Shown here: positions 1-50,547 of the stretch, in pieces | Layout: each line of letters starts with the position of its first letter | How positions within the stretch are numbered: position 1 is the first letter of the stretch | Assembly: GCA_030639555.1 (NCBI GenBank) | Contig: DAOWCM010000001.1 | Coordinates: 1-50,547, forward strand | Direction: 5' to 3' | Source: Candidatus Eiseniibacteriota bacterium | GTDB lineage: Bacteria > Joyebacterota > Joyebacteria > Joyebacterales > Joyebacteraceae | Length of the DNA stretch: 50,547 nucleotides | Made by a program: the position numbers and the translations under genes | The notes under the pieces: model-generated | Told to the model about the DNA's origin: nothing | What the model saw: the letters and a program-made list of their open reading frames with translations, nothing else | The model's database searches: none

Positions 1-1
1 C

Positions 2-142
2 ATCCCGGCGCAGGGTCTCTCCTTCAACATAGAGCTCGAGCACCAGATCGTCGACGGCGACAAGGTCTGGGAGATCACGCAGGTCAACCTGATCAGGCCA
101 GGCCCGACGAAGATACTCTGGAAGCTCAGGGTGGCGAACTAA
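2..142 (+). CDS. C-terminal fragment of a head-tail connector-type protein (cut by window edge)
   Basis: Frame is open from the window edge to TAA at 140-142, and the stop overlaps the next ATG (TAATG). Function is inferred only from its position just upstream of the terminator and tube genes. Confidence 0.35.
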   Translation: MPAQGLSFNIELEHQIVDGDKVWEITQVNLIRPGPTKILWKLRVAN

Positions 143-573
143 TGGCCTCCACGTACGAAGAGGCGAGGGACGAGCTCTCGGAGTTCGCTACCACGAAGTG
201 GACGGCGGCCGTCGCGAGCATCTCGCCCAGCGCGCCGTTGCACTACACGAACCTCAACGCGGACCCGCCGGAGGTGCCTCAGCTCTGGGGCCGCCTGCAC
301 ATCCAGAACAGGGACGGTACCCGAGCCTCCCTCGGCGGCGAATGCTCGAGGTTCCGGCGCTTCGGATCCTTGTTCATCATGATTTTCGTTCCCATCGGCG
401 AAGGGAGTCAGAGCGCGGATCAGATCGCCGACTCGCTCGTAGTTGCGTTTGAGGACGCGGGTGCGATCGACAACATCTGGTTCAGAGACGTCGGGATGCG
501 TGAAGTGGGCCCCGACGGGACCTACCACCAGGTCAACGTAGAAGCCCAATTCACGTTCGACAGAACGACATAA
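142..573 (+). CDS. Tail terminator / tail completion protein (DUF4128-like)
   Basis: 143-aa ORF coupled to the upstream gene and lying directly before the tube gene. The overall pattern and C-terminal beta-strand ending (VNVEAQFTFDR) recall DUF4128 / T5 p142-type terminators. Recognised from memory only. Confidence 0.5.
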   Translation: MASTYEEARDELSEFATTKWTAAVASISPSAPLHYTNLNADPPEVPQLWGRLHIQNRDGTRASLGGECSRFRRFGSLFIMIFVPIGEGSQSADQIADSLVVAFEDAGAIDNIWFRDVGMREVGPDGTYHQVNVEAQFTFDRTT

Positions 574-589
574 CAGGAGAAACACCAAG

Positions 590-2086
590 ATGTCCGACAC
601 AAATCGAGTCGCACTTCGCTGTGTAGAAGAGGTCGCGTTCGGCGTCGTTCCGACGGCTCCCGTCCTCGAGGAAATCTGCTACACGAGTGCACCAAACCTG
701 GCGTTCGTCCCCGAGACGACCGTCTCCGAAAAGATCCGCTCGGATCGCCAGATCGACGACCTTCCCCTGGTCGGCGGAGAGGCAGCCGGCGACATCAACT
801 CGGAACTGGCATTCCGGGTTCACGACAAGCTGCTCGAGGGCGCCTTCTTCAACGACTTCCAGGCCCGCTACGGCCGCGACAACAATGTCGTGGCCACGCA
901 GATCACGGACGTCGACGGCACCTTCGAGGAGGTCACGGTCACGGACGAGGGAGATGCTCCCTCCGTCGGCGACATCGTCCGGCACGAGAACTTCGGCGTC
1001 GAGCAGAACAACGGGTTCTTCACGGTCGCGAGCGTCATCGGCAACGTGTCCTACGTTGTGAACGAAGACCTGGCGGACGAAGCAGTGGTGCCTAGCGCAG
1101 CGCGGATCCGCGTGGTTGGCATCCGGGCCGCGACGGGCGACCTCACCGCCACCGCGGGCGCGGAGGACTCCATCGGGAGCACGGCGACCGACCTCTCGGC
1201 CTTGGACCTGGAGCCGGGCGACTGGCTGAAGGTCGACGGGTTCGCCACCGCGGCCGACAACGACTGGGTGCGGATCCTGTCGATCACGAACGTCAAGCTC
1301 GTGCTCGACATCGTGCCAAGTGGATGGGCAACCGACACGGGCGTCGGGGTCGATGTAGACCTCTACCTCGGCGAGCGGCTGATCAACAGCACCATCGAGA
1401 AGTCATACACGATCGAAGAGGAGTTCGAGGACCATTCCCCGGTTACGTTCCAGTATTTCCGCGGGATGGAGGTCGACGGCCTCGTGATCAACGCGACTCC
1501 GCAGGCGATCGTGACGACCGCGTTCACGTTCTCCGGGTCGGACGCGTTCTTCTCGGACTCCGGCGAGCCTGCCGACGTGCCGGATCAGCTTCCGGCGGTC
1601 GACGGCGTCGGCCGGGTCGACAGCGCCACCACGCTGCCGCTGCCCGAGGTCGAGGTGCTCAACTCGAGCTCCAACGTCGCGCGCATCGCGCGGGGCGGGA
1701 CGCCGATCACAGGGGCGAACTTCGTGCTCGAGGCGAGCATCGAGATCGCGAACAACCTGCGGCAGCTCAACGCCGTCGGGTTCCTGGGCGCGGTGGACAT
1801 CGGAGTGGGCGAGTTCGGCGTGACCGGAACGCTGAACACGTACTTCGACGATGCGTCGCTGGCCCGGGACGTCATCGCCAACACGGAGACGTCCTTCGAC
1901 ATGCGGTTCCAGGACAACGGGGCGCACGTGATCGTGATCGACGCGCCGCGCATCAAGTTCTCGGAGGGGTCCCCGGAGAACCCGGGGAAGAACCAGGACG
2001 TGACGATCAACCTGTCCTACCAGGCGATCCGCGAGCCGACGTTCGACTACACCCTCAAGTGGATGCGCTTCAACGGCATCCGATAA
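590..2086 (+). CDS. Major tail tube protein (oversized, 498 aa)
   Basis: RBS AGGAG lies 9 nt before the ATG. The gene sits between the terminator-like gene and the chaperone pair. The sequence is beta-rich and tube-like (e.g. GEFGVTGTLNTYFDD, VIVIDAPRIKF). It is about twice the length of lambda-type tube proteins. Confidence 0.65.
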   Translation: MSDTNRVALRCVEEVAFGVVPTAPVLEEICYTSAPNLAFVPETTVSEKIRSDRQIDDLPLVGGEAAGDINSELAFRVHDKLLEGAFFNDFQARYGRDNNVVATQITDVDGTFEEVTVTDEGDAPSVGDIVRHENFGVEQNNGFFTVASVIGNVSYVVNEDLADEAVVPSAARIRVVGIRAATGDLTATAGAEDSIGSTATDLSALDLEPGDWLKVDGFATAADNDWVRILSITNVKLVLDIVPSGWATDTGVGVDVDLYLGERLINSTIEKSYTIEEEFEDHSPVTFQYFRGMEVDGLVINATPQAIVTTAFTFSGSDAFFSDSGEPADVPDQLPAVDGVGRVDSATTLPLPEVEVLNSSSNVARIARGGTPITGANFVLEASIEIANNLRQLNAVGFLGAVDIGVGEFGVTGTLNTYFDDASLARDVIANTETSFDMRFQDNGAHVIVIDAPRIKFSEGSPENPGKNQDVTINLSYQAIREPTFDYTLKWMRFNGIR

Positions 2087-2106
2087 GCCGCAACTCACTG
2101 ACGAAT

Positions 2107-2126
2107 CCCGGGGCATGAGCCCCGGG
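2107..2126 (+). terminator. GC hairpin after the tube gene (putative attenuator or RNA-stabilising stem)
   Basis: CCCGGGGC-atga-GCCCCGGG forms a perfect 8-bp stem 21 nt after the tube stop codon. No U-tract follows. Confidence 0.35.
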
Positions 2127-2152
2127 CAAACCCCAACAGGGAGAAACCTCCA

Positions 2153-2560
2153 ATGGCCAAGGGTATCTACGAACTATTCACGACCGACGAGAACCTCGAG
2201 AAGGAGGGCTTCGCGCTAGAGTACGGCGAGGCCACCTTCATCATCGCCCGTGCGGGTGGTGCGAACAAGAAGTTCCAGTCCATCATGGAGCGCAAGATGC
2301 GCCCCTATCGCTCCGCCATCAACGCGGGCACGATGGACGAGAGCACCGCCGAGAAGCTGCTCGCGGAGGCATACGCCGACGCGGTCATCCTCGCGTGGGA
2401 CGGCGTCACCGGCCCGGACGGCGAGGAACTCTCCTTCACCAAGGAGAATGTCGTCAAGGTGCTGCTCGACCTGCCGGACCTGTTCCGGGACATCCAGGAG
2501 CAGTCGCAGCGCGTCGCGAACTTCACGAAGGCGGGCACCGAAGAAGACGCAAAAGACTGA
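2153..2560 (+). CDS. Tail assembly chaperone (gpG-like)
   Basis: 135-aa acidic ORF with RBS GGGAG. It occupies the canonical position between the tube and tape-measure genes. Confidence 0.65.
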   Translation: MAKGIYELFTTDENLEKEGFALEYGEATFIIARAGGANKKFQSIMERKMRPYRSAINAGTMDESTAEKLLAEAYADAVILAWDGVTGPDGEELSFTKENVVKVLLDLPDLFRDIQEQSQRVANFTKAGTEEDAKD

Positions 2561-2991
2561 GGGAGCTCTTGGAGTGGCAGCTAGTCTACGGGGAGAACGC
2601 CTCGAAGATTGTGGCCGCCGCGAGCGAGTCGGGAGCTCCCCTCCCCAAGTCAATCCGTGATGCCCCGTTCCTCAGTGACCCATACCACCAGCGCGTTTTC
2701 GACGCGTTCTGGCAACTGTCTACCTGTAGGCAGATCGGGATGGGCGCGATAGGTCCCATCCCCTGGGACTCTATAGACCGATACGCCACCAAGAACGGTT
2801 TTGCATCAACGGAAACAGAGTACGACTCGTTCGTCTTCATTATCCAGGCCCTAGATTCTGCGTTTATGGAACACCAGTCTTCGGAGATCAAGAGGCAGAG
2901 CGCGAAGAAGGGGACACAGGATGGCGGCGCCAAAGGTATTCGCAGTCCGAATGCTCGACCTGGCAAAGGCCGTTCCCGTCGAGGCCGCTAG
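2153..2991 (+). CDS. Tail assembly chaperone, putative -1 frameshift fusion (gpGT-like)
   Basis: The -1 frame stays open from before the gpG stop through 2991. An A-AAA-G slippery stretch (GCAAAAGAC, 2549-2557) lies immediately before TGA 2558-2560. This is the classical gpG/gpGT arrangement. An alternative is an independent TTG start at 2569. Confidence 0.45.
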
Positions 2992-3346
2992 GATCCTCGC
3001 CGGAACAGCGAACGTCGCCGGGCGCAACGTCGTCCGCGACACCCCGGTGGACACCGGGCTCGCCCGCTCGAACTGGGTAGCCTCCCTCGCCGGCCCCGAC
3101 CTATCAGACCGCTCCATCCGCTCGAAGTCCGCCACGATCTCCGAGATCAAGTCCGTGACCGCGGGCGTGAAGGCAGACGGCGAGATCCACGTCGCGAACG
3201 GCGGGGACAAGATCCCGTACCTCAAGCACCTGAACGAGGGTTCGAGCACGCAGGCCCCGGCGGGATTCGTCGGGTTTGCCCTCGCGATGGCGAAAGACTT
3301 TCTCCAAGACGCGCGCATTCTTGTTCGGAGGCGCACGAGGCAGTAG
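2921..3346 (+). CDS. HK97 gp10-family protein (tail completion / head-tail joining)
   Basis: 141 aa. The motif RDTPVDTGLARSNW matches the gp10-family 'P.DTG.L..S' signature. The stop abuts the tape-measure ATG (TAGATG). The 5' end overlaps the gpGT frame by 71 nt. Confidence 0.55.
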   Translation: MAAPKVFAVRMLDLAKAVPVEAARILAGTANVAGRNVVRDTPVDTGLARSNWVASLAGPDLSDRSIRSKSATISEIKSVTAGVKADGEIHVANGGDKIPYLKHLNEGSSTQAPAGFVGFALAMAKDFLQDARILVRRRTRQ

Positions 3347-6300
3347 ATGGCGACCGAAGTTCTCGACATTGTCGTCCGCCAGCGCGGCGCGCGGGTGGTT
3401 GCCCGGGACATCGCGAAGATAGGTATAGCCGCGGACACCTCGGCGCGTTCCCTCAGGACGCTGCAGAACGGTCTCAAGAGTGCGCAGGGTGCGCTGCAGC
3501 GGGTGCAGGCCACCACTGCGGCCGCCTCCACCAACATGAAAGCGTTCGGCGGCGCGGCCGCGGGCGCCAAGCGATCCCTCACAGCCCTTGGGACGGGCGT
3601 CGCCCTCATCGGCGGCGCGATCACCGCGGCGCTCATCAGGCCCCTCGCTGGAGCCGTCCGCGCCGCGGGCGACTTCCAGGCGGCGATGAACCTGACGGGC
3701 GTGTTGGCCAACGTGGAGCGCACCGGCGAATCGTTCAAGGCCCTCGAGGACAAGGCGAAAAGCCTCGGCATCACCACCGTGTTCTCCGCCGTCCAGGCTG
3801 CCGAGGGCATGCAGTTCCTCGCGAAGGCAGGCTTCGAGGCGAACGAGATCCTCGCAGCGATCGAGCCCACTACCAACCTCGCGGCCGCGGCGAACATCGA
3901 CCTCGCGCGGGCGGCGGACATCGCCACGAACATCCTGCGAGGCTTCCAGCAGACCACGGACCAGCTTCCCGCGGCCATTGACACCCTCACGTCTGCGTTC
4001 ACGAGTTCCAACACGAACATCGAGGAGCTCGGCAAGACGTTCGCGGCTGTCGGCCCGATCGCGGTCAAGGCTGGCCAGCAGTTCAAGGACGTCGCCGCGG
4101 TCACCTCGGCGCTGGCGGACGCCGGCATCAAGGGGCAGAAGGCTGGCATCGCCCTCCGCCGTATCTTCATCAACCTTCAGACGGACTCCGCCAAGCTCTC
4201 CCCGATCCTGAGCCGCATCGGCGTCTCGCTGTTCGAGGTCGGCGAGGACGGCGTCAAGAAGCTGCGGCCGCTCGACAAAATCTTCAAGGACATCGCGAAT
4301 TCCTCCGCCACCACGCAGGATAAGATCAGGCTGTTCGGCGCGCGGGCCATCGCCGCCGCGGGCATCATCGAAGACTCCGCGCCGTCCCTCGAGAAGTTCG
4401 CCGACAGGATCGGCAGCGACGTCGGCCGGGCGGCAGAGGTAGCCGAGGCAAGGCTGCTCGGGTTCAACGGCGCGATGCTCGAGTTGAGGAGTGCCCTCGA
4501 GGGCCTCGGCATCGCAATCGCGGAGGCCGGGCTCCTGGACTTCCTGGAGTTCGTGACCGACAAGGTCAAGGGCGCCGTCCGTGCGTTCACGCAGCTCCCG
4601 AAGCCCATCCGGGCGTTCATAGGTTTTGGTGCTGCAGCCGCCGCGGTTCTCGCCATACTCACGCTGAAGATCGGCCTTCTGATCATCGCGATCTCAGTCC
4701 TGAGCGGGTCGGGCGGCTTCCTCGGACTCGTCGGCGTGTTGGGTAAAGTCGGGACCGCGCTGAAGACGGTCAGCCTGTTCTTCGTCACGAATCCTATCGG
4801 CCTCATGGTCACGGCGCTCGCCGCCCTCGGGGTGGCTTTGTTCCTGGCCAGGGACAAGCTCATCGAGTTCGGTGACTCGCAGTTCAGGGTCAAGGATCTA
4901 GTCAGCGCCGCGTGGGACGACATCACCGAGCGTTTCGAGGAAGGTGGGACGGCCGCGGAGAACGCCGTCAAGAAAAGCAAGGATGCGATCAAGGAGCTGG
5001 AGGAGGCGGAGAAGAAGTCGACGTTCGGCGATGTATTCATAACTGGATTCCTACTCATCCAGGCCGCGTCTATCACTGCCCTCCGGTTCATAGGCAGTCA
5101 GTTCGACATCTTCATCGAAACCTTGAAGCGGAAGCTCGGCTTTTTCAGCAGGGTCTTCGAGGCGTTCCAGACCGGGGGCATAGTCGCCGCATTCGTTGAG
5201 GCCGGGAAGGATTCCGGGGACGGCTTTGTAACGGCACTCGGGAAGGGCCTCGGAGAACTCCCGGACATATTTGCGGAAGAGATCCTGTCCAGCCTCGAGG
5301 TCTTGGGCGACGCCGAGAAGAAGTTCCTCGCCGAGCGAGACAAGAATCTGCCGAAAGGTGGAACACTCCCCCCGCCGGGAACACCCAAAGGAAAGGAACT
5401 ACCGATACCGATCAGCGAGGGAGAGCTGAAGCGACGCCAGAACGCACTCAACGCACTGACGGCTTCCCTGAACACTGCCACCGAGGTCGAGAAGAAGCTG
5501 TTTGCCGCGGAGACCGCGTTGAACGACGCGCGCCGCGTGGGCGCGGGCCTGATCAGCGAGCAGACCGAGGAATTCATCAGGCAGAGGCAGGCTACCCTGA
5601 TCTTCGAGGAGCTCGAGCGCGCGATCGACCCCGTCGCCGCCGCCATGTTCGAGGAGGAGCGGGCCCTCCGCGACGTCGATGCGGCCGCGAAGGCCGCCGG
5701 TATCTCCGGCGAGAGGCTCGCCCGCACCCAGGAGCTGGTCAAGGAGAAGTTCCGCGACGCGCGCCTCGAGATAAAGGAGTTCCAGGAGCAGCTCGGCACC
5801 GGCGAGGCAATCACCGAGGGCCTGCGCAAGGGCTTCGAGGACTTCAACGACAGCCTCGGCACGATGTTCTCGAACATCCGTGAGGTCACGGCAAATACCC
5901 TCGACGGCATGCTCGACGAGGTGAACAATTTCATCACGACGGGCGAGGCAGACTTCCGCGGATTCGCGCTAAGCGTGATCGCGGAGATCCAGAAGATCAT
6001 CCTCAAGCTGTTCGTGCTGCAGAGCATCCGCGCGTTCGAGCAGACGATTGAGCAGGGCAAGGGCGTCGGAGAGTTCGCCAAGGCGTTCTTCGGCCCGAGG
6101 CTGAAGGCGACGGAGCCAGGCGCCGCACAGGCCGGCGCACCTGCCCCCGGCGCACCCGCCCCCGGCGGCGTCACGACCGCCACGGGCTTCCAGCTACAGG
6201 GTCCGCAGTTCGGTGGGGGTGCAGCCGCCGCCATAGCGGAGCAGGTCCCGGGCAAGAGCCCAGGCGACCCGGTGCACTCGTCGATCACGGCGGACTCCCC

Positions 6301-7048
6301 TGGCCTGACGACCCTCAACGAGAACCTCGGCCTGAAGCTCGACCAGAGCAAGACGGCGACCGTCGAGCAGCTCGTGCAGCTCAACTCGAGCGTCACCAAC
6401 TTGACCAGCCAGCTAGCGGCGGGGGCGGCGGGACCTGGAGGCGTCGGCGCGGGCCGGACGGACCCGGTCACGGGCGCCCTCGAGGGCGTCGCGGCGACCA
6501 CCGGGCAGGGCCTCGTCGAGAACAAAGCCGAAGTGCAGAGACAGGGCGGCATCGTCGACAAGACGACCTCGCAGGGCTTCAAGGACAACATCGGCACTGC
6601 AATCAACGTCGGCGGCAACATCGTCCGCGCACTTACCAGCGGCTCGAAGGGCGACCAGGGTGCTGCGATCGGCTCCATCCTCGGCGCGATTGCCGGGGGT
6701 ATCATCGGGGGCCCGGCCGGAGCACAGATAGGTGCGTCACTCGGCGGGCAGGCCGGTGGCATCGCCGGCAGTCTGCAGAGCGGTGGCGCGATCACCGGGG
6801 CCGGTGTCAACAGGCCGTTCCTAGTCGGTGAGCGCGGGCCTGAATTGTTCATGCCTCCGACGACCGGAATGGTGGTCCCGAACGACGCGCTCGGCAGAAT
6901 GGGTGCTCCGCCGGAGGTCAACGTGCAGGTCATAAACATCGACGACGCGAAGGCCATCCCCGAGGCGATCAGCACGCGGGAAGGCGAGAACGCCGTCATG
7001 AACATCATCACGCGGAACAAGGGCCGGCTCCGCGAGATCATCGCCTAA
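3347..7048 (+). CDS. Tail tape measure protein
   Basis: 1233 aa. It has a TP901-type core (AMNLTGV...SLGITTVFSAVQAAEGMQFLAKAGF), central hydrophobic and coiled-coil segments, a Gly-rich C-terminal region and a VGERGPELF motif. Confidence 0.9.
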   Translation: MATEVLDIVVRQRGARVVARDIAKIGIAADTSARSLRTLQNGLKSAQGALQRVQATTAAASTNMKAFGGAAAGAKRSLTALGTGVALIGGAITAALIRPLAGAVRAAGDFQAAMNLTGVLANVERTGESFKALEDKAKSLGITTVFSAVQAAEGMQFLAKAGFEANEILAAIEPTTNLAAAANIDLARAADIATNILRGFQQTTDQLPAAIDTLTSAFTSSNTNIEELGKTFAAVGPIAVKAGQQFKDVAAVTSALADAGIKGQKAGIALRRIFINLQTDSAKLSPILSRIGVSLFEVGEDGVKKLRPLDKIFKDIANSSATTQDKIRLFGARAIAAAGIIEDSAPSLEKFADRIGSDVGRAAEVAEARLLGFNGAMLELRSALEGLGIAIAEAGLLDFLEFVTDKVKGAVRAFTQLPKPIRAFIGFGAAAAAVLAILTLKIGLLIIAISVLSGSGGFLGLVGVLGKVGTALKTVSLFFVTNPIGLMVTALAALGVALFLARDKLIEFGDSQFRVKDLVSAAWDDITERFEEGGTAAENAVKKSKDAIKELEEAEKKSTFGDVFITGFLLIQAASITALRFIGSQFDIFIETLKRKLGFFSRVFEAFQTGGIVAAFVEAGKDSGDGFVTALGKGLGELPDIFAEEILSSLEVLGDAEKKFLAERDKNLPKGGTLPPPGTPKGKELPIPISEGELKRRQNALNALTASLNTATEVEKKLFAAETALNDARRVGAGLISEQTEEFIRQRQATLIFEELERAIDPVAAAMFEEERALRDVDAAAKAAGISGERLARTQELVKEKFRDARLEIKEFQEQLGTGEAITEGLRKGFEDFNDSLGTMFSNIREVTANTLDGMLDEVNNFITTGEADFRGFALSVIAEIQKIILKLFVLQSIRAFEQTIEQGKGVGEFAKAFFGPRLKATEPGAAQAGAPAPGAPAPGGVTTATGFQLQGPQFGGGAAAAIAEQVPGKSPGDPVHSSITADSPGLTTLNENLGLKLDQSKTATVEQLVQLNSSVTNLTSQLAAGAAGPGGVGAGRTDPVTGALEGVAATTGQGLVENKAEVQRQGGIVDKTTSQGFKDNIGTAINVGGNIVRALTSGSKGDQGAAIGSILGAIAGGIIGGPAGAQIGASLGGQAGGIAGSLQSGGAITGAGVNRPFLVGERGPELFMPPTTGMVVPNDALGRMGAPPEVNVQVINIDDAKAIPEAISTREGENAVMNIITRNKGRLREIIA

Positions 7049-7058
7049 GGGGACCCCT

Positions 7059-8300
7059 ATGCCGTTCATCCAGGCTGCACTCACCACCGCGCTCGTGTGG
7101 CGCAACGGACAGGCCGACACCGTCCAGAAGGATGGATACGACGCACTGCTGCGGGGCCTCGTGACCTGGTTGGCCGGCAAGGCATCCCTCTCCGTCTCGT
7201 ACGTTGGCACGGGCGACGGACAGATCGACAACCTCGACGGCGGCGTCGGGACCCCGACGGAGACGTGGACGATCACTCTGACGAGCGCGACGACCTTCAC
7301 GGTGTCCGGCTCCGTCAGCGGCGCCCAGCCGGCCGGTACGGTCGGTGTGGCGTACACGACCACCGGCGACCCACTCACCTCCCTCCTCTCCTTCACCATC
7401 TTCGCAGGCGCCACTCCGTTCATCGCGACGGATGTGTTCACAGTCCTCGCGACTGTGAGCTCGCTGCCCGCGTTCGACACGTGGGTGCTCGACCGCTGGG
7501 ACCCGAACGCCGACCTGTCGGACATAGACGAGGCCCTCATCTGGCACGGGCTCGGCGACAGTACCGAGGCGATCCACTGCGGCATCCGGCTGACCGCGAC
7601 TCCCGCGTCCCAGATATGGAACTGGGTCCACCGCAACTATACCGGCTTCTCACCCTCGGAGAGCTTCGAGACGCAGCCGGGGCAGTCCGGCACGGACGTG
7701 TTCACGGCGTTCTGGGACGCCGACATGACGTACTGGTTTTCAGGGAATTCCCGCCGGTACATCGTTTCTGCAAAGGTGAGTACGACTTTTCACGCGTTCT
7801 ACCAGGGGCTGTTCCTTCCGTTCGGCTCCCCGGCCGAGTATCCGTTCCCCAGCGTCGTGATCGCAGAGAAGGACGATGAGGAGGCGTGGAACTCGACTAA
7901 CGCGGGCTTCGGCGTGTTCCTCGAGGGCAGGCCCGGACACGGCCGCCTCCGCGGGGTGGACGGCGTGTGGCTCTCGGTGCAGAACGGTTTCGACCTGAAC
8001 TCTGTGAACATGTGGCCGAACGACTCGAGCTTTGGATCGAGCGGGTTCATGTGGGACAACCACGAGAACCACGCGACGGGGGACCACCAGTTGTTCCCGC
8101 TCATGCTGCACCAGCACCCGTCCCCGACCACCACCCCGCTCACCGGCAACGTCCTGGGCGTGCTCGACGGGGCGAACATCGTGACCGGGTTCGGCAACTC
8201 GTCCGAGACGATCCTCAGCATCGGCGGCACGGACTGGGTGGTGTTCCAGGACATCTTCCGTACCCTGCGAGAGTCCTTCTGGGCGATGGAGATGGCATAA
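7059..8300 (+). CDS. Tail-tip associated structural protein, unknown family (paralogue A)
   Basis: 413-aa ORF between the tape measure and the Dit-like gene. It shares RY...F.G and C-terminal I.IGG.dW.VF motifs with the next gene. Confidence 0.4.
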   Translation: MPFIQAALTTALVWRNGQADTVQKDGYDALLRGLVTWLAGKASLSVSYVGTGDGQIDNLDGGVGTPTETWTITLTSATTFTVSGSVSGAQPAGTVGVAYTTTGDPLTSLLSFTIFAGATPFIATDVFTVLATVSSLPAFDTWVLDRWDPNADLSDIDEALIWHGLGDSTEAIHCGIRLTATPASQIWNWVHRNYTGFSPSESFETQPGQSGTDVFTAFWDADMTYWFSGNSRRYIVSAKVSTTFHAFYQGLFLPFGSPAEYPFPSVVIAEKDDEEAWNSTNAGFGVFLEGRPGHGRLRGVDGVWLSVQNGFDLNSVNMWPNDSSFGSSGFMWDNHENHATGDHQLFPLMLHQHPSPTTTPLTGNVLGVLDGANIVTGFGNSSETILSIGGTDWVVFQDIFRTLRESFWAMEMA

Positions 8301-9328
8301 TGGCGTTCGAGACAGGAGTTTCCCTCAGCCCGTCCGACCTGCTCTCCAAGCTGGTTACCCGCCTCACGACCGACGGGTGGACGATCGTCCGCACCAACGG
8401 GGCCCCGGGAGCGCAGGTAAGCGTGTCCGACGGCAGCGCCGCGGAGGCGAACCAGTTCAACTTCCTCGCGGATGACACGACCGCGGTGGCCGCGATCGAC
8501 TGCCAGCCGTCGACCGGAGACGCCGGCATAGGGGCGTCGTTCTTCGCGCATACCGGCAGCCCGAACGCGGCCGGAACCGTCGGAACATTCTGCAGCGTTG
8601 GCCACCGGCTCTCGAGCACGGACCAGGGGTTCTCCGGGGCCGCGGGCAGCCACGTCGCGTACTTCTTCTTCACCGGGTCCACGTCTGACGGGCGGTACTG
8701 CCACATCGTAGTTGAGGGGACGACCGGGGTCTACTTCCACCTGCACTTCGGCACGATCGAGAAGGCGGGGGTGTTCGACGGCGGGCAGTACATGCACGGG
8801 TTCACCACTCGCAGCACCGGGGCCTTCGTGTGGCCGTGGCAGACGAACAATGCGGTCGGGCAGTCCACGAACTGGATCCGCTGCGACGACTTCTACACGA
8901 GCATCGGCGTCACCACAGACGCCGGCCTGTCCCGGTGGTTCCAGGACAGCGGGAACAACTTTCAGGTCAGCGGCTCGAATAGGTTGTCGGACGCGTGGTT
9001 CTCGTGCGGGTTGATCGACTCCAACCAGCGGACGCCGTTCGGCCCGAACCTAGCGTTCGTGTGGAACGCACTGTCCCCGACCCCGGGCGCGACCGCGTTC
9101 AACGTCATCGGGCACACCCCAGACGTGCGGCCGTGCTCTATGGACGGTCGCGAGGCGGGCGAGATCATCGTGATCGGCGGCGACTCCTGGCGGGTATTCC
9201 CGGTCCACCGAAAGACGACCGACGGCACGTCGACCACCAGCTCCGCGTACACGAACACGTTCGCGGCCGGGCCCGCGCCGAACAACGACTCCAACTTGGC
9301 GGGGTACGCGTACCTAGAGGTCCCGTAG
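8300..9328 (+). CDS. Tail-tip associated structural protein, unknown family (paralogue B)
   Basis: The ATG at 8300 overlaps the upstream TAA (TAATG). 342 aa. The part of the track ORF upstream of 8300 is an out-of-frame overlap with the preceding gene. Confidence 0.4.
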   Translation: MAFETGVSLSPSDLLSKLVTRLTTDGWTIVRTNGAPGAQVSVSDGSAAEANQFNFLADDTTAVAAIDCQPSTGDAGIGASFFAHTGSPNAAGTVGTFCSVGHRLSSTDQGFSGAAGSHVAYFFFTGSTSDGRYCHIVVEGTTGVYFHLHFGTIEKAGVFDGGQYMHGFTTRSTGAFVWPWQTNNAVGQSTNWIRCDDFYTSIGVTTDAGLSRWFQDSGNNFQVSGSNRLSDAWFSCGLIDSNQRTPFGPNLAFVWNALSPTPGATAFNVIGHTPDVRPCSMDGREAGEIIVIGGDSWRVFPVHRKTTDGTSTTSSAYTNTFAAGPAPNNDSNLAGYAYLEVP

Positions 9329-9331
9329 ACC

Positions 9332-11095
9332 ATGGCTAGCGAAGTCGTATTCACAGGCTATCAGGACGTCACCGCGCGGGCCGAGCAGACCCCGCCGGTC
9401 GACGAGGCAGAGCGAGGGATCAACCCTGGGATCGTCGGCGGCCTGGTCCACCCGCCTCCGTACGCGGGCGCCCCGCCGGCCCTGGCCACGCTTGCCGCCG
9501 GTCCCATCTTCGGCGGCTTCGGGCAAATACAGGCGGGGGGCTCGACCTCCGCGCTGCCGCCTGCCCTCGGGTTCTTCTGCGGCGGCTACGAGGTGGTCGT
9601 ATACGACCGCATCCACGTCATCCCGACCGTCCTGAGGCTCGGGAACGTGCTCGCGGACCAGACCCGGGAGTTCGACGTGTGGAACGCGCACCGCCGCGCG
9701 TCCAAGACGTTGTCCGCCATCGTCGAGGTCGACACGACGGGGCTCACCCTCGTGGAACCGCTGGGGTCTCCCCCGGTGGTATTCGCGCCGCTGCGACTAC
9801 TGGACTACTCTGTTATCGTCAGCACGAGCGGCCCGGCGGTCATAGACGCGCTGTACACGTTCGACTTCACCAGCGAGTCCCCGACGCTGAGGGTGACCGG
9901 GAACCGCACGATCGCGTTCACGTTCGATCCAGAGCGCCCGATGACCGAGGCGCTCGAGTGGAAGACGCAGGTACTCGAGTCCGAGAACGGAGACGAGCGC
10001 AGGATCCGCCTGCGGGAGCTGCCGCGGCAGATATTCAACATGCGGTACCTGATCGTCGACGACAATGAGCGGTCGCAGGCCCTGAACCTGCTGTTCAACC
10101 AGGCGGGCCGCACGTTCCAGATCCCGATGTTCCAGTGGAGGCGACCGCTGCTCGTGGACGTGATCGCGGGGGCCACCGTGATCTCGGTCGACACGACCGA
10201 CGCCGACTTCCGCGAGTCCACGGCGAGCCAGCAGAACCTGGTCATCCTGTGGCGGGGGCCGAACGACTTCGAGATAGCAGAGGTCGCCGTCGGCGGCATC
10301 ACCTCGAGCACGATCACGCTGTTCCTGCCTCTAGACAGCGACCACGACGCGTTCGACACGATCGTGGTACCGATGCAGGCGGTGGTGCCGCGCGATCCGA
10401 TCGAGTGGGCTGAGACTCCGAACAACGTGGTCACCATCTCGGCGGGGTGGCTGGCGACCGAGGTCGTCGACCTCGCGGACCTGTCGAGCCTGGACACCTT
10501 GGACGGCATCCCGATCCTGGACGACCTGAACTTCATGGACCAGACGCTCGACCAGTCGCTGCGGCGGAAGTACCACTTCTTCGACAGCGAGTCCGGCGTG
10601 TTCGAGATCCTGTTCGGCCGCACCGTCCCGGAGTACGCGACGATCAAGGGCTTCCAGCCGCAGACTGATTCTGCCGCGTGGGAGCTGCGGAAGATCCTGT
10701 ACGGCCTGCACGGCAAGCAGCAGTCGTTCTGGCTTCCCACGTTCCGCAACGATTTCCAGATAACGTCCGGCATCGGCGCGGGCGACACGTTGATCGAGGT
10801 GGAGGACGCGGGATACGAGCGGTTCGTAGACGGCGCGGAGCCGTGGGCCGGCATCATGATCGAGAAGCGGGATGGCACGCGGTTCTTCCGCCGGATCATA
10901 GGATCTACCCCGGAGGTCGGCGGGGTGGAGGAGATCGAAATCGACTCCCCGCTCGGCGTGGCGGTCGCAGCCGTCGACGTCAGGCGGATGTCCCTCCTGG
11001 TGCGCTCGAGGTTCAACGTCGACAGGATCGAGATCGAGCACATGCAGATCGGCAACCTGCGAGTTAGAATCCCCGTCGTAGGAGTGAAGCAATAA
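9332..11095 (+). CDS. Distal tail protein-like (two DUF2460 / GTA g12-like repeats)
   Basis: 587 aa. Two copies of one pattern are present: LESENGDERRI...LNLLFNQAGRTFQIPMF and FDSESGVFEI...ILYGLHGKQQSFWLPTF. The gene lies immediately upstream of the hub gene. Confidence 0.45.
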   Translation: MASEVVFTGYQDVTARAEQTPPVDEAERGINPGIVGGLVHPPPYAGAPPALATLAAGPIFGGFGQIQAGGSTSALPPALGFFCGGYEVVVYDRIHVIPTVLRLGNVLADQTREFDVWNAHRRASKTLSAIVEVDTTGLTLVEPLGSPPVVFAPLRLLDYSVIVSTSGPAVIDALYTFDFTSESPTLRVTGNRTIAFTFDPERPMTEALEWKTQVLESENGDERRIRLRELPRQIFNMRYLIVDDNERSQALNLLFNQAGRTFQIPMFQWRRPLLVDVIAGATVISVDTTDADFRESTASQQNLVILWRGPNDFEIAEVAVGGITSSTITLFLPLDSDHDAFDTIVVPMQAVVPRDPIEWAETPNNVVTISAGWLATEVVDLADLSSLDTLDGIPILDDLNFMDQTLDQSLRRKYHFFDSESGVFEILFGRTVPEYATIKGFQPQTDSAAWELRKILYGLHGKQQSFWLPTFRNDFQITSGIGAGDTLIEVEDAGYERFVDGAEPWAGIMIEKRDGTRFFRRIIGSTPEVGGVEEIEIDSPLGVAVAAVDVRRMSLLVRSRFNVDRIEIEHMQIGNLRVRIPVVGVKQ

Positions 11096-11967
11096 TGGCG
11101 TTCGACACCTTCGAGGACTCGATAGAGGACGCGCAGCCGCAGGAGCTGTACCTGTTCACCAACGTGGAGGAGTCGTTCAAGTACACCTCCGGGCAGCAGC
11201 AGATCACGTTCGGGGGAAACACGTACATACCCCGGCCGATCTCACGGACGGAGCAGGAGATAGAGTCGGAGCAGCGACAGCGGCAGATGATCGTCAAGCT
11301 GCCCGTCACGGATCCGTTTGCGCAGCGATACATCTCCACCATCCCGGCGTCCCAGGACAACTTGAAGATATTCCGCAGGCACACCACGGACCTGCCAACC
11401 CCAGAGACGCAGCTCGTGTTCGACGGGCGCGTGACTAACGTCGCGTTCACGGAGAACGAGGCGAAGGTGAACGTGATCTCGCGCGGCTCAGTCCTAGAGC
11501 AGGCTATTCCGCTGCAGACATTCCGAAACCCATGCAACTTCATCCTCTACGGCACCCGGTGCGCGGTGGTCGAGGCGGACTTCAAGATGGCCGTCGACGT
11601 CACTGCGATCTCAGCCGACGGGCTGACGGTCACGGTCGACGGGGGAAGCAACGTCATCCCCAACACGGCCCTCGAGCTATCCGCGCAGCTCACTGCGGCC
11701 TCTGACTTCTTCCTCGGCGGCTTCATCGTCCGGGGCGGCATAGAGCACCGGATGGTACTCACGATGGCAGACCTCGGCGGGAACGTGGCCAACATAACGG
11801 TGCTGATCCCTTTCCAGACGATAGGCGTCGGGACGACCCTCGAGCTGTTCGCCGGCTGCGACCACCAGCTCCCGACGTGCACCGCGAAGTTCGCGAACAC
11901 CGAGCGGTACGGAGGATTCCCGTTCATACCCGGGAAGAACCCGTTCCAGTCCGGCATCAACAAGTAG
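11095..11967 (+). CDS. Tail hub protein (DUF2163 with phage BR0599 C-terminal domain)
   Basis: 290 aa. The C-terminal GCDHQLPTCTAKFANTERYGGFPFIPG matches the BR0599 signature of GTA g13-type hub proteins. The ATG overlaps the upstream TAA. Confidence 0.7.
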   Translation: MAFDTFEDSIEDAQPQELYLFTNVEESFKYTSGQQQITFGGNTYIPRPISRTEQEIESEQRQRQMIVKLPVTDPFAQRYISTIPASQDNLKIFRRHTTDLPTPETQLVFDGRVTNVAFTENEAKVNVISRGSVLEQAIPLQTFRNPCNFILYGTRCAVVEADFKMAVDVTAISADGLTVTVDGGSNVIPNTALELSAQLTAASDFFLGGFIVRGGIEHRMVLTMADLGGNVANITVLIPFQTIGVGTTLELFAGCDHQLPTCTAKFANTERYGGFPFIPGKNPFQSGINK

Positions 11968-11982
11968 ACCGGGAGCACCCCC

Positions 11983-14900
11983 ATGCCAATCCAGCTCATC
12001 CTGTTGATCATCATGCTCGTCCTGATGGTTCTGTCCTTTCTCCTCGCGCCGAAGCCTAAGTTCGAGAACGCGAGGCCGGCGGCGCTGGGAGATTTCTCGG
12101 TCCCGACTGCCACGGAGCAGCGCGCGGTGCCGATCATCTGGGGCACCATCGACGTGCTCGGCCCGAACGTCATCTGGTACGGGGACCTCCTCACCGTCGC
12201 GATCCGCAAGAAGGTCAAGACGGGGATGTTCAAGAAGAAGAAGATCACCGTCGGGTTTCGATACTTCATTGGGATGGACCTCGCCATCGGGTACGGGCCA
12301 CTCGACCGCATCACCAGCCTCGAGGTAAGCGACAAGCGGATCGCCATCCCCATCACCACACCTACACCTGCCGGCGCCACCCTCGACATCTCCGAGCCGA
12401 ACCACTTCGGCGGCAAGCAACAGGGTGGCGGGATGGTCGGCAGGTTCACGATCTACGACGGCTCCCTGAACCAGCTACAGGATCCATACCTGCAGTCCGT
12501 TCTTGGCACGGACATCCCGGCGTACATGAACATCTCGCACGCCGTGTGGGAGCGGGGCGAGGTCGGCGAGAGCGTCCAGATCCAGCCGTGGACCTTCCGG
12601 GTGACGCGGTTCCCTGACAACCTCGGGCTGGCGGGCAGCGGCCACATTGTGAGCGGCACCATCGAGGACGGGGACGCGAACCCTGCCGAGGCGCTGTACG
12701 AGATCATGACCGACGAGCTGTTCGGTCTCAACATCGACCCGCTGAGGATCGACCTCGCGTCCTTCGCGGCGGCCGGCAACACCCTGGCCACGGAGGAGAA
12801 CGGGTGGTCCATCGTGGTGACCTCCGTCACCCCGGCGATCGACCTGATCAAGGAGATACTTCGCCAGGTCGACGGAGTCCTATTCGAGGACTCGGACGGC
12901 GTGTTCCACCTCATCCTGGCACGCAACGACTTCTCACTACCCTCGCTGCCGGTGTTCGACGACTCGAACATCATCGAGATGAAGCAGTTCAGCCGCGGCT
13001 CGTGGTCGGAGACGTTCAACCACATCAACATCGCCTACACCGACAGGACCAAGGACTTCATAGCAACCGGGGCCGGCGCGCAGGACACCGCGAACGTGCG
13101 GATCCAGGACGCAGAGCGGCGGGCGGACTTGAACTACCCCGGGGTCAAGCACCCCGACACGGCCAACGAGATTGCGGCCCGCGAGCTGCGGGCGCTCAGC
13201 TTCCCCCTCGCGAAGGTGAGGATCATCGTCAACCGAGACGGTCGCACCCTCGTGCCGGGCGACGTGATAAAGCTCACGTGGCCGAAGTTCAACATCGTGG
13301 ATATGGTCATCCGCGTCCTCGTGGTCGACCTCGGTAGCCTGCTCGACGGCCAGGTGGAAATCAACGGGGTGCAGGACATGTTCCGCCTCGGGGATACGTT
13401 CTTCAAGTCCCCGAACGCGACGGGCTGGACGCCGGTCGACGACTCCGCGCTCGCCGCCATCTTCGAGCTCGTACGGCAGGCGCCGGTCATCACCTTGAAC
13501 ACGAACCCGGACGAGATCGACGACCCAACTGGCGCGAGGGTCCTGTCCGTGGTCTCGTCACCGTCCGGCGCCTCCACATTCTTCGAGCAGTTCGTGGACG
13601 ACGGCGGCGGCGGCGGCTTCGAGGAAGCAGTCGGGGAGAGCGAGGGCTTCACGCCGAACGCGCTCCTCGCGGCTGCGTACCCTGCCGCGACGGCCGACAT
13701 CGAGTCCTCGGACCTACTCCTGCTGGACACGGCGCGGGACTTCGAGGTGCTGTCGGACGAGCCCCCCGCGAACATCGCCCAGGGGCTCAACCTCGCGCTG
13801 ATCGAGGGCGCCACCGAGGCCGAGGACGAGATCATCGGCTGGGAGGAGCTGTTCGACAACGGCGGCGGGTCGTTCACGCTGAAGCGCGTGCACCGGGGCC
13901 TGATGGACACGCAGGCGCGCGACCACGCGAACAACGCCCGGATCTGGTTCTTCTCCGACTTCTCCGCCCTGTCCGACAAGACGTACGGCGACACTCAGGC
14001 AATCTCGGTCAAGCACCAGACGAAGACCTCCTCGGACATCCTCGACATCGCGAGTGCGAGCGCCAACCCGATCACGTTCGCGAGCCGCTCGCTGAAGCCG
14101 CACCACCCGGCGAACTGGGAGGTGAACGCCACGCGGGTGCCAGTCGCGGTCGACGAAACGGCGCCGCTCGCGCTCACCTGGGAACACCGGCTGAACGCGG
14201 ACGCCGTGGTCCGAGACGCGGACGACGGGTCCGTGGGCACGCAGGACACGGCCGTCGAGTACAACCTCGAGTTCCGCCACGCAGTGACGCAGGCCATCCT
14301 GCGATCGGTCACGCTGGACTCCGCCTCGCCGCCCCCGGTCGGCGGGACCTGGCTCTCCTACACCTACCTGGCCGCGGACCTGCAGTCCGACACAGGGGAG
14401 GTGGGCGACTTCCCGCTCGAGGCACGCATCGAGGCCGAGGACACCGGCCTGACCCTCGTGTCGCTGCAGGAGGTGGTCCACGACTTCAACGTGGACATGG
14501 GCGGGGCGCTCGTGCGGTCGATCGACCTGGACGGCACCACCGAGTTCCTCGAGGACTCGACCACCGCCTCCACCATGGGATTCGCGAACGCCTGGACAAT
14601 GAACGTCTGGGTGCGCTTCGCCGCGCTCCCGGCCGTGTCCCCGATGCGGATCTTCAACGTCCAGAAGGCCGGCGCGTTCAACTCGATTCAGCTCCAGGCG
14701 GAGGTGGCCGGCACGTTCTCGGCGATCCTCGAGGACAGCGCCGCGGCGACCTTCAAGGTCTACACGTTCGGCACGACGGCGACCGCGACCTGGTTCATGG
14801 TGACCCTCACGTGGGACGGCACCACGCTGACTACCTACGTGGACGGCTCGGTCGCCACGCCGACAAAGGTCACCGACCTCGCGGGCACCATGACGGACAC

Positions 14901-15225
14901 CGCCAGGTTCGTCCGCGTCGGTTCCTTGACCGGGGCGGCGATCGAGCTCATGGACGGTCTGGTGTTCTCGCCGGCCCTGTGGGACACGGACCTGGCCTCG
15001 GCCGCGGTGAGCACGGTCTACAATGCCGGCAGCGGGTCCACGTTCAACCTGCGGGCGAACAGCGGCAGCTACGTGTCCGCGGGCGCGAACTTGAAGCACC
15101 TGTGGGACTGGCGCGACTCCGCGTCGATCGGCCGAGACTACGGCCACATCTCCGCCGGGAAGTTCGACCTGCTGAACAACTCGGTCGGGATCACGGCAGC
15201 CGACCTCAGCGTGACGGTGCCGTAG
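11983..15225 (+). CDS. Host-specificity / central tail fibre protein (gpJ / GTA g15-like) with LamG-like C-terminal domain
   Basis: 1080 aa. The hydrophobic N-terminus MPIQLILLIIMLVLMVLSF plus the IIWGT motif are typical of gpJ-like proteins. The last ~200 aa (WTMNVWVRF...WFMVTLTWDGTTLTTYVDG) look like a ConA/LamG lectin fold. Confidence 0.75.
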   Translation: MPIQLILLIIMLVLMVLSFLLAPKPKFENARPAALGDFSVPTATEQRAVPIIWGTIDVLGPNVIWYGDLLTVAIRKKVKTGMFKKKKITVGFRYFIGMDLAIGYGPLDRITSLEVSDKRIAIPITTPTPAGATLDISEPNHFGGKQQGGGMVGRFTIYDGSLNQLQDPYLQSVLGTDIPAYMNISHAVWERGEVGESVQIQPWTFRVTRFPDNLGLAGSGHIVSGTIEDGDANPAEALYEIMTDELFGLNIDPLRIDLASFAAAGNTLATEENGWSIVVTSVTPAIDLIKEILRQVDGVLFEDSDGVFHLILARNDFSLPSLPVFDDSNIIEMKQFSRGSWSETFNHINIAYTDRTKDFIATGAGAQDTANVRIQDAERRADLNYPGVKHPDTANEIAARELRALSFPLAKVRIIVNRDGRTLVPGDVIKLTWPKFNIVDMVIRVLVVDLGSLLDGQVEINGVQDMFRLGDTFFKSPNATGWTPVDDSALAAIFELVRQAPVITLNTNPDEIDDPTGARVLSVVSSPSGASTFFEQFVDDGGGGGFEEAVGESEGFTPNALLAAAYPAATADIESSDLLLLDTARDFEVLSDEPPANIAQGLNLALIEGATEAEDEIIGWEELFDNGGGSFTLKRVHRGLMDTQARDHANNARIWFFSDFSALSDKTYGDTQAISVKHQTKTSSDILDIASASANPITFASRSLKPHHPANWEVNATRVPVAVDETAPLALTWEHRLNADAVVRDADDGSVGTQDTAVEYNLEFRHAVTQAILRSVTLDSASPPPVGGTWLSYTYLAADLQSDTGEVGDFPLEARIEAEDTGLTLVSLQEVVHDFNVDMGGALVRSIDLDGTTEFLEDSTTASTMGFANAWTMNVWVRFAALPAVSPMRIFNVQKAGAFNSIQLQAEVAGTFSAILEDSAAATFKVYTFGTTATATWFMVTLTWDGTTLTTYVDGSVATPTKVTDLAGTMTDTARFVRVGSLTGAAIELMDGLVFSPALWDTDLASAAVSTVYNAGSGSTFNLRANSGSYVSAGANLKHLWDWRDSASIGRDYGHISAGKFDLLNNSVGITAADLSVTVP

Positions 15226-15226
15226 G

Positions 15227-15775
15227 ATGCCGCGCATAGTCTACATAGCTGCTGTGACAGCGGCGGCCCTCACCCTTCTCCTCGGGTGCGCGACAGGCGG
15301 CGGCCCGTCGAACGTGAAGGAGATGATCGAGGAGTACGGGCAGCCGTTCGAGGGGCTGCGCGCGGCGCCGGCCGCCCTGGAGGACGACGAATCCCGCCTC
15401 GAGATATTCCTCGGCATCGTCGACGAGGAGGCGCCGGTCGGCATGGACGGTCGGCCGCAGTTCAAGCGCGTGCTCTGGTGCATCGCGGAGAACGACGAGA
15501 AGGACACGCTCCGCTTCGTGAAGAAGCAGATCGACGCCGCCCCTGAGGACAAGCCGATCAGCCTGTACGTCCACATGATCAAGGGCGGGTATAAGTTCTG
15601 GTTCGGCGGCCCGGACTGCTTCTTCAAGGCAATCGCCGTGTGGAAGCCGGAGACTCGCAGGTACCAGTACCTGAACCCGCTGTACGGAACTCCTTGGCAC
15701 GAGTGGCTGAACATGAAGACCGCGCTGATGGGCCTCGCGAAAGGTGCCAAGGCAGTCAAGTCGGTAGTCCCCTAG
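15227..15775 (+). CDS. Lipoprotein (possible receptor-blocking / exclusion lipoprotein)
   Basis: 182 aa with a signal peptide and lipobox LLLGC (Cys21). It starts 2 nt after the gpJ-like stop. Confidence 0.6.
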   Translation: MPRIVYIAAVTAAALTLLLGCATGGGPSNVKEMIEEYGQPFEGLRAAPAALEDDESRLEIFLGIVDEEAPVGMDGRPQFKRVLWCIAENDEKDTLRFVKKQIDAAPEDKPISLYVHMIKGGYKFWFGGPDCFFKAIAVWKPETRRYQYLNPLYGTPWHEWLNMKTALMGLAKGAKAVKSVVP

Positions 15776-15792
15776 ACTATCAGGAGCAAGTG

Positions 15793-16032
15793 ATGAAGAT
15801 CGAGTGGCGAACAGACAAGATCCCCGGAATCCTGAAGGCCGTGGTGACCCTGTTGGTCGGCGGCTTCATCACCGTCGCCACCGTGGTGTGGGCCGCGAGC
15901 GCGGACTGGACGGAAGTCCAGGCGCACACCAAGGACGAAGCGAAGCACATGACCCCCCAGATCCACCGGGAGCTCGGCGAGATCCAGGGAAAGCTGGACA
16001 CGATCATTCAACGAATACCTGCCCCGGAGTAA
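15793..16032 (+). CDS. Small single-TM membrane protein (holin candidate)
   Basis: The ATG at 15793 lies 6 nt after AGGAG. 79 aa with a TM segment AVVTLLVGGFITVATVVWAA and a charged C-terminus. It lies directly upstream of the endolysin. Confidence 0.4.
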   Translation: MKIEWRTDKIPGILKAVVTLLVGGFITVATVVWAASADWTEVQAHTKDEAKHMTPQIHRELGEIQGKLDTIIQRIPAPE

Positions 16033-16037
16033 CCCCC

Positions 16038-16508
16038 ATGCCCGCATATAGCCGCCGCAGCCTGCACCGGCTGCGCACGTGCACCACCAACTTGCAGCGC
16101 GTCTTCAACGTGGTCATCGAGTGGTTCGACAACACGATCCTCGAGGGTCACCGCGGCGAGGAGGCGCAGAACCGCGCGCACGCCGAGGGGCGCTCGAAGC
16201 TCCGGTGGCCGGACGGCAACCACAACGAGTATCCCTCGGAGGCCGTCGACGCCGGCCCCTACGACCCCGAACTGCGCGGCGTCAACTGGGACACGAAGAT
16301 ACAGCGCGACGACGGCAAGATCGACTGGAAGGCCGTTTGGAACCTGTGCCGATTCTACTACTTCGCGGGCTTCGTGATGGGCACGGCAGCCTCGATGGGC
16401 GTCCGACTCCGCTGGGGCGGGGACTGGGACGGAGACACCGAACTAGACGACCAGAAGTTCCGCGACCTCGTTCACTTCGAGGAGCGAGAACAGGAGGAAT
16501 CCCCATGA
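16038..16508 (+). CDS. Endolysin, peptidase M15 family (VanY / L-alanyl-D-glutamate peptidase-like)
   Basis: 156 aa. The NHNEYPSEAVD (H-x6-D) and DLVHFE motifs are the Zn ligands of M15 peptidases. Confidence 0.75.
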   Translation: MPAYSRRSLHRLRTCTTNLQRVFNVVIEWFDNTILEGHRGEEAQNRAHAEGRSKLRWPDGNHNEYPSEAVDAGPYDPELRGVNWDTKIQRDDGKIDWKAVWNLCRFYYFAGFVMGTAASMGVRLRWGGDWDGDTELDDQKFRDLVHFEEREQEESP

Positions 16509-16834
16509 ACATGAAGGATATGAGCAACGCCGAGAAGGTCCAGCTCGCAACAGACCTGCTCGTCGCCGTCGAGTCAGACGACGCCGACGGCGTGTCTGAG
16601 AAGGTGGTCGGCCTGATCGTGCGCAACAATCCCAAGCTGGCGGGATACTCGCTGATCGCGAAGGTGGCCCTGGCCGCCGTGCTGCGAAGACTTTTCGGGG
16701 GTGAGGACGACGAGGACGACGAGGCGAAGATCGAGGAGGTAGCCCGAGGGGTCGCGGCCGGGGTGGCAGTCGACCTGCTCAAGAGGGGCAGGGGACGCGA
16801 CTACCCGTGGTACGATCCACGCGGCTGGTTCTAG
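16505..16834 (+). CDS. Hypothetical protein, last gene of the late operon
   Basis: The ATG overlaps the endolysin stop (ATGA) and follows RBS GGAGGA. 109 aa with an amphipathic/hydrophobic stretch (LAGYSLIAKVALAAVL) and an acidic run (GEDDEDDE). Confidence 0.4.
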   Translation: MNMKDMSNAEKVQLATDLLVAVESDDADGVSEKVVGLIVRNNPKLAGYSLIAKVALAAVLRRLFGGEDDEDDEAKIEEVARGVAAGVAVDLLKRGRGRDYPWYDPRGWF

Positions 16835-16843
16835 GAAGACCCT

Positions 16844-16910
16844 GCGCGCCCATAATTTGGGGGCGCTAGGTCGGGCGGGCCGGTCGGTTTCGGGGGTTGC
16901 CGCCGGCTCG
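16844..16910. terminator. Convergent-operon junction with two imperfect hairpins
   Basis: GCGCCC-ataatttgg-GGGCGC (16846-16866) and GGCGGGCCGG-N19-CCGGCTCGCC (about 16873-16910). They lie between the end of the + block (16834) and the end of the - block (16919). Confidence 0.35.
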
Positions 16911-16918
16911 CCTTCGTC

Positions 16919-17188
16919 CTAGTTCGAGATGTTGTCGACCTTGATCGGGCGCAGCTTCTCGACGAGTATGGACACCATGATCCACGCGAGGCATCCGCCC
17001 CATCCGAGGACGAACGCGCGCCCGAAGGGTAGGAGCTCGTATCCCCACAGCCACGCGGCGAACCTCAGGGCTCCACCGAGGGCCAGCCCTATCAGAGGGC
17101 TCACCACCAGGATCGCGAGCATCATGGTGAACATTCCGAACGCCAGGTTCGATACCGCGATCTCAATTTGCTTCTGATTCATCGCCAT
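16919..17188 (-). CDS. Small membrane protein (2-3 TM)
   Basis: The start was set at MAMNQ (ATG 17188), preceded by RBS GGAGAG. 89 aa and strongly hydrophobic (FGMFTMMLAILVVSPLIGLALGG, GWGGCLAWIMVSIL). Confidence 0.5.
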   Translation of the reverse strand: MAMNQKQIEIAVSNLAFGMFTMMLAILVVSPLIGLALGGALRFAAWLWGYELLPFGRAFVLGWGGCLAWIMVSILVEKLRPIKVDNISN

Positions 17189-17537
17189 CGTCTCTCTCCT
17201 GTACTGGCCGGAGAATCGACAGTGCGTCCTCATGGAACGCCTTGACCTCGTCGGCCCTTCCGTGCGGTTTTCCCCCGAGATACGGCGCGTTGCCGGGCCG
17301 GACGTAGGGGACTCCCGGGTTGAGTAGTTCTCGCTTGTCGCCCGTCGCCGTGTTGACGATCGAGATGTGGCCCTTGGCCCACACGATTCTCGGCGTCATG
17401 CGCCGCGCGCACTCCCGGCGGAGCGCCGTCATCCTGGCGCGCGACCGCGGGCAGTCGTCGTAGTGGATTCCGCCGACGACGCGGTTGCAGAACGGGCAGT
17501 CCGTTTGTGATTCGCTAACAATTCCACGCTTCTGCAA
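17163..17537 (-). CDS. Hypothetical protein with N-terminal CxxC...C motif
   Basis: 124-aa ORF with high GC3 in this frame. The track start is a TTG and the true start is uncertain. It overlaps the next gene by 26 nt. Confidence 0.4.
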   Translation of the reverse strand: MQKRGIVSESQTDCPFCNRVVGGIHYDDCPRSRARMTALRRECARRMTPRIVWAKGHISIVNTATGDKRELLNPGVPYVRPGNAPYLGGKPHGRADEVKAFHEDALSILRPVQERDDGDESEAN

Positions 17538-17552
17538 CTTGATACCTCAGAG

Positions 17553-17584
17553 GGCCCCGACGCTAGCGCGTCGGGGCCTTTTCT
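17553..17584 (+). terminator. Strong hairpin plus T-tract oriented on the + strand, inside the minus-strand block
   Basis: GGCCCCGACGC-tagc-GCGTCGGGGCC forms an 11-bp perfect stem followed by TTTTCT on the + strand. On the - strand it is preceded by an A-run but has no U-tract after it. Confidence 0.5.
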
Positions 17585-17588
17585 GCGT

Positions 17589-17777
17589 TTAGGGCCGGAA
17601 CTCGCGCTGCTTGTCGATCAGCTCGTTCAGCCGCTTTTGCAGCCACTTCATGCCGCGCTCGTTGAGCGAGCCTTGGTACGTCATCCGGCCCTTGGGCGTG
17701 TCCAGGTCGATCGTGAACAGCGAGCAGTTGCTCGCCTTCTGCCTCGCGCGCTGTTCCTCGGTGTAGCTGACTCTCAT
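17589..17777 (-). CDS. Hypothetical protein (62 aa, basic)
   Basis: The ATG overlaps the upstream stop (TGATG). The sequence is protein-like (MRVSYTEEQRARQK...LNELIDKQREF). Confidence 0.5.
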   Translation of the reverse strand: MRVSYTEEQRARQKASNCSLFTIDLDTPKGRMTYQGSLNERGMKWLQKRLNELIDKQREFRP

Positions 17778-18451
17778 CAGCAGTGCTTGTTCTTCTCGCC
17801 GTCCCGGCCGCGCCCGTCGGTGCAGTGGTCGCGGCGGCCGCCGTCGGAATCCGAGTCGGAGTCATCGTCGTCGTCGTCCGAATCATCGTCCGAGTCGCCG
17901 CCGTCGTCCCCGCCGTTGTCGCCAGAGTCACCGTCGTCCCCGCCGTCGTCGCCATCAGAGTCGCCGTCGTCCCCGCCGTCGTCGCTGTCGCCCTCGCCGT
18001 TGTCACCAGAGTCGCCGTCGTTCTCGCCGTCATCCCCGGGAGGAGGTGATGCGAGGGCCGCGTGGTGCCTCTTGTGCGAGTGGCGGTGTTCAGCAGTAAT
18101 CGCCCAGTACGCGACGCCCAGGCCCACTACGGCGAGGAGCTGATTCCTCGGGCTCCACCCGAAGGGGTTCAGGTCAGAGACCGCGTTGAACTGGATGCGC
18201 GTGCCGGTGGCGGCAGTGAAAGGCACCCCGCCGGCTCGCGGCACGACGCCGCGGATGTGCAGGAACTTCTGCACCGGGCCGTCGCCGCCCCAGCGGAACT
18301 CGAGGCCGAGGTATGCACCCCGCTGCTGCTTCGTGAGCTGCAGCGCGTCGTCCAGCCCGCCCGCGTTAGACGTAGCCGCCATGGACAGGACAGCCACGAA
18401 GATCGCGGCCGCAAGCATGTAGAGGAACACTTTGCTCGGGGATCGGGTCAT
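17777..18451 (-). CDS. Signal-peptide / TM protein with His-rich patch and poly-acidic D/G/S repeat tail
   Basis: 224 aa with RBS GGAG. It has a signal peptide (FLYMLAAAIFVAVLSMAATSNA), a second hydrophobic helix (LLAVVGLGVAYWAITA) and the patch EHRHSHKRHH. About 70 aa made almost only of D/G/S/N/E follow. The protein ends in HC...KHC. Confidence 0.65.
   Translation of the reverse strand: MTRSPSKVFLYMLAAAIFVAVLSMAATSNAGGLDDALQLTKQQRGAYLGLEFRWGGDGPVQKFLHIRGVVPRAGGVPFTAATGTRIQFNAVSDLNPFGWSPRNQLLAVVGLGVAYWAITAEHRHSHKRHHAALASPPPGDDGENDGDSGDNGEGDSDDGGDDGDSDGDDGGDDGDSGDNGGDDGGDSDDDSDDDDDDSDSDSDGGRRDHCTDGRGRDGEKNKHC
17892..18035. repeat. Imperfect tandem repeats (~30-33 nt unit) encoding the acidic tail
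   Basis: Repeated GAGTC(G/A)CC(GCC)GTCGTCCCCGCCGT(T/C)GTCGCC units are readable on the + strand, in 3-4 copies. Confidence 0.6.
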
Positions 18452-18461
18452 GGAATTTCTC

Positions 18462-18743
18462 CTATAGAAGCCAGATTGTGAGGATGGTCGCGGCCACCGT
18501 GGCGAACGTGATCGGCCAGAAGCCGCGGAAGTTGAAGTCCGGGTCGTACTCGTCGACGAACATGTCGGTGCCCTTGCCGCTCTCGCTCGGTTTCACCTCG
18601 GCGACGATGTAGCGGACGGGCGGCTTGTTGGGATTGACAACCTCCTCCCACGTGTCGCCCACGCGCTCCGCCTTCGCGATGCCGTCGACGATCCGGTACC
18701 GCCGGAACAGCACGTTCAGTCGCAGCGCCAGGTCGAGCTTCAT
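18462..18743 (-). CDS. Hypothetical protein with C-terminal TM anchor
   Basis: 93 aa. The C-terminal FWPITFATVAATILTIWLL is hydrophobic. The ATG overlaps the upstream stop (ATGA). Confidence 0.5.
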   Translation of the reverse strand: MKLDLALRLNVLFRRYRIVDGIAKAERVGDTWEEVVNPNKPPVRYIVAEVKPSESGKGTDMFVDEYDPDFNFRGFWPITFATVAATILTIWLL

Positions 18744-18946
18744 CGCTTCCTCTTCCTCATCTTGATGCTGCCCTTCTTGCGCAGCGAGCCCCAGGCGCTG
18801 TCTCCCTCGAGGTCGCCGCTCCCGCGGGAGTCCGGGTATACCTTGACTTCCATGAGCTGACCATGGACCTCGCGCGTCTCGATGCGGACGGCTGCCTCCA
18901 TCTCACTTCGGAGGGCTTCCATGCGACCCTTGATCGGTGACTTCAT
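18740..18946 (-). CDS. Hypothetical small basic protein (68 aa)
   Basis: The start was reset to MKSPIKG (ATG 18946), which overlaps the upstream TGA (ATGA). The longer track ORF is an implausible R/G/P-rich extension. Confidence 0.45.
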   Translation of the reverse strand: MKSPIKGRMEALRSEMEAAVRIETREVHGQLMEVKVYPDSRGSGDLEGDSAWGSLRKKGSIKMRKRKR

Positions 18947-19254
18947 GTCAGCTTCTCCCCGGGGCAGGGTTCGGAGATGTGGCGCAGGACTGGGAAGTTC
19001 CCGAGGGTCAGCAGCGCCGCGACGGCAACCCGGAGGGTCGCCATGTATGCGTCGTGCTCGAGGGTCTTCACCAGCAGCGGGTCGGCCACCGGCCTCGCCT
19101 CGGCCACCCGGGTGTACGCTACCCCCGCCATGCGCACGTGCTCGAGTACGGACCGCAGCCACTCGTCGTAGTCGCTCGTCTTCACCCCCCGGGCGAGCTC
19201 CGTCTCTGCCGCGCGGAACGCGGCCGTGATGGCCTCCGAGGGGGTGATCGCCAC
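18943..19254 (-). CDS. Hypothetical helical protein (103 aa)
   Basis: The GTG at 19254 overlaps the TAG of the upstream gene (TAGTG). The sequence after that point is protein-like (ITPSEAITAAFRAAETELARGV...). The track ORF upstream of it overlaps the DUF5664 gene out of frame. Confidence 0.4.
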   Translation of the reverse strand: MAITPSEAITAAFRAAETELARGVKTSDYDEWLRSVLEHVRMAGVAYTRVAEARPVADPLLVKTLEHDAYMATLRVAVAALLTLGNFPVLRHISEPCPGEKLT

Positions 19255-19727
19255 TATCCGGTCGCCTTCACGCACAGCTCGCAGCCGGCGACCGCGTTCA
19301 TGTGGTACGGGCAGTTCACCTCGAGAGGCTTGCCCTCCATCTCCGTGATGATGTTGCTGTACTTGTCGAGCAGCCGCTGCGCCGCGCCGGCCGGCGGCCG
19401 GTCGTCGTCCAGGGAGTCGGTCGCCTCGGCGTCGAGGATGATCCCCAGGCACGCCTTCGCGTGCCCCAGGTGGTGCAGCCCGCTGTCGGCGGCGTTCTCC
19501 TCCCCGTCGAGCCACGCGAGCAGGTGCCGCTGGCAAGCCGCGATGTAGACTGTCGCGATCACCTTCTTCTCGCGCCAGTTGAACGGGCCGTACTTCACGG
19601 CGCCGTTCCGCATGGCCATCGCCTCGTGGATGAGGCCGGCGGTCGGCAGGAGGTGCAGCGGGACCTTCTTGAGTCCGATGCGGTCCTTGGGATTCATCTC
19701 GCGGTTGTCCTTGGGGCTCTCACTCAC
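19254..19727 (-). CDS. DUF5664-type protein (dATP/dGTP diphosphohydrolase N-terminal domain-like)
   Basis: KDRIGLKKVPLHLLPTAGLIHEAMAMRNGAVKYGPFNWRE...CQRHLLAWLDGEENAADSGLHHLGHA matches my recollection of the DUF5664 pattern. The GTG start overlaps the SNF2 stop (GTGA). An alternative ATG lies at 19697. Confidence 0.6.
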   Translation of the reverse strand: MSESPKDNREMNPKDRIGLKKVPLHLLPTAGLIHEAMAMRNGAVKYGPFNWREKKVIATVYIAACQRHLLAWLDGEENAADSGLHHLGHAKACLGIILDAEATDSLDDDRPPAGAAQRLLDKYSNIITEMEGKPLEVNCPYHMNAVAGCELCVKATG

Positions 19728-21157
19728 TGGTGTATCTCCTCAACTAGCGCGGCCTTCAAGTCGCTCTGCTTGCGGTCCTTCCGCTTCAGAACGCCCGAGA
19801 CCACGCTGTCATAGGTGTCTCTCGCGACCAGATGGTACACGAACACTGTATCCGATTTCTGTCCCTGCCGGTATAGCCGGCGGTTGAGCTGGTCGTACAT
19901 TTCGAGGTCCCAGGGGAGCGTGAACCAGACGATCGCATTCGAGCCTTCCTGCATGTTGAGCCCGTGGGCCCCGGCCTGCGGCTGGACTAGGATCACTGGA
20001 TGCTTCCCGGCATTCCACTCCCGTTGTATCCTCGCTGTTTCTGCAGGTTTCGTGCCTCCCCCGATCACCGGCGTGTCCTTGCCGATCCGCTGTCTAATCG
20101 CCTCTGCCTCGCTCCTGAACCAGTATGCGACCAAGGTGGGGCGGCCCGACTCTGCCAGGAGATCCTCGAGGGCGTCCAGCTTCTCTTTATGGACGGCGTG
20201 CCACCGCTTGCACTTATCGTCTGAGTAGAGGATCCCGCTCGCGATCTGCTGGAGCTTCACGAGGGTGCCGTCCATGAGAACGTCCTCGCCATCCTCGAAC
20301 CAGCCGACGCCGTGATTCTTGACGGTCTCGTAGAGCTCGAGGGCCTGGTCCGGGATCTTGACGGGCACCTCCGTCCGCACCAGTTCGGGCATGTCCAGCC
20401 AGTCCTCGGCACGCATGCACGTGATGTGCGGAGCGATGAGGTCCCGCACCTCCTCAAACGCCCCGTCCAGGGGGGTGTACTTCATGAACCTGCGGCTCGG
20501 GGGTCCGACCTGCCTCCCGTCGAACCATCGCTTCTGATACTCCGTGATCCGGTCGTCGAGGGCCTCGCCGCGGTCGAGTATCAGCATCTGGCCGTGCAGG
20601 TCCATGATGCCGTTCGGAATGGGGGTGCCGGTGAGGATCGTGCGGCGGCCGAAGTCCCCGAGGTAGCGGCGCAGCACCTTCATCCGGCGGCCGGTGGACC
20701 GCTTGAAGCGGGTGGACTCGTCGACGGTGAGCATCTCCGGGCGCCCGCGCCAGTCCTTCCACGGGCCCGACTTCCACACGACCCGGTACTTGCGCTTACT
20801 GCCGGGCCGCGTCTTCTGCACCACTGGCCCGCCGAACAGCTTCTCGATGGACTCCGGGTTGATCAGGAACACGTCGCCATCCGGGGGGTCGGCCACGTCA
20901 TGCTGGTGCAGGTTGACGACGCGGATGTCGCGGAACTGGCTCCACTTCTCCTGCTCGTCGGGCCACGTCGTGTAGCAGACGCGGAGCGGGGCGATCACCA
21001 GGGCCCGCTCCACGTCGCACGCCGCGCGCATCCGCCTGAACGCCTCGAGGATGCACGCCGTCTTGCCCAGGCCCGGGTCCATGAACAGGCCGTGGTAGGG
21101 ATCCGCAATCACGTTGCAGATTGCTCGCTCCTGATAGGCGTGCGGCTCGAAGATCAT
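19724..21157 (-). CDS. SNF2-family DNA helicase / translocase
   Basis: 477 aa with HAYQ, GLGKT (Walker A), VDEST (DExx), LTGTPIPN and C-terminal helicase motifs. Confidence 0.85.
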   Translation of the reverse strand: MIFEPHAYQERAICNVIADPYHGLFMDPGLGKTACILEAFRRMRAACDVERALVIAPLRVCYTTWPDEQEKWSQFRDIRVVNLHQHDVADPPDGDVFLINPESIEKLFGGPVVQKTRPGSKRKYRVVWKSGPWKDWRGRPEMLTVDESTRFKRSTGRRMKVLRRYLGDFGRRTILTGTPIPNGIMDLHGQMLILDRGEALDDRITEYQKRWFDGRQVGPPSRRFMKYTPLDGAFEEVRDLIAPHITCMRAEDWLDMPELVRTEVPVKIPDQALELYETVKNHGVGWFEDGEDVLMDGTLVKLQQIASGILYSDDKCKRWHAVHKEKLDALEDLLAESGRPTLVAYWFRSEAEAIRQRIGKDTPVIGGGTKPAETARIQREWNAGKHPVILVQPQAGAHGLNMQEGSNAIVWFTLPWDLEMYDQLNRRLYRQGQKSDTVFVYHLVARDTYDSVVSGVLKRKDRKQSDLKAALVEEIHQ

Positions 21158-21417
21158 ATAACTTTAGAATTCCTCCGCCGGTGCGGCGCCCCGTGCTGCT
21201 CCATGCAGGCGATGCCGAGCGCAACGATCTTCCGCACCGCGTCGAGCTTGGGGACGCCTTGGGATGTAGTGCCCGCCACGTGCACGAGCTGATTCGTGTA
21301 CTCCGCGATGTAGAGCGAGAACTCGTCGATCGTGTGCTCGGGTTCTCCCCACTTGTCGGCCTGGTAGTCTCGCTCGCTCTTGATTGCCTTGTTGATCTCG
21401 TCAAGCGTCGTCGTCAT
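21154..21417 (-). CDS. Small all-alpha protein, weakly MazG-like
   Basis: 87 aa. The motif ERDYQADKWG resembles the N-terminal helix of phage MazG-like NTP pyrophosphohydrolases, but the EExxE metal motif is not seen. Confidence 0.3.
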   Translation of the reverse strand: MTTTLDEINKAIKSERDYQADKWGEPEHTIDEFSLYIAEYTNQLVHVAGTTSQGVPKLDAVRKIVALGIACMEQHGAPHRRRNSKVI

Positions 21418-21700
21418 CTGTGTGTCCTCTTTCCCATGATTGAATCCATGCCTTCACGTCGTCCGGGTGCTCCAGGACGACGACCTCGAATCCGAGTTTG
21501 CGAAGCAGCTTGTGCCACAGTCGCTGCGCGCGGCGGGTGCTGCCGCCCGGCGCCTTCTCCTCGACGAACGCGACGCGACCGAACGGAGCCAGGACCATGT
21601 CGTCCGGGAACCCGGTCGCCAGGGAGTCTGTCTTGATGCAGTGCCACTCGCGGGCCTTACATTCTCTGGTGAGCGTCGATCTTACGGCGGATTCGCGCAT
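21401..21700 (-). CDS. VRR-NUC domain nuclease
   Basis: 99 aa with a PD-(D/E)xK pattern (GFPDDMVL ... VAFVEEKAPGG). The small size and its position next to SNF2 are typical of the family. Confidence 0.7.
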   Translation of the reverse strand: MRESAVRSTLTRECKAREWHCIKTDSLATGFPDDMVLAPFGRVAFVEEKAPGGSTRRAQRLWHKLLRKLGFEVVVLEHPDDVKAWIQSWERGHTDDDDA

Positions 21701-22085
21701 CGTAGAACTCCAGTGTCTCCTTGAGCTCGTTCGGCAACCACGGCAGCTTGAATCGTGACGCGAGCTGTTTCCTCTTCACTTCGGGATCGACCGCGACGAT
21801 GTCGAACACCTGCCTCATCGTCACGGCGCCGAAGTCGTCCTGGGTGAACCAGCAGCACGCCTTCGCCCAGTTCATCAGGGCGAGGTAGATGATAAACATG
21901 CGGGGGCGGCTTGGCCCGTACTTGAAGCTGCGGAGGGGCTTTCTAGTCAGTAGCTTCTCGATGAACTCTCGATTCTCGAGGAGAGTTGTGTAGCTCTCGT
22001 TGAGTGCCCGCTCCGCGTCCTCGAGCACGGCGCAGTAGAGCCCGGTCGCACCCCCGCCGTAGGATCCCCCGCCCCACTCGCTCAC
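21657..22085 (-). CDS. Hypothetical protein (142 aa)
   Basis: The GTG start overlaps the stop of the upstream small ORF (GTGA). The sequence is protein-like and I recognise no family. Confidence 0.5.
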   Translation of the reverse strand: MSEWGGGSYGGGATGLYCAVLEDAERALNESYTTLLENREFIEKLLTRKPLRSFKYGPSRPRMFIIYLALMNWAKACCWFTQDDFGAVTMRQVFDIVAVDPEVKRKQLASRFKLPWLPNELKETLEFYDARIRRKIDAHQRM

Positions 22086-22102
22086 TTCCGGTACCTCTCG
22101 GC
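22081..22102. repeat. Direct repeat copy 1 (CTCACTTCCGGTACCTCTCGGC)
   Basis: Perfect 22-nt identity with 22242-22263, 161 nt away. Confidence 0.9.
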
Positions 22103-22246
22103 TTTCACAGTGTCATAAGCCCGCTGCGCTTGCTCCTTGGTCGTTTCGATTCCTTCACGGGCCTGCAAGGTTTGGATCACAGACACCATTAGCTTTCGTC
22201 GAAGATCGAGATCAGCCAGAAGGGTTCTGATGTCGACGCGTCTCAC
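22082..22246 (-). CDS. Small ORF (54 aa) bracketed by a 22-bp direct repeat
   Basis: The GTG at 22246 overlaps the polymerase TGA (GTGA). It ends AERYRK-TGA, which is identical to the polymerase C-terminus. It has coiled-coil-like composition. Confidence 0.35.
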   Translation of the reverse strand: MRRVDIRTLLADLDLRRKLMVSVIQTLQAREGIETTKEQAQRAYDTVKAERYRK

Positions 22247-22263
22247 TTCCGGTACCTCTCGGC
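22242..22263. repeat. Direct repeat copy 2 (CTCACTTCCGGTACCTCTCGGC)
   Basis: Perfect 22-nt identity with 22081-22102. It covers the last six codons and the stop of the DNA polymerase gene. Confidence 0.9.
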
Positions 22264-24342
22264 ACGCCAACCGTCGGCGGCAATCGGAAAGTCGAGCGCC
22301 CACTTCGGCCGCTCGTTCAGAATCTGCTTGAACTCCTCGAGGGAGCCCTGGCCCTTCGGGACCTCGGCCACGATCTCGTCGTGGACGGTGAGGATGATCG
22401 GGTAGCCGGCACGCTCCGCCCGGAGCATGGCCTCCGCCATGATGTCGCGGCACAGCGCCTGCACGATGTTCTCCGTCAGCTTCCCGCCGTACGTCTTGCA
22501 ATTCGGGATCCACAGGTTCGGGGCGTACGTCGCGTACCCGGTGAAATGCAGCGCGGGTCGCTTGAACTTCTCATCCAGGTCGATGCGCGGGTCTAGGTAC
22601 GAGAGGAGCCTGCCGCTGGGGAGTCTGCAGTGCAGGAATCGGCCCAGCACCTTGAAGCGCACGTGGCCGAACTCGACGAGCTTGCCCGGGTTGCGGACCG
22701 CCCTCGAGGCCGCCCGGTCGACGCCATACCAGAACTCGCAGATGCGCCACCGAGCGTCCCGCCAGTCGCGGACAATCGTCTCGGACTGCTCGTCGGTGAG
22801 CTCGATACCCATGCCGTCGGCATAGTTCACGAGGGCCCGCCACCCCATCTGATAGCCGCACCCTAGCGTGGCGATCTTCCCGTTGCCGCGCTCCAGCTTA
22901 TCGGCCTTCGTGATGCGGCGACCGTACATCTGGGACGCGGTCCACGTGTAGATGTCCCAGTCTGCCTTCGGGTCCGCGTCCAGGTCGGCGAACGCCTGTA
23001 GCATCTCCTTGTCGCCCGCCACCCACGCCGTGCCGCGGGCCTCGATCGCGGAGTAGTCGGCCGCGAGGAGGTCGTGCCCCGGCGCGGCTATGATCGCGCC
23101 GCGCAGGATGCTCGAGAGGAGCGTCATGATGTTGTCGTGCCCGTAGAGCATGCACAGGTCGTCGTAGTCGTACCGGAGCACGTCTGCGCAGACGCCGTCG
23201 ATGTCGTCCGGGCAGTTGCGCGGCAGGTTGTGGGGCTGGATGCCCGCGCCGCCCCACCGGCCGGTCGTCGCCGCGTGGTAGCGCATCGTCTCCCGCACCC
23301 GATCGTCCTCGGGGTCCATGCGGTTGATCATGGCGCGGTACTTCTTGGTGGACGTCTTGTTCAGCGCCAGCCAGAGCTCGATCGCGCGCTGGGAGGGCTG
23401 GTCTTCGACGCTGCCAAGCATCTTCCTGAGGGACTTACCTTCGGTGGTCTCCTTCTCCTCGAAGTGCTCCACGCCAGTGTCCGCGTCGATGATCTTCTTC
23501 AGCTTCACCGGCACCTCGGTGCCGCGGCTGCGCAGCCACTCCTTGAACTTCTCCCGGTGGGTCTCCTTCTCGACGGCGAAGTAGGTCACCGCGGAGAGCT
23601 GGTCGCGCATGGCCGCCTCGGCGAGCGCGCCCACCTCGAGGGCCTTCATCGCGAGCGCCCGGTCGATGCGGAGCCCGCGGAAGTTGATCGTCTGGTCGAG
23701 CTGCCATATCTCCAGCTCGGTGCCGCTCAGCGGGCGCAGGGCGCGGCCGACGGCCTTCTCGGAGCGCACGTCCTGCACGCAGTATTTCATCACCCTCAGG
23801 ACGTCCTTGCGCTTCTGGTGCCACTTCGAGTCCGGGTCGCCCCTCGTCGGCTTGCGGACCTTCGTGAGCTTCATCATGGCCTTGTGGCCTTCCATGTCCT
23901 TCTGCTGGCCCAGCCCGAGGTCTTTGCAGACGTGCTCGAGCTTGCGGCGGAGTGCGAACGCCGCGGCGGCCGAGGCGGAGCAGCGCCACTGCCAGTCCTG
24001 CACCGCAGGCCAGCCGTAGCGCTCTACCATGATCCAGCGCCAGATGCAGCGCTCGAAGTGCGCGCCGTGGGCCTCGAACAGCTCGCCAGCGTCGATGCGC
24101 TCGAACAGCTCGAGGGGATCGGGCGGCCGCTCGAAGTTCGAGTGCGTCCGGTCGCGCTTCCGCTGCGCCTGCAGGTAGCTCAAGTCCTCGATGCCCGGGT
24201 GCCACACGTGGACCGGGTTGTAGTCCCGGCTGTAGCTCCAGCATAGGACGAGGATCTCCGTCGACGGGTGGCGCGAGTAGAGGTAGGACCCGACGTCCTT
24301 GATGCTCACCTCGGAGCGGGTCTCGAAGTCGCCGAAGATCAT
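22243..24342 (-). CDS. Family A DNA polymerase with N-terminal 3'-5' exonuclease domain
   Basis: The start was reset to MIFGDFETRS (ATG 24342; ExoI-type DxE). Pol motifs are A (LLAADYSAIEAR), B (RGNGKIATLGCGYQMG) and C (LTVHDEIV). 699 aa. Confidence 0.9.
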   Translation of the reverse strand: MIFGDFETRSEVSIKDVGSYLYSRHPSTEILVLCWSYSRDYNPVHVWHPGIEDLSYLQAQRKRDRTHSNFERPPDPLELFERIDAGELFEAHGAHFERCIWRWIMVERYGWPAVQDWQWRCSASAAAAFALRRKLEHVCKDLGLGQQKDMEGHKAMMKLTKVRKPTRGDPDSKWHQKRKDVLRVMKYCVQDVRSEKAVGRALRPLSGTELEIWQLDQTINFRGLRIDRALAMKALEVGALAEAAMRDQLSAVTYFAVEKETHREKFKEWLRSRGTEVPVKLKKIIDADTGVEHFEEKETTEGKSLRKMLGSVEDQPSQRAIELWLALNKTSTKKYRAMINRMDPEDDRVRETMRYHAATTGRWGGAGIQPHNLPRNCPDDIDGVCADVLRYDYDDLCMLYGHDNIMTLLSSILRGAIIAAPGHDLLAADYSAIEARGTAWVAGDKEMLQAFADLDADPKADWDIYTWTASQMYGRRITKADKLERGNGKIATLGCGYQMGWRALVNYADGMGIELTDEQSETIVRDWRDARWRICEFWYGVDRAASRAVRNPGKLVEFGHVRFKVLGRFLHCRLPSGRLLSYLDPRIDLDEKFKRPALHFTGYATYAPNLWIPNCKTYGGKLTENIVQALCRDIMAEAMLRAERAGYPIILTVHDEIVAEVPKGQGSLEEFKQILNERPKWALDFPIAADGWRAERYRK

Positions 24343-24596
24343 CCGCGGAACTTCCAGGCCATGCCCAGCCAGATGCAGTTGAAGAAGACGATCGCCGTCC
24401 CCGCGGTGAACGACGCCCACTGCCCCAGCGACGGGTAGTAGTACAGGTTCCAGAATCCCCAGGAGGTGAAGAACACCATGGACCCGAAGTTCACGCCGCG
24501 AACCTGGCGCGACTTGTAGAGGGCCACGCAGTTCGCGAAGATCGCGACCGCTCCCCATCCCTCGAACATGGCGTTGATGAAGTCGGCGTAGTTCAT
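24339..24596 (-). CDS. Small 3-TM membrane protein (SemiSWEET-sized)
   Basis: The start is at MNYADF (ATG 24596). 85 aa with three hydrophobic helices. The stop overlaps the polymerase ATG (ATGA). Confidence 0.5.
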   Translation of the reverse strand: MNYADFINAMFEGWGAVAIFANCVALYKSRQVRGVNFGSMVFFTSWGFWNLYYYPSLGQWASFTAGTAIVFFNCIWLGMAWKFRG

Positions 24597-24603
24597 CGCG
24601 GCA

Positions 24604-24804
24604 CTACGACCCGTGGATGGGGCAGTGGGCGTCGTTCGCCGCGCTTCTCTTGCAGGAGCAGACCATGCGTACGAGCAGCACACACTCTCCCGCATCTTCT
24701 ATGCGTACACTCGCAACATCTCCCCAGCAGTCGCACCCCTCGGTGTTGACCGTTAGATCCTGAGGCATCTCGGTCAGCGCGGCGATCAGCTCGGCGACGG
24801 TCAT
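24604..24804 (-). CDS. Small Cys/His-rich protein (66 aa)
   Basis: The start is at MTVAEL (ATG 24804, an ATGA overlap). Motifs are GCDCWG and CSCK...HCPIH. Confidence 0.45.
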   Translation of the reverse strand: MTVAELIAALTEMPQDLTVNTEGCDCWGDVASVRIEDAGECVLLVRMVCSCKRSAANDAHCPIHGS

Positions 24805-25025
24805 CCGAACCATCCGTATAGGTCGATGCCCACGAATACTATGCTCCACACGATGAACCCGGTGAGGCGCGTTCGGATCCCGAGAATGATGAACAAGACG
24901 TCCCCCGCGATGCGGGCGATCCACCCGGACGGAATGCCCAGCGCGACGAGCGCTAGGCCGCCGGCCAGGAGCATGAAGCCGACGTGGCAGATCAGGTCGT
25001 TGGTCCGGTGGCGGTAGTCCGTCAT
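24801..25025 (-). CDS. Small 2-3-TM membrane protein (74 aa)
   Basis: The start is at MTDYRH (ATG 25025, an ATGA overlap with the SLOG gene stop). The sequence is hydrophobic throughout. Confidence 0.5.
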   Translation of the reverse strand: MTDYRHRTNDLICHVGFMLLAGGLALVALGIPSGWIARIAGDVLFIILGIRTRLTGFIVWSIVFVGIDLYGWFG

Positions 25026-25390
25026 GCGCCCGTCTCCAGGGGCACGATGATGACGCGGATGCCGCGGGCGACGGCCGACTCGATGCAGCGCCACGTGCCT
25101 TTCGAGCTGGGCTGCGGAAACGCGAGCACCAGGTCGGGCTTGAAGCAGTCGAGCATGCGGTCGTTGCGCCGCACCCCCGCGGCGGGCCACGGGCCGTCGA
25201 TCATGGTATCGACCTTGTACGTCTTGTGCGGAAACTCCATCTCGACGGCCCACATCAGGGCGTGCCGGTCGCCGCCGCGGGCCCCGCCCTGCGCCAGCTT
25301 GGTCATACCCTGGCCCATCGCGACGTCGAGCTCCTCCCGGATCGGGGCGCCGTTCCTGATGTGCCTCGAGGCGGTGACGACCACCTTCAC
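25022..25390 (-). CDS. SLOG-superfamily protein (DUF2493 / YspA-cpYpsA-like)
   Basis: The GTG at 25390 overlaps the upstream TAG. 122 aa. GGARGGDRHALMWA...WPAAGVRRNDRMLD..PDLVLAFP...GTW fits the DUF2493 pattern as I recall it. Confidence 0.6.
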   Translation of the reverse strand: MKVVVTASRHIRNGAPIREELDVAMGQGMTKLAQGGARGGDRHALMWAVEMEFPHKTYKVDTMIDGPWPAAGVRRNDRMLDCFKPDLVLAFPQPSSKGTWRCIESAVARGIRVIIVPLETGA

Positions 25391-25716
25391 TATATTTCCG
25401 CCAGCCCGTCGAAAGAGATCCTGTCCCTGGCTGTTTGGATTCGGTTGCGAAAGAATCCGACGTGCTGTGGAAACATTTCGTGGAACTTTCGCGCGTAGAA
25501 CGCGACGTGGTTGTTGTTGATCTTGAAGCCGTCCTTCTTGCTGGGATCCCCGGCGCCGGTTTCCCACCGCACGCGGTGCATCACTGCGTCAGCGCTGTAG
25601 TGCTTGTAGCCGCGGCGCAGCCTGTCGAAGGTATACCTCGAGAACAATCTCCACACCTCGGGGTGCTCTCTGTCGAACTTCGTGAAGCTCGCCAACATCT
25701 GCTTGTAGCGTGTCAC
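25390..25716 (-). CDS. Hypothetical protein (108 aa)
   Basis: The GTG start overlaps the upstream stop (GTGA). The sequence is protein-like (KHYSADAVMHRVRWE, FKINNNHVAFYARKF). Function unknown. Confidence 0.5.
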   Translation of the reverse strand: MTRYKQMLASFTKFDREHPEVWRLFSRYTFDRLRRGYKHYSADAVMHRVRWETGAGDPSKKDGFKINNNHVAFYARKFHEMFPQHVGFFRNRIQTARDRISFDGLAEI

Positions 25717-25925
25717 AGGTACTCCTCCGGCTCGTCGCAGGAGCCGATCACTTCGATGGAATCTCGCGGCTGCTCGAGGCGGAAGTTCTGGGCCTCCTCG
25801 AGGATCTCTGCGGCGGTCATACCTTCAAGGTCGCTCCCCGTGACGACGTTCACCTGCACCTTCATCGTGCGCCGCGTGACGACCTCCACCTCGTACCACC
25901 GCAGGCTGCGGGCGCTCACATCCAC
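25713..25925 (-). CDS. Hypothetical protein (about 68-70 aa)
   Basis: There are GTG starts at 25925 and at 25919. The second gives a GTGA overlap with the upstream stop. Confidence 0.4.
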   Translation of the reverse strand: MDVSARSLRWYEVEVVTRRTMKVQVNVVTGSDLEGMTAAEILEEAQNFRLEQPRDSIEVIGSCDEPEEYL

Positions 25926-26437
25926 TCCGCTTCCGCCAGGTCCGCTATGAGGTCACCCGCGTCGCTGTCGCCGCGAATAGTCGTGCACTCGCCGGCGCAT
26001 TTGATCAGCATGTCCTTGATCTCCTGGTCGATACTCAGGGCCTTCGCCTCGTCCTGCACGCGGCCAGCGGGATCGTAGGGCTTCATGCGCTCAATGAACA
26101 CGTTGATGTTGCGGTATGATCTGTGCGTCTCGAGCACCAGGTCTCTGAACGGCCCGCGCATATCGCCGTAGACGAGCGACAGCAGGAGCGGGGAGTCGTT
26201 TACGACGAAGTCGACCGCGCCGTTCAACTGACGGAGCTGCCGGTTGTTCTTCGCGAAGATGTAGAGCTGGTCCTCGAGGACGTGCGTGTGGCCCGCCCAT
26301 ACTGGGAGCTTCACCCACTCGTGGGCCATCTCCACGAGGCGACCGCGCCGCTTCAGCGCGACGAACGTGTCGGCCATCGCAGTCGACTTTCCCGCGTCCG
26401 GGCCGCCGTACAGATTGATGATCCTCGTGTTTCTCAC
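25916..26437 (-). CDS. P-loop NTPase (nucleotide/nucleoside kinase-like)
   Basis: The GTG at 26437 follows RBS GGAGG and overlaps the upstream TGA. 173 aa with Walker A LYGGPDAGKST and a Walker B-like FVVND. Confidence 0.55.
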   Translation of the reverse strand: MRNTRIINLYGGPDAGKSTAMADTFVALKRRGRLVEMAHEWVKLPVWAGHTHVLEDQLYIFAKNNRQLRQLNGAVDFVVNDSPLLLSLVYGDMRGPFRDLVLETHRSYRNINVFIERMKPYDPAGRVQDEAKALSIDQEIKDMLIKCAGECTTIRGDSDAGDLIADLAEAEWM

Positions 26438-26709
26438 CAGTCGCCTCCTCCCTGGTAGTAGCGGGTGCACCACAGGCCCCGATAGGTATACACGCACGCG
26501 ACTTGGACCCCGGGCGTTATCTCCGTGATGAACGTGCGGATGGTCGGGTCGTTGTAGCCGTCGATGCGCTGCGTGATGGATGGATCGGCAGCCTCGGCCG
26601 CCTCCCTTCGCTCCTGTTCCTTCTTCTTCATCTCGACGCAGCCCACCGAGACCATCAGGACGAACATGAGGAGTGGTAACATCCAATCCAGCGGCTTCAT
26701 GCGGGTCAT
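26434..26709 (-). CDS. Lipoprotein (paralogue 1)
   Basis: The start is at MTRMKPL (ATG 26709). 91 aa with the signal/lipobox LLMFVLMVSVGC. Confidence 0.55.
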   Translation of the reverse strand: MTRMKPLDWMLPLLMFVLMVSVGCVEMKKKEQERREAAEAADPSITQRIDGYNDPTIRTFITEITPGVQVACVYTYRGLWCTRYYQGGGDW

Positions 26710-26711
26710 CC

Positions 26712-26972
26712 TCACCACCTCTTGATCGTGACCAGGTCGCAGGTGCAGTGACACCACGGGTGCATTTCGAGGCCGCAGATCACCCCGGTCTCGGGGGGAA
26801 GCTCCCCCATCTCCGCCTTCTCGACGCACGTCACGTGGCTCAACGCCTGCGGGTGTATCGAGATGCAGAACATGCGGCACCAGTTGCGGTCGGCGCGCTC
26901 GCCGATCGTGTAGCCCGGGGAGGCACAGCCCACCGAGACTATCAGGACGAGCGCGAGGAGCGTCAGCTTCAT
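26712..26972 (-). CDS. Lipoprotein (paralogue 2), Cys-rich
   Basis: The start is at MKLTLL (ATG 26972, an ATGA overlap). 86 aa with the signal/lipobox LALVLIVSVGC. The mature part has 7 Cys. Confidence 0.55.
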   Translation of the reverse strand: MKLTLLALVLIVSVGCASPGYTIGERADRNWCRMFCISIHPQALSHVTCVEKAEMGELPPETGVICGLEMHPWCHCTCDLVTIKRW

Positions 26973-27307
26973 GCGGATCCTATCTTCACAAAGTAGCTCG
27001 CGAGCAGCATGAGGCCGACGCCCGTGATGATCTTCCAGTTGAGCGGCTCGCCGACGAGGAAGTGCGCGTTGCCGAGGCGGAGCATTGAGTTCCCGACGGT
27101 GAACACCATCCACGCCATCATGAACGTCGGCGCGTCGCGGAACGCGTAGAACAGGCCCCACTGGGCGACGATGATGAACGGTCCCGTGTGCACGAGGGCC
27201 TCGCGCCACGTGGCGTAGCCGCCGGAGCGGTTGAGATACTCGATCGTCATGATGGTGAAGTTCGCGATGATCGACGCCACCCACCACGGCGGAACTAGGT
27301 TGATCAC
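26969..27307 (-). CDS. Membrane protein (112 aa, ~4 TM)
   Basis: The GTG at 27307 follows GGAGG and overlaps the upstream TGA (GTGA). The sequence is hydrophobic throughout. Confidence 0.5.
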   Translation of the reverse strand: MINLVPPWWVASIIANFTIMTIEYLNRSGGYATWREALVHTGPFIIVAQWGLFYAFRDAPTFMMAWMVFTVGNSMLRLGNAHFLVGEPLNWKIITGVGLMLLASYFVKIGSA

Positions 27308-27636
27308 GCGGCCTCCCTTGCGAGCGTCCACTGGAAGATGGTCACCGGAGACTCCGGCTCCAGGTGCGGATTCTCCTTGCGGAGCGCCGCCTCTAGCTCG
27401 TGCAGGTATGCGTGGCCGCACGCCAGGGCGTCATCGGTGGTCAGTCCGCTGAACACCGTGTACGAGATGCGGTGTATCACGACCGGGACCTGGATGTGGT
27501 TGGCCGTCTCGTCCACGAGGACGTAGTCGCCGAGCACCGCGGCAACCGCGTTCGACAGCACCATGGCCGTCGCGCGTCCCATCCTGATGAGCCCCATGCG
27601 CTCGCCTGGGACCGTGACTACGAGAGGCTCGCTCAT
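27304..27636 (-). CDS. ASCH-like (PUA-fold) protein
   Basis: The start is at MSEPLV (ATG 27636, an ATGA overlap). 110 aa. ISYTVFSGLTTDDALACGHAYLHELEAALRKENP...VTIFQWTL resembles the C-terminal half of ASCH domains. Confidence 0.4.
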   Translation of the reverse strand: MSEPLVVTVPGERMGLIRMGRATAMVLSNAVAAVLGDYVLVDETANHIQVPVVIHRISYTVFSGLTTDDALACGHAYLHELEAALRKENPHLEPESPVTIFQWTLAREAA

Positions 27637-27911
27637 GCGAAAGCCCCCTCGGCGTCGAGCTGCTCGAACATGCAGTCGATGTTCGTGCGGGTCTCCGGCT
27701 TCTCCTGCACCTCCACCTGGTAATGCCTCATGGTCTCGAGGGGCCAGGCAGCTTGATGGGTGGGGGCTCCGAAAGGAATCATGCAGCCGAGGAAACGCTT
27801 CCCGTCCCACTCTGCATTGAGCGCCTTGTCGACGGAGTAGTTCAGCATCCCCGGGTCGCATACGTCGTCGGCTTTCGTCACCTTGATCTTGTCTCCAGGC
27901 TGTAGCTTCAT
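27633..27911 (-). CDS. Hypothetical protein (92 aa)
   Basis: The start is at MKLQPGD (ATG 27911), preceded by GGAG. The stop overlaps the next ATG. Confidence 0.45.
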   Translation of the reverse strand: MKLQPGDKIKVTKADDVCDPGMLNYSVDKALNAEWDGKRFLGCMIPFGAPTHQAAWPLETMRHYQVEVQEKPETRTNIDCMFEQLDAEGAFA

Positions 27912-28171
27912 TTCTCCATCCTCCGCCTCTTGCACTCGCTGTCTTGCAGCGGCATCCAGAGGCATCCGTCGGCGCCGTGGCATATCCACAGCTCGCTCTC
28001 CGCGTGAACCCACCGGACCGTGCTCTGCGAATCATCCAGTGGCAAGTCGTACACCCGGTCTACGGGCGGCCCGATTTGACAGGGAGGCAGAGACCCGGCG
28101 GCCGCAAAAGGCACGAGCGCTGCAACCAGAATCACGGCCAGCGCTCGAATGAATTCTCGTCTCTTGAACAT
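27908..28171 (-). CDS. Secreted small protein with Tat-like signal (87 aa)
   Basis: The ATG at 28171 follows GGAGG. The N-terminus MFKRREFIRALAVILVAALVPFAAAG has a twin-arginine-type RR-x-F-I motif. The mature part has 4 Cys. Confidence 0.5.
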   Translation of the reverse strand: MFKRREFIRALAVILVAALVPFAAAGSLPPCQIGPPVDRVYDLPLDDSQSTVRWVHAESELWICHGADGCLWMPLQDSECKRRRMEK

Positions 28172-28191
28172 GGGGGCCTCCTGGGTGACAA

Positions 28192-28225
28192 CCCCGGGGC
28201 GGCGAAAGGAGTGACCGCCCCGGGG
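28192..28225 (-). terminator. Perfect 11-bp GC hairpin after the SSB gene
   Basis: CCCCGGGGCGG-N12-CCGCCCCGGGG lies 27 nt downstream of the SSB stop on the minus strand. It is followed by TTGT, a weak U-tract. Confidence 0.45.
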
Positions 28226-28251
28226 CGAGCTGGCGCTGAGGTGGGGTGCGC

Positions 28252-28860
28252 CTACTCCAGGTCTCCCAGGTCCGCCGGTGCGACGTCGCCCTCGGGGATC
28301 TTGTCGAAGTTGTCGAACGCCTTGACCGGATCCGGGTCGTCTCCGAACGGCTCGCCGTCGCAGATGAACTGGACGTGGCGGAGTCCGAAGTTGAAGCCCC
28401 TCTGCTTCTTGTCGTAGCAGTAGGGGTTCGCGATCACGCGCGCCCAGCTTCCCGGGTAGAACACGTTCGCGACGTCGCAGAGGTCGACAGGCTTCTGGGA
28501 CACCGTGACCGCACCCGGCCGCTTCGTGGAGTTGAACCGGACGTACCAGTTCCCCGCGTACCCGTCCCACTCGGCGTCGTCGCCGTCGAGGAAGGGCATC
28601 TTGAACTTCTTGGGAAGTCCGTTCGGGTACTCCGCCGACGTCAGGGTCTTCGCGATCTGCCGCATCACGGACAGGTCGTGCTTGGCGAAGTCGTCCCAGG
28701 GCGACAACTCCATCATCTCTTCCTTTGGGAAGAGTAGAGTGACCTGGAACTTCGCGTCGCCTTCGTCGTACTCCCGGGCCTTGTCGAGATTCGGATACGA
28801 GACGCGCCCGTACGGCGTCACGATCCTGTTGTTGGGCTTGGTGTCAGCCATATTGCTCAT
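28252..28860 (-). CDS. ssDNA-binding protein (DUF2815, T7 gp2.5-like)
   Basis: 202 aa. It has N-terminal RVSYPNL..., a YVRFNS / NFGL pattern and an acidic C-terminal tail (EGDVAPADLGDLE). It lies adjacent to the DUF2800 gene, as is usual for this pair. Confidence 0.7.
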   Translation of the reverse strand: MSNMADTKPNNRIVTPYGRVSYPNLDKAREYDEGDAKFQVTLLFPKEEMMELSPWDDFAKHDLSVMRQIAKTLTSAEYPNGLPKKFKMPFLDGDDAEWDGYAGNWYVRFNSTKRPGAVTVSQKPVDLCDVANVFYPGSWARVIANPYCYDKKQRGFNFGLRHVQFICDGEPFGDDPDPVKAFDNFDKIPEGDVAPADLGDLE

Positions 28861-30131
28861 TCCTCCGTGCTGCCGGTACCAGCAGCTAGTTGTGCGTCCG
28901 CGGACGCGTCAGTGAAATCGAGTATAGGGGCAGATTCCTCCCCGCGCAAATCGGACGACCGGGCGACCGTCAGGTCCCCCTCCGGCTTGTGCGCGTGCTG
29001 GGCCACCCACTTCTTGCCCACGAGCTTCTCGAGCTGCCGCGGGGATCGTAGCTTCTGGGTGTGGGTGTCCTTCTTGCTGACACCCGCCTTGTTCGTGAGG
29101 CGACGCTCCACGTCCGCCGCGTCCCGCCACGCCCGATTCGCCCGCTTGCGGACGAGCTTGAAGCCTGGCACCTCCATGCCGGTCTCGAGGGCGCGCTGCA
29201 GCATCGCGTTGACCTCCTTGGCCCAGAACTCCGCCACGTCTGCGACCGCCTTGGCCCGAGCGAGCTCGAGGGGGTTGTCCATCTCCGGGAGGCGGATGGT
29301 AGGCACGTCCACATCGTCGGGAAACTCCGCGATGGCCTCCTGCACCACGAGCTGCCGCAGTTCCTTGCAGCGCGCGGCCGCGGGGCAGAACCTGCAGTGA
29401 TCGCCGGGTACGAGGGGTGCGTCGGGGTCCCTCGTCGCGTCGGCGGCGGAGGCGAGGTGATCGGCGAAATCCAGCAGCGCCTCGACGGTCACGGTCCATC
29501 GTCGCACGGGGCCGTCCTCGTGGAGTCCCCGGGGCTGCACGATCACGAGGGTGATGTGTGACACGTCGTACTCGCCGACGGCGCGCAGTGCGCCGAGGCC
29601 GTAGTACATGAGCTGGTCGTTCCAGTCGATGTTGACCTGGACGCCCTTGCCGTACTTGAAGTCGGCGACGACCAGCTCGCCGAACGACTGTATCACCATG
29701 GCGTCGCCGGTGCCGAACAGCTCCTCCTCCCGGCCGGGGAGTGGGTACACTGTCTGCTCGATGCGTAGCTCGGATCCGGGCAGCCGCTCGAGGTGGCCAC
29801 GTATCTCGCGCAGGTAGACCTCGACGGCCTCTATCATCTCATCGCTGATCTCGAACCAGTGGCCGCTGTCGCGCTCGTCCTGGTTGGTCGTGGCGGCATC
29901 CTGCATCATGCCGAAGTCAGAGATCCACCAGTCTCGGAACTGCTCCGGGTCCTCGTGTTCGGATAGACATCGCTCGCAGAGGTAATGCGCCGCCGTGCCC
30001 TCCCGGGCGTACACAGAACTGCGATTCTGCTCGTTCTTCGGCAGCTTGGCGATCTCGCGCACGGATCCCAGGCAGGTCATCCACCTGTGTGCGCTCGAGG
30101 CGCCCAGCACTGCGTGCGTGGTAGCGGGCAC
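28857..30131 (-). CDS. DUF2800 PD-(D/E)xK nuclease (Cas4/RecB-like exonuclease)
   Basis: 424 aa. It has N-terminal LGASSAHRWMTCLGS, a C-terminal CRFCPAAARC cysteine cluster, and a GTG start 5 nt after GGAG. Confidence 0.7.
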   Translation of the reverse strand: MPATTHAVLGASSAHRWMTCLGSVREIAKLPKNEQNRSSVYAREGTAAHYLCERCLSEHEDPEQFRDWWISDFGMMQDAATTNQDERDSGHWFEISDEMIEAVEVYLREIRGHLERLPGSELRIEQTVYPLPGREEELFGTGDAMVIQSFGELVVADFKYGKGVQVNIDWNDQLMYYGLGALRAVGEYDVSHITLVIVQPRGLHEDGPVRRWTVTVEALLDFADHLASAADATRDPDAPLVPGDHCRFCPAAARCKELRQLVVQEAIAEFPDDVDVPTIRLPEMDNPLELARAKAVADVAEFWAKEVNAMLQRALETGMEVPGFKLVRKRANRAWRDAADVERRLTNKAGVSKKDTHTQKLRSPRQLEKLVGKKWVAQHAHKPEGDLTVARSSDLRGEESAPILDFTDASADAQLAAGTGSTEE

Positions 30132-30169
30132 TGTTCTCCTCTCAGGTGTCCCGGGACCCCAGCCTCAAG

Positions 30170-30184
30170 GCCCGACCCGTGCCA
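30170..30184 (-). promoter_or_regulatory. Sigma-54-like -24/-12 element (TGGCAC-GGGTC-GGGC)
   Basis: Read on the minus strand, GG and GC have the correct spacing. The element lies about 40 nt upstream of the DUF2800 GTG, inside a 104-nt non-coding gap. The -12 box is weaker than consensus. Confidence 0.3.
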
Positions 30185-30235
30185 GAATTGGACAGAGCGG
30201 CCGGGGGTCCGGGACGCCTAGTTGTCGTGCAATCC

Positions 30236-30670
30236 CTATGCCGTGAGGCGCTCGAGCATCTGCGGGAGGTGCTTCTCGTCCATCGCGGTGATGCTCTCGG
30301 AACCGAATTCCTCCAGCCAGGTCTTCACGTCGGCGCGGTCGTTGCCGGCCTCGAGGAATGCGCCCGCGGCCTTGCGGACCTCCTCCCGGGTTACCTTCGC
30401 GGCGGGCGCCGGGTCCGGGGCGGAAGCGGGCGCCTCATTCTCGGTAGCCGGCGTCGCAGCGGCGGCCGGCTTGGCGGCGCGCGACCTCCGCCGCTTGGGC
30501 TTCTCGGGCTCCGCCTCCGCGGTCGCGGTTTCCGCGACTGCCGCGAGGGGTCCGCCGGCGGGCGCCGCCGGCCTGTTCAGCTCCGTCGCCGCGGCGAGGA
30601 TCGACTCCGCGAGGAGTGCGATTGCCTTCGTGGTGCCGGAGTCCAGCGTCACGTTGATGTTGATGTCCAT
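30236..30670 (-). CDS. Hypothetical protein with Ala/Pro-rich linker (144 aa)
   Basis: The ATG follows RBS GGAGAG. The ends look structured and flank a low-complexity PAAPAGG...AAKPAAAA linker. Confidence 0.5.
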   Translation of the reverse strand: MDININVTLDSGTTKAIALLAESILAAATELNRPAAPAGGPLAAVAETATAEAEPEKPKRRRSRAAKPAAAATPATENEAPASAPDPAPAAKVTREEVRKAAGAFLEAGNDRADVKTWLEEFGSESITAMDEKHLPQMLERLTA

Positions 30671-30681
30671 GGGGGTCTCTC

Positions 30682-32829
30682 CTACTTTCTGCGGATGTAT
30701 CCGCGTCTCTTTACACCATTCACGTTCTTATAGCAACGCTTCCAGTTCATGCGCTCCATGACCTGCGCGAGCCTCTTCGTGTCGGCCTGCGTGGTGTCCC
30801 GGAACGGACGGTGAAAACATTCCTCGAAGATTTCCTCTACCGACAGCTTCTCGTCGGGCATCTTCTGCAGCCACTCGCCGACCATGTCCTCCCATGGGTC
30901 GACGACGCGTCGGTCCTCCTGCTCGACGGTGGCCGCCTCCCACAGCCTCTTGGGCAGGGTGATCTCGTCCAGCGGATTCGCCTTCCACTCGATCAGCGCC
31001 TCGGCCCAGAGCTGGTCGCGCGGCACCTTGCTGATGTCGATCATGCCGACCCGGATCGGGAGGAAGCGGCGGTTACCCGTGATGTCCCGCAGGTACACAG
31101 CATCGTTTGTGGTCCCGACGAAGATGCACTGACGCTTGAAGTCCTCGGTCAATTCCTTGTATGCGCGGCGCACGCGGTCCTCGGTCTTCGAGAGGAACGC
31201 CTTCAGGACGTTGATGTCCGTCTTGTTCATCGACGCCAGCTCCTCGATCTCGATGATCCACTTGCCGAGCATGGCGTCGACGACGTCCTTGTCCGCCGCG
31301 CTCTTGATCGGCGGCAGCCCCTCCGACGCCCACTCCCTCCCGAGGTGGCGGATGAGCGTGCTCTTGTAGCCGCCCTGCGGCCCCTCGAGGATGATCATCG
31401 AGTCGAACTTGCACCCCGGTTTGTAGATGCGCGCGATGCCGGCGTACAGGAATATCTTCGACACGGCCCGGGTGTAGGGCGTGTCCTCGAGCTCGCTGGC
31501 GTTGATCAGCCACGTCTCGAGGCGGGGCGTCCCGTCCCACTCCAGCTTCTCGAGGTGCTTCCGCACCGGGTGCCGCCAGTTCTCCTGCGCCATCCACGTG
31601 ATCGCGTCCTTCAGCGCCGCCTTCTTGGGCTCGCCCGTCCACGGGCCGACGTGCTGCATGATCACCGCCTTCAAGCAGATGAGCGTCTTATCGTTTAGCT
31701 GCAGGTCTAGCTGCGGGAATCGGTCGCGGAAGTAGCCGGTCCGGTCGACGAGCCACACCTTGTCGGCGAACTGGTCGTAGTAGATGTGCATTCCGCACTG
31801 CTGCATGGCCGCGTAGCAGCTAGTCGCCCAGGGCTTGATCTTGCCCTTGGAGTCGCGCTCGAACACGATCATGTTCTCTCGCTGCTCCGCGGTATGGGCG
31901 GTGACGTCTGCCCCCTCCGGCAGCTCGACGGCGTCGAGCAGCGCCACGTCGACCTCGAGGGGGATGCTCCCGCCAGCCTGCGTCACGTGCCAGAACAGCG
32001 TCGCCGCAGTGCGCCCCTCCGCGTGGTCCTCGGTCGCCGCGTCCCACATCATCTCAATGTCGCCGCGGGCGTCACGGTACTCGGGATCCGACGTTGACCA
32101 GCGGACGAAGAGTTCGCGCACCTCGGCGGATCCGCAGGACGCGTGATGGCAAGAGAACATGAGGTTGCGCCACTCGTCATACTCGCGGAAGTCCGTCGGG
32201 TCGATCTGGTCGAGGCACGCGCGGATCGCGCTGGGCGTCAGATCCTCCGCGTCCGGGTCACGCGGCCGCGGGTCGGGGCGCTTCAGCGCGGCGAGAAGCT
32301 CGTCAGGGGCGGATGCCGCGCCGCCGCGGCGTACCCACTTGTAGTGTCGCCCGTTCGGGTGCTTGCATCCGGCGGCGAGAACCTGGCGGCCGCGGGTCTT
32401 GAACTCGATCGACCCGCCGAATGCCTCCATCTTCTCGCGGACCTTGAAGTTCGGATCTTTCGTCAGGTAAACGTGCCAGCCGCCCGAGCCCGTTTCGACC
32501 ACGGGGGCGTTCGAGAAGTCGATGCCGAGCTCGAGCTCGAGCATCCCGCAGAGCGTCTTGGCGCTCCGGCCCTCGGCGTCGGCATGCTTCGGGTCGATGT
32601 CGACTACGAGCTGGTTCGCCCGGAGCCGGACGCCGACGTTGCCGCCCTTCTCGATCCACCGTTCGATGGATCTGTCTTCGTAAATGCGAGCGAGCCACTG
32701 CTTGTCTCGCGGCGCCTTCCCGCGCTGCTGGCCGTCGATCTTCTTGTCCCACCTGTGGATGGGGATTAGATCATATTCGTCGCTGTCGAGGTAGGGTTGA
32801 ATGTCCTCGAGGTTGGCGTTGGCGGCCAT
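30682..32829 (-). CDS. Bifunctional primase-polymerase (PrimPol) fused to VirE/D5-like helicase
   Basis: The start was reset to MAANANLED (ATG 32829, after GGAGAAG). Motifs are VVDIDPKH (DxD), TGSGGWHVYL and Walker A ILEGPQGGYKST. 715 aa. Confidence 0.8.
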   Translation of the reverse strand: MAANANLEDIQPYLDSDEYDLIPIHRWDKKIDGQQRGKAPRDKQWLARIYEDRSIERWIEKGGNVGVRLRANQLVVDIDPKHADAEGRSAKTLCGMLELELGIDFSNAPVVETGSGGWHVYLTKDPNFKVREKMEAFGGSIEFKTRGRQVLAAGCKHPNGRHYKWVRRGGAASAPDELLAALKRPDPRPRDPDAEDLTPSAIRACLDQIDPTDFREYDEWRNLMFSCHHASCGSAEVRELFVRWSTSDPEYRDARGDIEMMWDAATEDHAEGRTAATLFWHVTQAGGSIPLEVDVALLDAVELPEGADVTAHTAEQRENMIVFERDSKGKIKPWATSCYAAMQQCGMHIYYDQFADKVWLVDRTGYFRDRFPQLDLQLNDKTLICLKAVIMQHVGPWTGEPKKAALKDAITWMAQENWRHPVRKHLEKLEWDGTPRLETWLINASELEDTPYTRAVSKIFLYAGIARIYKPGCKFDSMIILEGPQGGYKSTLIRHLGREWASEGLPPIKSAADKDVVDAMLGKWIIEIEELASMNKTDINVLKAFLSKTEDRVRRAYKELTEDFKRQCIFVGTTNDAVYLRDITGNRRFLPIRVGMIDISKVPRDQLWAEALIEWKANPLDEITLPKRLWEAATVEQEDRRVVDPWEDMVGEWLQKMPDEKLSVEEIFEECFHRPFRDTTQADTKRLAQVMERMNWKRCYKNVNGVKRRGYIRRK

Positions 32830-32836
32830 GCTTCTC

Positions 32837-33376
32837 CTAGTAAGGTTGGACCGGGAGGCCGGCTTCGTGCAGGCGGATCTCCCACTCCATGCGGGCCTGG
32901 ACCACGCGCTCACTCATTCGGGATCGCTGCACCATCGGGGCGGCAGGAAAGTGCACGTGGAAATCGCTCACCAGGCGGCGTATCGACCAACCGACAGCGT
33001 GGGCGACGTAGAGGCGGGCGCCCCACTTCCACTGCCTGTCGTTCAGAAACTTGTATAGGTGTATGGCCACGTCGAAGTAGCGGGCGTTGGTGTCGTCGAA
33101 CGTGTGAACCCGCTTCGACTTCTGGACCTCGCCCTTGAAGATGTACGCGTCGACGTAAGCCCAGGGTTTGCCGCACCTGTGGTTGTCGCAGACCCAGTTC
33201 CCGTCGACATTCATCTTTCGTTTCTTGCTGCCGCACATCTCGCCGGACTTGCCCTCGAGGGAGCGTTCGCACTTCTTGGCGAACATTCGGCCCGTCGAGT
33301 CGACGAAGTCGAGCGCCGGGGCGCCGAACGAGTCCCGGGTCCGGTAGTAGAAGCGGATGTAGTCGTCGGCGGTCAA
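32837..33376 (-). CDS. Hypothetical protein with Zn-ribbon-like Cys cluster and possible C-terminal HTH
   Basis: 179 aa with a TTG start. It has KKCERS...MCGS...WVCDNHRC. The C-terminal LYVAHAVGWSIRRLV...ERVVQARMEWEIRLHEAG faintly resembles a sigma region-4 / HTH. Confidence 0.3.
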   Translation of the reverse strand: MTADDYIRFYYRTRDSFGAPALDFVDSTGRMFAKKCERSLEGKSGEMCGSKKRKMNVDGNWVCDNHRCGKPWAYVDAYIFKGEVQKSKRVHTFDDTNARYFDVAIHLYKFLNDRQWKWGARLYVAHAVGWSIRRLVSDFHVHFPAAPMVQRSRMSERVVQARMEWEIRLHEAGLPVQPY

Positions 33377-33898
33377 TCATCCTTCCTCGAGGTGGAAGAC
33401 GGAGTCCACGGACCATAGCATGGCCCGCGCGCCGTCGCTCGCCTGCAACACTAGCACCTCCTCCTCGTCCTGCACCCAGTATTCGGGCCCGTCGTGGCCG
33501 GCGAAGTGTAGCACCCCTTCGGCACCGTCGATCCACCATGGGTCGCTGAAGGCAGCGCGCACGCTGCGCGGGCGCTTCAGCTCCGGGTCGTTGGCGAGGC
33601 GGAAGAACTGTCGGAGCGCCGACGTGGTGTCGCTCGTGTCGATCAGCTCGGCGGTGCGGCTGCCATCGGCGCCCATGAGCTTGCGGGCCGGAAAGCCGTC
33701 GTGCGCCACGAAGGCGACGTCGACCCAGCGTATGCGGGCCTCGCGGATCCTCCCGGGATTGACGATCAGGTGGGTCTCCGTGGCCTTGTGAGTCCCCCGC
33801 CAGAGCCGCTCGTGCTCGTCGAGGACGACGACTTCCTCGCCGTCGGTGAACTGCTCTCGCCAGAGCTCCCAGGCCGTCGGGTGAGTAGGAAACGTCAT
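33377..33898 (-). CDS. Hypothetical protein (173 aa)
   Basis: ATG start, protein-like composition, no family recognised. Confidence 0.5.
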   Translation of the reverse strand: MTFPTHPTAWELWREQFTDGEEVVVLDEHERLWRGTHKATETHLIVNPGRIREARIRWVDVAFVAHDGFPARKLMGADGSRTAELIDTSDTTSALRQFFRLANDPELKRPRSVRAAFSDPWWIDGAEGVLHFAGHDGPEYWVQDEEEVLVLQASDGARAMLWSVDSVFHLEEG

Positions 33899-33901
33899 GC
33901 C

Positions 33902-34228
33902 CTACACCACGTAGAACAGGATGGACACGTAGTGTCCCCAGTTACCCTCGCCGTACGCCCTGTCCATGGCTTTTCGGAGGCCGTCCGGGGTTTGACAGCC
34001 GGGGTCATGCTCGAACAGGAGCCAGAACTTCGGAATGTCCTCGAAGAGGACCAGCTCGCAGAAGAGGACCCGGCCCCTCGCCACCTGCGTGTCCTCGTCG
34101 CCCGTTCGCTTGATGACGAGTGCGTCGCCGGGCGAGGCTTGGTCGTGCCACTTCGTGCCGTGGCGTACGGTGACGTTCAGTCCCTCGCGCTGCACTGGGT
34201 TCAGGAAGAGAAGGTCGTGGGTTGTCAT
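33902..34228 (-). CDS. ASCH-like (PUA-fold) protein
   Basis: 108 aa. LNVTVRHGTKW...PGDALVIKR...ARGRVLFCELVLFEDIP...LRKAMDRAYG...VSILFYVV fits the ASCH layout. Confidence 0.45.
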   Translation of the reverse strand: MTTHDLLFLNPVQREGLNVTVRHGTKWHDQASPGDALVIKRTGDEDTQVARGRVLFCELVLFEDIPKFWLLFEHDPGCQTPDGLRKAMDRAYGEGNWGHYVSILFYVV

Positions 34229-34404
34229 ATCATCTCCTGGTACTGGCGCGTCGCCATGATCTGCTTGTAGACCTTGTCACCCTTGCAGATGTACTGCGGA
34301 AAACCCCCGAGCTTCTTGCCGTCCTGCAGGCAGTAGTGGCGGCCGCACGGGAGTCCATACTTGTCGAACAACTGGACCTGCTGTGGCCCGAGGGGTTCCT
34401 CCAC
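34225..34404 (-). CDS. Small Cys-containing ORF (59 aa, below the ORF-track size cut-off)
   Basis: Hand translation gives (GTG)EEPLGPQQVQLFDKYGLPCGRHYCLQDGKKLGGFPQYICKGDKVYKQIMATRQYQEMI. The stop overlaps the next ATG (ATGA). It fills an otherwise 177-nt gap. Confidence 0.4.
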   Translation of the reverse strand: MEEPLGPQQVQLFDKYGLPCGRHYCLQDGKKLGGFPQYICKGDKVYKQIMATRQYQEMI

Positions 34405-34405
34405 A

Positions 34406-34993
34406 CTAAGGTACCAGGATCGCCTTGTCGCGGGGCATGAACAATTCGTGCGAGCGGCCCCCGCACCCGATCGAGAACTGCGACGTTATGTTGATGGCAT
34501 CGCGCGCCGCGTCCCGGGGGTCTGCCCCGGCTCCAACGGCGTAGCGGTAGACGCCCTCCGCCATCTCGTTCCCGGATCCGACGGTCTCCATGATGCCAGG
34601 ATTCAAGGGGCCGTCGACGAATCTTATTGACATGCACGTGTACACCGCGGCGAGTGAGTGGCCGTCGGTGAGGAGGTACGACAGGTCCCAGTACGGAGGT
34701 CCCCCGCCCCTGTCAGTGTCCGAGTGCCACCCGCGGCTGTCTAGGACTTGGCGGAGTTCGTTCGACAAGCCGGACAGTGAGACCAATCCGGCGTCGTTCC
34801 GCCCCATCTCCGCCGCGAGGGCTTCTCGCATGACCTCTAAGCCATTCAAAGTTCCCGACACCGCGAACATCACCCCGAGAAGGGTGTCGATCTTCACGAT
34901 GTCGTGCTTCTTGACACACGCCGACACGCCGAGCCCGTCGGCGACTATCGTGCAGCCCGCCTCGTCCAGGACCCCGATGCAGATCGTCATCAT
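34406..34993 (-). CDS. Ntn-hydrolase, proteasome beta / HslV-like
   Basis: The start is at MMTICIGV (ATG 34993 or 34990, overlapping the upstream stop), which puts Thr right after the initiator Met(s). TICIGVLDEAGCTIVADG...VKIDTLLGVMFAVSGT follows the proteasome-beta pattern. 195 aa. Confidence 0.55.
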   Translation of the reverse strand: MMTICIGVLDEAGCTIVADGLGVSACVKKHDIVKIDTLLGVMFAVSGTLNGLEVMREALAAEMGRNDAGLVSLSGLSNELRQVLDSRGWHSDTDRGGGPPYWDLSYLLTDGHSLAAVYTCMSIRFVDGPLNPGIMETVGSGNEMAEGVYRYAVGAGADPRDAARDAINITSQFSIGCGGRSHELFMPRDKAILVP

Positions 34994-36633
34994 CCCCTCC
35001 AATGGTTCTTGATGATGTGACACATCTGGCGGTAGCCGTTCGCGTGCAGTAGCACGTGCGACTGCAGCCAGCCGGATGGGCCGATGTTGTAGCCCTGCCG
35101 GTACTCCGCGGAGAGCCCTCCCATGTAGACGCCCTGCCAGATGCCCGGCCCGTGGCCATGCCCGACTATAGAGCGCGTGCCAATCTGCGACAGGTTTCGG
35201 ATGGAGCCGCGCGCACCGTTCGGGCCGAGGTGACCGTGCATCCCCATCTCGACGTCGAGGAGCTGGTAGGACTCGTCGAACTTGAGGAAGCGGATGTTCT
35301 CCGGGAACGGGTCCTGACCGATCCAGCGGAGGGCCACCTCGAAGGGAATCGGGAACGCTCCGTGCCGCCGGTGGTGGGCGAGCATCTCGCCGGCCAGCCG
35401 GTGGTACATCTCCGCGTTCTCGGGCTCCACGTTCCGCTCGCCGGTCTCGAGCCAGCGGTCGAGGAAGTAGTCGTGGTTCGAGCGGACGACCAGCACCTCC
35501 TCGAACTCGGGCAGGTCTAGGAGCCACCCCTTCGTGCGGAGCAACTCCTGGTAGAGGTTCGTCTTGTCGTCGCGCCACATGGCCGCGCGGGTGAGCCGCT
35601 TGCCTTGCTCATGCGGGTTGACCGACTTCATGTCCCCCAGGTCGTGGAGGAACAGCCTCCGCGGGTGGAGCACGTCGTAGATGCCGCCCGGCCCGAAGGT
35701 CGCCTCCATCACGTTCTCCGCCGGGCCGTACGGCGCGTGGATGTCCCCCATGCTGATCGCCTCGGGCGGCGGCGCGTCCTCGACGTGGTCGGCGTAGTAC
35801 GCCTTGTCGTAGTCGATGAACTTCTCGCCGTCCCATGTGATCTCGCGCAGGTGGAAGCGGTCGCCGCGGATCTCGACCACCACCGCGGCGGCGGTGTGGT
35901 GAAACTGGGCCTGATCGCCCGCGAGCGACTCGCCGTACCTCTTCTCCGTGACTGCACCCGTCGTGTAGAGCAGCTTCGGGAGCTTCTCCTGCGGCGTCGG
36001 CACGGTGCGCATGCAGAGCTGGGGGTGTCCGATGACCGCGGAGCGCGCCTTCGTGCGACCGCTGACGCGGGCGGGCAGCGGGTTGGCCGCCGTGGCCTGC
36101 GCCTTCGTCGTCATGAATGAGAGCAGCGGGTGCGGGCGGATCTCGTCGTCCAGCATGTGGCCGTCGAGCTCGGGCGCCCACCACTCCTTCTCCCGCAAGT
36201 TCTCGCTCTCCTTCGGCGACTTCGGGTTGTAGTATCGGACGGGGTTGAACAGGCGCTCGCCCTGCTTCTCTTCGCAGTACAGCCCGATGGCACTCCAGAA
36301 TCCTGGGATCACGTCGCAGTTGTTCACCGCCGAGCCGATCACGAAGTTCTCGGATCGCTCGAGTGCGCGGATGTCGTCCGTGCTGCGCGCGAAGGACATG
36401 ATCGCGGGCGCGCGGTGCATGCTGACCGCCTCGGTGTACGTCTCGCCAAACTCGTACAGGGCCCACTTTCGGAAGCCGGTCGGCCCGCGGTATGGGTAGT
36501 CGTGCTCCACAATGAGGTGGCGGACGAATGCCTGTATGCGCGTGTCGTCGTCGCCGGAGAGCAGCCCCTCCAACCAGCATCTCACCGCTTCAACCGCCTC
36601 TGGACGCTTGGAAAACCACTCGGCGATCGTCAA
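34990..36633 (-). CDS. Calcineurin-like metallophosphoesterase with ~270-aa N-terminal extension (possible nuclease)
   Basis: 547 aa. MPE motifs are GDIHAP, SNHD, HGH and GHGHG. The TTG start lies 5 nt after AAGGGAG. It is the first gene of the leftward operon. Confidence 0.65.
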   Translation of the reverse strand: MTIAEWFSKRPEAVEAVRCWLEGLLSGDDDTRIQAFVRHLIVEHDYPYRGPTGFRKWALYEFGETYTEAVSMHRAPAIMSFARSTDDIRALERSENFVIGSAVNNCDVIPGFWSAIGLYCEEKQGERLFNPVRYYNPKSPKESENLREKEWWAPELDGHMLDDEIRPHPLLSFMTTKAQATAANPLPARVSGRTKARSAVIGHPQLCMRTVPTPQEKLPKLLYTTGAVTEKRYGESLAGDQAQFHHTAAAVVVEIRGDRFHLREITWDGEKFIDYDKAYYADHVEDAPPPEAISMGDIHAPYGPAENVMEATFGPGGIYDVLHPRRLFLHDLGDMKSVNPHEQGKRLTRAAMWRDDKTNLYQELLRTKGWLLDLPEFEEVLVVRSNHDYFLDRWLETGERNVEPENAEMYHRLAGEMLAHHRRHGAFPIPFEVALRWIGQDPFPENIRFLKFDESYQLLDVEMGMHGHLGPNGARGSIRNLSQIGTRSIVGHGHGPGIWQGVYMGGLSAEYRQGYNIGPSGWLQSHVLLHANGYRQMCHIIKNHWRG

Positions 36634-36672
36634 ATGCGCTCCCTTCGGCCCTCGGCGGCCGCCTCAGCGGTG

Positions 36673-36688
36673 TGCAAATCGCGGGCCA
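36673..36688 (-). promoter_or_regulatory. Sigma-54-type promoter (TGGCCC-GCGAT-TTGCA)
   Basis: The minus-strand read matches TGGCAC-N5-TTGCW at 10 of 11 defined positions. It lies about 40 nt upstream of the TTG start at 36633, in the 129-nt divergent intergenic region. Confidence 0.5.
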
Positions 36689-36762
36689 AGAGAAAGTTCC
36701 CAGATAAGCTCAAGATCCTGCGCCCGCGAACCGATGAGAAGAATGTCACTTCAGGAGAGCCA

Positions 36763-37311
36763 ATGCAACAGCCAATTTGCACGCGGTGCACAGAACTCGA
36801 GGCAGAGATTGAGCGCCTCAGCCGGGACCCCGTCACGGGGCTCGCAGGGCGCGCGGTGTTCGACCAGATGATAGGGCTCGAGTTCTCCCGCGCCAAGCGC
36901 ACAGGGGCCTCCCTGGGCGTCCTGATGCTTGATCTGGACCACTTCAAGGCGGTGAACGACGCCCTCGGCCACCTCGAGGGCGACAAGGTTCTGGCGCGCG
37001 TGGGCCGGGTGCTTCGTGCAAGCGTGCGCGGATCGGACACCGCCGCGCGCTACGGCGGAGAGGAATTCGTGGTCCTGGTCAGTGCGACAAGCCCGGAGGG
37101 CCTTCGCGTCCTGGCGGAAAGAATACGAAAACGCATCGAGCGAGTCGGCCTGGCAACAGACCCCGCCCCCTATACGGTGAGCATCGGGTGCGCGTGTATT
37201 CACCCGGGCGACAAGGAGGGGCTGCAGATCGTGGAGCGCGCGGACGCGGCGCTGTACACCGCCAAGGAGACGGGCAGGAACAAGGTTTGCATGGCGGAGG
37301 GGGCAGAGTGA
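36763..37311 (+). CDS. Stand-alone GGDEF diguanylate cyclase (no sensor domain)
   Basis: The ATG lies 4 nt after RBS AGGAGAG. 182 aa with DPVTGL, LDLDHFKAVND, GHLEGD, RYGGEEF, an I-site RGSD five residues before GGEEF, and ADAALYTAKETGRNKV. The N-terminus has CTRC plus a short coiled coil. Confidence 0.85.
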   Translation: MQQPICTRCTELEAEIERLSRDPVTGLAGRAVFDQMIGLEFSRAKRTGASLGVLMLDLDHFKAVNDALGHLEGDKVLARVGRVLRASVRGSDTAARYGGEEFVVLVSATSPEGLRVLAERIRKRIERVGLATDPAPYTVSIGCACIHPGDKEGLQIVERADAALYTAKETGRNKVCMAEGAE

Positions 37312-37493
37312 TGGGAAAAATGATCATATCCGCCGCATTCGCCGCGGCGTTTATCGCCCTCATGTCCTGTGCGATCGAGCCGCTGCCGGTGACGGGCACG
37401 AACCACGTGGAGCGCTGCGCCGCGGAGTGCGACCCCCGGGCCCTGATCTACGTCGACTTCACGACGGATCCGCCGGGATGCCTCTGCAAATGA
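37311..37493 (+). CDS. Mini-lipoprotein (60 aa)
   Basis: The ATG overlaps the GGDEF TGA (TGATG). The signal/lipobox is AAFIALMSC. The mature part has 4 further Cys (CAAEC, CLC). Confidence 0.5.
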   Translation: MGKMIISAAFAAAFIALMSCAIEPLPVTGTNHVERCAAECDPRALIYVDFTTDPPGCLCK

Positions 37494-37702
37494 GTAGCTC
37501 GAGGTCGTCCAGCAAGAGCTTCTCGAAGTTGATCCGCGCGGCACTCCGCCAAGGGTGGACGCACGACCGAACCAGCAAGGGGCACCACCGGCTTCGATCG
37601 CCGAACGGGAACGTGGTGTACATGTCTAGCTCACCTCGGTGCGAGTCGGAGGTGTACAAGAAGATCCTCTGCAGACTCAAGAAGGAAGGATTCACGGGAT
37701 GA
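37490..37702 (+). CDS. hicA: HicA/YcfA-like protein (putative mRNA interferase)
   Basis: It has an ATGA overlap with the upstream gene. 70 aa. KLIRAALRQGWTHDRTSKGHHRLRSPNG...YKKILCRLKKEGF fits the HicA pattern (GW..., GSHH-like His, C-terminal I...L...G). Confidence 0.55.
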   Translation: MSSSRSSSKSFSKLIRAALRQGWTHDRTSKGHHRLRSPNGNVVYMSSSPRCESEVYKKILCRLKKEGFTG

Positions 37703-37983
37703 AACGCCAGTTCTTCTACTTCAAGTTCATCCACCGCCCCGAGTACGGCGAGTCCCGCCTCGAGGTGGAGGGGAACACCGAAGGCATCGTGTCCATCACG
37801 GACATCGAGGAGGAGCGGGTGTACGAGGGGATCTTGCCGCGCGGGCCGTACAAGAAGGTGGACGGCGAGGTCCAGAAGGTCGACATCGGCATCCTAGACC
37901 TGCCCGCACTGATTCACATGCTGCAGCTCGTCGTCAAGACGAGCGAGAAGGCACCGAAGAAAGTATTCGGGAAAGGAGATTGA
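37699..37983 (+). CDS. Hypothetical protein in the HicB (antitoxin) position
   Basis: It has an ATGA overlap with the HicA-like gene. 94 aa. I recognise no HicB or HTH motif, so the call rests on position only. Confidence 0.3.
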   Translation: MKRQFFYFKFIHRPEYGESRLEVEGNTEGIVSITDIEEERVYEGILPRGPYKKVDGEVQKVDIGILDLPALIHMLQLVVKTSEKAPKKVFGKGD

Positions 37984-39212
37984 TGGTCAACCTAACCCCT
38001 GCCCAGGCCCGCGTCGTCGACCAGGTCCGCGACTGGATCCGCACCGGAACGAACCAGAGCTTCTCGCTCGCCGGTTACGCCGGCACGGGCAAGACGACCC
38101 TGATCCGCTGGCTCGTCGAGGCCGCGAATGAGCGCGTGCACTGCTGCACCCCTACCGGGAAGGCGGCCGCGGTCCTCGAGTCGAAGATGCCCAAGGGCAC
38201 GAAGGTGTCGACCATCCACTCGTTCCTGTACCAGCCCCTCGAGATCACCGAGCGCGAGGTCGAGCTCGCCCGCAAGGTGCGGGACGAGCTGAAGGAGACC
38301 TGCAAGGTCGACCCCCGGTTCCGCGAGGAGTACGTCGCCGCGGTGCACCGCCTCAGGAAGATCGAGAAGATGTTCGACGAGAAGCAGTGCGACTTCATCG
38401 ACCGCGCGGACCCCAACTTCGCGCCGTTCGTCATCGTGGACGAGGCCAGCATGGTCAACGCGGGCATGGAGACCGACCTGCGCCGGTGCGCCGGGAAGAT
38501 CCTGTTCGTCGGGGATCCCGGGCAGCTCCCGCCCGTCGAAGGCACCGAGTTCTTCGGCCGCAACCAGCCGGACGCCGCGCTCGAGGAGATCCACCGGCAG
38601 GCCGCCGACTCGACGATCCTGCGCCTGGCGACCTCCATCCGCCTGGGCGAGCGCTTCGACGACTGGGACGACTCGTGCGCGCTGGTCCGCGACCTCTCGG
38701 TCGGCGAGCTGGTGAACGCCGACCAGATCATCACCGGGAGGAACGTCACCCGCCGCCGGCTCAACACCGACGTGCGCCGCAACCTCGGCTACGGCGAGAA
38801 GTACCCCGAGATGGGCGAGCGGGTTATGTGCCTGCGCAACGACAACGGGCGCGGCCTGATCAACGGCATCGGCGGCACCACCTCGACGGCCGCAAGTCTC
38901 GACACGTTCGGAGACCTGCGGGCCGACGTGGTGTACGAGGGGCGCGTGTTCAAGAACCTGGTGATCGACCCGTTCCCGTTCATGCTGTACGACGACCCGA
39001 AGCTGAACCGCCGGGAATTTCACTCGGACGGGTCGCAGTTCGACTTCGGCTACGCGGTCACCGTGCACAAGGCCCAGGGTTCCGAGTGGCCGCACGTGGT
39101 GGTGTGGGACGACAAGATGCGCCGCAACGACGAGGAGCACCGGCGGCGCTGGACATACACGGCGGCCACCCGGGCCAGCGACAAGCTGACCTGGGTGAAC
39201 GCGGGGAGATAA
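37983..39212 (+). CDS. SF1B helicase (RecD / Dda / Pif1-like)
   Basis: The ATG at 37983 overlaps the upstream TGA. Motifs are Walker A GYAGTGKTT, Walker B VIVDEASMV, FVGDPGQLPPV and AVTVHKAQGSEW. Confidence 0.85.
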   Translation: MVNLTPAQARVVDQVRDWIRTGTNQSFSLAGYAGTGKTTLIRWLVEAANERVHCCTPTGKAAAVLESKMPKGTKVSTIHSFLYQPLEITEREVELARKVRDELKETCKVDPRFREEYVAAVHRLRKIEKMFDEKQCDFIDRADPNFAPFVIVDEASMVNAGMETDLRRCAGKILFVGDPGQLPPVEGTEFFGRNQPDAALEEIHRQAADSTILRLATSIRLGERFDDWDDSCALVRDLSVGELVNADQIITGRNVTRRRLNTDVRRNLGYGEKYPEMGERVMCLRNDNGRGLINGIGGTTSTAASLDTFGDLRADVVYEGRVFKNLVIDPFPFMLYDDPKLNRREFHSDGSQFDFGYAVTVHKAQGSEWPHVVVWDDKMRRNDEEHRRRWTYTAATRASDKLTWVNAGR

Positions 39213-39214
39213 TC

Positions 39215-39439
39215 ATGAAGGAACCCGGCGAGAAGTGTATAGGCGACCTCGACGACAAGCCCGTGGGTGATACTGCCCTGGCCGAGATGATTCACAACGA
39301 CCCTTTTCATGCGGGCACCAGAGAGCACGGCCAGGTCCCCCGCCGAAACGTCCGCATGACCGACAGAGAGATCGAGACCGCGCGCAAACGCCTCTCGGGA
39401 AACTCTTCACGCGTCGCGAAGAAAGGATGGCTGCGATGA
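39215..39439 (+). CDS. Hypothetical protein (74 aa)
   Basis: The ATG lies 3 nt after the helicase stop. The track ORF upstream of it is an alternate frame inside the helicase gene. Confidence 0.4.
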   Translation: MKEPGEKCIGDLDDKPVGDTALAEMIHNDPFHAGTREHGQVPRRNVRMTDREIETARKRLSGNSSRVAKKGWLR

Positions 39440-39654
39440 AGATCAAATTCGACTTCTGGGTCACGCCCGACGGCTACACGGGATCCGTCACCGATCGCAC
39501 GGGTAGGGCGCAACACGTGAAGGGGTCCGTGGAACTTCCGCGGATCCCGGTCTTGGCGCTCCTAGCCGCCATCATGTCCCCCCGTTCCAGCATAGGGTTC
39601 GCCAGGGAGAAGGCGGTCAAGCTACTTGATCACTCCGCGAAGGAATTCGCGTGA
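39436..39654 (+). CDS. Hypothetical protein (72 aa)
   Basis: The ATG at 39436 gives an ATGA overlap and good spacing to AAAGGA. An alternative ATG lies at 39427. Confidence 0.4.
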   Translation: MKIKFDFWVTPDGYTGSVTDRTGRAQHVKGSVELPRIPVLALLAAIMSPRSSIGFAREKAVKLLDHSAKEFA

Positions 39655-39875
39655 TGGCTAAGATGGTATGGCAGCCCGGCGACGCGGTCGGCGGTCCTCA
39701 GAAGGCGTACTTCACCCCTGGCGGGAAGATCACCGAGCCGGTCAGGCGAATGCCGGGCGGCGCGATCGTCTTCCGCGACGCGGCGGGCAACGAATACCGC
39801 AAGGGCGAGCTCGTCCTCACGGTGGTCAAGCCCGAGAAGAAGCTGCCGCAGTCCGGCCGAAAGAAGGTGCGATGA
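39654..39875 (+). CDS. Hypothetical protein (73 aa)
   Basis: TGATG overlap with the upstream gene. The C-terminus is basic. Confidence 0.4.
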   Translation: MAKMVWQPGDAVGGPQKAYFTPGGKITEPVRRMPGGAIVFRDAAGNEYRKGELVLTVVKPEKKLPQSGRKKVR

Positions 39876-40042
39876 TATATTTCTCCTGCCTCCTCCTCCT
39901 CGCCGCACTCACGGCGGCGACGGCTTTGATCACGCACCCGAGCTGGATGTGCAAGGTGTCAGGTCACGACATGTACCGAGTCGTGGAATACGGCCGCACA
40001 GGGGGTCGACGCTGTCGACGATGCGAGAAGGAGCTTGCGTGA
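39872..40042 (+). CDS. Small TM + Cys-motif protein (56 aa)
   Basis: ATGA overlap. It has an N-terminal TM (FSCLLLLAALTAATALI) and a C-terminal CRRC. Confidence 0.4.
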   Translation: MIYFSCLLLLAALTAATALITHPSWMCKVSGHDMYRVVEYGRTGGRRCRRCEKELA

Positions 40043-40437
40043 TGGACTGGAAGTGGCTGCAGAACGTCGCCTCGGCAACCCCGTTCCTGCTAAAACCGCA
40101 GTACCGCCGGCTCATCGAGGCAGGGGCACACCCGCTCACCGGGCACTGCTACGTCGTGTCCGAGGTTGCGTACCATCTGCTGGGCGGCCGTGCATCGGTC
40201 TACGTCCCGGAGTGCGTCAGCCTCAACAGCGGCGGCTGCCACTGGTACCTCCGCAACACGGAGACCCGGGAATTCCTGGACCTGACCGAGGACCAGTTCG
40301 ACGGCGTCGCCATCTGGCACGGCGGCCGGCGCCGCGCATTCCTCACCGAGCAGCCGAGCAAGCGCGCCGTCATGATGGCGTGGCTCGGCCACCACTACTT
40401 CGACGGGCCGGACGTTACGCTGGGAGTGCCGGAATGA
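40042..40437 (+). CDS. Conserved-looking hypothetical with candidate Cys-His dyad (131 aa)
   Basis: TGATG overlap. The motifs GHCYVVSEVAYHLLGG, GGCHWYL and DLTEDQF suggest a papain-like or other thiol-hydrolase arrangement. This is inference only. Confidence 0.35.
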   Translation: MDWKWLQNVASATPFLLKPQYRRLIEAGAHPLTGHCYVVSEVAYHLLGGRASVYVPECVSLNSGGCHWYLRNTETREFLDLTEDQFDGVAIWHGGRRRAFLTEQPSKRAVMMAWLGHHYFDGPDVTLGVPE

Positions 40438-40835
40438 GCGAGATCGTCTACGAGCGAGAGTCCCGCGGGTACTACGACGAGAAAGGCCGCAAGCTCGACT
40501 GCGTTGAGTGCAACGGCTCGTCCCGCCTCGTGTACCCGGACGGCTCCGTGCTCGACGATGCCCGCGACTGCTACACGTGCGGCGGGACCGGCTGGCAGCC
40601 GCCCGCCCGCGATCCCGACGCGCAGTGCACCGGGTGCAAGCGGCCGCTCTGGATCGGCGTCCGCGGCCCGAAGTGGTTCTCACTCGGCAGCGGCCCGATC
40701 GACGAAATGTCCGAGCCGACGTGCAGCCACTGCCTGCGCCGCCGCAAGTTCGAGCGACGGCACCCGGAGTTTGCAGCGCCCGATTCCAACGAGATCACGC
40801 TGGATGACTTCAATCCGAGGAGAGATAACACATGA
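40434..40835 (+). CDS. Multi-CxxC zinc-finger protein (133 aa)
   Basis: ATGA overlap. It has CVECNGS, CYTCGGTG (DnaJ-type CxxCxGxG), CTGC and CSHC. Confidence 0.45.
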   Translation: MSEIVYERESRGYYDEKGRKLDCVECNGSSRLVYPDGSVLDDARDCYTCGGTGWQPPARDPDAQCTGCKRPLWIGVRGPKWFSLGSGPIDEMSEPTCSHCLRRRKFERRHPEFAAPDSNEITLDDFNPRRDNT

Positions 40836-41119
40836 AGCACTACGACATACTGTTCGACGGCCCCCCGTCGCACGAGTCCGGGCGGTTCGTGGAAGTCAAC
40901 GACGAGACCGGGGGCAGCATCTGCATCGGGGAGTGGGTGGAGCGCGACGACGGCCTGTGGGCGCTGCGGATCCCCAACTACGCCGATGTCGAGGAGGCCG
41001 CCCGGGACCTGTATGACAATCGGCTGGGGTGGTCGCACGGGCGCAATCCCTACGCCCCGCCGGAATTCTGGGAGGCGCTACGCAAGTCCCTCGACGCACT
41101 GAAAGGAGACGACCGATGA
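40832..41119 (+). CDS. Hypothetical protein (95 aa)
   Basis: ATGA overlap with the upstream gene. Acidic protein. Confidence 0.45.
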   Translation: MKHYDILFDGPPSHESGRFVEVNDETGGSICIGEWVERDDGLWALRIPNYADVEEAARDLYDNRLGWSHGRNPYAPPEFWEALRKSLDALKGDDR

Positions 41120-41460
41120 AACCCCTGAACCCCCGGCTCTGCACCGCACTGACGAAGGCCGCGACCGGCGAGTCCCTGAGCGAAGGCGAGAGCAAGAGCC
41201 TGCTCGCCCTCTCGTTGTGGATCCACGACGGCTGCCCGGAGCGCGGCGCGACGACCGGCCACGGCATGCTTGTCCCGAAGGGCATGGGCAAGGGCCACGT
41301 CCCGGAGCCGTGGGAGTACGACACCACGCTCACCGGCCTCGCGCCCCTCGAGGAAGTCGAGGAGAAGGTCGCCGACATCCTGCTCACCGAGTCGGCGCCG
41401 TCCTCGTACCACCTCGGCAAGGCCCGCATCATCCAGCACGACGCGGACGAGCGCTTCTAG
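41116..41460 (+). CDS. Hypothetical protein (114 aa)
   Basis: ATGA overlap with the upstream gene. The start is at MKPLNPRL. Confidence 0.45.
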   Translation: MKPLNPRLCTALTKAATGESLSEGESKSLLALSLWIHDGCPERGATTGHGMLVPKGMGKGHVPEPWEYDTTLTGLAPLEEVEEKVADILLTESAPSSYHLGKARIIQHDADERF

Positions 41461-41651
41461 TGTCGGACTCGAGGACAGCCGAGCTGGACACCCGGACGAT
41501 TCAAAACCTGAACGAGATCGTGCACGACTTGAACTCGAGGGTGGAGCTGGCAGTGACGCAAGGCTACGAACTGAGGATCCGGGTGGAGGAGGGCAAGTCC
41601 GGCATCCCCCGCGTGCGATTCACGCTCCACCGGCAGGTCGGCCGCTCGTGA
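41460..41651 (+). CDS. Hypothetical protein (63 aa)
   Basis: The GTG overlaps the upstream TAG (TAGTG). Confidence 0.35.
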   Translation: MSDSRTAELDTRTIQNLNEIVHDLNSRVELAVTQGYELRIRVEEGKSGIPRVRFTLHRQVGRS

Positions 41652-41860
41652 GTAACGGAACCACGAAGGGGTCGATCCGCTGGGCGCCCTGGCCGGGGCC
41701 CGGCGGCGCGTTCCGCGTCCGTATTCGCAGCGCACCGAGCAGGCACGGCCTCGTGTCGGTGCGCTGGCAGGACGGCCCTCTCAAGGGCCGCGAGGCAAAC
41801 CTGGAGCTCAGGACGCTCCGCAGCAACAAGCGCGACGCCGCGCTGGGAGAGATGCGATGA
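41648..41860 (+). CDS. Hypothetical basic protein (70 aa)
   Basis: GTGA overlap with the upstream gene. Confidence 0.35.
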   Translation: MSNGTTKGSIRWAPWPGPGGAFRVRIRSAPSRHGLVSVRWQDGPLKGREANLELRTLRSNKRDAALGEMR

Positions 41861-42093
41861 GCATGCTAGACGTAGAAGCCGATGAGTTGAAGGGCCCGAG
41901 GACAGTGATGGTCCACGACATACCTCTTGGCACCGTGTTCTTCGCCAACTTAGGCCAGGGGCGCGGGGTATTCCTGCGCTTCGTACACGGCGTGCTGAGG
42001 TTGAACAAGCCTATCGACGCGTGGACGGGTAACGACGAGCTGAAGATCGAAAACTACCAGCCGGCGCGCTCCGCCAGGCTGATCGTAAGGTAA
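41857..42093 (+). CDS. Hypothetical protein (78 aa)
   Basis: ATGA overlap with the upstream gene. Confidence 0.45.
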   Translation: MSMLDVEADELKGPRTVMVHDIPLGTVFFANLGQGRGVFLRFVHGVLRLNKPIDAWTGNDELKIENYQPARSARLIVR

Positions 42094-42098
42094 CCGCG

Positions 42099-42395
42099 AT
42101 GACGTACGAAAGCCTAAGGCGTGCGATGGAGGAGACCTACTCGCTCATCCCCAACAACCGCGGGGCCACCGCCCGGCACCCGCTCGACGAGACCGTCAGT
42201 GGGGACACGGTGGGAAGGGTGCGACTGTTCGAGCACCTCCGGTGGATGGCCGGGGAGGCGTTGACCTGGGGGCCCGAGCGCGTGGAGAAGCTGAACCGCT
42301 GGCTCGGCTTCATCCAGGGAACCCTGTGGGCGCTCGGCGGCGTGACGATCGAGGACATGCGGCAGGTCAACCTGGGGCAGGAGGATCCGTCATGA
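42099..42395 (+). CDS. Hypothetical protein (98 aa)
   Basis: The ATG lies 5 nt after the upstream stop. Protein-like composition. Confidence 0.45.
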   Translation: MTYESLRRAMEETYSLIPNNRGATARHPLDETVSGDTVGRVRLFEHLRWMAGEALTWGPERVEKLNRWLGFIQGTLWALGGVTIEDMRQVNLGQEDPS

Positions 42396-42949
42396 CGCAG
42401 AAGATCACGTACGAATGGGCGTGCCAGAATGCAACCGGCCGTCCCATAGTGCACGGCAACGGATTCATCCAAGTACCGATGCCGGACGGCTGCAGGGTGC
42501 ACGTGTGGCACCCGGACTGCCCGAAGCAGAACGTCTACACCGGGGTCCACGACCACCGCTTCTCGTTCAAGTCGACGATCGTCCGCGGCCGGCTCCTCAA
42601 CAGGCGCTGGACCGCGTGCACCGGGCAGGTCTACAAAGTCATGCGTACAGGGGTAGCCGAGGACGACGAGAATCCTCTCAGCCTCTACGACACCGACGGC
42701 CGGTGCTCGCTGCGCGACGGGCGCGACGAGGCGCACTCCGAGGGGGACGAGTACCGCTTCGAGATGTATCACCTGCACGAGATCATTCCTGTGACACCGA
42801 TCGTTGTCACCTACATGCGGAAGATTATGGTTGGAACGCCGGGCCCGGCCGTACTGTGCCTGATTGGCCAGGAACCGGACAACGCTTTCCGCAGGGACGC
42901 CCGGCCGGCACACGCCCTGTGGAGACTAATTGCGGAGGCGATGCTATGA
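42392..42949 (+). CDS. Hypothetical protein with HxH motif (possible cupin-like metal site)
   Basis: ATGA overlap. 185 aa. VHVWHPD and GVHDHRFSFKSTIVRG suggest a beta-barrel metal-binding protein. This is a weak call. Confidence 0.3.
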   Translation: MTQKITYEWACQNATGRPIVHGNGFIQVPMPDGCRVHVWHPDCPKQNVYTGVHDHRFSFKSTIVRGRLLNRRWTACTGQVYKVMRTGVAEDDENPLSLYDTDGRCSLRDGRDEAHSEGDEYRFEMYHLHEIIPVTPIVVTYMRKIMVGTPGPAVLCLIGQEPDNAFRRDARPAHALWRLIAEAML

Positions 42950-43353
42950 GCAAATACGACGACAAGAACTGGCGGGGAAACCCGGACGGCCACGCCGCCA
43001 TGCTGGTGGCGCTACAAAACATCGACGCCGCCGGCCTCCACATCCATGGCGAGGCGGTGCGCTCGGGCTTCTACGAGATGCGCGATGAGACGGACCCGAT
43101 GCACGCCGCGTGTGTCGCAGGGCTCATAGCCAGCGAGGTCCACGAGATGATCGACACCCTGCGGGCACCGGAGCCGGAGGTCGCGCCGAGGATCGGTGGG
43201 GACTTCACGCACGAGGAGGAGGAGGCGGCCGACACCTTCATCCGACACCTCGACTACTGCGCCTGGCGCAAGCTGCGGCTGGGAGCCGCAGTCGTCGCGA
43301 AGCTGGGCGCCAACCGACGCCGGGGCCACCGCTTCGGCGGAAAGAAATTCTAG
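42946..43353 (+). CDS. MazG-like nucleotide pyrophosphohydrolase
   Basis: ATGA overlap. 135 aa. LIASEVHEMIDTLR, HEEEEAADTFIRHLDY (acidic metal motif) and the C-terminal KLGANRRRGHRFGGKKF are typical of small phage MazG proteins. Confidence 0.6.
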   Translation: MSKYDDKNWRGNPDGHAAMLVALQNIDAAGLHIHGEAVRSGFYEMRDETDPMHAACVAGLIASEVHEMIDTLRAPEPEVAPRIGGDFTHEEEEAADTFIRHLDYCAWRKLRLGAAVVAKLGANRRRGHRFGGKKF

Positions 43354-43370
43354 CAGCATAGGAGATGACG

Positions 43371-43688
43371 ATGAAGAATACGCTGAATTCAGAGGAGCTG
43401 GAAGACCTGGCGCGAATGGAGCATATATGCGGGGCAGCGCTGGCCGAGTTCAAGAAAACCGACAACCTGAACCTGGAGGCTCAGAAGCTGCTGTTCGTCT
43501 GGCTAACGACCCTGATGTCCGGGAACGAGCGCGCGGTGTACCGCAACCTCGTCATGACGTTCATCTTCGGGGTCATGCTTGGAACGGCCGGCGAGGTCGA
43601 CATCATCGAGGAGATCAAGCGGGCCGCCATCACCGCGAACCACGGGGCCGACGCGTCCGCCGCTGCCGATCAGCGAAACACGCACTGA
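43371..43688 (+). CDS. Hypothetical membrane-associated protein (105 aa)
   Basis: The ATG at 43371 lies 6 nt after GGAG. An alternative ATG lies at 43365. It has central hydrophobic stretches (LLFVWLTTLM, LVMTFIFGVMLG). Confidence 0.45.
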   Translation: MKNTLNSEELEDLARMEHICGAALAEFKKTDNLNLEAQKLLFVWLTTLMSGNERAVYRNLVMTFIFGVMLGTAGEVDIIEEIKRAAITANHGADASAAADQRNTH

Positions 43689-43999
43689 TGGGACGAGTCG
43701 TCCGCGTCATCCACATGAGGGATGCCCCAGCCGACTGGAGGTCCAGCCCGCGCTACAAGTACATCGGGCGCGGATCCAAGTGGGGCAACGACTACAGTCA
43801 CCTGCATGGATCCCGGGCCCACCACCGGGTGGGAACCCGAGAGGACGCCATCGCGATGTTCGAGGAACATCAACTCCCGGGGCTGCTGCCCGACATAAGC
43901 GACCTCGAGGGAAAGATCCTGGTATGCTTCTGCTACCCCGAAGCGTGCCACGGCAACGTGCTGGTGCGGGCCCTGAACGCACGAAAGGAGAGCGAGTGA
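43688..43999 (+). CDS. DUF4326 domain protein
   Basis: TGATG overlap. 103 aa. YKYIGRGSKWGN...REDAIAMFEE...LEGKILVCFCYPEACHGNVL matches the DUF4326 pattern as I recall it. Confidence 0.6.
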   Translation: MGRVVRVIHMRDAPADWRSSPRYKYIGRGSKWGNDYSHLHGSRAHHRVGTREDAIAMFEEHQLPGLLPDISDLEGKILVCFCYPEACHGNVLVRALNARKESE

Positions 44000-44298
44000 T
44001 GTCAGTACAAGACGCAGAGCAGTTCACGGAGGAGGTCCGCCTCTACACCGAGGCTCGCAGGGCCGCGCGGCACGTGAGGAACATGCTCGCCAACCTGAAC
44101 GCCGCGCTGGACGTGGCCGCGAGCAAGGGTGTCGACTGCGAGATCGACGTGGTGTGGATCGACGAGGTCGGGTCCGACTCATCCCGCAGGACCATCACCA
44201 TAACGTGTAGGCAAGACCTGTCGCTGAACGAGCCATCCGACTGGGCGCTCGACAAGTTCCGCGAGGCGGCCGACGAGATCATGAGAGGAGATCAGTAA
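43999..44298 (+). CDS. Hypothetical protein (99 aa)
   Basis: TGATG overlap with the upstream gene. Confidence 0.45.
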   Translation: MSVQDAEQFTEEVRLYTEARRAARHVRNMLANLNAALDVAASKGVDCEIDVVWIDEVGSDSSRRTITITCRQDLSLNEPSDWALDKFREAADEIMRGDQ

Positions 44299-44592
44299 AT
44301 GGCAGGCATGGAAGGCATGGCTATAACCCCGGAGGAGGCCCGCCTCGAAGACATCCGGCTGAAGGTGCAGAAGCTGTGGGCCGAAGTGGGCGAGCTGAAG
44401 AAGCAGGCCCATTACCCCCGCTGCGTTCCCACGGAGGGGCTCGTGCTGGAGTGGGTCGCCCGCGACCGCCGCGAGAAGCGCCGCCGCCGCCGCGAAGGCA
44501 TCGTATTCGGTGTGATCATCGTCGTCGTGGTCGTGTTCTTCGTATGGGGCGTCGGTAGCGCGATCATGGAAGCGGCGGCGCTGTGGGCGTGA
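44299..44592 (+). CDS. Tail-anchored membrane protein (97 aa)
   Basis: The ATG comes directly after the upstream TAA. It has a coiled-coil N-terminus, a basic RREKRRRRRE stretch and a C-terminal TM (IVFGVIIVVVVVFFVWGVG). Confidence 0.5.
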   Translation: MAGMEGMAITPEEARLEDIRLKVQKLWAEVGELKKQAHYPRCVPTEGLVLEWVARDRREKRRRRREGIVFGVIIVVVVVFFVWGVGSAIMEAAALWA

Positions 44593-44738
44593 ACCTGACC
44601 GAGGTGATCGCCGTCCTGATCAAGGTCGACGGCCGGTGGAAGTGCTACAAGCACCCGAACTACGGCGTGCACCGCGCGCCAACGTCCGACTGCAAGGCGT
44701 GCAGCCTGCTCTGGATGGAGAAGGAGTCCACGAAATGA
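44589..44738 (+). CDS. Mini zinc-ribbon-like ORF (49 aa, below the track cut-off)
   Basis: Hand translated. It has a GTGA overlap upstream and an ATGA overlap with rtcB downstream. It contains CYKH...CKAC. Confidence 0.35.
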   Translation: MNLTEVIAVLIKVDGRWKCYKHPNYGVHRAPTSDCKACSLLWMEKESTK

Positions 44739-45937
44739 GAGTCATCGAGCCACGCAGAGTCGCGGAGAGGGAACGAATCGTCGCAGCGTCACCGATCAAG
44801 GTCTGGGACGAAGGCGTGACCATCGACGTCAATGCCCGGAGGCAGATCGCTGACACAGCGGAGCTCCCCTTCATCCACAGCCACGTTGCCGTCATGCCCG
44901 ACGCTCACTTCGGCTTCGGCTCCACCGTCGGCACGGTCATCCCGACGCGGGGTGCCATCGTCCCCTCCGCGGTCGGCGTCGACATCGGCTGCGGCATGGT
45001 GGCCCAGCGCCTCGAGATGACCAGCCGGCGCCTGCCGGACAACCTCGAGGGCGTGTACGACGCGATCATGGAGGCCGTGCCCGTCGGATTCAACGCCCAC
45101 GAGGAACCGATCGGCGTCTACTTCACCGCGCACGACCGGGGTTACGTGGAGATCGCGGAAGCCGGTCTGTGGAATGCGCGGCAAGACCCCGGGCGCCAGG
45201 TCGGGACGCTCGGCGGGGGAAACCACTTCATCGAGCTGTGCATCGACGAGTCAGACGCCGTGTGGGTAATGTTGCACAGCGGCAGCCGCGGCCTGGGCAA
45301 CCGGGTCGGGCGCCACTTCATCGAGTTGGCCAAGCGTGAGTGCGAGCGGTGGATGATCGAGCTCCCGAATCGCGACCTGGCCTACCTGCCCGAGGGCACC
45401 GATGGATTCATCGCCTACGTGAACGCCTTGTCGTTCTGCCAGGACTACGCCGCGCTGAACCGCAAGGTCATGATGGACCTGGCACTAAGTGCACTCGCCG
45501 ACCAGCTCGGATCGTTCACCTACGACGGCGAGCAGGCGATCAACTGCCACCACAACTACGTGGAGCGCGAGCATCACTTCGGGCAGAACGTGTGGGTGAC
45601 GCGCAAGGGCGCCGTCCGAGCCCGCGAGGGTGACATGGGGATCATCCCCGGTGCCATGGGCCGGCGGTCCTTCATCGTGCGCGGGAAGGGCAACGCAGAC
45701 AGCTTCCATAGCTGCTCGCACGGCGGGGGCCGCGTCATGTCGCGCACCGAGGCGCGGAAGACCCTCACCCTCGAGGATCACGAGCGGGACACGGAGGGCC
45801 TGGTGTGCCGCAAGGACGCAGGCGTGATCGACGAGTCGCCCCGGGCGTACAAGGACATCAACGCCGTGATGGCGGCGCAGGCCGACTTAGTTGACGTCGT
45901 GCACACACTGCGCGCCGTCGTCTGCGTGAAAGGATAG
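44735..45937 (+). CDS. rtcB: RNA 3'-phosphate/5'-OH ligase RtcB
   Basis: The start is at MRVIEP (ATG 44735). 400 aa with MPDAHFGFG, DIGCGM, GGGNHFIE, HSGSRGLGN and CHHNY (the guanylylated His region). Confidence 0.9.
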   Translation: MRVIEPRRVAERERIVAASPIKVWDEGVTIDVNARRQIADTAELPFIHSHVAVMPDAHFGFGSTVGTVIPTRGAIVPSAVGVDIGCGMVAQRLEMTSRRLPDNLEGVYDAIMEAVPVGFNAHEEPIGVYFTAHDRGYVEIAEAGLWNARQDPGRQVGTLGGGNHFIELCIDESDAVWVMLHSGSRGLGNRVGRHFIELAKRECERWMIELPNRDLAYLPEGTDGFIAYVNALSFCQDYAALNRKVMMDLALSALADQLGSFTYDGEQAINCHHNYVEREHHFGQNVWVTRKGAVRAREGDMGIIPGAMGRRSFIVRGKGNADSFHSCSHGGGRVMSRTEARKTLTLEDHERDTEGLVCRKDAGVIDESPRAYKDINAVMAAQADLVDVVHTLRAVVCVKG

Positions 45938-45940
45938 GTC

Positions 45941-46144
45941 ATGACGAACGAACAGGCCCTCTCACGACTCATCTACGAGCTCGACGACATAGCGCGATGC
46001 GACCGCCGGTGGTTCGCGCGGCGTCGCTTGAAGCTACTCAAGCGCAAGATCGCGTTTGCCGTCAGCCTTGCATCGCTGCCGAACACCGCCGAGCACTGCG
46101 ACCTGATCATAAAGCACGGGAGGGTACTGGGATGGCACTCCTAG
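45941..46144 (+). CDS. Hypothetical protein (67 aa)
   Basis: The ATG lies 3 nt after the rtcB stop. Confidence 0.4.
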   Translation: MTNEQALSRLIYELDDIARCDRRWFARRRLKLLKRKIAFAVSLASLPNTAEHCDLIIKHGRVLGWHS

Positions 46145-46494
46145 ACAAGTGGCCGCCGGAGATGCTGGAGGAGCTGCTCGACACTATCATGCACCGGGCG
46201 ATCCTCATGGCCGCGATCGAGGAGCCCGGCCGACGCTACGGCGATCCGTGTCGCCAGTTCTACGCCGGCCCGCCCCTAGACATGGAGTTCGCCGAGGAGC
46301 ACGCCCGGTACGTGACCGCCTGGGCCGAGACCCAGGTCGTCACCGTGAACATCAACAGCCAGGAGGTGGAGGGCAGCCCCGAGGCGATCCGCAACATGGC
46401 ACGCCAGGAGTGCATGCAGAAGTACATCGCACGAGAGATGCGCGACCGGGCCGAAGACTTGGCGCGATCCATATTCATGGGAGGCAAGGTATGA
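46132..46494 (+). CDS. Hypothetical protein (120 aa)
   Basis: The ATG at 46132 overlaps the upstream gene by 13 nt. Helical and acidic. Confidence 0.45.
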   Translation: MALLDKWPPEMLEELLDTIMHRAILMAAIEEPGRRYGDPCRQFYAGPPLDMEFAEEHARYVTAWAETQVVTVNINSQEVEGSPEAIRNMARQECMQKYIAREMRDRAEDLARSIFMGGKV

Positions 46495-47468
46495 TGAAGA
46501 ACGAACACACGATAGTCCGAATGCAGTTCGGATCCCAGGTCTACGGCACGAGCCTGCCGACGAGCGACCAAGACTTCAAGGTGGTGTTCATACCCGACGG
46601 GCGGGACATCCTCCTGGGCCGCGCGACGAAGGTGTCGCGCTCGAGCTCCACGAAGGTCGATACCCGCGCCCGCAACACGGCCGACGACATCGACGTGGAG
46701 GCGTTCTCCTACGCCGGGTTCCTGAGGCTGCTGTCCGAGGGGCAGACCGTCGCCACGGACATGCTGTTCATCCCAAAGCGGCACTACACGTCCGTGGGGT
46801 TCGAGTGGGGCCACATCCAAGACTGCCGGCACATCCTCGTGTCGCGCCGCATCTCCGGCTTCGTCGGGTACTGCAAGGCGCAGGCGAACAAGTACGGCAT
46901 CAAGGGTAGCCGCGTGAACGCCGCCGACGCGATCGTCAAGCTGCTCGAGAGCCTCCCGCCGGACAACCGCCTGGGGGACCACGAGGGCCACCTCGTGCAC
47001 TTCTGCGAGGATCACGAGCACGCGGAGATGATCCACATCCCCACGTCGGCGGGCAGTGACATCCCGCACCTGTCGGTGTGCAACCGCAAACAGTCGCTGA
47101 CCGTCAAGGTCAAGTACGCGCTGTCGCAGTACCGCGAGCTGTGGGACAAGTACGGCGAGCGGGCCCGCCAGGCCGCCGCGAACGAGGGCATCGACTGGAA
47201 GGCGCTCATGCACGCCGTGCGGATCGGGTGCCAGGCGCACGAGCTGCTCGCGACCGGGCACGTCACGTTCCCGCGCCCCGAAGCTCCGCTCCTCCTGAAG
47301 ATCCGAAAGGGCGAGCTGGCGTACTCCGCGGTGGCCGAGCTGATCGAGGAGAGCATGAATTCCCTCGAGGGCGCCCAGGAGACCTCGGTGCTGCCCAAGG
47401 AGCCGGACCAGGCGCTGATCGACGAGCTGATCACGGAGACGTACCGGAGCGCGATCACGTGTTCGTAG
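46491..47468 (+). CDS. Pol-beta-superfamily nucleotidyltransferase, RlaP-like (RNA-ligase-associated, PF10127-type)
   Basis: ATGA overlap. 325 aa. N-terminal FGSQVYGTSLPTSDQDFKVVFIP is the GS-x-YG-x(5-6)-SD-x-D NTase signature of this family. It has a long helical C-terminal domain. Confidence 0.6.
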   Translation: MMKNEHTIVRMQFGSQVYGTSLPTSDQDFKVVFIPDGRDILLGRATKVSRSSSTKVDTRARNTADDIDVEAFSYAGFLRLLSEGQTVATDMLFIPKRHYTSVGFEWGHIQDCRHILVSRRISGFVGYCKAQANKYGIKGSRVNAADAIVKLLESLPPDNRLGDHEGHLVHFCEDHEHAEMIHIPTSAGSDIPHLSVCNRKQSLTVKVKYALSQYRELWDKYGERARQAAANEGIDWKALMHAVRIGCQAHELLATGHVTFPRPEAPLLLKIRKGELAYSAVAELIEESMNSLEGAQETSVLPKEPDQALIDELITETYRSAITCS

Positions 47469-47881
47469 TATTCGACCTCGACGGGACGATGGCCAACATC
47501 ACCCACCGCCTGCACGTCATCGAGGGCGTGAAGCAGGACTGGGACCTGTTCTTCGAGCTGTGCCACGAGGACGAGCCGATCCCGCAGATCATCGAGGTCT
47601 GCCGCGCGATGTACCGCGCGGGTCACCGGGTCGAAGTCTGGTCCGCCCGAAGGGAGTGGTGCCGTGCGAAGACGGAGGCGTGGCTCGAGGCGCACGGGGT
47701 GCCGCACTACGCGCTGATACTGCGCCCCGACGACGACGAGCGCCCGGACACCGAGGTGAAGGAGGAGTGGCTCCGCACCGGGAACACGCCCGACCTAGTC
47801 TTCGACGACCGGCGGCGGATCGTCGACATGTGGCGCCGGAACGGCGTGCGCTGCTGCCACGTCGCGGAGGGGGAATACTGA
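47459..47881 (+). CDS. HAD-superfamily phosphatase (polynucleotide 3'-phosphatase-like)
   Basis: A GTG start is needed to include the DxDxT motif (VVFDLDGTM). It has a later SARRE and FDDRRRIVDMW pattern as in T4 Pnkp-type phosphatase domains. 140 aa. Confidence 0.55.
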   Translation: MFVVFDLDGTMANITHRLHVIEGVKQDWDLFFELCHEDEPIPQIIEVCRAMYRAGHRVEVWSARREWCRAKTEAWLEAHGVPHYALILRPDDDERPDTEVKEEWLRTGNTPDLVFDDRRRIVDMWRRNGVRCCHVAEGEY

Positions 47882-48117
47882 TGAGCGTCGTCGGTAACTG
47901 CCTTCGCATCAAGTGCGACTCGCCGAAGTGCGACGAGGCAACTCACATTCACCTCCCGAATCCCATTCCGTCAGGTCACGCGTTCATGCGGATCTATCTG
48001 AACGCGGTCCACGAGCAGGGGTGGTCGTTCCCGGTGCCGAACGTCTATGACAAGCACACCTGTTACAAGCACGGCGTGGGGGCCAGGTTGAACAAGAAGA
48101 AGAGGAAGACACGATGA
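47881..48117 (+). CDS. Small Cys-rich basic protein (78 aa)
   Basis: TGATG overlap. It has CLRIKCDSPKC...H.H...CYKH and a basic tail KKKRKTR. Confidence 0.4.
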   Translation: MSVVGNCLRIKCDSPKCDEATHIHLPNPIPSGHAFMRIYLNAVHEQGWSFPVPNVYDKHTCYKHGVGARLNKKKRKTR

Positions 48118-48506
48118 GCATCATGAACCCCACGCCCGAGGCCCGCGAGGTGGTCCTCCAGGAGGCGCGAGAATCGGGACACGAGGTAGTGTATGGCGAC
48201 CCGTGGCTGTTGCTACTCGACCTCGACTCGAAGGTCGCCCTGGCGGACGCCAAGGCACAGCTCAAGCGTTTCTCCCCGCACCTGGCGGTGCAGTGGATCG
48301 AAATGACGAGGTCGAAGTCCGGGAACTGGCACCTGTACGTGCGACTCAGCTACTTCATGGATCGCAAGGATCGCCTGTTCTGGCAGGCCACCCTCGGCAG
48401 CGACCGAATCCGGGCGGGACTCGACTGGATCTGGGCTCTGAAGCACGAGGAGGAGTGCTTCCTAGTCGAGCTGGCCGACGCGAAGAGGGAGGTGGTGATA
48501 CTGTGA
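48114..48506 (+). CDS. Hypothetical protein (130 aa)
   Basis: ATGA overlap with the upstream gene. Protein-like composition. Confidence 0.5.
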   Translation: MSIMNPTPEAREVVLQEARESGHEVVYGDPWLLLLDLDSKVALADAKAQLKRFSPHLAVQWIEMTRSKSGNWHLYVRLSYFMDRKDRLFWQATLGSDRIRAGLDWIWALKHEEECFLVELADAKREVVIL

Positions 48507-48760
48507 TTCACCGACGACGATTCCTCAAGTCCCTGGTCGGCCTGGCGGCCATTCCATTCGCGCCGCTCGCCGCGCTGGCGCCGAAGTTCGCGACTGGCGG
48601 CATTGTTCGCCCGGGCGCGTACGTCGTCGGCTCGTCGAACACCTGCTTCCTGCAATACAACCGAGGGCCAGTACCCTGGCTGCAGTCGCACTGCATAGTG
48701 TATATGAACGCCCGGAATCAGATGATAGAGGTACCTCTCGAAGGAGGGAACTGGTCATGA
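48503..48760 (+). CDS. Small protein with Tat-type signal (85 aa)
   Basis: GTGA overlap. The N-terminus reads IHRRRFLKSLVGLAAIPFAPLAALA. Confidence 0.45.
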   Translation: MIHRRRFLKSLVGLAAIPFAPLAALAPKFATGGIVRPGAYVVGSSNTCFLQYNRGPVPWLQSHCIVYMNARNQMIEVPLEGGNWS

Positions 48761-48918
48761 GCCCGGAGAAGCTGCGCCGACTCGAGCTCAGGATCTACGG
48801 GCGCGTGCTGGGCCCGCTCCCCTCGCCGGCCCCGGTCGAGCCATGTTTCCGATGCGGCCGCGACACACTGAAGCGCAAGCCGCGCCGCGCCTGCGGCCCG
48901 TGCCTGGTGGGTTGGTAG
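48757..48918 (+). CDS. Mini zinc-ribbon ORF (53 aa, hand-called)
   Basis: ATGA overlap upstream. It has CFRC...CGPC and ends at TAG 48916-48918. Confidence 0.35.
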   Translation: MSPEKLRRLELRIYGRVLGPLPSPAPVEPCFRCGRDTLKRKPRRACGPCLVGW

Positions 48919-49184
48919 TGCCCGGCTCGAACGCGGGAACCGGCCAGCCGCTCAACTTCCGCTGCTCGAGGTGTCGACGGCGCTACGGGACGCGTGAGTA
49001 TTTCGGCGAGCGCTACACGTCGGGCCGAGGGCGGGTTGACCGAGTCATGTTGACCGGCCGCCAGCGAAAGACGCCGCCCGGTCGAGGTGGGTGTCGCAAT
49101 TCTAATTACCGCAGGGAGTATGTCTGCATCGACTGCGAGCACGTGGGTTGGAGCCGGCACGTCGACCTGGCGAGGAAAACATGA
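48918..49184 (+). CDS. Zinc-ribbon protein (88 aa)
   Basis: The GTG overlaps the upstream TAG (TAGTG). It has CSRC...CIDC. Confidence 0.4.
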   Translation: MPGSNAGTGQPLNFRCSRCRRRYGTREYFGERYTSGRGRVDRVMLTGRQRKTPPGRGGCRNSNYRREYVCIDCEHVGWSRHVDLARKT

Positions 49185-49396
49185 ATCAATCCCCCAAGTT
49201 CAAACCGATTCTCGAGGTGGGGCCGTACAAACCACCGAGGCTGCTGTGTCAGTCTGCGGACGGGTGCAACAGGAAGCCCGAGGCAACGGTGCGGTACCTG
49301 CTGGAGATGGAGGACGGGACGATACGGTCCCACGGCGTGCCAGCGGACCTGTGCGCCGAGCACGCGGAGGAGGCGAAGTCTACATGGGAGCTGTAG
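49181..49396 (+). CDS. Hypothetical small protein (71 aa)
   Basis: ATGA overlap. The start is at MNQSPKF. Confidence 0.4.
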   Translation: MNQSPKFKPILEVGPYKPPRLLCQSADGCNRKPEATVRYLLEMEDGTIRSHGVPADLCAEHAEEAKSTWEL

Positions 49397-49665
49397 TCTG
49401 CTTCGGCTGCCGCGAGGAGCTCGACTCGTGCGCTTGCAACCAGCTCGACGAGCAAGAGGTCGCGGAGCGGCTCGCCGAGGGTGAGTGCTGCAGATGCCAC
49501 GCCCACGCTGACACGCTGTTCGAGATGCGCTACGAAGAGAGCGTCGTGTACGTGTGCGCGCTCTGCGTGCCACGCAAGTGTCGCCGATGCAACCGGGTAC
49601 GCCCTATCATTCGACCCTTCAAGCTGTGCGTGGACTGCACGCAGGAGGAGACGCACTGGTCGTGA
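49384..49665 (+). CDS. Cys-rich multi-CxxC protein (93 aa)
   Basis: It has CFGC, CAC, CCRC, CALC, CRRC and CVDC. It overlaps the upstream gene by 13 nt. Confidence 0.45.
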   Translation: MGAVVCFGCREELDSCACNQLDEQEVAERLAEGECCRCHAHADTLFEMRYEESVVYVCALCVPRKCRRCNRVRPIIRPFKLCVDCTQEETHWS

Positions 49666-49859
49666 CGCCCCACCGCTTCAAGGCATGGCGCGTCGGCCGA
49701 GGTCGCAAGGCCAAGACGATGCCCTGGAACCTCTGCCCCGGCTGCGGCCTCGTGCGACTGCGGAACGCACTCACCGACTGGTGCGCGCGGCACGGCTGCG
49801 ACTACGACGAGCACCCCGGCTACCGGGCCGCCGTGCACAGGTTGACGCGGGCCCCTTGA
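49662..49859 (+). CDS. Small CxxC protein (65 aa)
   Basis: GTGA overlap. It has CPGC...C...C. Confidence 0.35.
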   Translation: MTPHRFKAWRVGRGRKAKTMPWNLCPGCGLVRLRNALTDWCARHGCDYDEHPGYRAAVHRLTRAP

Positions 49860-49864
49860 AATCT

Positions 49865-49887
49865 GGACACCCCCCCACTGTATTTTC
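49865..49887 (+). promoter_or_regulatory. Intergenic motif copy A: GGACACCCCCCC-N5-ATTTTC
   Basis: It starts 6 nt after TGA 49857-49859 and lies 16 nt upstream of ATG 49903 (with AGGAG between). A second copy lies at 50142-50163. Confidence 0.4.
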
Positions 49888-49902
49888 CAGGTAGGAGATT
49901 CA

Positions 49903-50136
49903 ATGCCATTAGCCACGTACCTCACGGGCAAGTGCCTCGCATGCAACCGGGCGTTCCGCTGGGAGACAGCGGGCGAGATGCTCGTTAGAGACGCCATATG
50001 CCTGGGCTGCGACGGCCCGCTCGTCCATTCTCGCCAACGGCGTAGAGGAGTGCCGATCGAGCACGTGGACGCCGAATGGATGCGGGGGCCCGAGAAGCCG
50101 GCCGTCGACCCGGAAGATCCAACGACGTGGCCCTAG
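49903..50136 (+). CDS. Zinc-ribbon protein (77 aa)
   Basis: RBS AGGAG lies 5 nt upstream. It has CLAC...CLGC. Confidence 0.5.
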   Translation: MPLATYLTGKCLACNRAFRWETAGEMLVRDAICLGCDGPLVHSRQRRRGVPIEHVDAEWMRGPEKPAVDPEDPTTWP

Positions 50137-50141
50137 ATTTG

Positions 50142-50163
50142 GGACACCCCCCTCTCGATTTTC
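50142..50163 (+). promoter_or_regulatory. Intergenic motif copy B: GGACACCCCCC-N5-ATTTTC
   Basis: It starts 6 nt after TAG 50134-50136 and is followed by a ~70-nt leader before the next gene. Confidence 0.4.
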
Positions 50164-50235
50164 GACATACGACTTTCATTTGATGGGGCGCCCAGGGGCC
50201 TACCGCCCGGCACACCATACATAAAAAGGAGTAGG

Positions 50236-50454
50236 ATGATGGGAGAACCCGGACTGGCAGAGCGGGTCCAGATGGCCGCGGACTGCGACAGGGGCTCGGC
50301 GGACGAGATCCGCGACATGTGCAAGCGCGTGACGCAGAAGGAGATGAACGTCTCGGCGTTCGTCGGCGGACTGCTGGCACTCTCGAACGTGATCGTGGAG
50401 AACTCGGAGCACCTCCAGCGAATCCTCGCCGAGCTCCCGGAAGAATCCTCGTGA
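50236..50454 (+). CDS. Hypothetical protein (72 aa)
   Basis: RBS AAAGGAG lies upstream of ATGATG. Confidence 0.5.
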   Translation: MMGEPGLAERVQMAADCDRGSADEIRDMCKRVTQKEMNVSAFVGGLLALSNVIVENSEHLQRILAELPEESS

Positions 50455-50547
50455 ACCTCGGCCGCGCGACTCAGCTCGCCATCCAGACGATGTGCCGCTA
50501 CCTGCCGGAGGACTCCCAGGAGTGCCGCCTAGCCATCGCCACGTTCG
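50451..50547 (+). CDS. 5' fragment of a CDS running off the window
   Basis: GTGA overlap with the upstream stop. The frame is open to the window end. Confidence 0.3.
   Translation, partial: MNLGRATQLAIQTMCRYLPEDSQECRLAIATF

Follow-up and report, generated by a model that had tools for sequence, protein, structure and literature searches.

Phage gene timing is normally ascribed to host sigma-70 promoters, phage polymerases, phage sigma factors and repressors. Bacterial RpoN (sigma-54) promoters, such as glnAp2 with NtrC, carry GG and TGC blocks at a fixed spacing, 30–50 nt before the start, and in enteric bacteria glnAp1 (sigma-70) and glnAp2 (sigma-54) are tandem promoters. For sigma-28 promoters, the consensus is TCTAAAG-N14-GCCGATAA, as in Pseudomonas aeruginosa fliC (PMC12784957). 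Our literature search returned no description of sigma-54 promoters in phage genomes, and the nearest case was a set of weak in-silico matches before Xylella phage-related genes. An earlier note on this DNA had called gating of early phage genes by a host signalling pathway an unusual regulatory strategy for a phage, which holds for the literature searched.

The window analyzed here is a stretch of 50,547 nucleotides and corresponds to the entire contig C59 of a genome bin (2.64 Mb in 461 contigs, 64% GC) from cold-seep metagenomes. Two divergent gene arms of an uncultured tailed phage are separated in it by a gap of 129 nt at 36634–36762, coordinates that were confirmed on the sequence for what had been described as the space between outward-facing operons. 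From its motifs, the gap most likely carries a sigma-54 promoter on one side and a sigma-28-type promoter on the other, so that the first genes of both arms would depend on alternative host sigma factors. Like bacterial RpoN promoters, the leftward element has GG and TGC blocks at the fixed spacing and at the usual distance from the start, and relatives conserve its defined bases only. Unlike them, it belongs to a phage genome, lacks a neighboring activator gene, has C for A at -22, and is accompanied by no enhancer recognized in the window. The features of the family are the absence of a detectable activator, the pairing of a sigma-54 site with a divergent sigma-28-type promoter, and a GGDEF cyclase gene in first place in the sigma-28-type arm.

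The divergent control region and its sigma-54-type element

The control region and its two flanking genes comprise the following features.

34990–36633, minus strand: first gene of the leftward arm, 547 aa, TTG start at 36633–36631 (PHROG 1745, E 8.6e-112)
36645–36639, minus strand: ribosome-binding site of the leftward gene, AAGGGAG, read from the sequence
36688–36673, minus strand: sigma-54-type -24/-12 element TGGCCC-GCGAT-TTGCA (TGGCCCGCGATTTGCA), from the sequence and relatives
36709–36737, plus strand: sigma-28/FliA-type promoter motif CTCAAG-N15-ACCGATGA, from gap alignment A2 and the scan of relatives
36753–36759, plus strand: ribosome-binding site of the rightward gene, AGGAGAG, read from the sequence
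36763–37311, plus strand: first gene of the rightward arm, a stand-alone GGDEF diguanylate cyclase of 182 aa with ATG at 36763 (Pfam PF00990, E 1.6e-44)

The leftward gene encodes a T5 A1-like 'DNA transfer protein' with metallophosphoesterase-type motifs. Its TTG start is fixed by an N-terminus that is conserved among relatives, and it is followed in the arm by genes for a primase-helicase, a DUF2800 exonuclease and DNA polymerase. Alignment A1 of the A1-like family shows GDxH, SNHD and HGH...GH without variation, motifs that typify calcineurin-like metallophosphoesterases, and an ORF at 48203–48760 weakly matches the C-terminal 40 residues of PHROG 1745. The GGDEF gene holds the first rightward place in many relatives (synteny in L002–L014, L214 and L025).

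Compared with the sigma-54 consensus TGGCAC-N5-TTGCW, the element agrees at 10 of 11 defined positions, the sole mismatch being C for A at -22. GG occupies 36687–36686 and TGC 36676–36674 (GC at 36675–36674), and the interval from GG to GC is exactly 10 bases. The element ends 39 nt ahead of the TTG start of the A1-like gene, and a transcript start near 36662 on the minus strand is predicted from its position. A look for RNA runs containing this sequence gave none. The match, with its GG and GC, and the AAGGGAG site and TTG start about 40 nt downstream had all been proposed in the earlier note and were borne out. ChIP experiments have shown sigma-54 polymerase at sites with C at -22, including Salmonella STM3072, TGGCCC... 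(PMC3844500), and E. coli IS01, CTGGCCT... (PMC4591121).

The motif is no more frequent in the window than expected by chance. Allowing at most one mismatch to the consensus, we counted one match where 0.94 are expected, and such a match also turned up in 61 of 100 shuffles. On a sigma-54 matrix that is approximate, being drawn up after the published logo with no fitting to data, the site has a score of 14.6, while 14.5 is attained by 45% of shuffled windows. Since these within-window statistics are not significant, any significance of the motif comes from its position, orientation and conservation in relatives only. The two best matrix matches in the window each sit at a gene boundary, on the coding strand, which is suggestive. 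The other of the two has the highest matrix score in the window.

30228–30243, minus strand: second sigma-54-like site CGGCAT-AGGGA-TTGCA (CGGCATAGGGATTGCA), score 14.7

This site is at the upstream edge of a 104-nt gap (30132–30235) before the DUF2800 exonuclease gene (28857–30131) and overlaps the stop codon of the gene at 30236–30670. The same gap holds a long imperfect inverted repeat (GTCCCGGACCCC ... GGGGTCCCGGGAC); site and repeat together could be a candidate internal promoter with a structured leader.

Sigma-54-type sites in relatives of the phage

The A1-like protein has hundreds of metagenomic relatives. A single-protein search of viral and genome collections returned no close relatives, and the loci were obtained by an alignment query. 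Their layout places the A1-like gene and a primase gene on one side and usually the GGDEF gene on the other. We scanned 120 nt ahead of the A1-like start codon in 28 loci representing about 20 lineages. Besides the window's own, four lineages have a sigma-54-type element at the orthologous place, 39–50 nt from the start, as listed below (sequence, matrix score, distance to the start codon).

Window, L008 and L009: TGGCCC-N5-TTGCA, 14.5–14.8, 39–42 nt
L215: TGGCAC-GCGGC-TTGCA (perfect), 18.0, 40 nt
L012: GGGCCC-GGACC-TTGCA, 11.1, 42 nt
L164: TGGAAC-N5-TGGCA, 9.4, 40 nt
L010: CGGCCC-CAAGT-TTGCA, 9.1, 50 nt

The lineages with the element fall in different clades of the A1-like protein tree. The window, L010, L012 and L215 agree throughout at nine of the 11 defined positions, namely the GGC.C and TTGCA blocks, and at none of the five spacer positions, and their flanks are not alignable; a pattern of the same kind has been used to argue for selection on sigma-54 sites (PMC4591121). 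The null consisted of natural 16-mers, 1.16 million in all, drawn from GC-rich loci in more distant relatives; in it, a score of at least 9 within a 20-nt positional window has a probability of 0.006. Five of 20 lineages then correspond to a binomial tail of 1e-7, a value that treats the lineages as independent though they are related and that uses a 20-nt window picked after inspection of the data; with a 120-nt window it becomes about 1e-3 (hand estimate). Retention of the element over about 45% protein divergence implies constraint. The claim of a sigma-54-type element in promoter position before the leftward replication arm is thus upheld by orthologous conservation, the defined bases being kept in several diverged lineages and the spacer left free.

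The element is absent from the orthologous place in most lineages, including L132, L025 (part of the complete relative G001), L134, L213, L214 and L216, and only degenerate versions occur in L013 and L014. Most relatives carry a sigma-70-like promoter at the A1-like gene, in place of the sigma-54 element or beside it, as in the following examples.

L215: TTGCGC-17-TACACT
L012: TTGCTC-17-TATGGT
L013: TTGAGC-17-CATAGT
L216: TTGCGG-16-TATGGT
L148: TTGACA-17-TATACT

In L215 and L012, the sigma-54-type element starts 7–10 nt past the -10 box of the sigma-70-like promoter. The L010 element lies within the spacer and -10 box of a good sigma-70 pair, TTGCCA-17-CATACT. In loci with both kinds of promoter, the sigma-54 site could serve as an additional promoter or, equally, as a competitor. 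As in glnAp1/glnAp2, the sigma-70-like promoter of L215 and L012 is just upstream of the sigma-54 element and serves the same gene; in contrast to that pair, the window clade has no recognizable sigma-70 partner where relatives carry one, and no NtrC-type sites were found. The promoter reading is favored in the window clade because of this missing partner. A sigma-70 scan of the gap at 36634–36762 likewise yielded no pair inside it. A sigma-70-like sequence, TTGGCG-17-TATCAT (9/12), faces leftward on the minus strand at 36896–36868, within the 5' part of the GGDEF gene, and could drive the leftward arm with a long leader running antisense to the start of the GGDEF gene.

Further sites were found elsewhere in the phage family. 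The complete relative G001 (65,243 nt) has no element before its A1-like gene and carries three identical perfect sites (TGGCACACGGGTTGCA), each with a score of 18.2, above that of every shuffle.

24658–24673 (L237:4758–4773), minus strand: perfect sigma-54 site of G001
24130–24145 (L237:4230–4245), minus strand: perfect sigma-54 site of G001
19713–19728 (L236:19713–19728), minus strand: perfect sigma-54 site of G001

All three are oriented in the gene direction with the start codon of a small gene 12–40 nt on, and each is followed by GTAGG within a shared 21-nt block, TGGCACACGGGTTGCAGTAGG. GTGACG...CGTCAC dyads lie 60–100 nt upstream of each site, at enhancer distance as in bacterial RpoN promoters; on sequence grounds, this arrangement is the ordinary look of an enhancer with a sigma-54 promoter. 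Two of the start codons are only 12–13 nt past the motif, so the messages may be nearly leaderless. A second perfect site of L215 is located in the gap before a downstream gene, and L214 has GGGCAC-N5-TTGCA 34 nt ahead of its divergent first gene. In the 57%-identical relative L010, a perfect TGGCACGGAGTTTGCA (2177–2192, minus strand) lies in sense orientation within the GGDEF gene, about 400 nt before the next gene.

Overall, six exact consensus sites occur over about 210 kb of the close family; by hand estimate, base composition would give about 0.17. None was found in about 0.9 Mb of the loci of more distant relatives. Five further, more distant IMG/VR genomes also gave none. The sites are thus not enriched over chance within the window, and are so only at the level of the family. 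We conclude that the family probably uses sigma-54-type promoters and that the window site appears to be the local copy at a recurrent position.

A sigma-28-type promoter facing the GGDEF arm

In the rightward direction, the -35 box CTCAAG (36709–36714) is followed after a 15-nt spacer by the -10 box ACCGATGA (36730–36737), which ends 25 nt before the ATG of the GGDEF gene. The window copy is degenerate, with 11 of 14 matches to CTAAAG-N14/15-GCCGATAA, a consensus taken from P. aeruginosa (PMC12784957). A rightward transcript start is predicted near 36745. In gap alignment A2, nearly all lineages show two boxes, CT(A/C)AAG and (G)CCGA(T/A), 14–15 nt apart and directed toward the GGDEF arm. Scanned in this direction, 17 of the 28 loci score at least 11/14, 16 of these 17 with a shuffle p below 0.05, and the site in the window is homologous to sites of relatives that score 12–14/14. 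The putative rightward promoter is thus, by its sequence, a family-wide promoter of the sigma-28/FliA type. No sigma-70 pair had been noticed for the rightward operon, and this stands for the gap itself; the operon is nevertheless preceded by a conserved sigma-28/FliA-type promoter, which was missed because only sigma-70 boxes had been sought.

Like known sigma-28 (FliA/SigD/WhiG) promoters, those of the family have both boxes with the right spacing and orientation, and the match is perfect (14/14) in L137, L138 and L141. Unlike them, the 11/14 copy in the window would drive a phage arm whose first gene encodes a GGDEF cyclase; the bin lacks FliA and flagella, and no phage sigma factor was detected. 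G001 has a second sigma-28-type site (13/14) 28 nt ahead of another gene. In L148, a more distant relative of lower GC content, a perfect sigma-28-type promoter (2376–2403) and then the perfect sigma-70 promoter listed above precede the A1-like gene, directly after which another sigma-28-type site (13/14) is found at 4157–4184. Two other readings of the conserved AACTTGAGC, as a -35 element for the leftward gene and as a box of the ECF or sigma-32 kind, were rejected, there being no conserved matching -10; read on the other strand, it fits sigma-28.

Activators, host and rival readings

A search for PF00158, the domain of bacterial enhancer-binding proteins (bEBPs), gave no match on the window contig, in agreement with the claim that none is encoded there, and none in G001. 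Sigma-70-family domains were likewise absent from the window and from G001; a 16-bit region-2 match in G001 was dismissed as a phage sigma factor because neither Pfam nor PHROGs confirmed it. No conserved upstream dyad or enhancer was found in the window. One candidate was a perfect palindrome.

36778–36790: 13-bp palindrome TGCAC-GCG-GTGCA (TGCACGCGGTGCA), about 120 nt upstream of the putative sigma-54 start

The palindrome was rejected as an NtrC-like enhancer, being formed by CxxC codons of the GGDEF gene and not kept in L008 or L009. An enhancer common to the window and the 13 sigma-54 promoters of the bin was also sought; only scattered 10–11-mers at inconsistent positions emerged, and the idea was abandoned.

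The bin has rpoN and at least six bEBPs. Its sigma-54-type promoters (G000 contigs C373, C136, C260, C431 and C451; loci L217–L228) precede, among others, pilB, pilT and the gene for a PleD-like response-regulator cyclase, and read TGGCAT or TGGCAC, not TGGCCC. The Caulobacter sigma-54 consensus is reportedly TGGCCC-N5-TTGC; a Caulobacter-type consensus was set aside, the literature search giving no support for that string and the bin promoters reading otherwise. No flagellin, FlhA or true FliA was found in the bin, and its best TIGR02479 matches are RpoD/RpoS-like and below the cut-off. The organism looks, from its gene content, like a pilus-motile, non-flagellated bacterium. The absence of FliA and flagella makes the bin doubtful as the phage host: the phage contig either was assigned to the wrong bin or carries a sigma-28-type promoter that an undetected factor reads. 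An identical protein is carried by an 87.7-kb contig.

From the motifs, their positions and conservation, and the lack of detectable phage activator and sigma genes, we infer the following scheme of polymerase binding, transcript starts, dependence on a host activator and timing. On the left, host polymerase with sigma-54 would bind TGGCCC-N5-TTGCA at 36688–36673, and the closed complex would stay idle until remodeled by an ATP-driven enhancer-binding protein, which would be the host's because the phage encodes none detectable. The transcript from about 36662 would then express the A1-like gene and, after it, the replication genes. On the right, the sigma-28/FliA-type promoter at 36709–36737 would express the GGDEF cyclase arm.

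We consider it probable that a working sigma-54 promoter is present at 36673–36688. A chance near-match or decayed relic, with the leftward arm served by an unrecognized sigma-70-family or phage-specific promoter, would account for the single match where 0.94 are expected in the window, for the patchy occurrence of the element among relatives and for its degenerate state in L013 and L014. GG...GC pairs are abundant in GC-rich DNA, and the sigma-70-like sequence at 36896–36868 could feed the arm via a long leader. This explanation is unlikely in view of the blocks conserved against a free spacer, the perfect consensus of L215 at the same distance and the comparison with the natural-sequence null; the placement of the two best matrix matches of the window at gene boundaries on the coding strand and the lack of exact sites in the loci of distant relatives also speak against it. 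It is rather unlikely, too, that the element binds sigma-54 polymerase yet acts as a brake or competitor on a neighboring sigma-70 or sigma-28 promoter, or serves some other role. Such action would suit the close or overlapping arrangements in L215, L012 and L010, and just 20 bp separate the -24 box in the window from the -35 box of the sigma-28-type promoter that faces the other way. Sigma-54 is able to repress where its site overlaps another promoter, and most bound sites are transcriptionally silent (PMC4591121). However, the window clade offers no sigma-70 pair to compete with, and the G001 sites and the second L215 site stand alone directly ahead of start codons, with upstream dyads, like ordinary promoters.

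Between the two promoters, the gaps of L010, L013, L025, L132, L134, L164 and L216 repeatedly contain motifs of the GGTGG(C)/GCCACC type, many of them in inverted pairs such as GGTGCC-N10-GGCACC in L013; these may be operators of a family-specific regulator. Their recurrence lends something to the notion that GGCCC-N5-TTGCA is itself an operator, bound by some protein of phage or host that has no relation to sigma-54, its likeness to the consensus being coincidental, as does the presence of GCCCGCGA as an 8-nt inverted pair at 36679–36686 and 36722–36729. About 0.4 such pairs are, however, expected by chance in a 129-nt GC-rich gap (hand estimate), and two blocks that keep a fixed 5-nt spacing and equal the sigma-54 consensus, including TGGCACG in L215 and the three G001 copies, would make a striking coincidence. 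We consider an operator of this kind very unlikely.

With a sigma-54 promoter on the left and a sigma-28-type promoter on the right, the family might tie its first transcription to the host flagellar hierarchy. The FliA-type promoter would fire at once in a motile cell, the phage diguanylate cyclase would raise c-di-GMP, and a c-di-GMP-sensing sigma-54 activator (of the FleQ/FlrA type or a ShkA–TacA type relay) would switch on or retime the sigma-54 promoters of the replication arm. We give this extension a low probability; if true, it would amount to a two-sigma, second-messenger-timed early program without any phage transcription factor.

More generally, tailed phages of about 60–88 kb appear to put their replication genes behind sigma-54 promoters without an activator of their own, and the other arm behind a flagellar-type promoter. 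Since the host must carry RpoN, and probably FliA, these promoters would offer a sequence handle for predicting the hosts of uncultured phages. Such phages could develop only in cells of a particular signaling or motility state, and the outcome of infection would be linked to host physiology.

Follow-up and report, generated by a model that had tools for sequence, protein, structure and literature searches.

A putative minimal GGDEF cyclase beside an A1-like gene in an apparently virulent siphophage, followed by probable accessory genes

Results

A phage operon opens with a minimal GGDEF protein

The window, which is the whole 50,547-nucleotide stretch of DNA analyzed here, contains four genes (g1–g4) that open an operon and encode a GGDEF protein, a lipoprotein-like peptide, a HicA-like protein, and an ORFan. 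The operon probably works as follows: g1 provides an early, constitutively dimeric and product-inhibited cyclase that raises host c-di-GMP, and g2, g3, and g4 are independent accessory genes. Comparison of the gene sequences across related phages finds g1 alone to be kept, and the three genes after it look like swappable accessories.

An earlier note on this DNA had described four overlapping plus-strand genes at positions 36763–37983, and both the coordinates and the overlaps are borne out (Table 1). The g1/g2, g2/g3, and g3/g4 junctions are formed by TGATG (37309–37313), ATGA (37490–37493), and ATGA (37699–37702), respectively. An AGGAG-like Shine-Dalgarno sequence is located 6 nt upstream of the ATG of g1. 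The four are real genes that evolve under purifying selection, with dN/dS values of 0.1–0.57 relative to their homologs (g1, 0.24–0.33; g2, 0.24–0.50; g3, 0.10–0.44; g4, 0.32–0.57), compared with 0.34–0.37 for the helicase gene.

Table 1. Positions of the genes and the intergenic region at the start of the operon
Feature	Coordinates	Strand	Evidence and remarks
A1-like "DNA transfer protein" gene, 547 aa	34990..36633	-	divergent from the g1 operon; phrog_1745, E=8.6e-112
Divergent intergenic region, 129 bp	36634..36762	.	sole non-coding gap hereabouts
g1, stand-alone GGDEF protein, predicted diguanylate cyclase, 182 aa	36763..37311	+	Pfam GGDEF, TIGR00254, PDB 3ign
g2, predicted lipoprotein, 60 aa	37311..37493	+	lipobox pattern, dN/dS
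g3, HicA/YcfA-fold basic protein, 70 aa	37490..37702	+	PADLOC, PDB profile matches, AF2 model, Foldseek
g4, clade-restricted ORFan, 94 aa	37699..37983	+	65–82% identical homologs only
g5, Dda/RecD-like SF1 helicase, next in operon	37983..39212	+	phrog_325, 2.4e-83; Pfam AAA_30, UvrD_C_2

The four genes had also been regarded as translationally coupled. The overlaps are indeed present, but they are a generic feature of the operon and do not distinguish these genes, because 1- or 4-nt overlaps occur at about 17 of its 24 junctions. Where relatives have unrelated genes inserted, each junction that such a gene forms is likewise a -4 overlap.

The intergenic region between the GGDEF operon and the A1-like gene presumably carries the early promoters of both. 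A promoter scan of this region gave no E. coli-type sigma-70 match, a scan for terminators within the operon found none, and no tRNA was found in a tRNA search. The product of the A1-like gene also displays a weak metallophosphoesterase match. The phage itself encodes a polymerase, a primase-helicase, and an exonuclease and also carries tail genes, consistent with a virulent lifestyle.

g1 carries the sequence hallmarks of a putative product-inhibited cyclase

As the earlier note recognized, g1 is a canonical GGDEF protein without a sensor domain, in which the sequences LDLDHFKAVND, GHLEGD, RGSD, and RYGGEEF are all found. It matches the Pfam GGDEF family (PF00990) over model positions 3–161 of 161 with an E-value of 1.6e-44 and a score of 152 bits (cut-off 23.8). 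The matches to TIGR00254 (1.4e-47, 161.6 bits, cut-off 37.4) and to PDB entry 3ign (2.9e-38) are similarly strong, and the catalytic residues align to those of solved cyclases. Residues D57, K62, N65, D66, H70, and D74 and the GGEEF A-site at 98–102 are invariant among eight phage homologs of 41–87% identity. The Mg-binding Asp and the KxxND, GHxxGD, RxxD, and GG(D/E)EF motifs are thereby kept down to 41% identity.

The same eight homologs bear on substrate and regulation, two points on which the initial prediction holds. The Asp of GHxxGD is in place, and not the Ser of Hypr enzymes, in agreement with a GTP-type specificity, and the product of g1 should be c-di-GMP made from GTP. The I-site is intact and consists of R89-G-S-D92 followed by TAARY-GGEEF, five residues ahead of the GGDEF motif; both R89 and D92 are invariant.

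The N-terminus is composed of a CxxC and about two heptads of coiled coil, as had been described. These roughly 20 residues comprise the CxxC and the sequence LEAEIERLS, and from residue 11 onward they align with the GCN4-WspR fusion 3i5c, specifically with its GCN4 zipper part. Relatives that lack the CxxC possess 3–3.5 heptads. The GCN4 zipper-WspR fusion is reportedly an active cyclase. By this alignment, g1 is predicted to be constitutively active.

g1 resembles the stand-alone and zipper-activated GGDEF cyclases, including GCN4-WspR, the Marinobacter protein 3ign, and the catalytic domains of PleD and WspR. It has a full-length GGDEF domain and shares with them the GGEEF sequence, the RxxD I-site, the Mg-binding Asp, the guanine-specifying Asn and Asp, and an adjacent N-terminal coiled coil. 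Unlike those enzymes, the putative cyclase g1 comes from a virulent phage and lacks any receiver or sensor domain, and in this clade a CxxC takes the position of additional heptads at its N-terminus.

GGDEF proteins had been called rare in phages, and they are indeed uncommon: 169 of 50,697 phage records match, many of which resemble host contigs. g1 matches several PHROG phage GGDEF families annotated as "unknown function" (phrog_5594, 14602, 11823, 9661, and others) with E-values of 4e-48 to 1e-28. The profiles of these families span 274–693 positions and include N-terminal extensions, whereas g1 covers the C-terminal 160 positions only. To our knowledge, none of these families is linked to an A1-like gene and none has a described function. 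Literature searches turned up no work on the function of a diguanylate cyclase from a phage; such enzymes appear there as annotations only.

g2 encodes a lipoprotein-like peptide

The assignment of g2 as a lipoprotein agrees with a pattern match: all five homologs carry a PS51257-like lipobox ending at Cys20. The predicted signal peptide and lipobox are followed by a mature peptide of 41 aa, in which another four cysteines are invariant and 5–6 prolines occur. The n-region contains K3 in the window and in the related loci L045 and L050, and begins with MGN, with no Lys or Arg, in L044 and L046.

g2 recalls small phage lipoproteins with roles in receptor masking or superinfection blocking (T5 Llp, phi80/N15 Cor, TP-J34 Ltp), as well as the o-spanin lambda Rz1, in being tiny, rich in Cys and Pro, equipped with a lipobox, and probably expressed during infection. 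Unlike Llp, Cor, Ltp, and the o-spanins, it could be linked to no family in Pfam, PHROG, NCBIfam, or PADLOC, by sequence or by profile. An IMG/VR single-protein scan likewise retrieved no relatives outside the clade, nor did a scan of metagenomes that used the alignment of g2 homologs. The gene also differs from those systems in its location, flanked by the GGDEF gene and the HicA-like gene within an operon of replication genes, with no gene for a receptor-binding protein (RBP), no lysis cassette, and no overlapping i-spanin. Its most plausible role would be receptor masking or superinfection exclusion. Two other assignments were rejected: that of an o-spanin on context, and that of a class-2 (upstream) HicB-like antitoxin given the hydrophobic signal peptide, the lipobox, and the conserved Cys pattern.

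g3 is a HicA-like protein that stands alone

The HicA likeness of g3 and its conserved histidine are both upheld. g3 is a basic protein with a pI of 10.7. Its match to Pfam HicA_toxin (PF07927) is weak, scoring 19.6 bits and below the 27-bit cut-off; the same family matches five of five clade members, at best with 2.1e-5 and in each case below the cut-off. A PADLOC HicA-like model is matched over its full length with an E-value of 3.4e-8, and the top matches in a PDB profile search are 1whz, 4c26, and 6g26. The AF2 model (pLDDT 82.6) displays a dsRBD-like alpha-beta-beta-beta-alpha fold (H7-20, E24-27, E33-36, E42-45, H52-65). Foldseek identifies 1whz as the best match in the PDB (probability 0.91, TM 0.55) and a "HicA-like toxin" in BFVD (TM 0.77, probability 1.00). 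Residue H32 does not vary among 14 members of the family and aligns to position 24 of B. pseudomallei HicA, the catalytic His (4c26, an H24A mutant).

In length (about 70 aa), basic character, fold, and aligned catalytic His, g3 is like HicA proteins such as 4c26, T. thermophilus 1whz, and the phage HicA-like toxins. It differs from HicA in the register of the upstream Gly within the G-x-H motif. g3 also departs from HicAB systems in its score below the Pfam cut-off, in its location in a lytic-phage operon, and in its neighbors: no HicB or other co-conserved antitoxin gene was found adjoining it, and the upstream neighbor g2 encodes an exported lipoprotein-like peptide. By these sequence features, g3 may be an orphan HicA-like RNA-binding protein or RNase that serves host takeover.

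Mycobacteriophage Adephagia gp91 is toxic and is neutralized by gp90, and a HicA-like homolog from a phage shows high toxicity if expressed alone (PMC11373665). The retention of the catalytic His in g3 with no antitoxin, while the homologous phage protein is toxic alone, counts against regarding g3 as an independent accessory gene.

Public gene calls omit g3 in most contigs and annotate a 54-aa antisense ORF in its place. This ORF was rejected, since homology, dN/dS, and the geometry of the start/stop overlaps favor g3. GC3 and open antisense frames, at 65% GC, do not discriminate between the two strands.

Neither an IMG/VR single-protein scan with g3 nor a tblastn search of 50,697 phage records yielded relatives. 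The wider g3 family is found in other phages and in Solirubrobacterales chromosomes, never near a GGDEF gene. Family members elsewhere are usually followed by a conserved overlapping partner gene, which is absent from the window. Distant members match PADLOC PDC-M06A, and the partner in L051 matches PDC-M06B at 1e-8. Both the chromosomes and the phages contain overlapping two-gene cassettes like the candidate system PDC-M06, which comprises a HicA-like A protein and a B partner. Unlike PDC-M06, g3 of the window matches the generic HicA-like model only and has no B-type partner. The proposed link between g3 and a cyclase is not supported by this family, whose members elsewhere pair with a different partner and not with GGDEF.

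g4 is an ORFan

As noted earlier, g4 lacks HicB features. It matches no Pfam or other family. Its homologs are confined to the clade. An hmmsearch against 1.84 billion (1.84e9) representative proteins returned g4 itself only, no match was obtained in Pfam, PHROG, PDB, NCBIfam, or PADLOC, and an IMG/VR single-protein scan gave no relatives. The AF2 model contains six strands and a C-terminal helix, with a low-confidence pLDDT of 51.9 that is too poor for a structure search. The protein is near neutral (pI 6.1) and not markedly acidic. The idea that g4 is a diverged copy of the usual partner of the g3 family was discarded on an hhalign probability of 0.1.

Only g1 is kept beside the A1-like gene in deeper relatives

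The earlier note had proposed that the four genes constitute a linked module. Their co-conservation fails outside a narrow clade: the four occur together solely where the A1 proteins are 77–90% identical, and even there g4 is lost or displaced. The association of GGDEF with A1 extends further. A1-like homologs of 45–90% identity adjoin a GGDEF gene in L044, L045, L050, L060, L061, L062, and L009. The last four are deeper relatives, with A1 proteins of 45–59% identity, and each contains a stand-alone GGDEF gene beside the A1-like gene and none of g2, g3, and g4. The GGDEF and A1-like genes are divergent in the window clade, L060, L061, and L062, and co-directional in L009. A search of IMG/VR with the A1-like alignment added no contig beyond one already known.

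Within the clade, g1, g2, and g3 are contiguous, with the same uninterrupted -1/-4 overlaps in all five sampled lineages (the window, L044, L045, L046, and L050). Insertions and deletions fall outside the three genes, at every flanking junction (A1/g1, g3/g4, and g4/helicase), and the gap between g4 and the helicase gene is filled by differing genes among relatives. This arrangement counts against the reading of g2 and g3 as independent accessories, as a functional trio would look alike. The three genes, all under purifying selection, might act jointly without g4, for example in superinfection exclusion or as a c-di-GMP-gated HicA-like RNase. We consider such joint action unlikely. The five lineages are shallow, so the contiguity may be mere inheritance, and the four deeper relatives hold GGDEF with neither g2 nor g3. 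Moreover, GGDEF and g2 are absent near the distant g3-family loci (L051, L054–L059, and L068–L071), profile searches with g2 and g3 over 43 GGDEF- or A1-bearing loci (680 kb) found nothing, and g3 has no evident motif through which c-di-GMP could bind. A link among g1, g2, and g3 retains some probability because they stay contiguous in all five lineages. A specific form of it is less probable, namely a single unit in which c-di-GMP controls or cooperates with an orphan HicA-like RNase and the mini-lipoprotein, for instance as a toxin gated by c-di-GMP or as a superinfection-exclusion device of three parts. We know of no report that connects a cyclase with a protein of the HicA fold.

It is similarly improbable that the GGDEF enzyme mainly counters host cyclic-nucleotide immunity, as a source of decoy or competitor nucleotides, and does not act on c-di-GMP physiology. 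A conserved, sensor-less enzyme that is probably made early by a virulent phage would suit such a role, and arms races over nucleotide signaling are well documented, Panoptes being one example (PMC12657218). However, the Asp of GHxxGD and the I-site indicate ordinary, self-limited c-di-GMP synthesis, and PADLOC gives no match to g1. We are also aware of no defense system that is silenced by c-di-GMP.

Also improbable is that g3 and g4 form a phage-borne pair of a HicA-type toxin and a novel non-HicB antitoxin: in both the window and L044 the start of g4 shares an ATGA with the stop codon of g3, g3 is basic with the catalytic-position His kept, an overlapping partner gene trails the g3 family elsewhere, and antitoxin swapping is common, but g3 occurs without g4 in L045 (g3 89% identical), a gene for an 82-aa TM protein intervenes between them in L046–48, a 79-nt gap separates them in L050, and g4, which is not markedly acidic, resembles neither the usual partner of the family nor HicB nor any other family.

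Discussion

In the preferred reading, a product-inhibited cyclase with independent accessory genes, the operon would begin with g1 and belong to a virulent siphophage, which measures about 88 kb and derives from cold-seep metagenomes of the South China Sea. It would be expressed early, divergently from the A1-like gene; this timing is presumed from its position and by analogy with A1 of T5. The short N-terminal zipper, together with the CxxC in the window clade, would pair two GGDEF domains with no need for sensory input. Once g1 is expressed, c-di-GMP would be made from GTP, and the RxxD I-site would cap its level through product inhibition.

The infected cell might then be pushed to a high c-di-GMP state, in which motility and pili are turned off and exopolysaccharide or adhesin synthesis is turned on. 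In alphaproteobacterial hosts, the CckA/CtrA cell-cycle switch may respond. Such a state may favor replication of the phage or block rival phages. These effects on the host are conjecture.

g2, g3, and g4 would be separate accessory genes that share one variable region. g2 may act at the envelope as an exported, disulfide-stabilized mini-lipoprotein, and g3 may contribute to host takeover through RNA binding or RNase activity.

A four-gene module would be the more remarkable finding, yet it gains no support from the comparison of relatives. A putative minimal, sensor-less I-site cyclase is kept beside an A1-like gene across aquatic siphophages whose A1 proteins are as little as 45% identical, suggesting that the setting of host c-di-GMP is a selected step of takeover. 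At 182 aa the enzyme is easily expressed, which opens the idea to direct testing. The outcome could reveal how a second messenger lets a virulent phage steer the motility, envelope, or cell cycle of its host.

Organization of the phage locus

The window, at 65% GC, comes from a siphophage that carries replication genes of its own. Besides tape measure and tail proteins, it encodes a DNA polymerase, a primase-helicase, an exonuclease, RtcB, and a nucleotidyltransferase. Four consecutive genes, designated g1–g4, lie between an A1-like gene and a helicase gene. The earlier note had placed them exactly, and the TGATG and two ATGA overlaps it described are all present. The sequence of g1 recurs unchanged on an 87.7-kb contig and on shorter contigs, which derive from metagenomes of the Site-F cold seep in the South China Sea (PMC9357000). 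The only host hints are weak nucleotide similarities to phage genes of Dinoroseobacter, Erythrobacter, and Caulobacter.

Features of the window and of related loci (L-numbers, from other contigs or genomes)
Feature	Position	Strand	Description
A1-like "DNA transfer protein" gene	34990-36633	-	547 aa; phrog_1745, E=8.6e-112; upstream of g1
g1	36763-37311	+	182 aa, GGDEF
CxxC of g1	36778-36789		residues C6-x-x-C9
g2	37311-37493	+	60 aa, lipobox protein
Antisense ORF called in place of g3	37459-37623	-	54 aa, public gene calls
g3	37490-37702	+	70 aa, HicA fold
g4	37699-37983	+	94 aa, no detectable family
Dda-like helicase gene	from 37983	+	directly after g4
Small phage gene	40832-41119		95 aa, MKHYDILFDGPP...
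RtcB-type RNA ligase gene	44636-45937		phrog_1075, 1.5e-138
Nucleotidyltransferase gene	46149-47468		phrog_388
TM protein gene	L045:2825-3052; L046:575-823		directly after g3; also in L047, L048
Small protein gene	L009:7405-7662		unrelated small protein
g3-family two-gene cassettes	L068:3043-3629; L069:2995-3578; L070:2995-3578; L058:3995-4577; L055:5001-5509; L051:5001-5834

The rightward gene block containing g3 also carries an RNA-repair-like pair, the RtcB-type ligase followed by the nucleotidyltransferase. The gene for the 95-aa protein is unusually well conserved for a small phage gene across distant hosts: over ~130 bp, it is 71–79% identical at the nucleotide level to hypothetical genes from several Gordonia phages and from Rhodococcus phage E3, and a 71-aa ORF of L061 resembles its product.

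On most contigs of this phage, public gene calls leave out g3 in favor of the antisense ORF. GC3 does not discriminate between the two strands. At such a GC content, antisense frames are expected to stay open, as they do here, so that g3 is easily missed. The antisense ORF is disfavored by the conservation of g3 (50–89% identity in relatives, start/stop overlaps kept), its HicA model matches, and its dN/dS of 0.10–0.44. Against relatives, dN/dS is 0.24–0.33 for g1, 0.24–0.50 for g2, and 0.32–0.57 for g4, about equal to the constraint on the helicase (0.34–0.37). Judged by this constraint, all four are genuine protein-coding genes.

Gene order in relatives

Relatives were gathered by exact-protein look-ups and by protein and locus searches. 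The close clade comprises loci with A1-like proteins 77–90% identical. L044 retains the window's order and orientation, with a 67-aa gene inserted before the helicase gene. L045 has the divergent A1-like gene and g1–g3, lacks g4, and carries genes for 75-aa TM and 64-aa proteins before the helicase. In L046–L048, an 82-aa TM gene separates g3 from g4, and a 90-aa gene precedes the helicase. In L050, an inserted DUF8317 gene separates the divergent A1-like gene from g1, and g4 follows g3 after a 79-nt gap, ahead of other genes. These gene orders indicate that g4 can be lost or parted from g3. The variable TM protein of L045–L048, found in two lineages and absent from the window, has its TM helix at the N terminus and the motif VVR[KR]PL[GS]DCTC in common. 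L050 (GCA_036476955.1, JAZGCL010000125.1) is a 4-kb contig of the phage clade in a MAG labelled Acidobacteriota, probably a binning artefact rather than host evidence.

The earlier note described its candidate module as translationally coupled throughout. Yet ~17 of the 24 junctions in the operon are 1- or 4-nt overlaps, and the unrelated genes inserted in relatives are each joined by a 4-nt overlap too. Such coupling is the general habit of this operon and does not single out a four-gene unit.

In more distant relatives, L060, L061, and L062, the A1-like proteins are 59%, 55%, and 45% identical, respectively. Each has a stand-alone GGDEF gene, encoding ~180–220 aa with 43–47% identity to g1, that diverges from the A1-like gene just as g1 does. 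In L009/L063 (50%), the GGDEF gene is co-directional and lies 2.6 kb upstream. Neither tblastn on these loci nor a profile search of 43 loci (680 kb) detected g2, g3, or g4. Loci with A1 homologues at just 31–34% identity contain no GGDEF gene. Since the deeper GGDEF/A1 loci lack g2–g4 and the wider g3 family lacks GGDEF neighbors, sequence comparison indicates that the conserved feature is the pairing of the GGDEF gene with the A1-like gene, and that g2–g4 are clade-specific accessory genes of a variable region. The proposed four-gene module is not supported by these deeper relatives, nor by the loss or displacement of g4 in the close clade. g1-g2-g3 stay contiguous in five shallow lineages.

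In all five, the g1|g2 and g2|g3 junctions are intact while every flanking junction is altered. This favors a link among the three genes, but weakly, given how closely related the lineages are and how few events they show. With g2 and g3 missing beside the deeper GGDEF relatives, a functional trio is unlikely.

The cyclase

GGDEF matches in Pfam (1.6e-44), TIGR00254 (1.4e-47), and PDB entry 3ign (2.9e-38) confirm g1 as the canonical GGDEF domain with catalytic hallmarks that had been claimed. Across eight phage homologues (41–87% identity), the metal-binding Asp, KxxND, GHxxGD, the RxxD I-site, and GG[D/E]EF are invariant. The I-site, five residues ahead of the A-site, is intact as proposed. 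In established GGDEF biochemistry, the Asp of GHxxGD marks GTP specificity rather than a Hypr variant. The retained I-site argues for a signalling role and against bulk GTP depletion. An anti-immunity role for the cyclase is quite improbable.

The N terminus is sensor-less, as described: just ~20 residues, a CxxC and about two heptads, precede the domain, and the GCN4-WspR fusion 3i5c aligns with them through its GCN4 zipper. Where relatives lack the CxxC, 3–3.5 heptads take its place, which suggests that it may be a metal- or disulfide-mediated dimer clamp substituting for part of the zipper. The CxxC is common to the g1 clade (L044, L045, and L050) and L061, all with a short coiled coil; in L060, L009, and L062 it is missing, and the homologues have one or two extra heptads.

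Phage GGDEF domains match at least eight PHROG families, all "unknown function". Matches occur in 169 of 50,697 phage records, many of the 169 resembling host contigs.

The three small genes

The lipobox of g2 ends at Cys20 in all five homologues, in line with the predicted lipoprotein. The mature 41-aa peptide contains four further invariant Cys. No known family was found in Pfam, PHROG, NCBIfam, or PADLOC. Small phage lipoproteins are well known. The small L009 protein, encoded ~1 kb downstream of the GGDEF gene in the same operon, has an N terminus resembling a twin-arginine signal (RRDFLK), with a lipobox-like AVAAC after it; exported proteins of small size may thus be a recurring element here.

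Pfam HicA_toxin matches all five g3 clade members, yet below cut-off (best 2.1e-5), and the PADLOC HicA-like profile matches g3 over its full length (3.4e-8). PDB profile searches place HicA entries 1whz, 4c26, and 6g26 among the top matches, at marginal E-values of 0.04–0.7. The AF2 model (14 sequences, pLDDT 82.6) has an α-β-β-β-α topology. Its best fold matches are 1whz in the PDB (prob 0.91) and viral structures annotated "HicA-like toxin" (TM 0.77). His32 aligns to the position of the catalytic His24 of HicA, and the protein is strongly basic (pI 10.7). The gene is HicA-like with a conserved His, as proposed. Annotation of HicA-like toxins in phages is routine, and that of Adephagia, gp91, is highly toxic when no other protein accompanies it (PMC11373665).

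The wider g3 family (31–46% identity) was seen at eleven loci on Solirubrobacterales chromosomes and other phage contigs of high GC, none of them near a GGDEF gene. In six of these, the next gene overlaps and encodes a conserved domain of ~100–130 aa with no Pfam or PDB match; the L051 partner has an HTH-like tail matching PADLOC PDC-M06B. Distant g3 relatives in these cassettes carry the motif REAERQGW...GH. The cassettes may encode a HicA-like toxin together with an antitoxin from a family other than HicB. The partner domain is absent from the window, and comparison shows no relation to g4. Profile searches with g4 gave no family in Pfam, PHROG, or the PDB and returned only g4 itself among 1.84 billion representative proteins; its AF2 model is poor. 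Unrelated to the usual partner and lost or separated from g3 in the close clade, g4 is very unlikely to form a toxin–antitoxin pair with it.

Possible function of the cyclase and its neighbors

In the most probable reading, g1 is expressed early in infection from the divergent promoter region and would dimerise without signal input through its zipper, perhaps clamped by the CxxC, and make c-di-GMP up to a ceiling set by the I-site. By general c-di-GMP biology, the host would brake motility and pili and switch on exopolysaccharide or adhesin synthases; in an alphaproteobacterial host, CckA would shift to phosphatase mode and CtrA would be cleared. For g2, analogy alone makes an envelope role most plausible, as a lipoprotein for receptor masking or exclusion. 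An orphan HicA-like protein that cleaves or binds RNA during host takeover is a possible reading of g3; a lytic phage would need no antitoxin.

Each of g1–g4 belongs to an already known kind of gene, because phage GGDEF domains are catalogued, HicA-like toxins annotated, and small lipoproteins familiar. The finding as stated is of moderate to low interest, and the cyclase alone of somewhat higher interest. What is modestly new is a minimal sensor-less cyclase kept beside an A1-like gene across one phage group.
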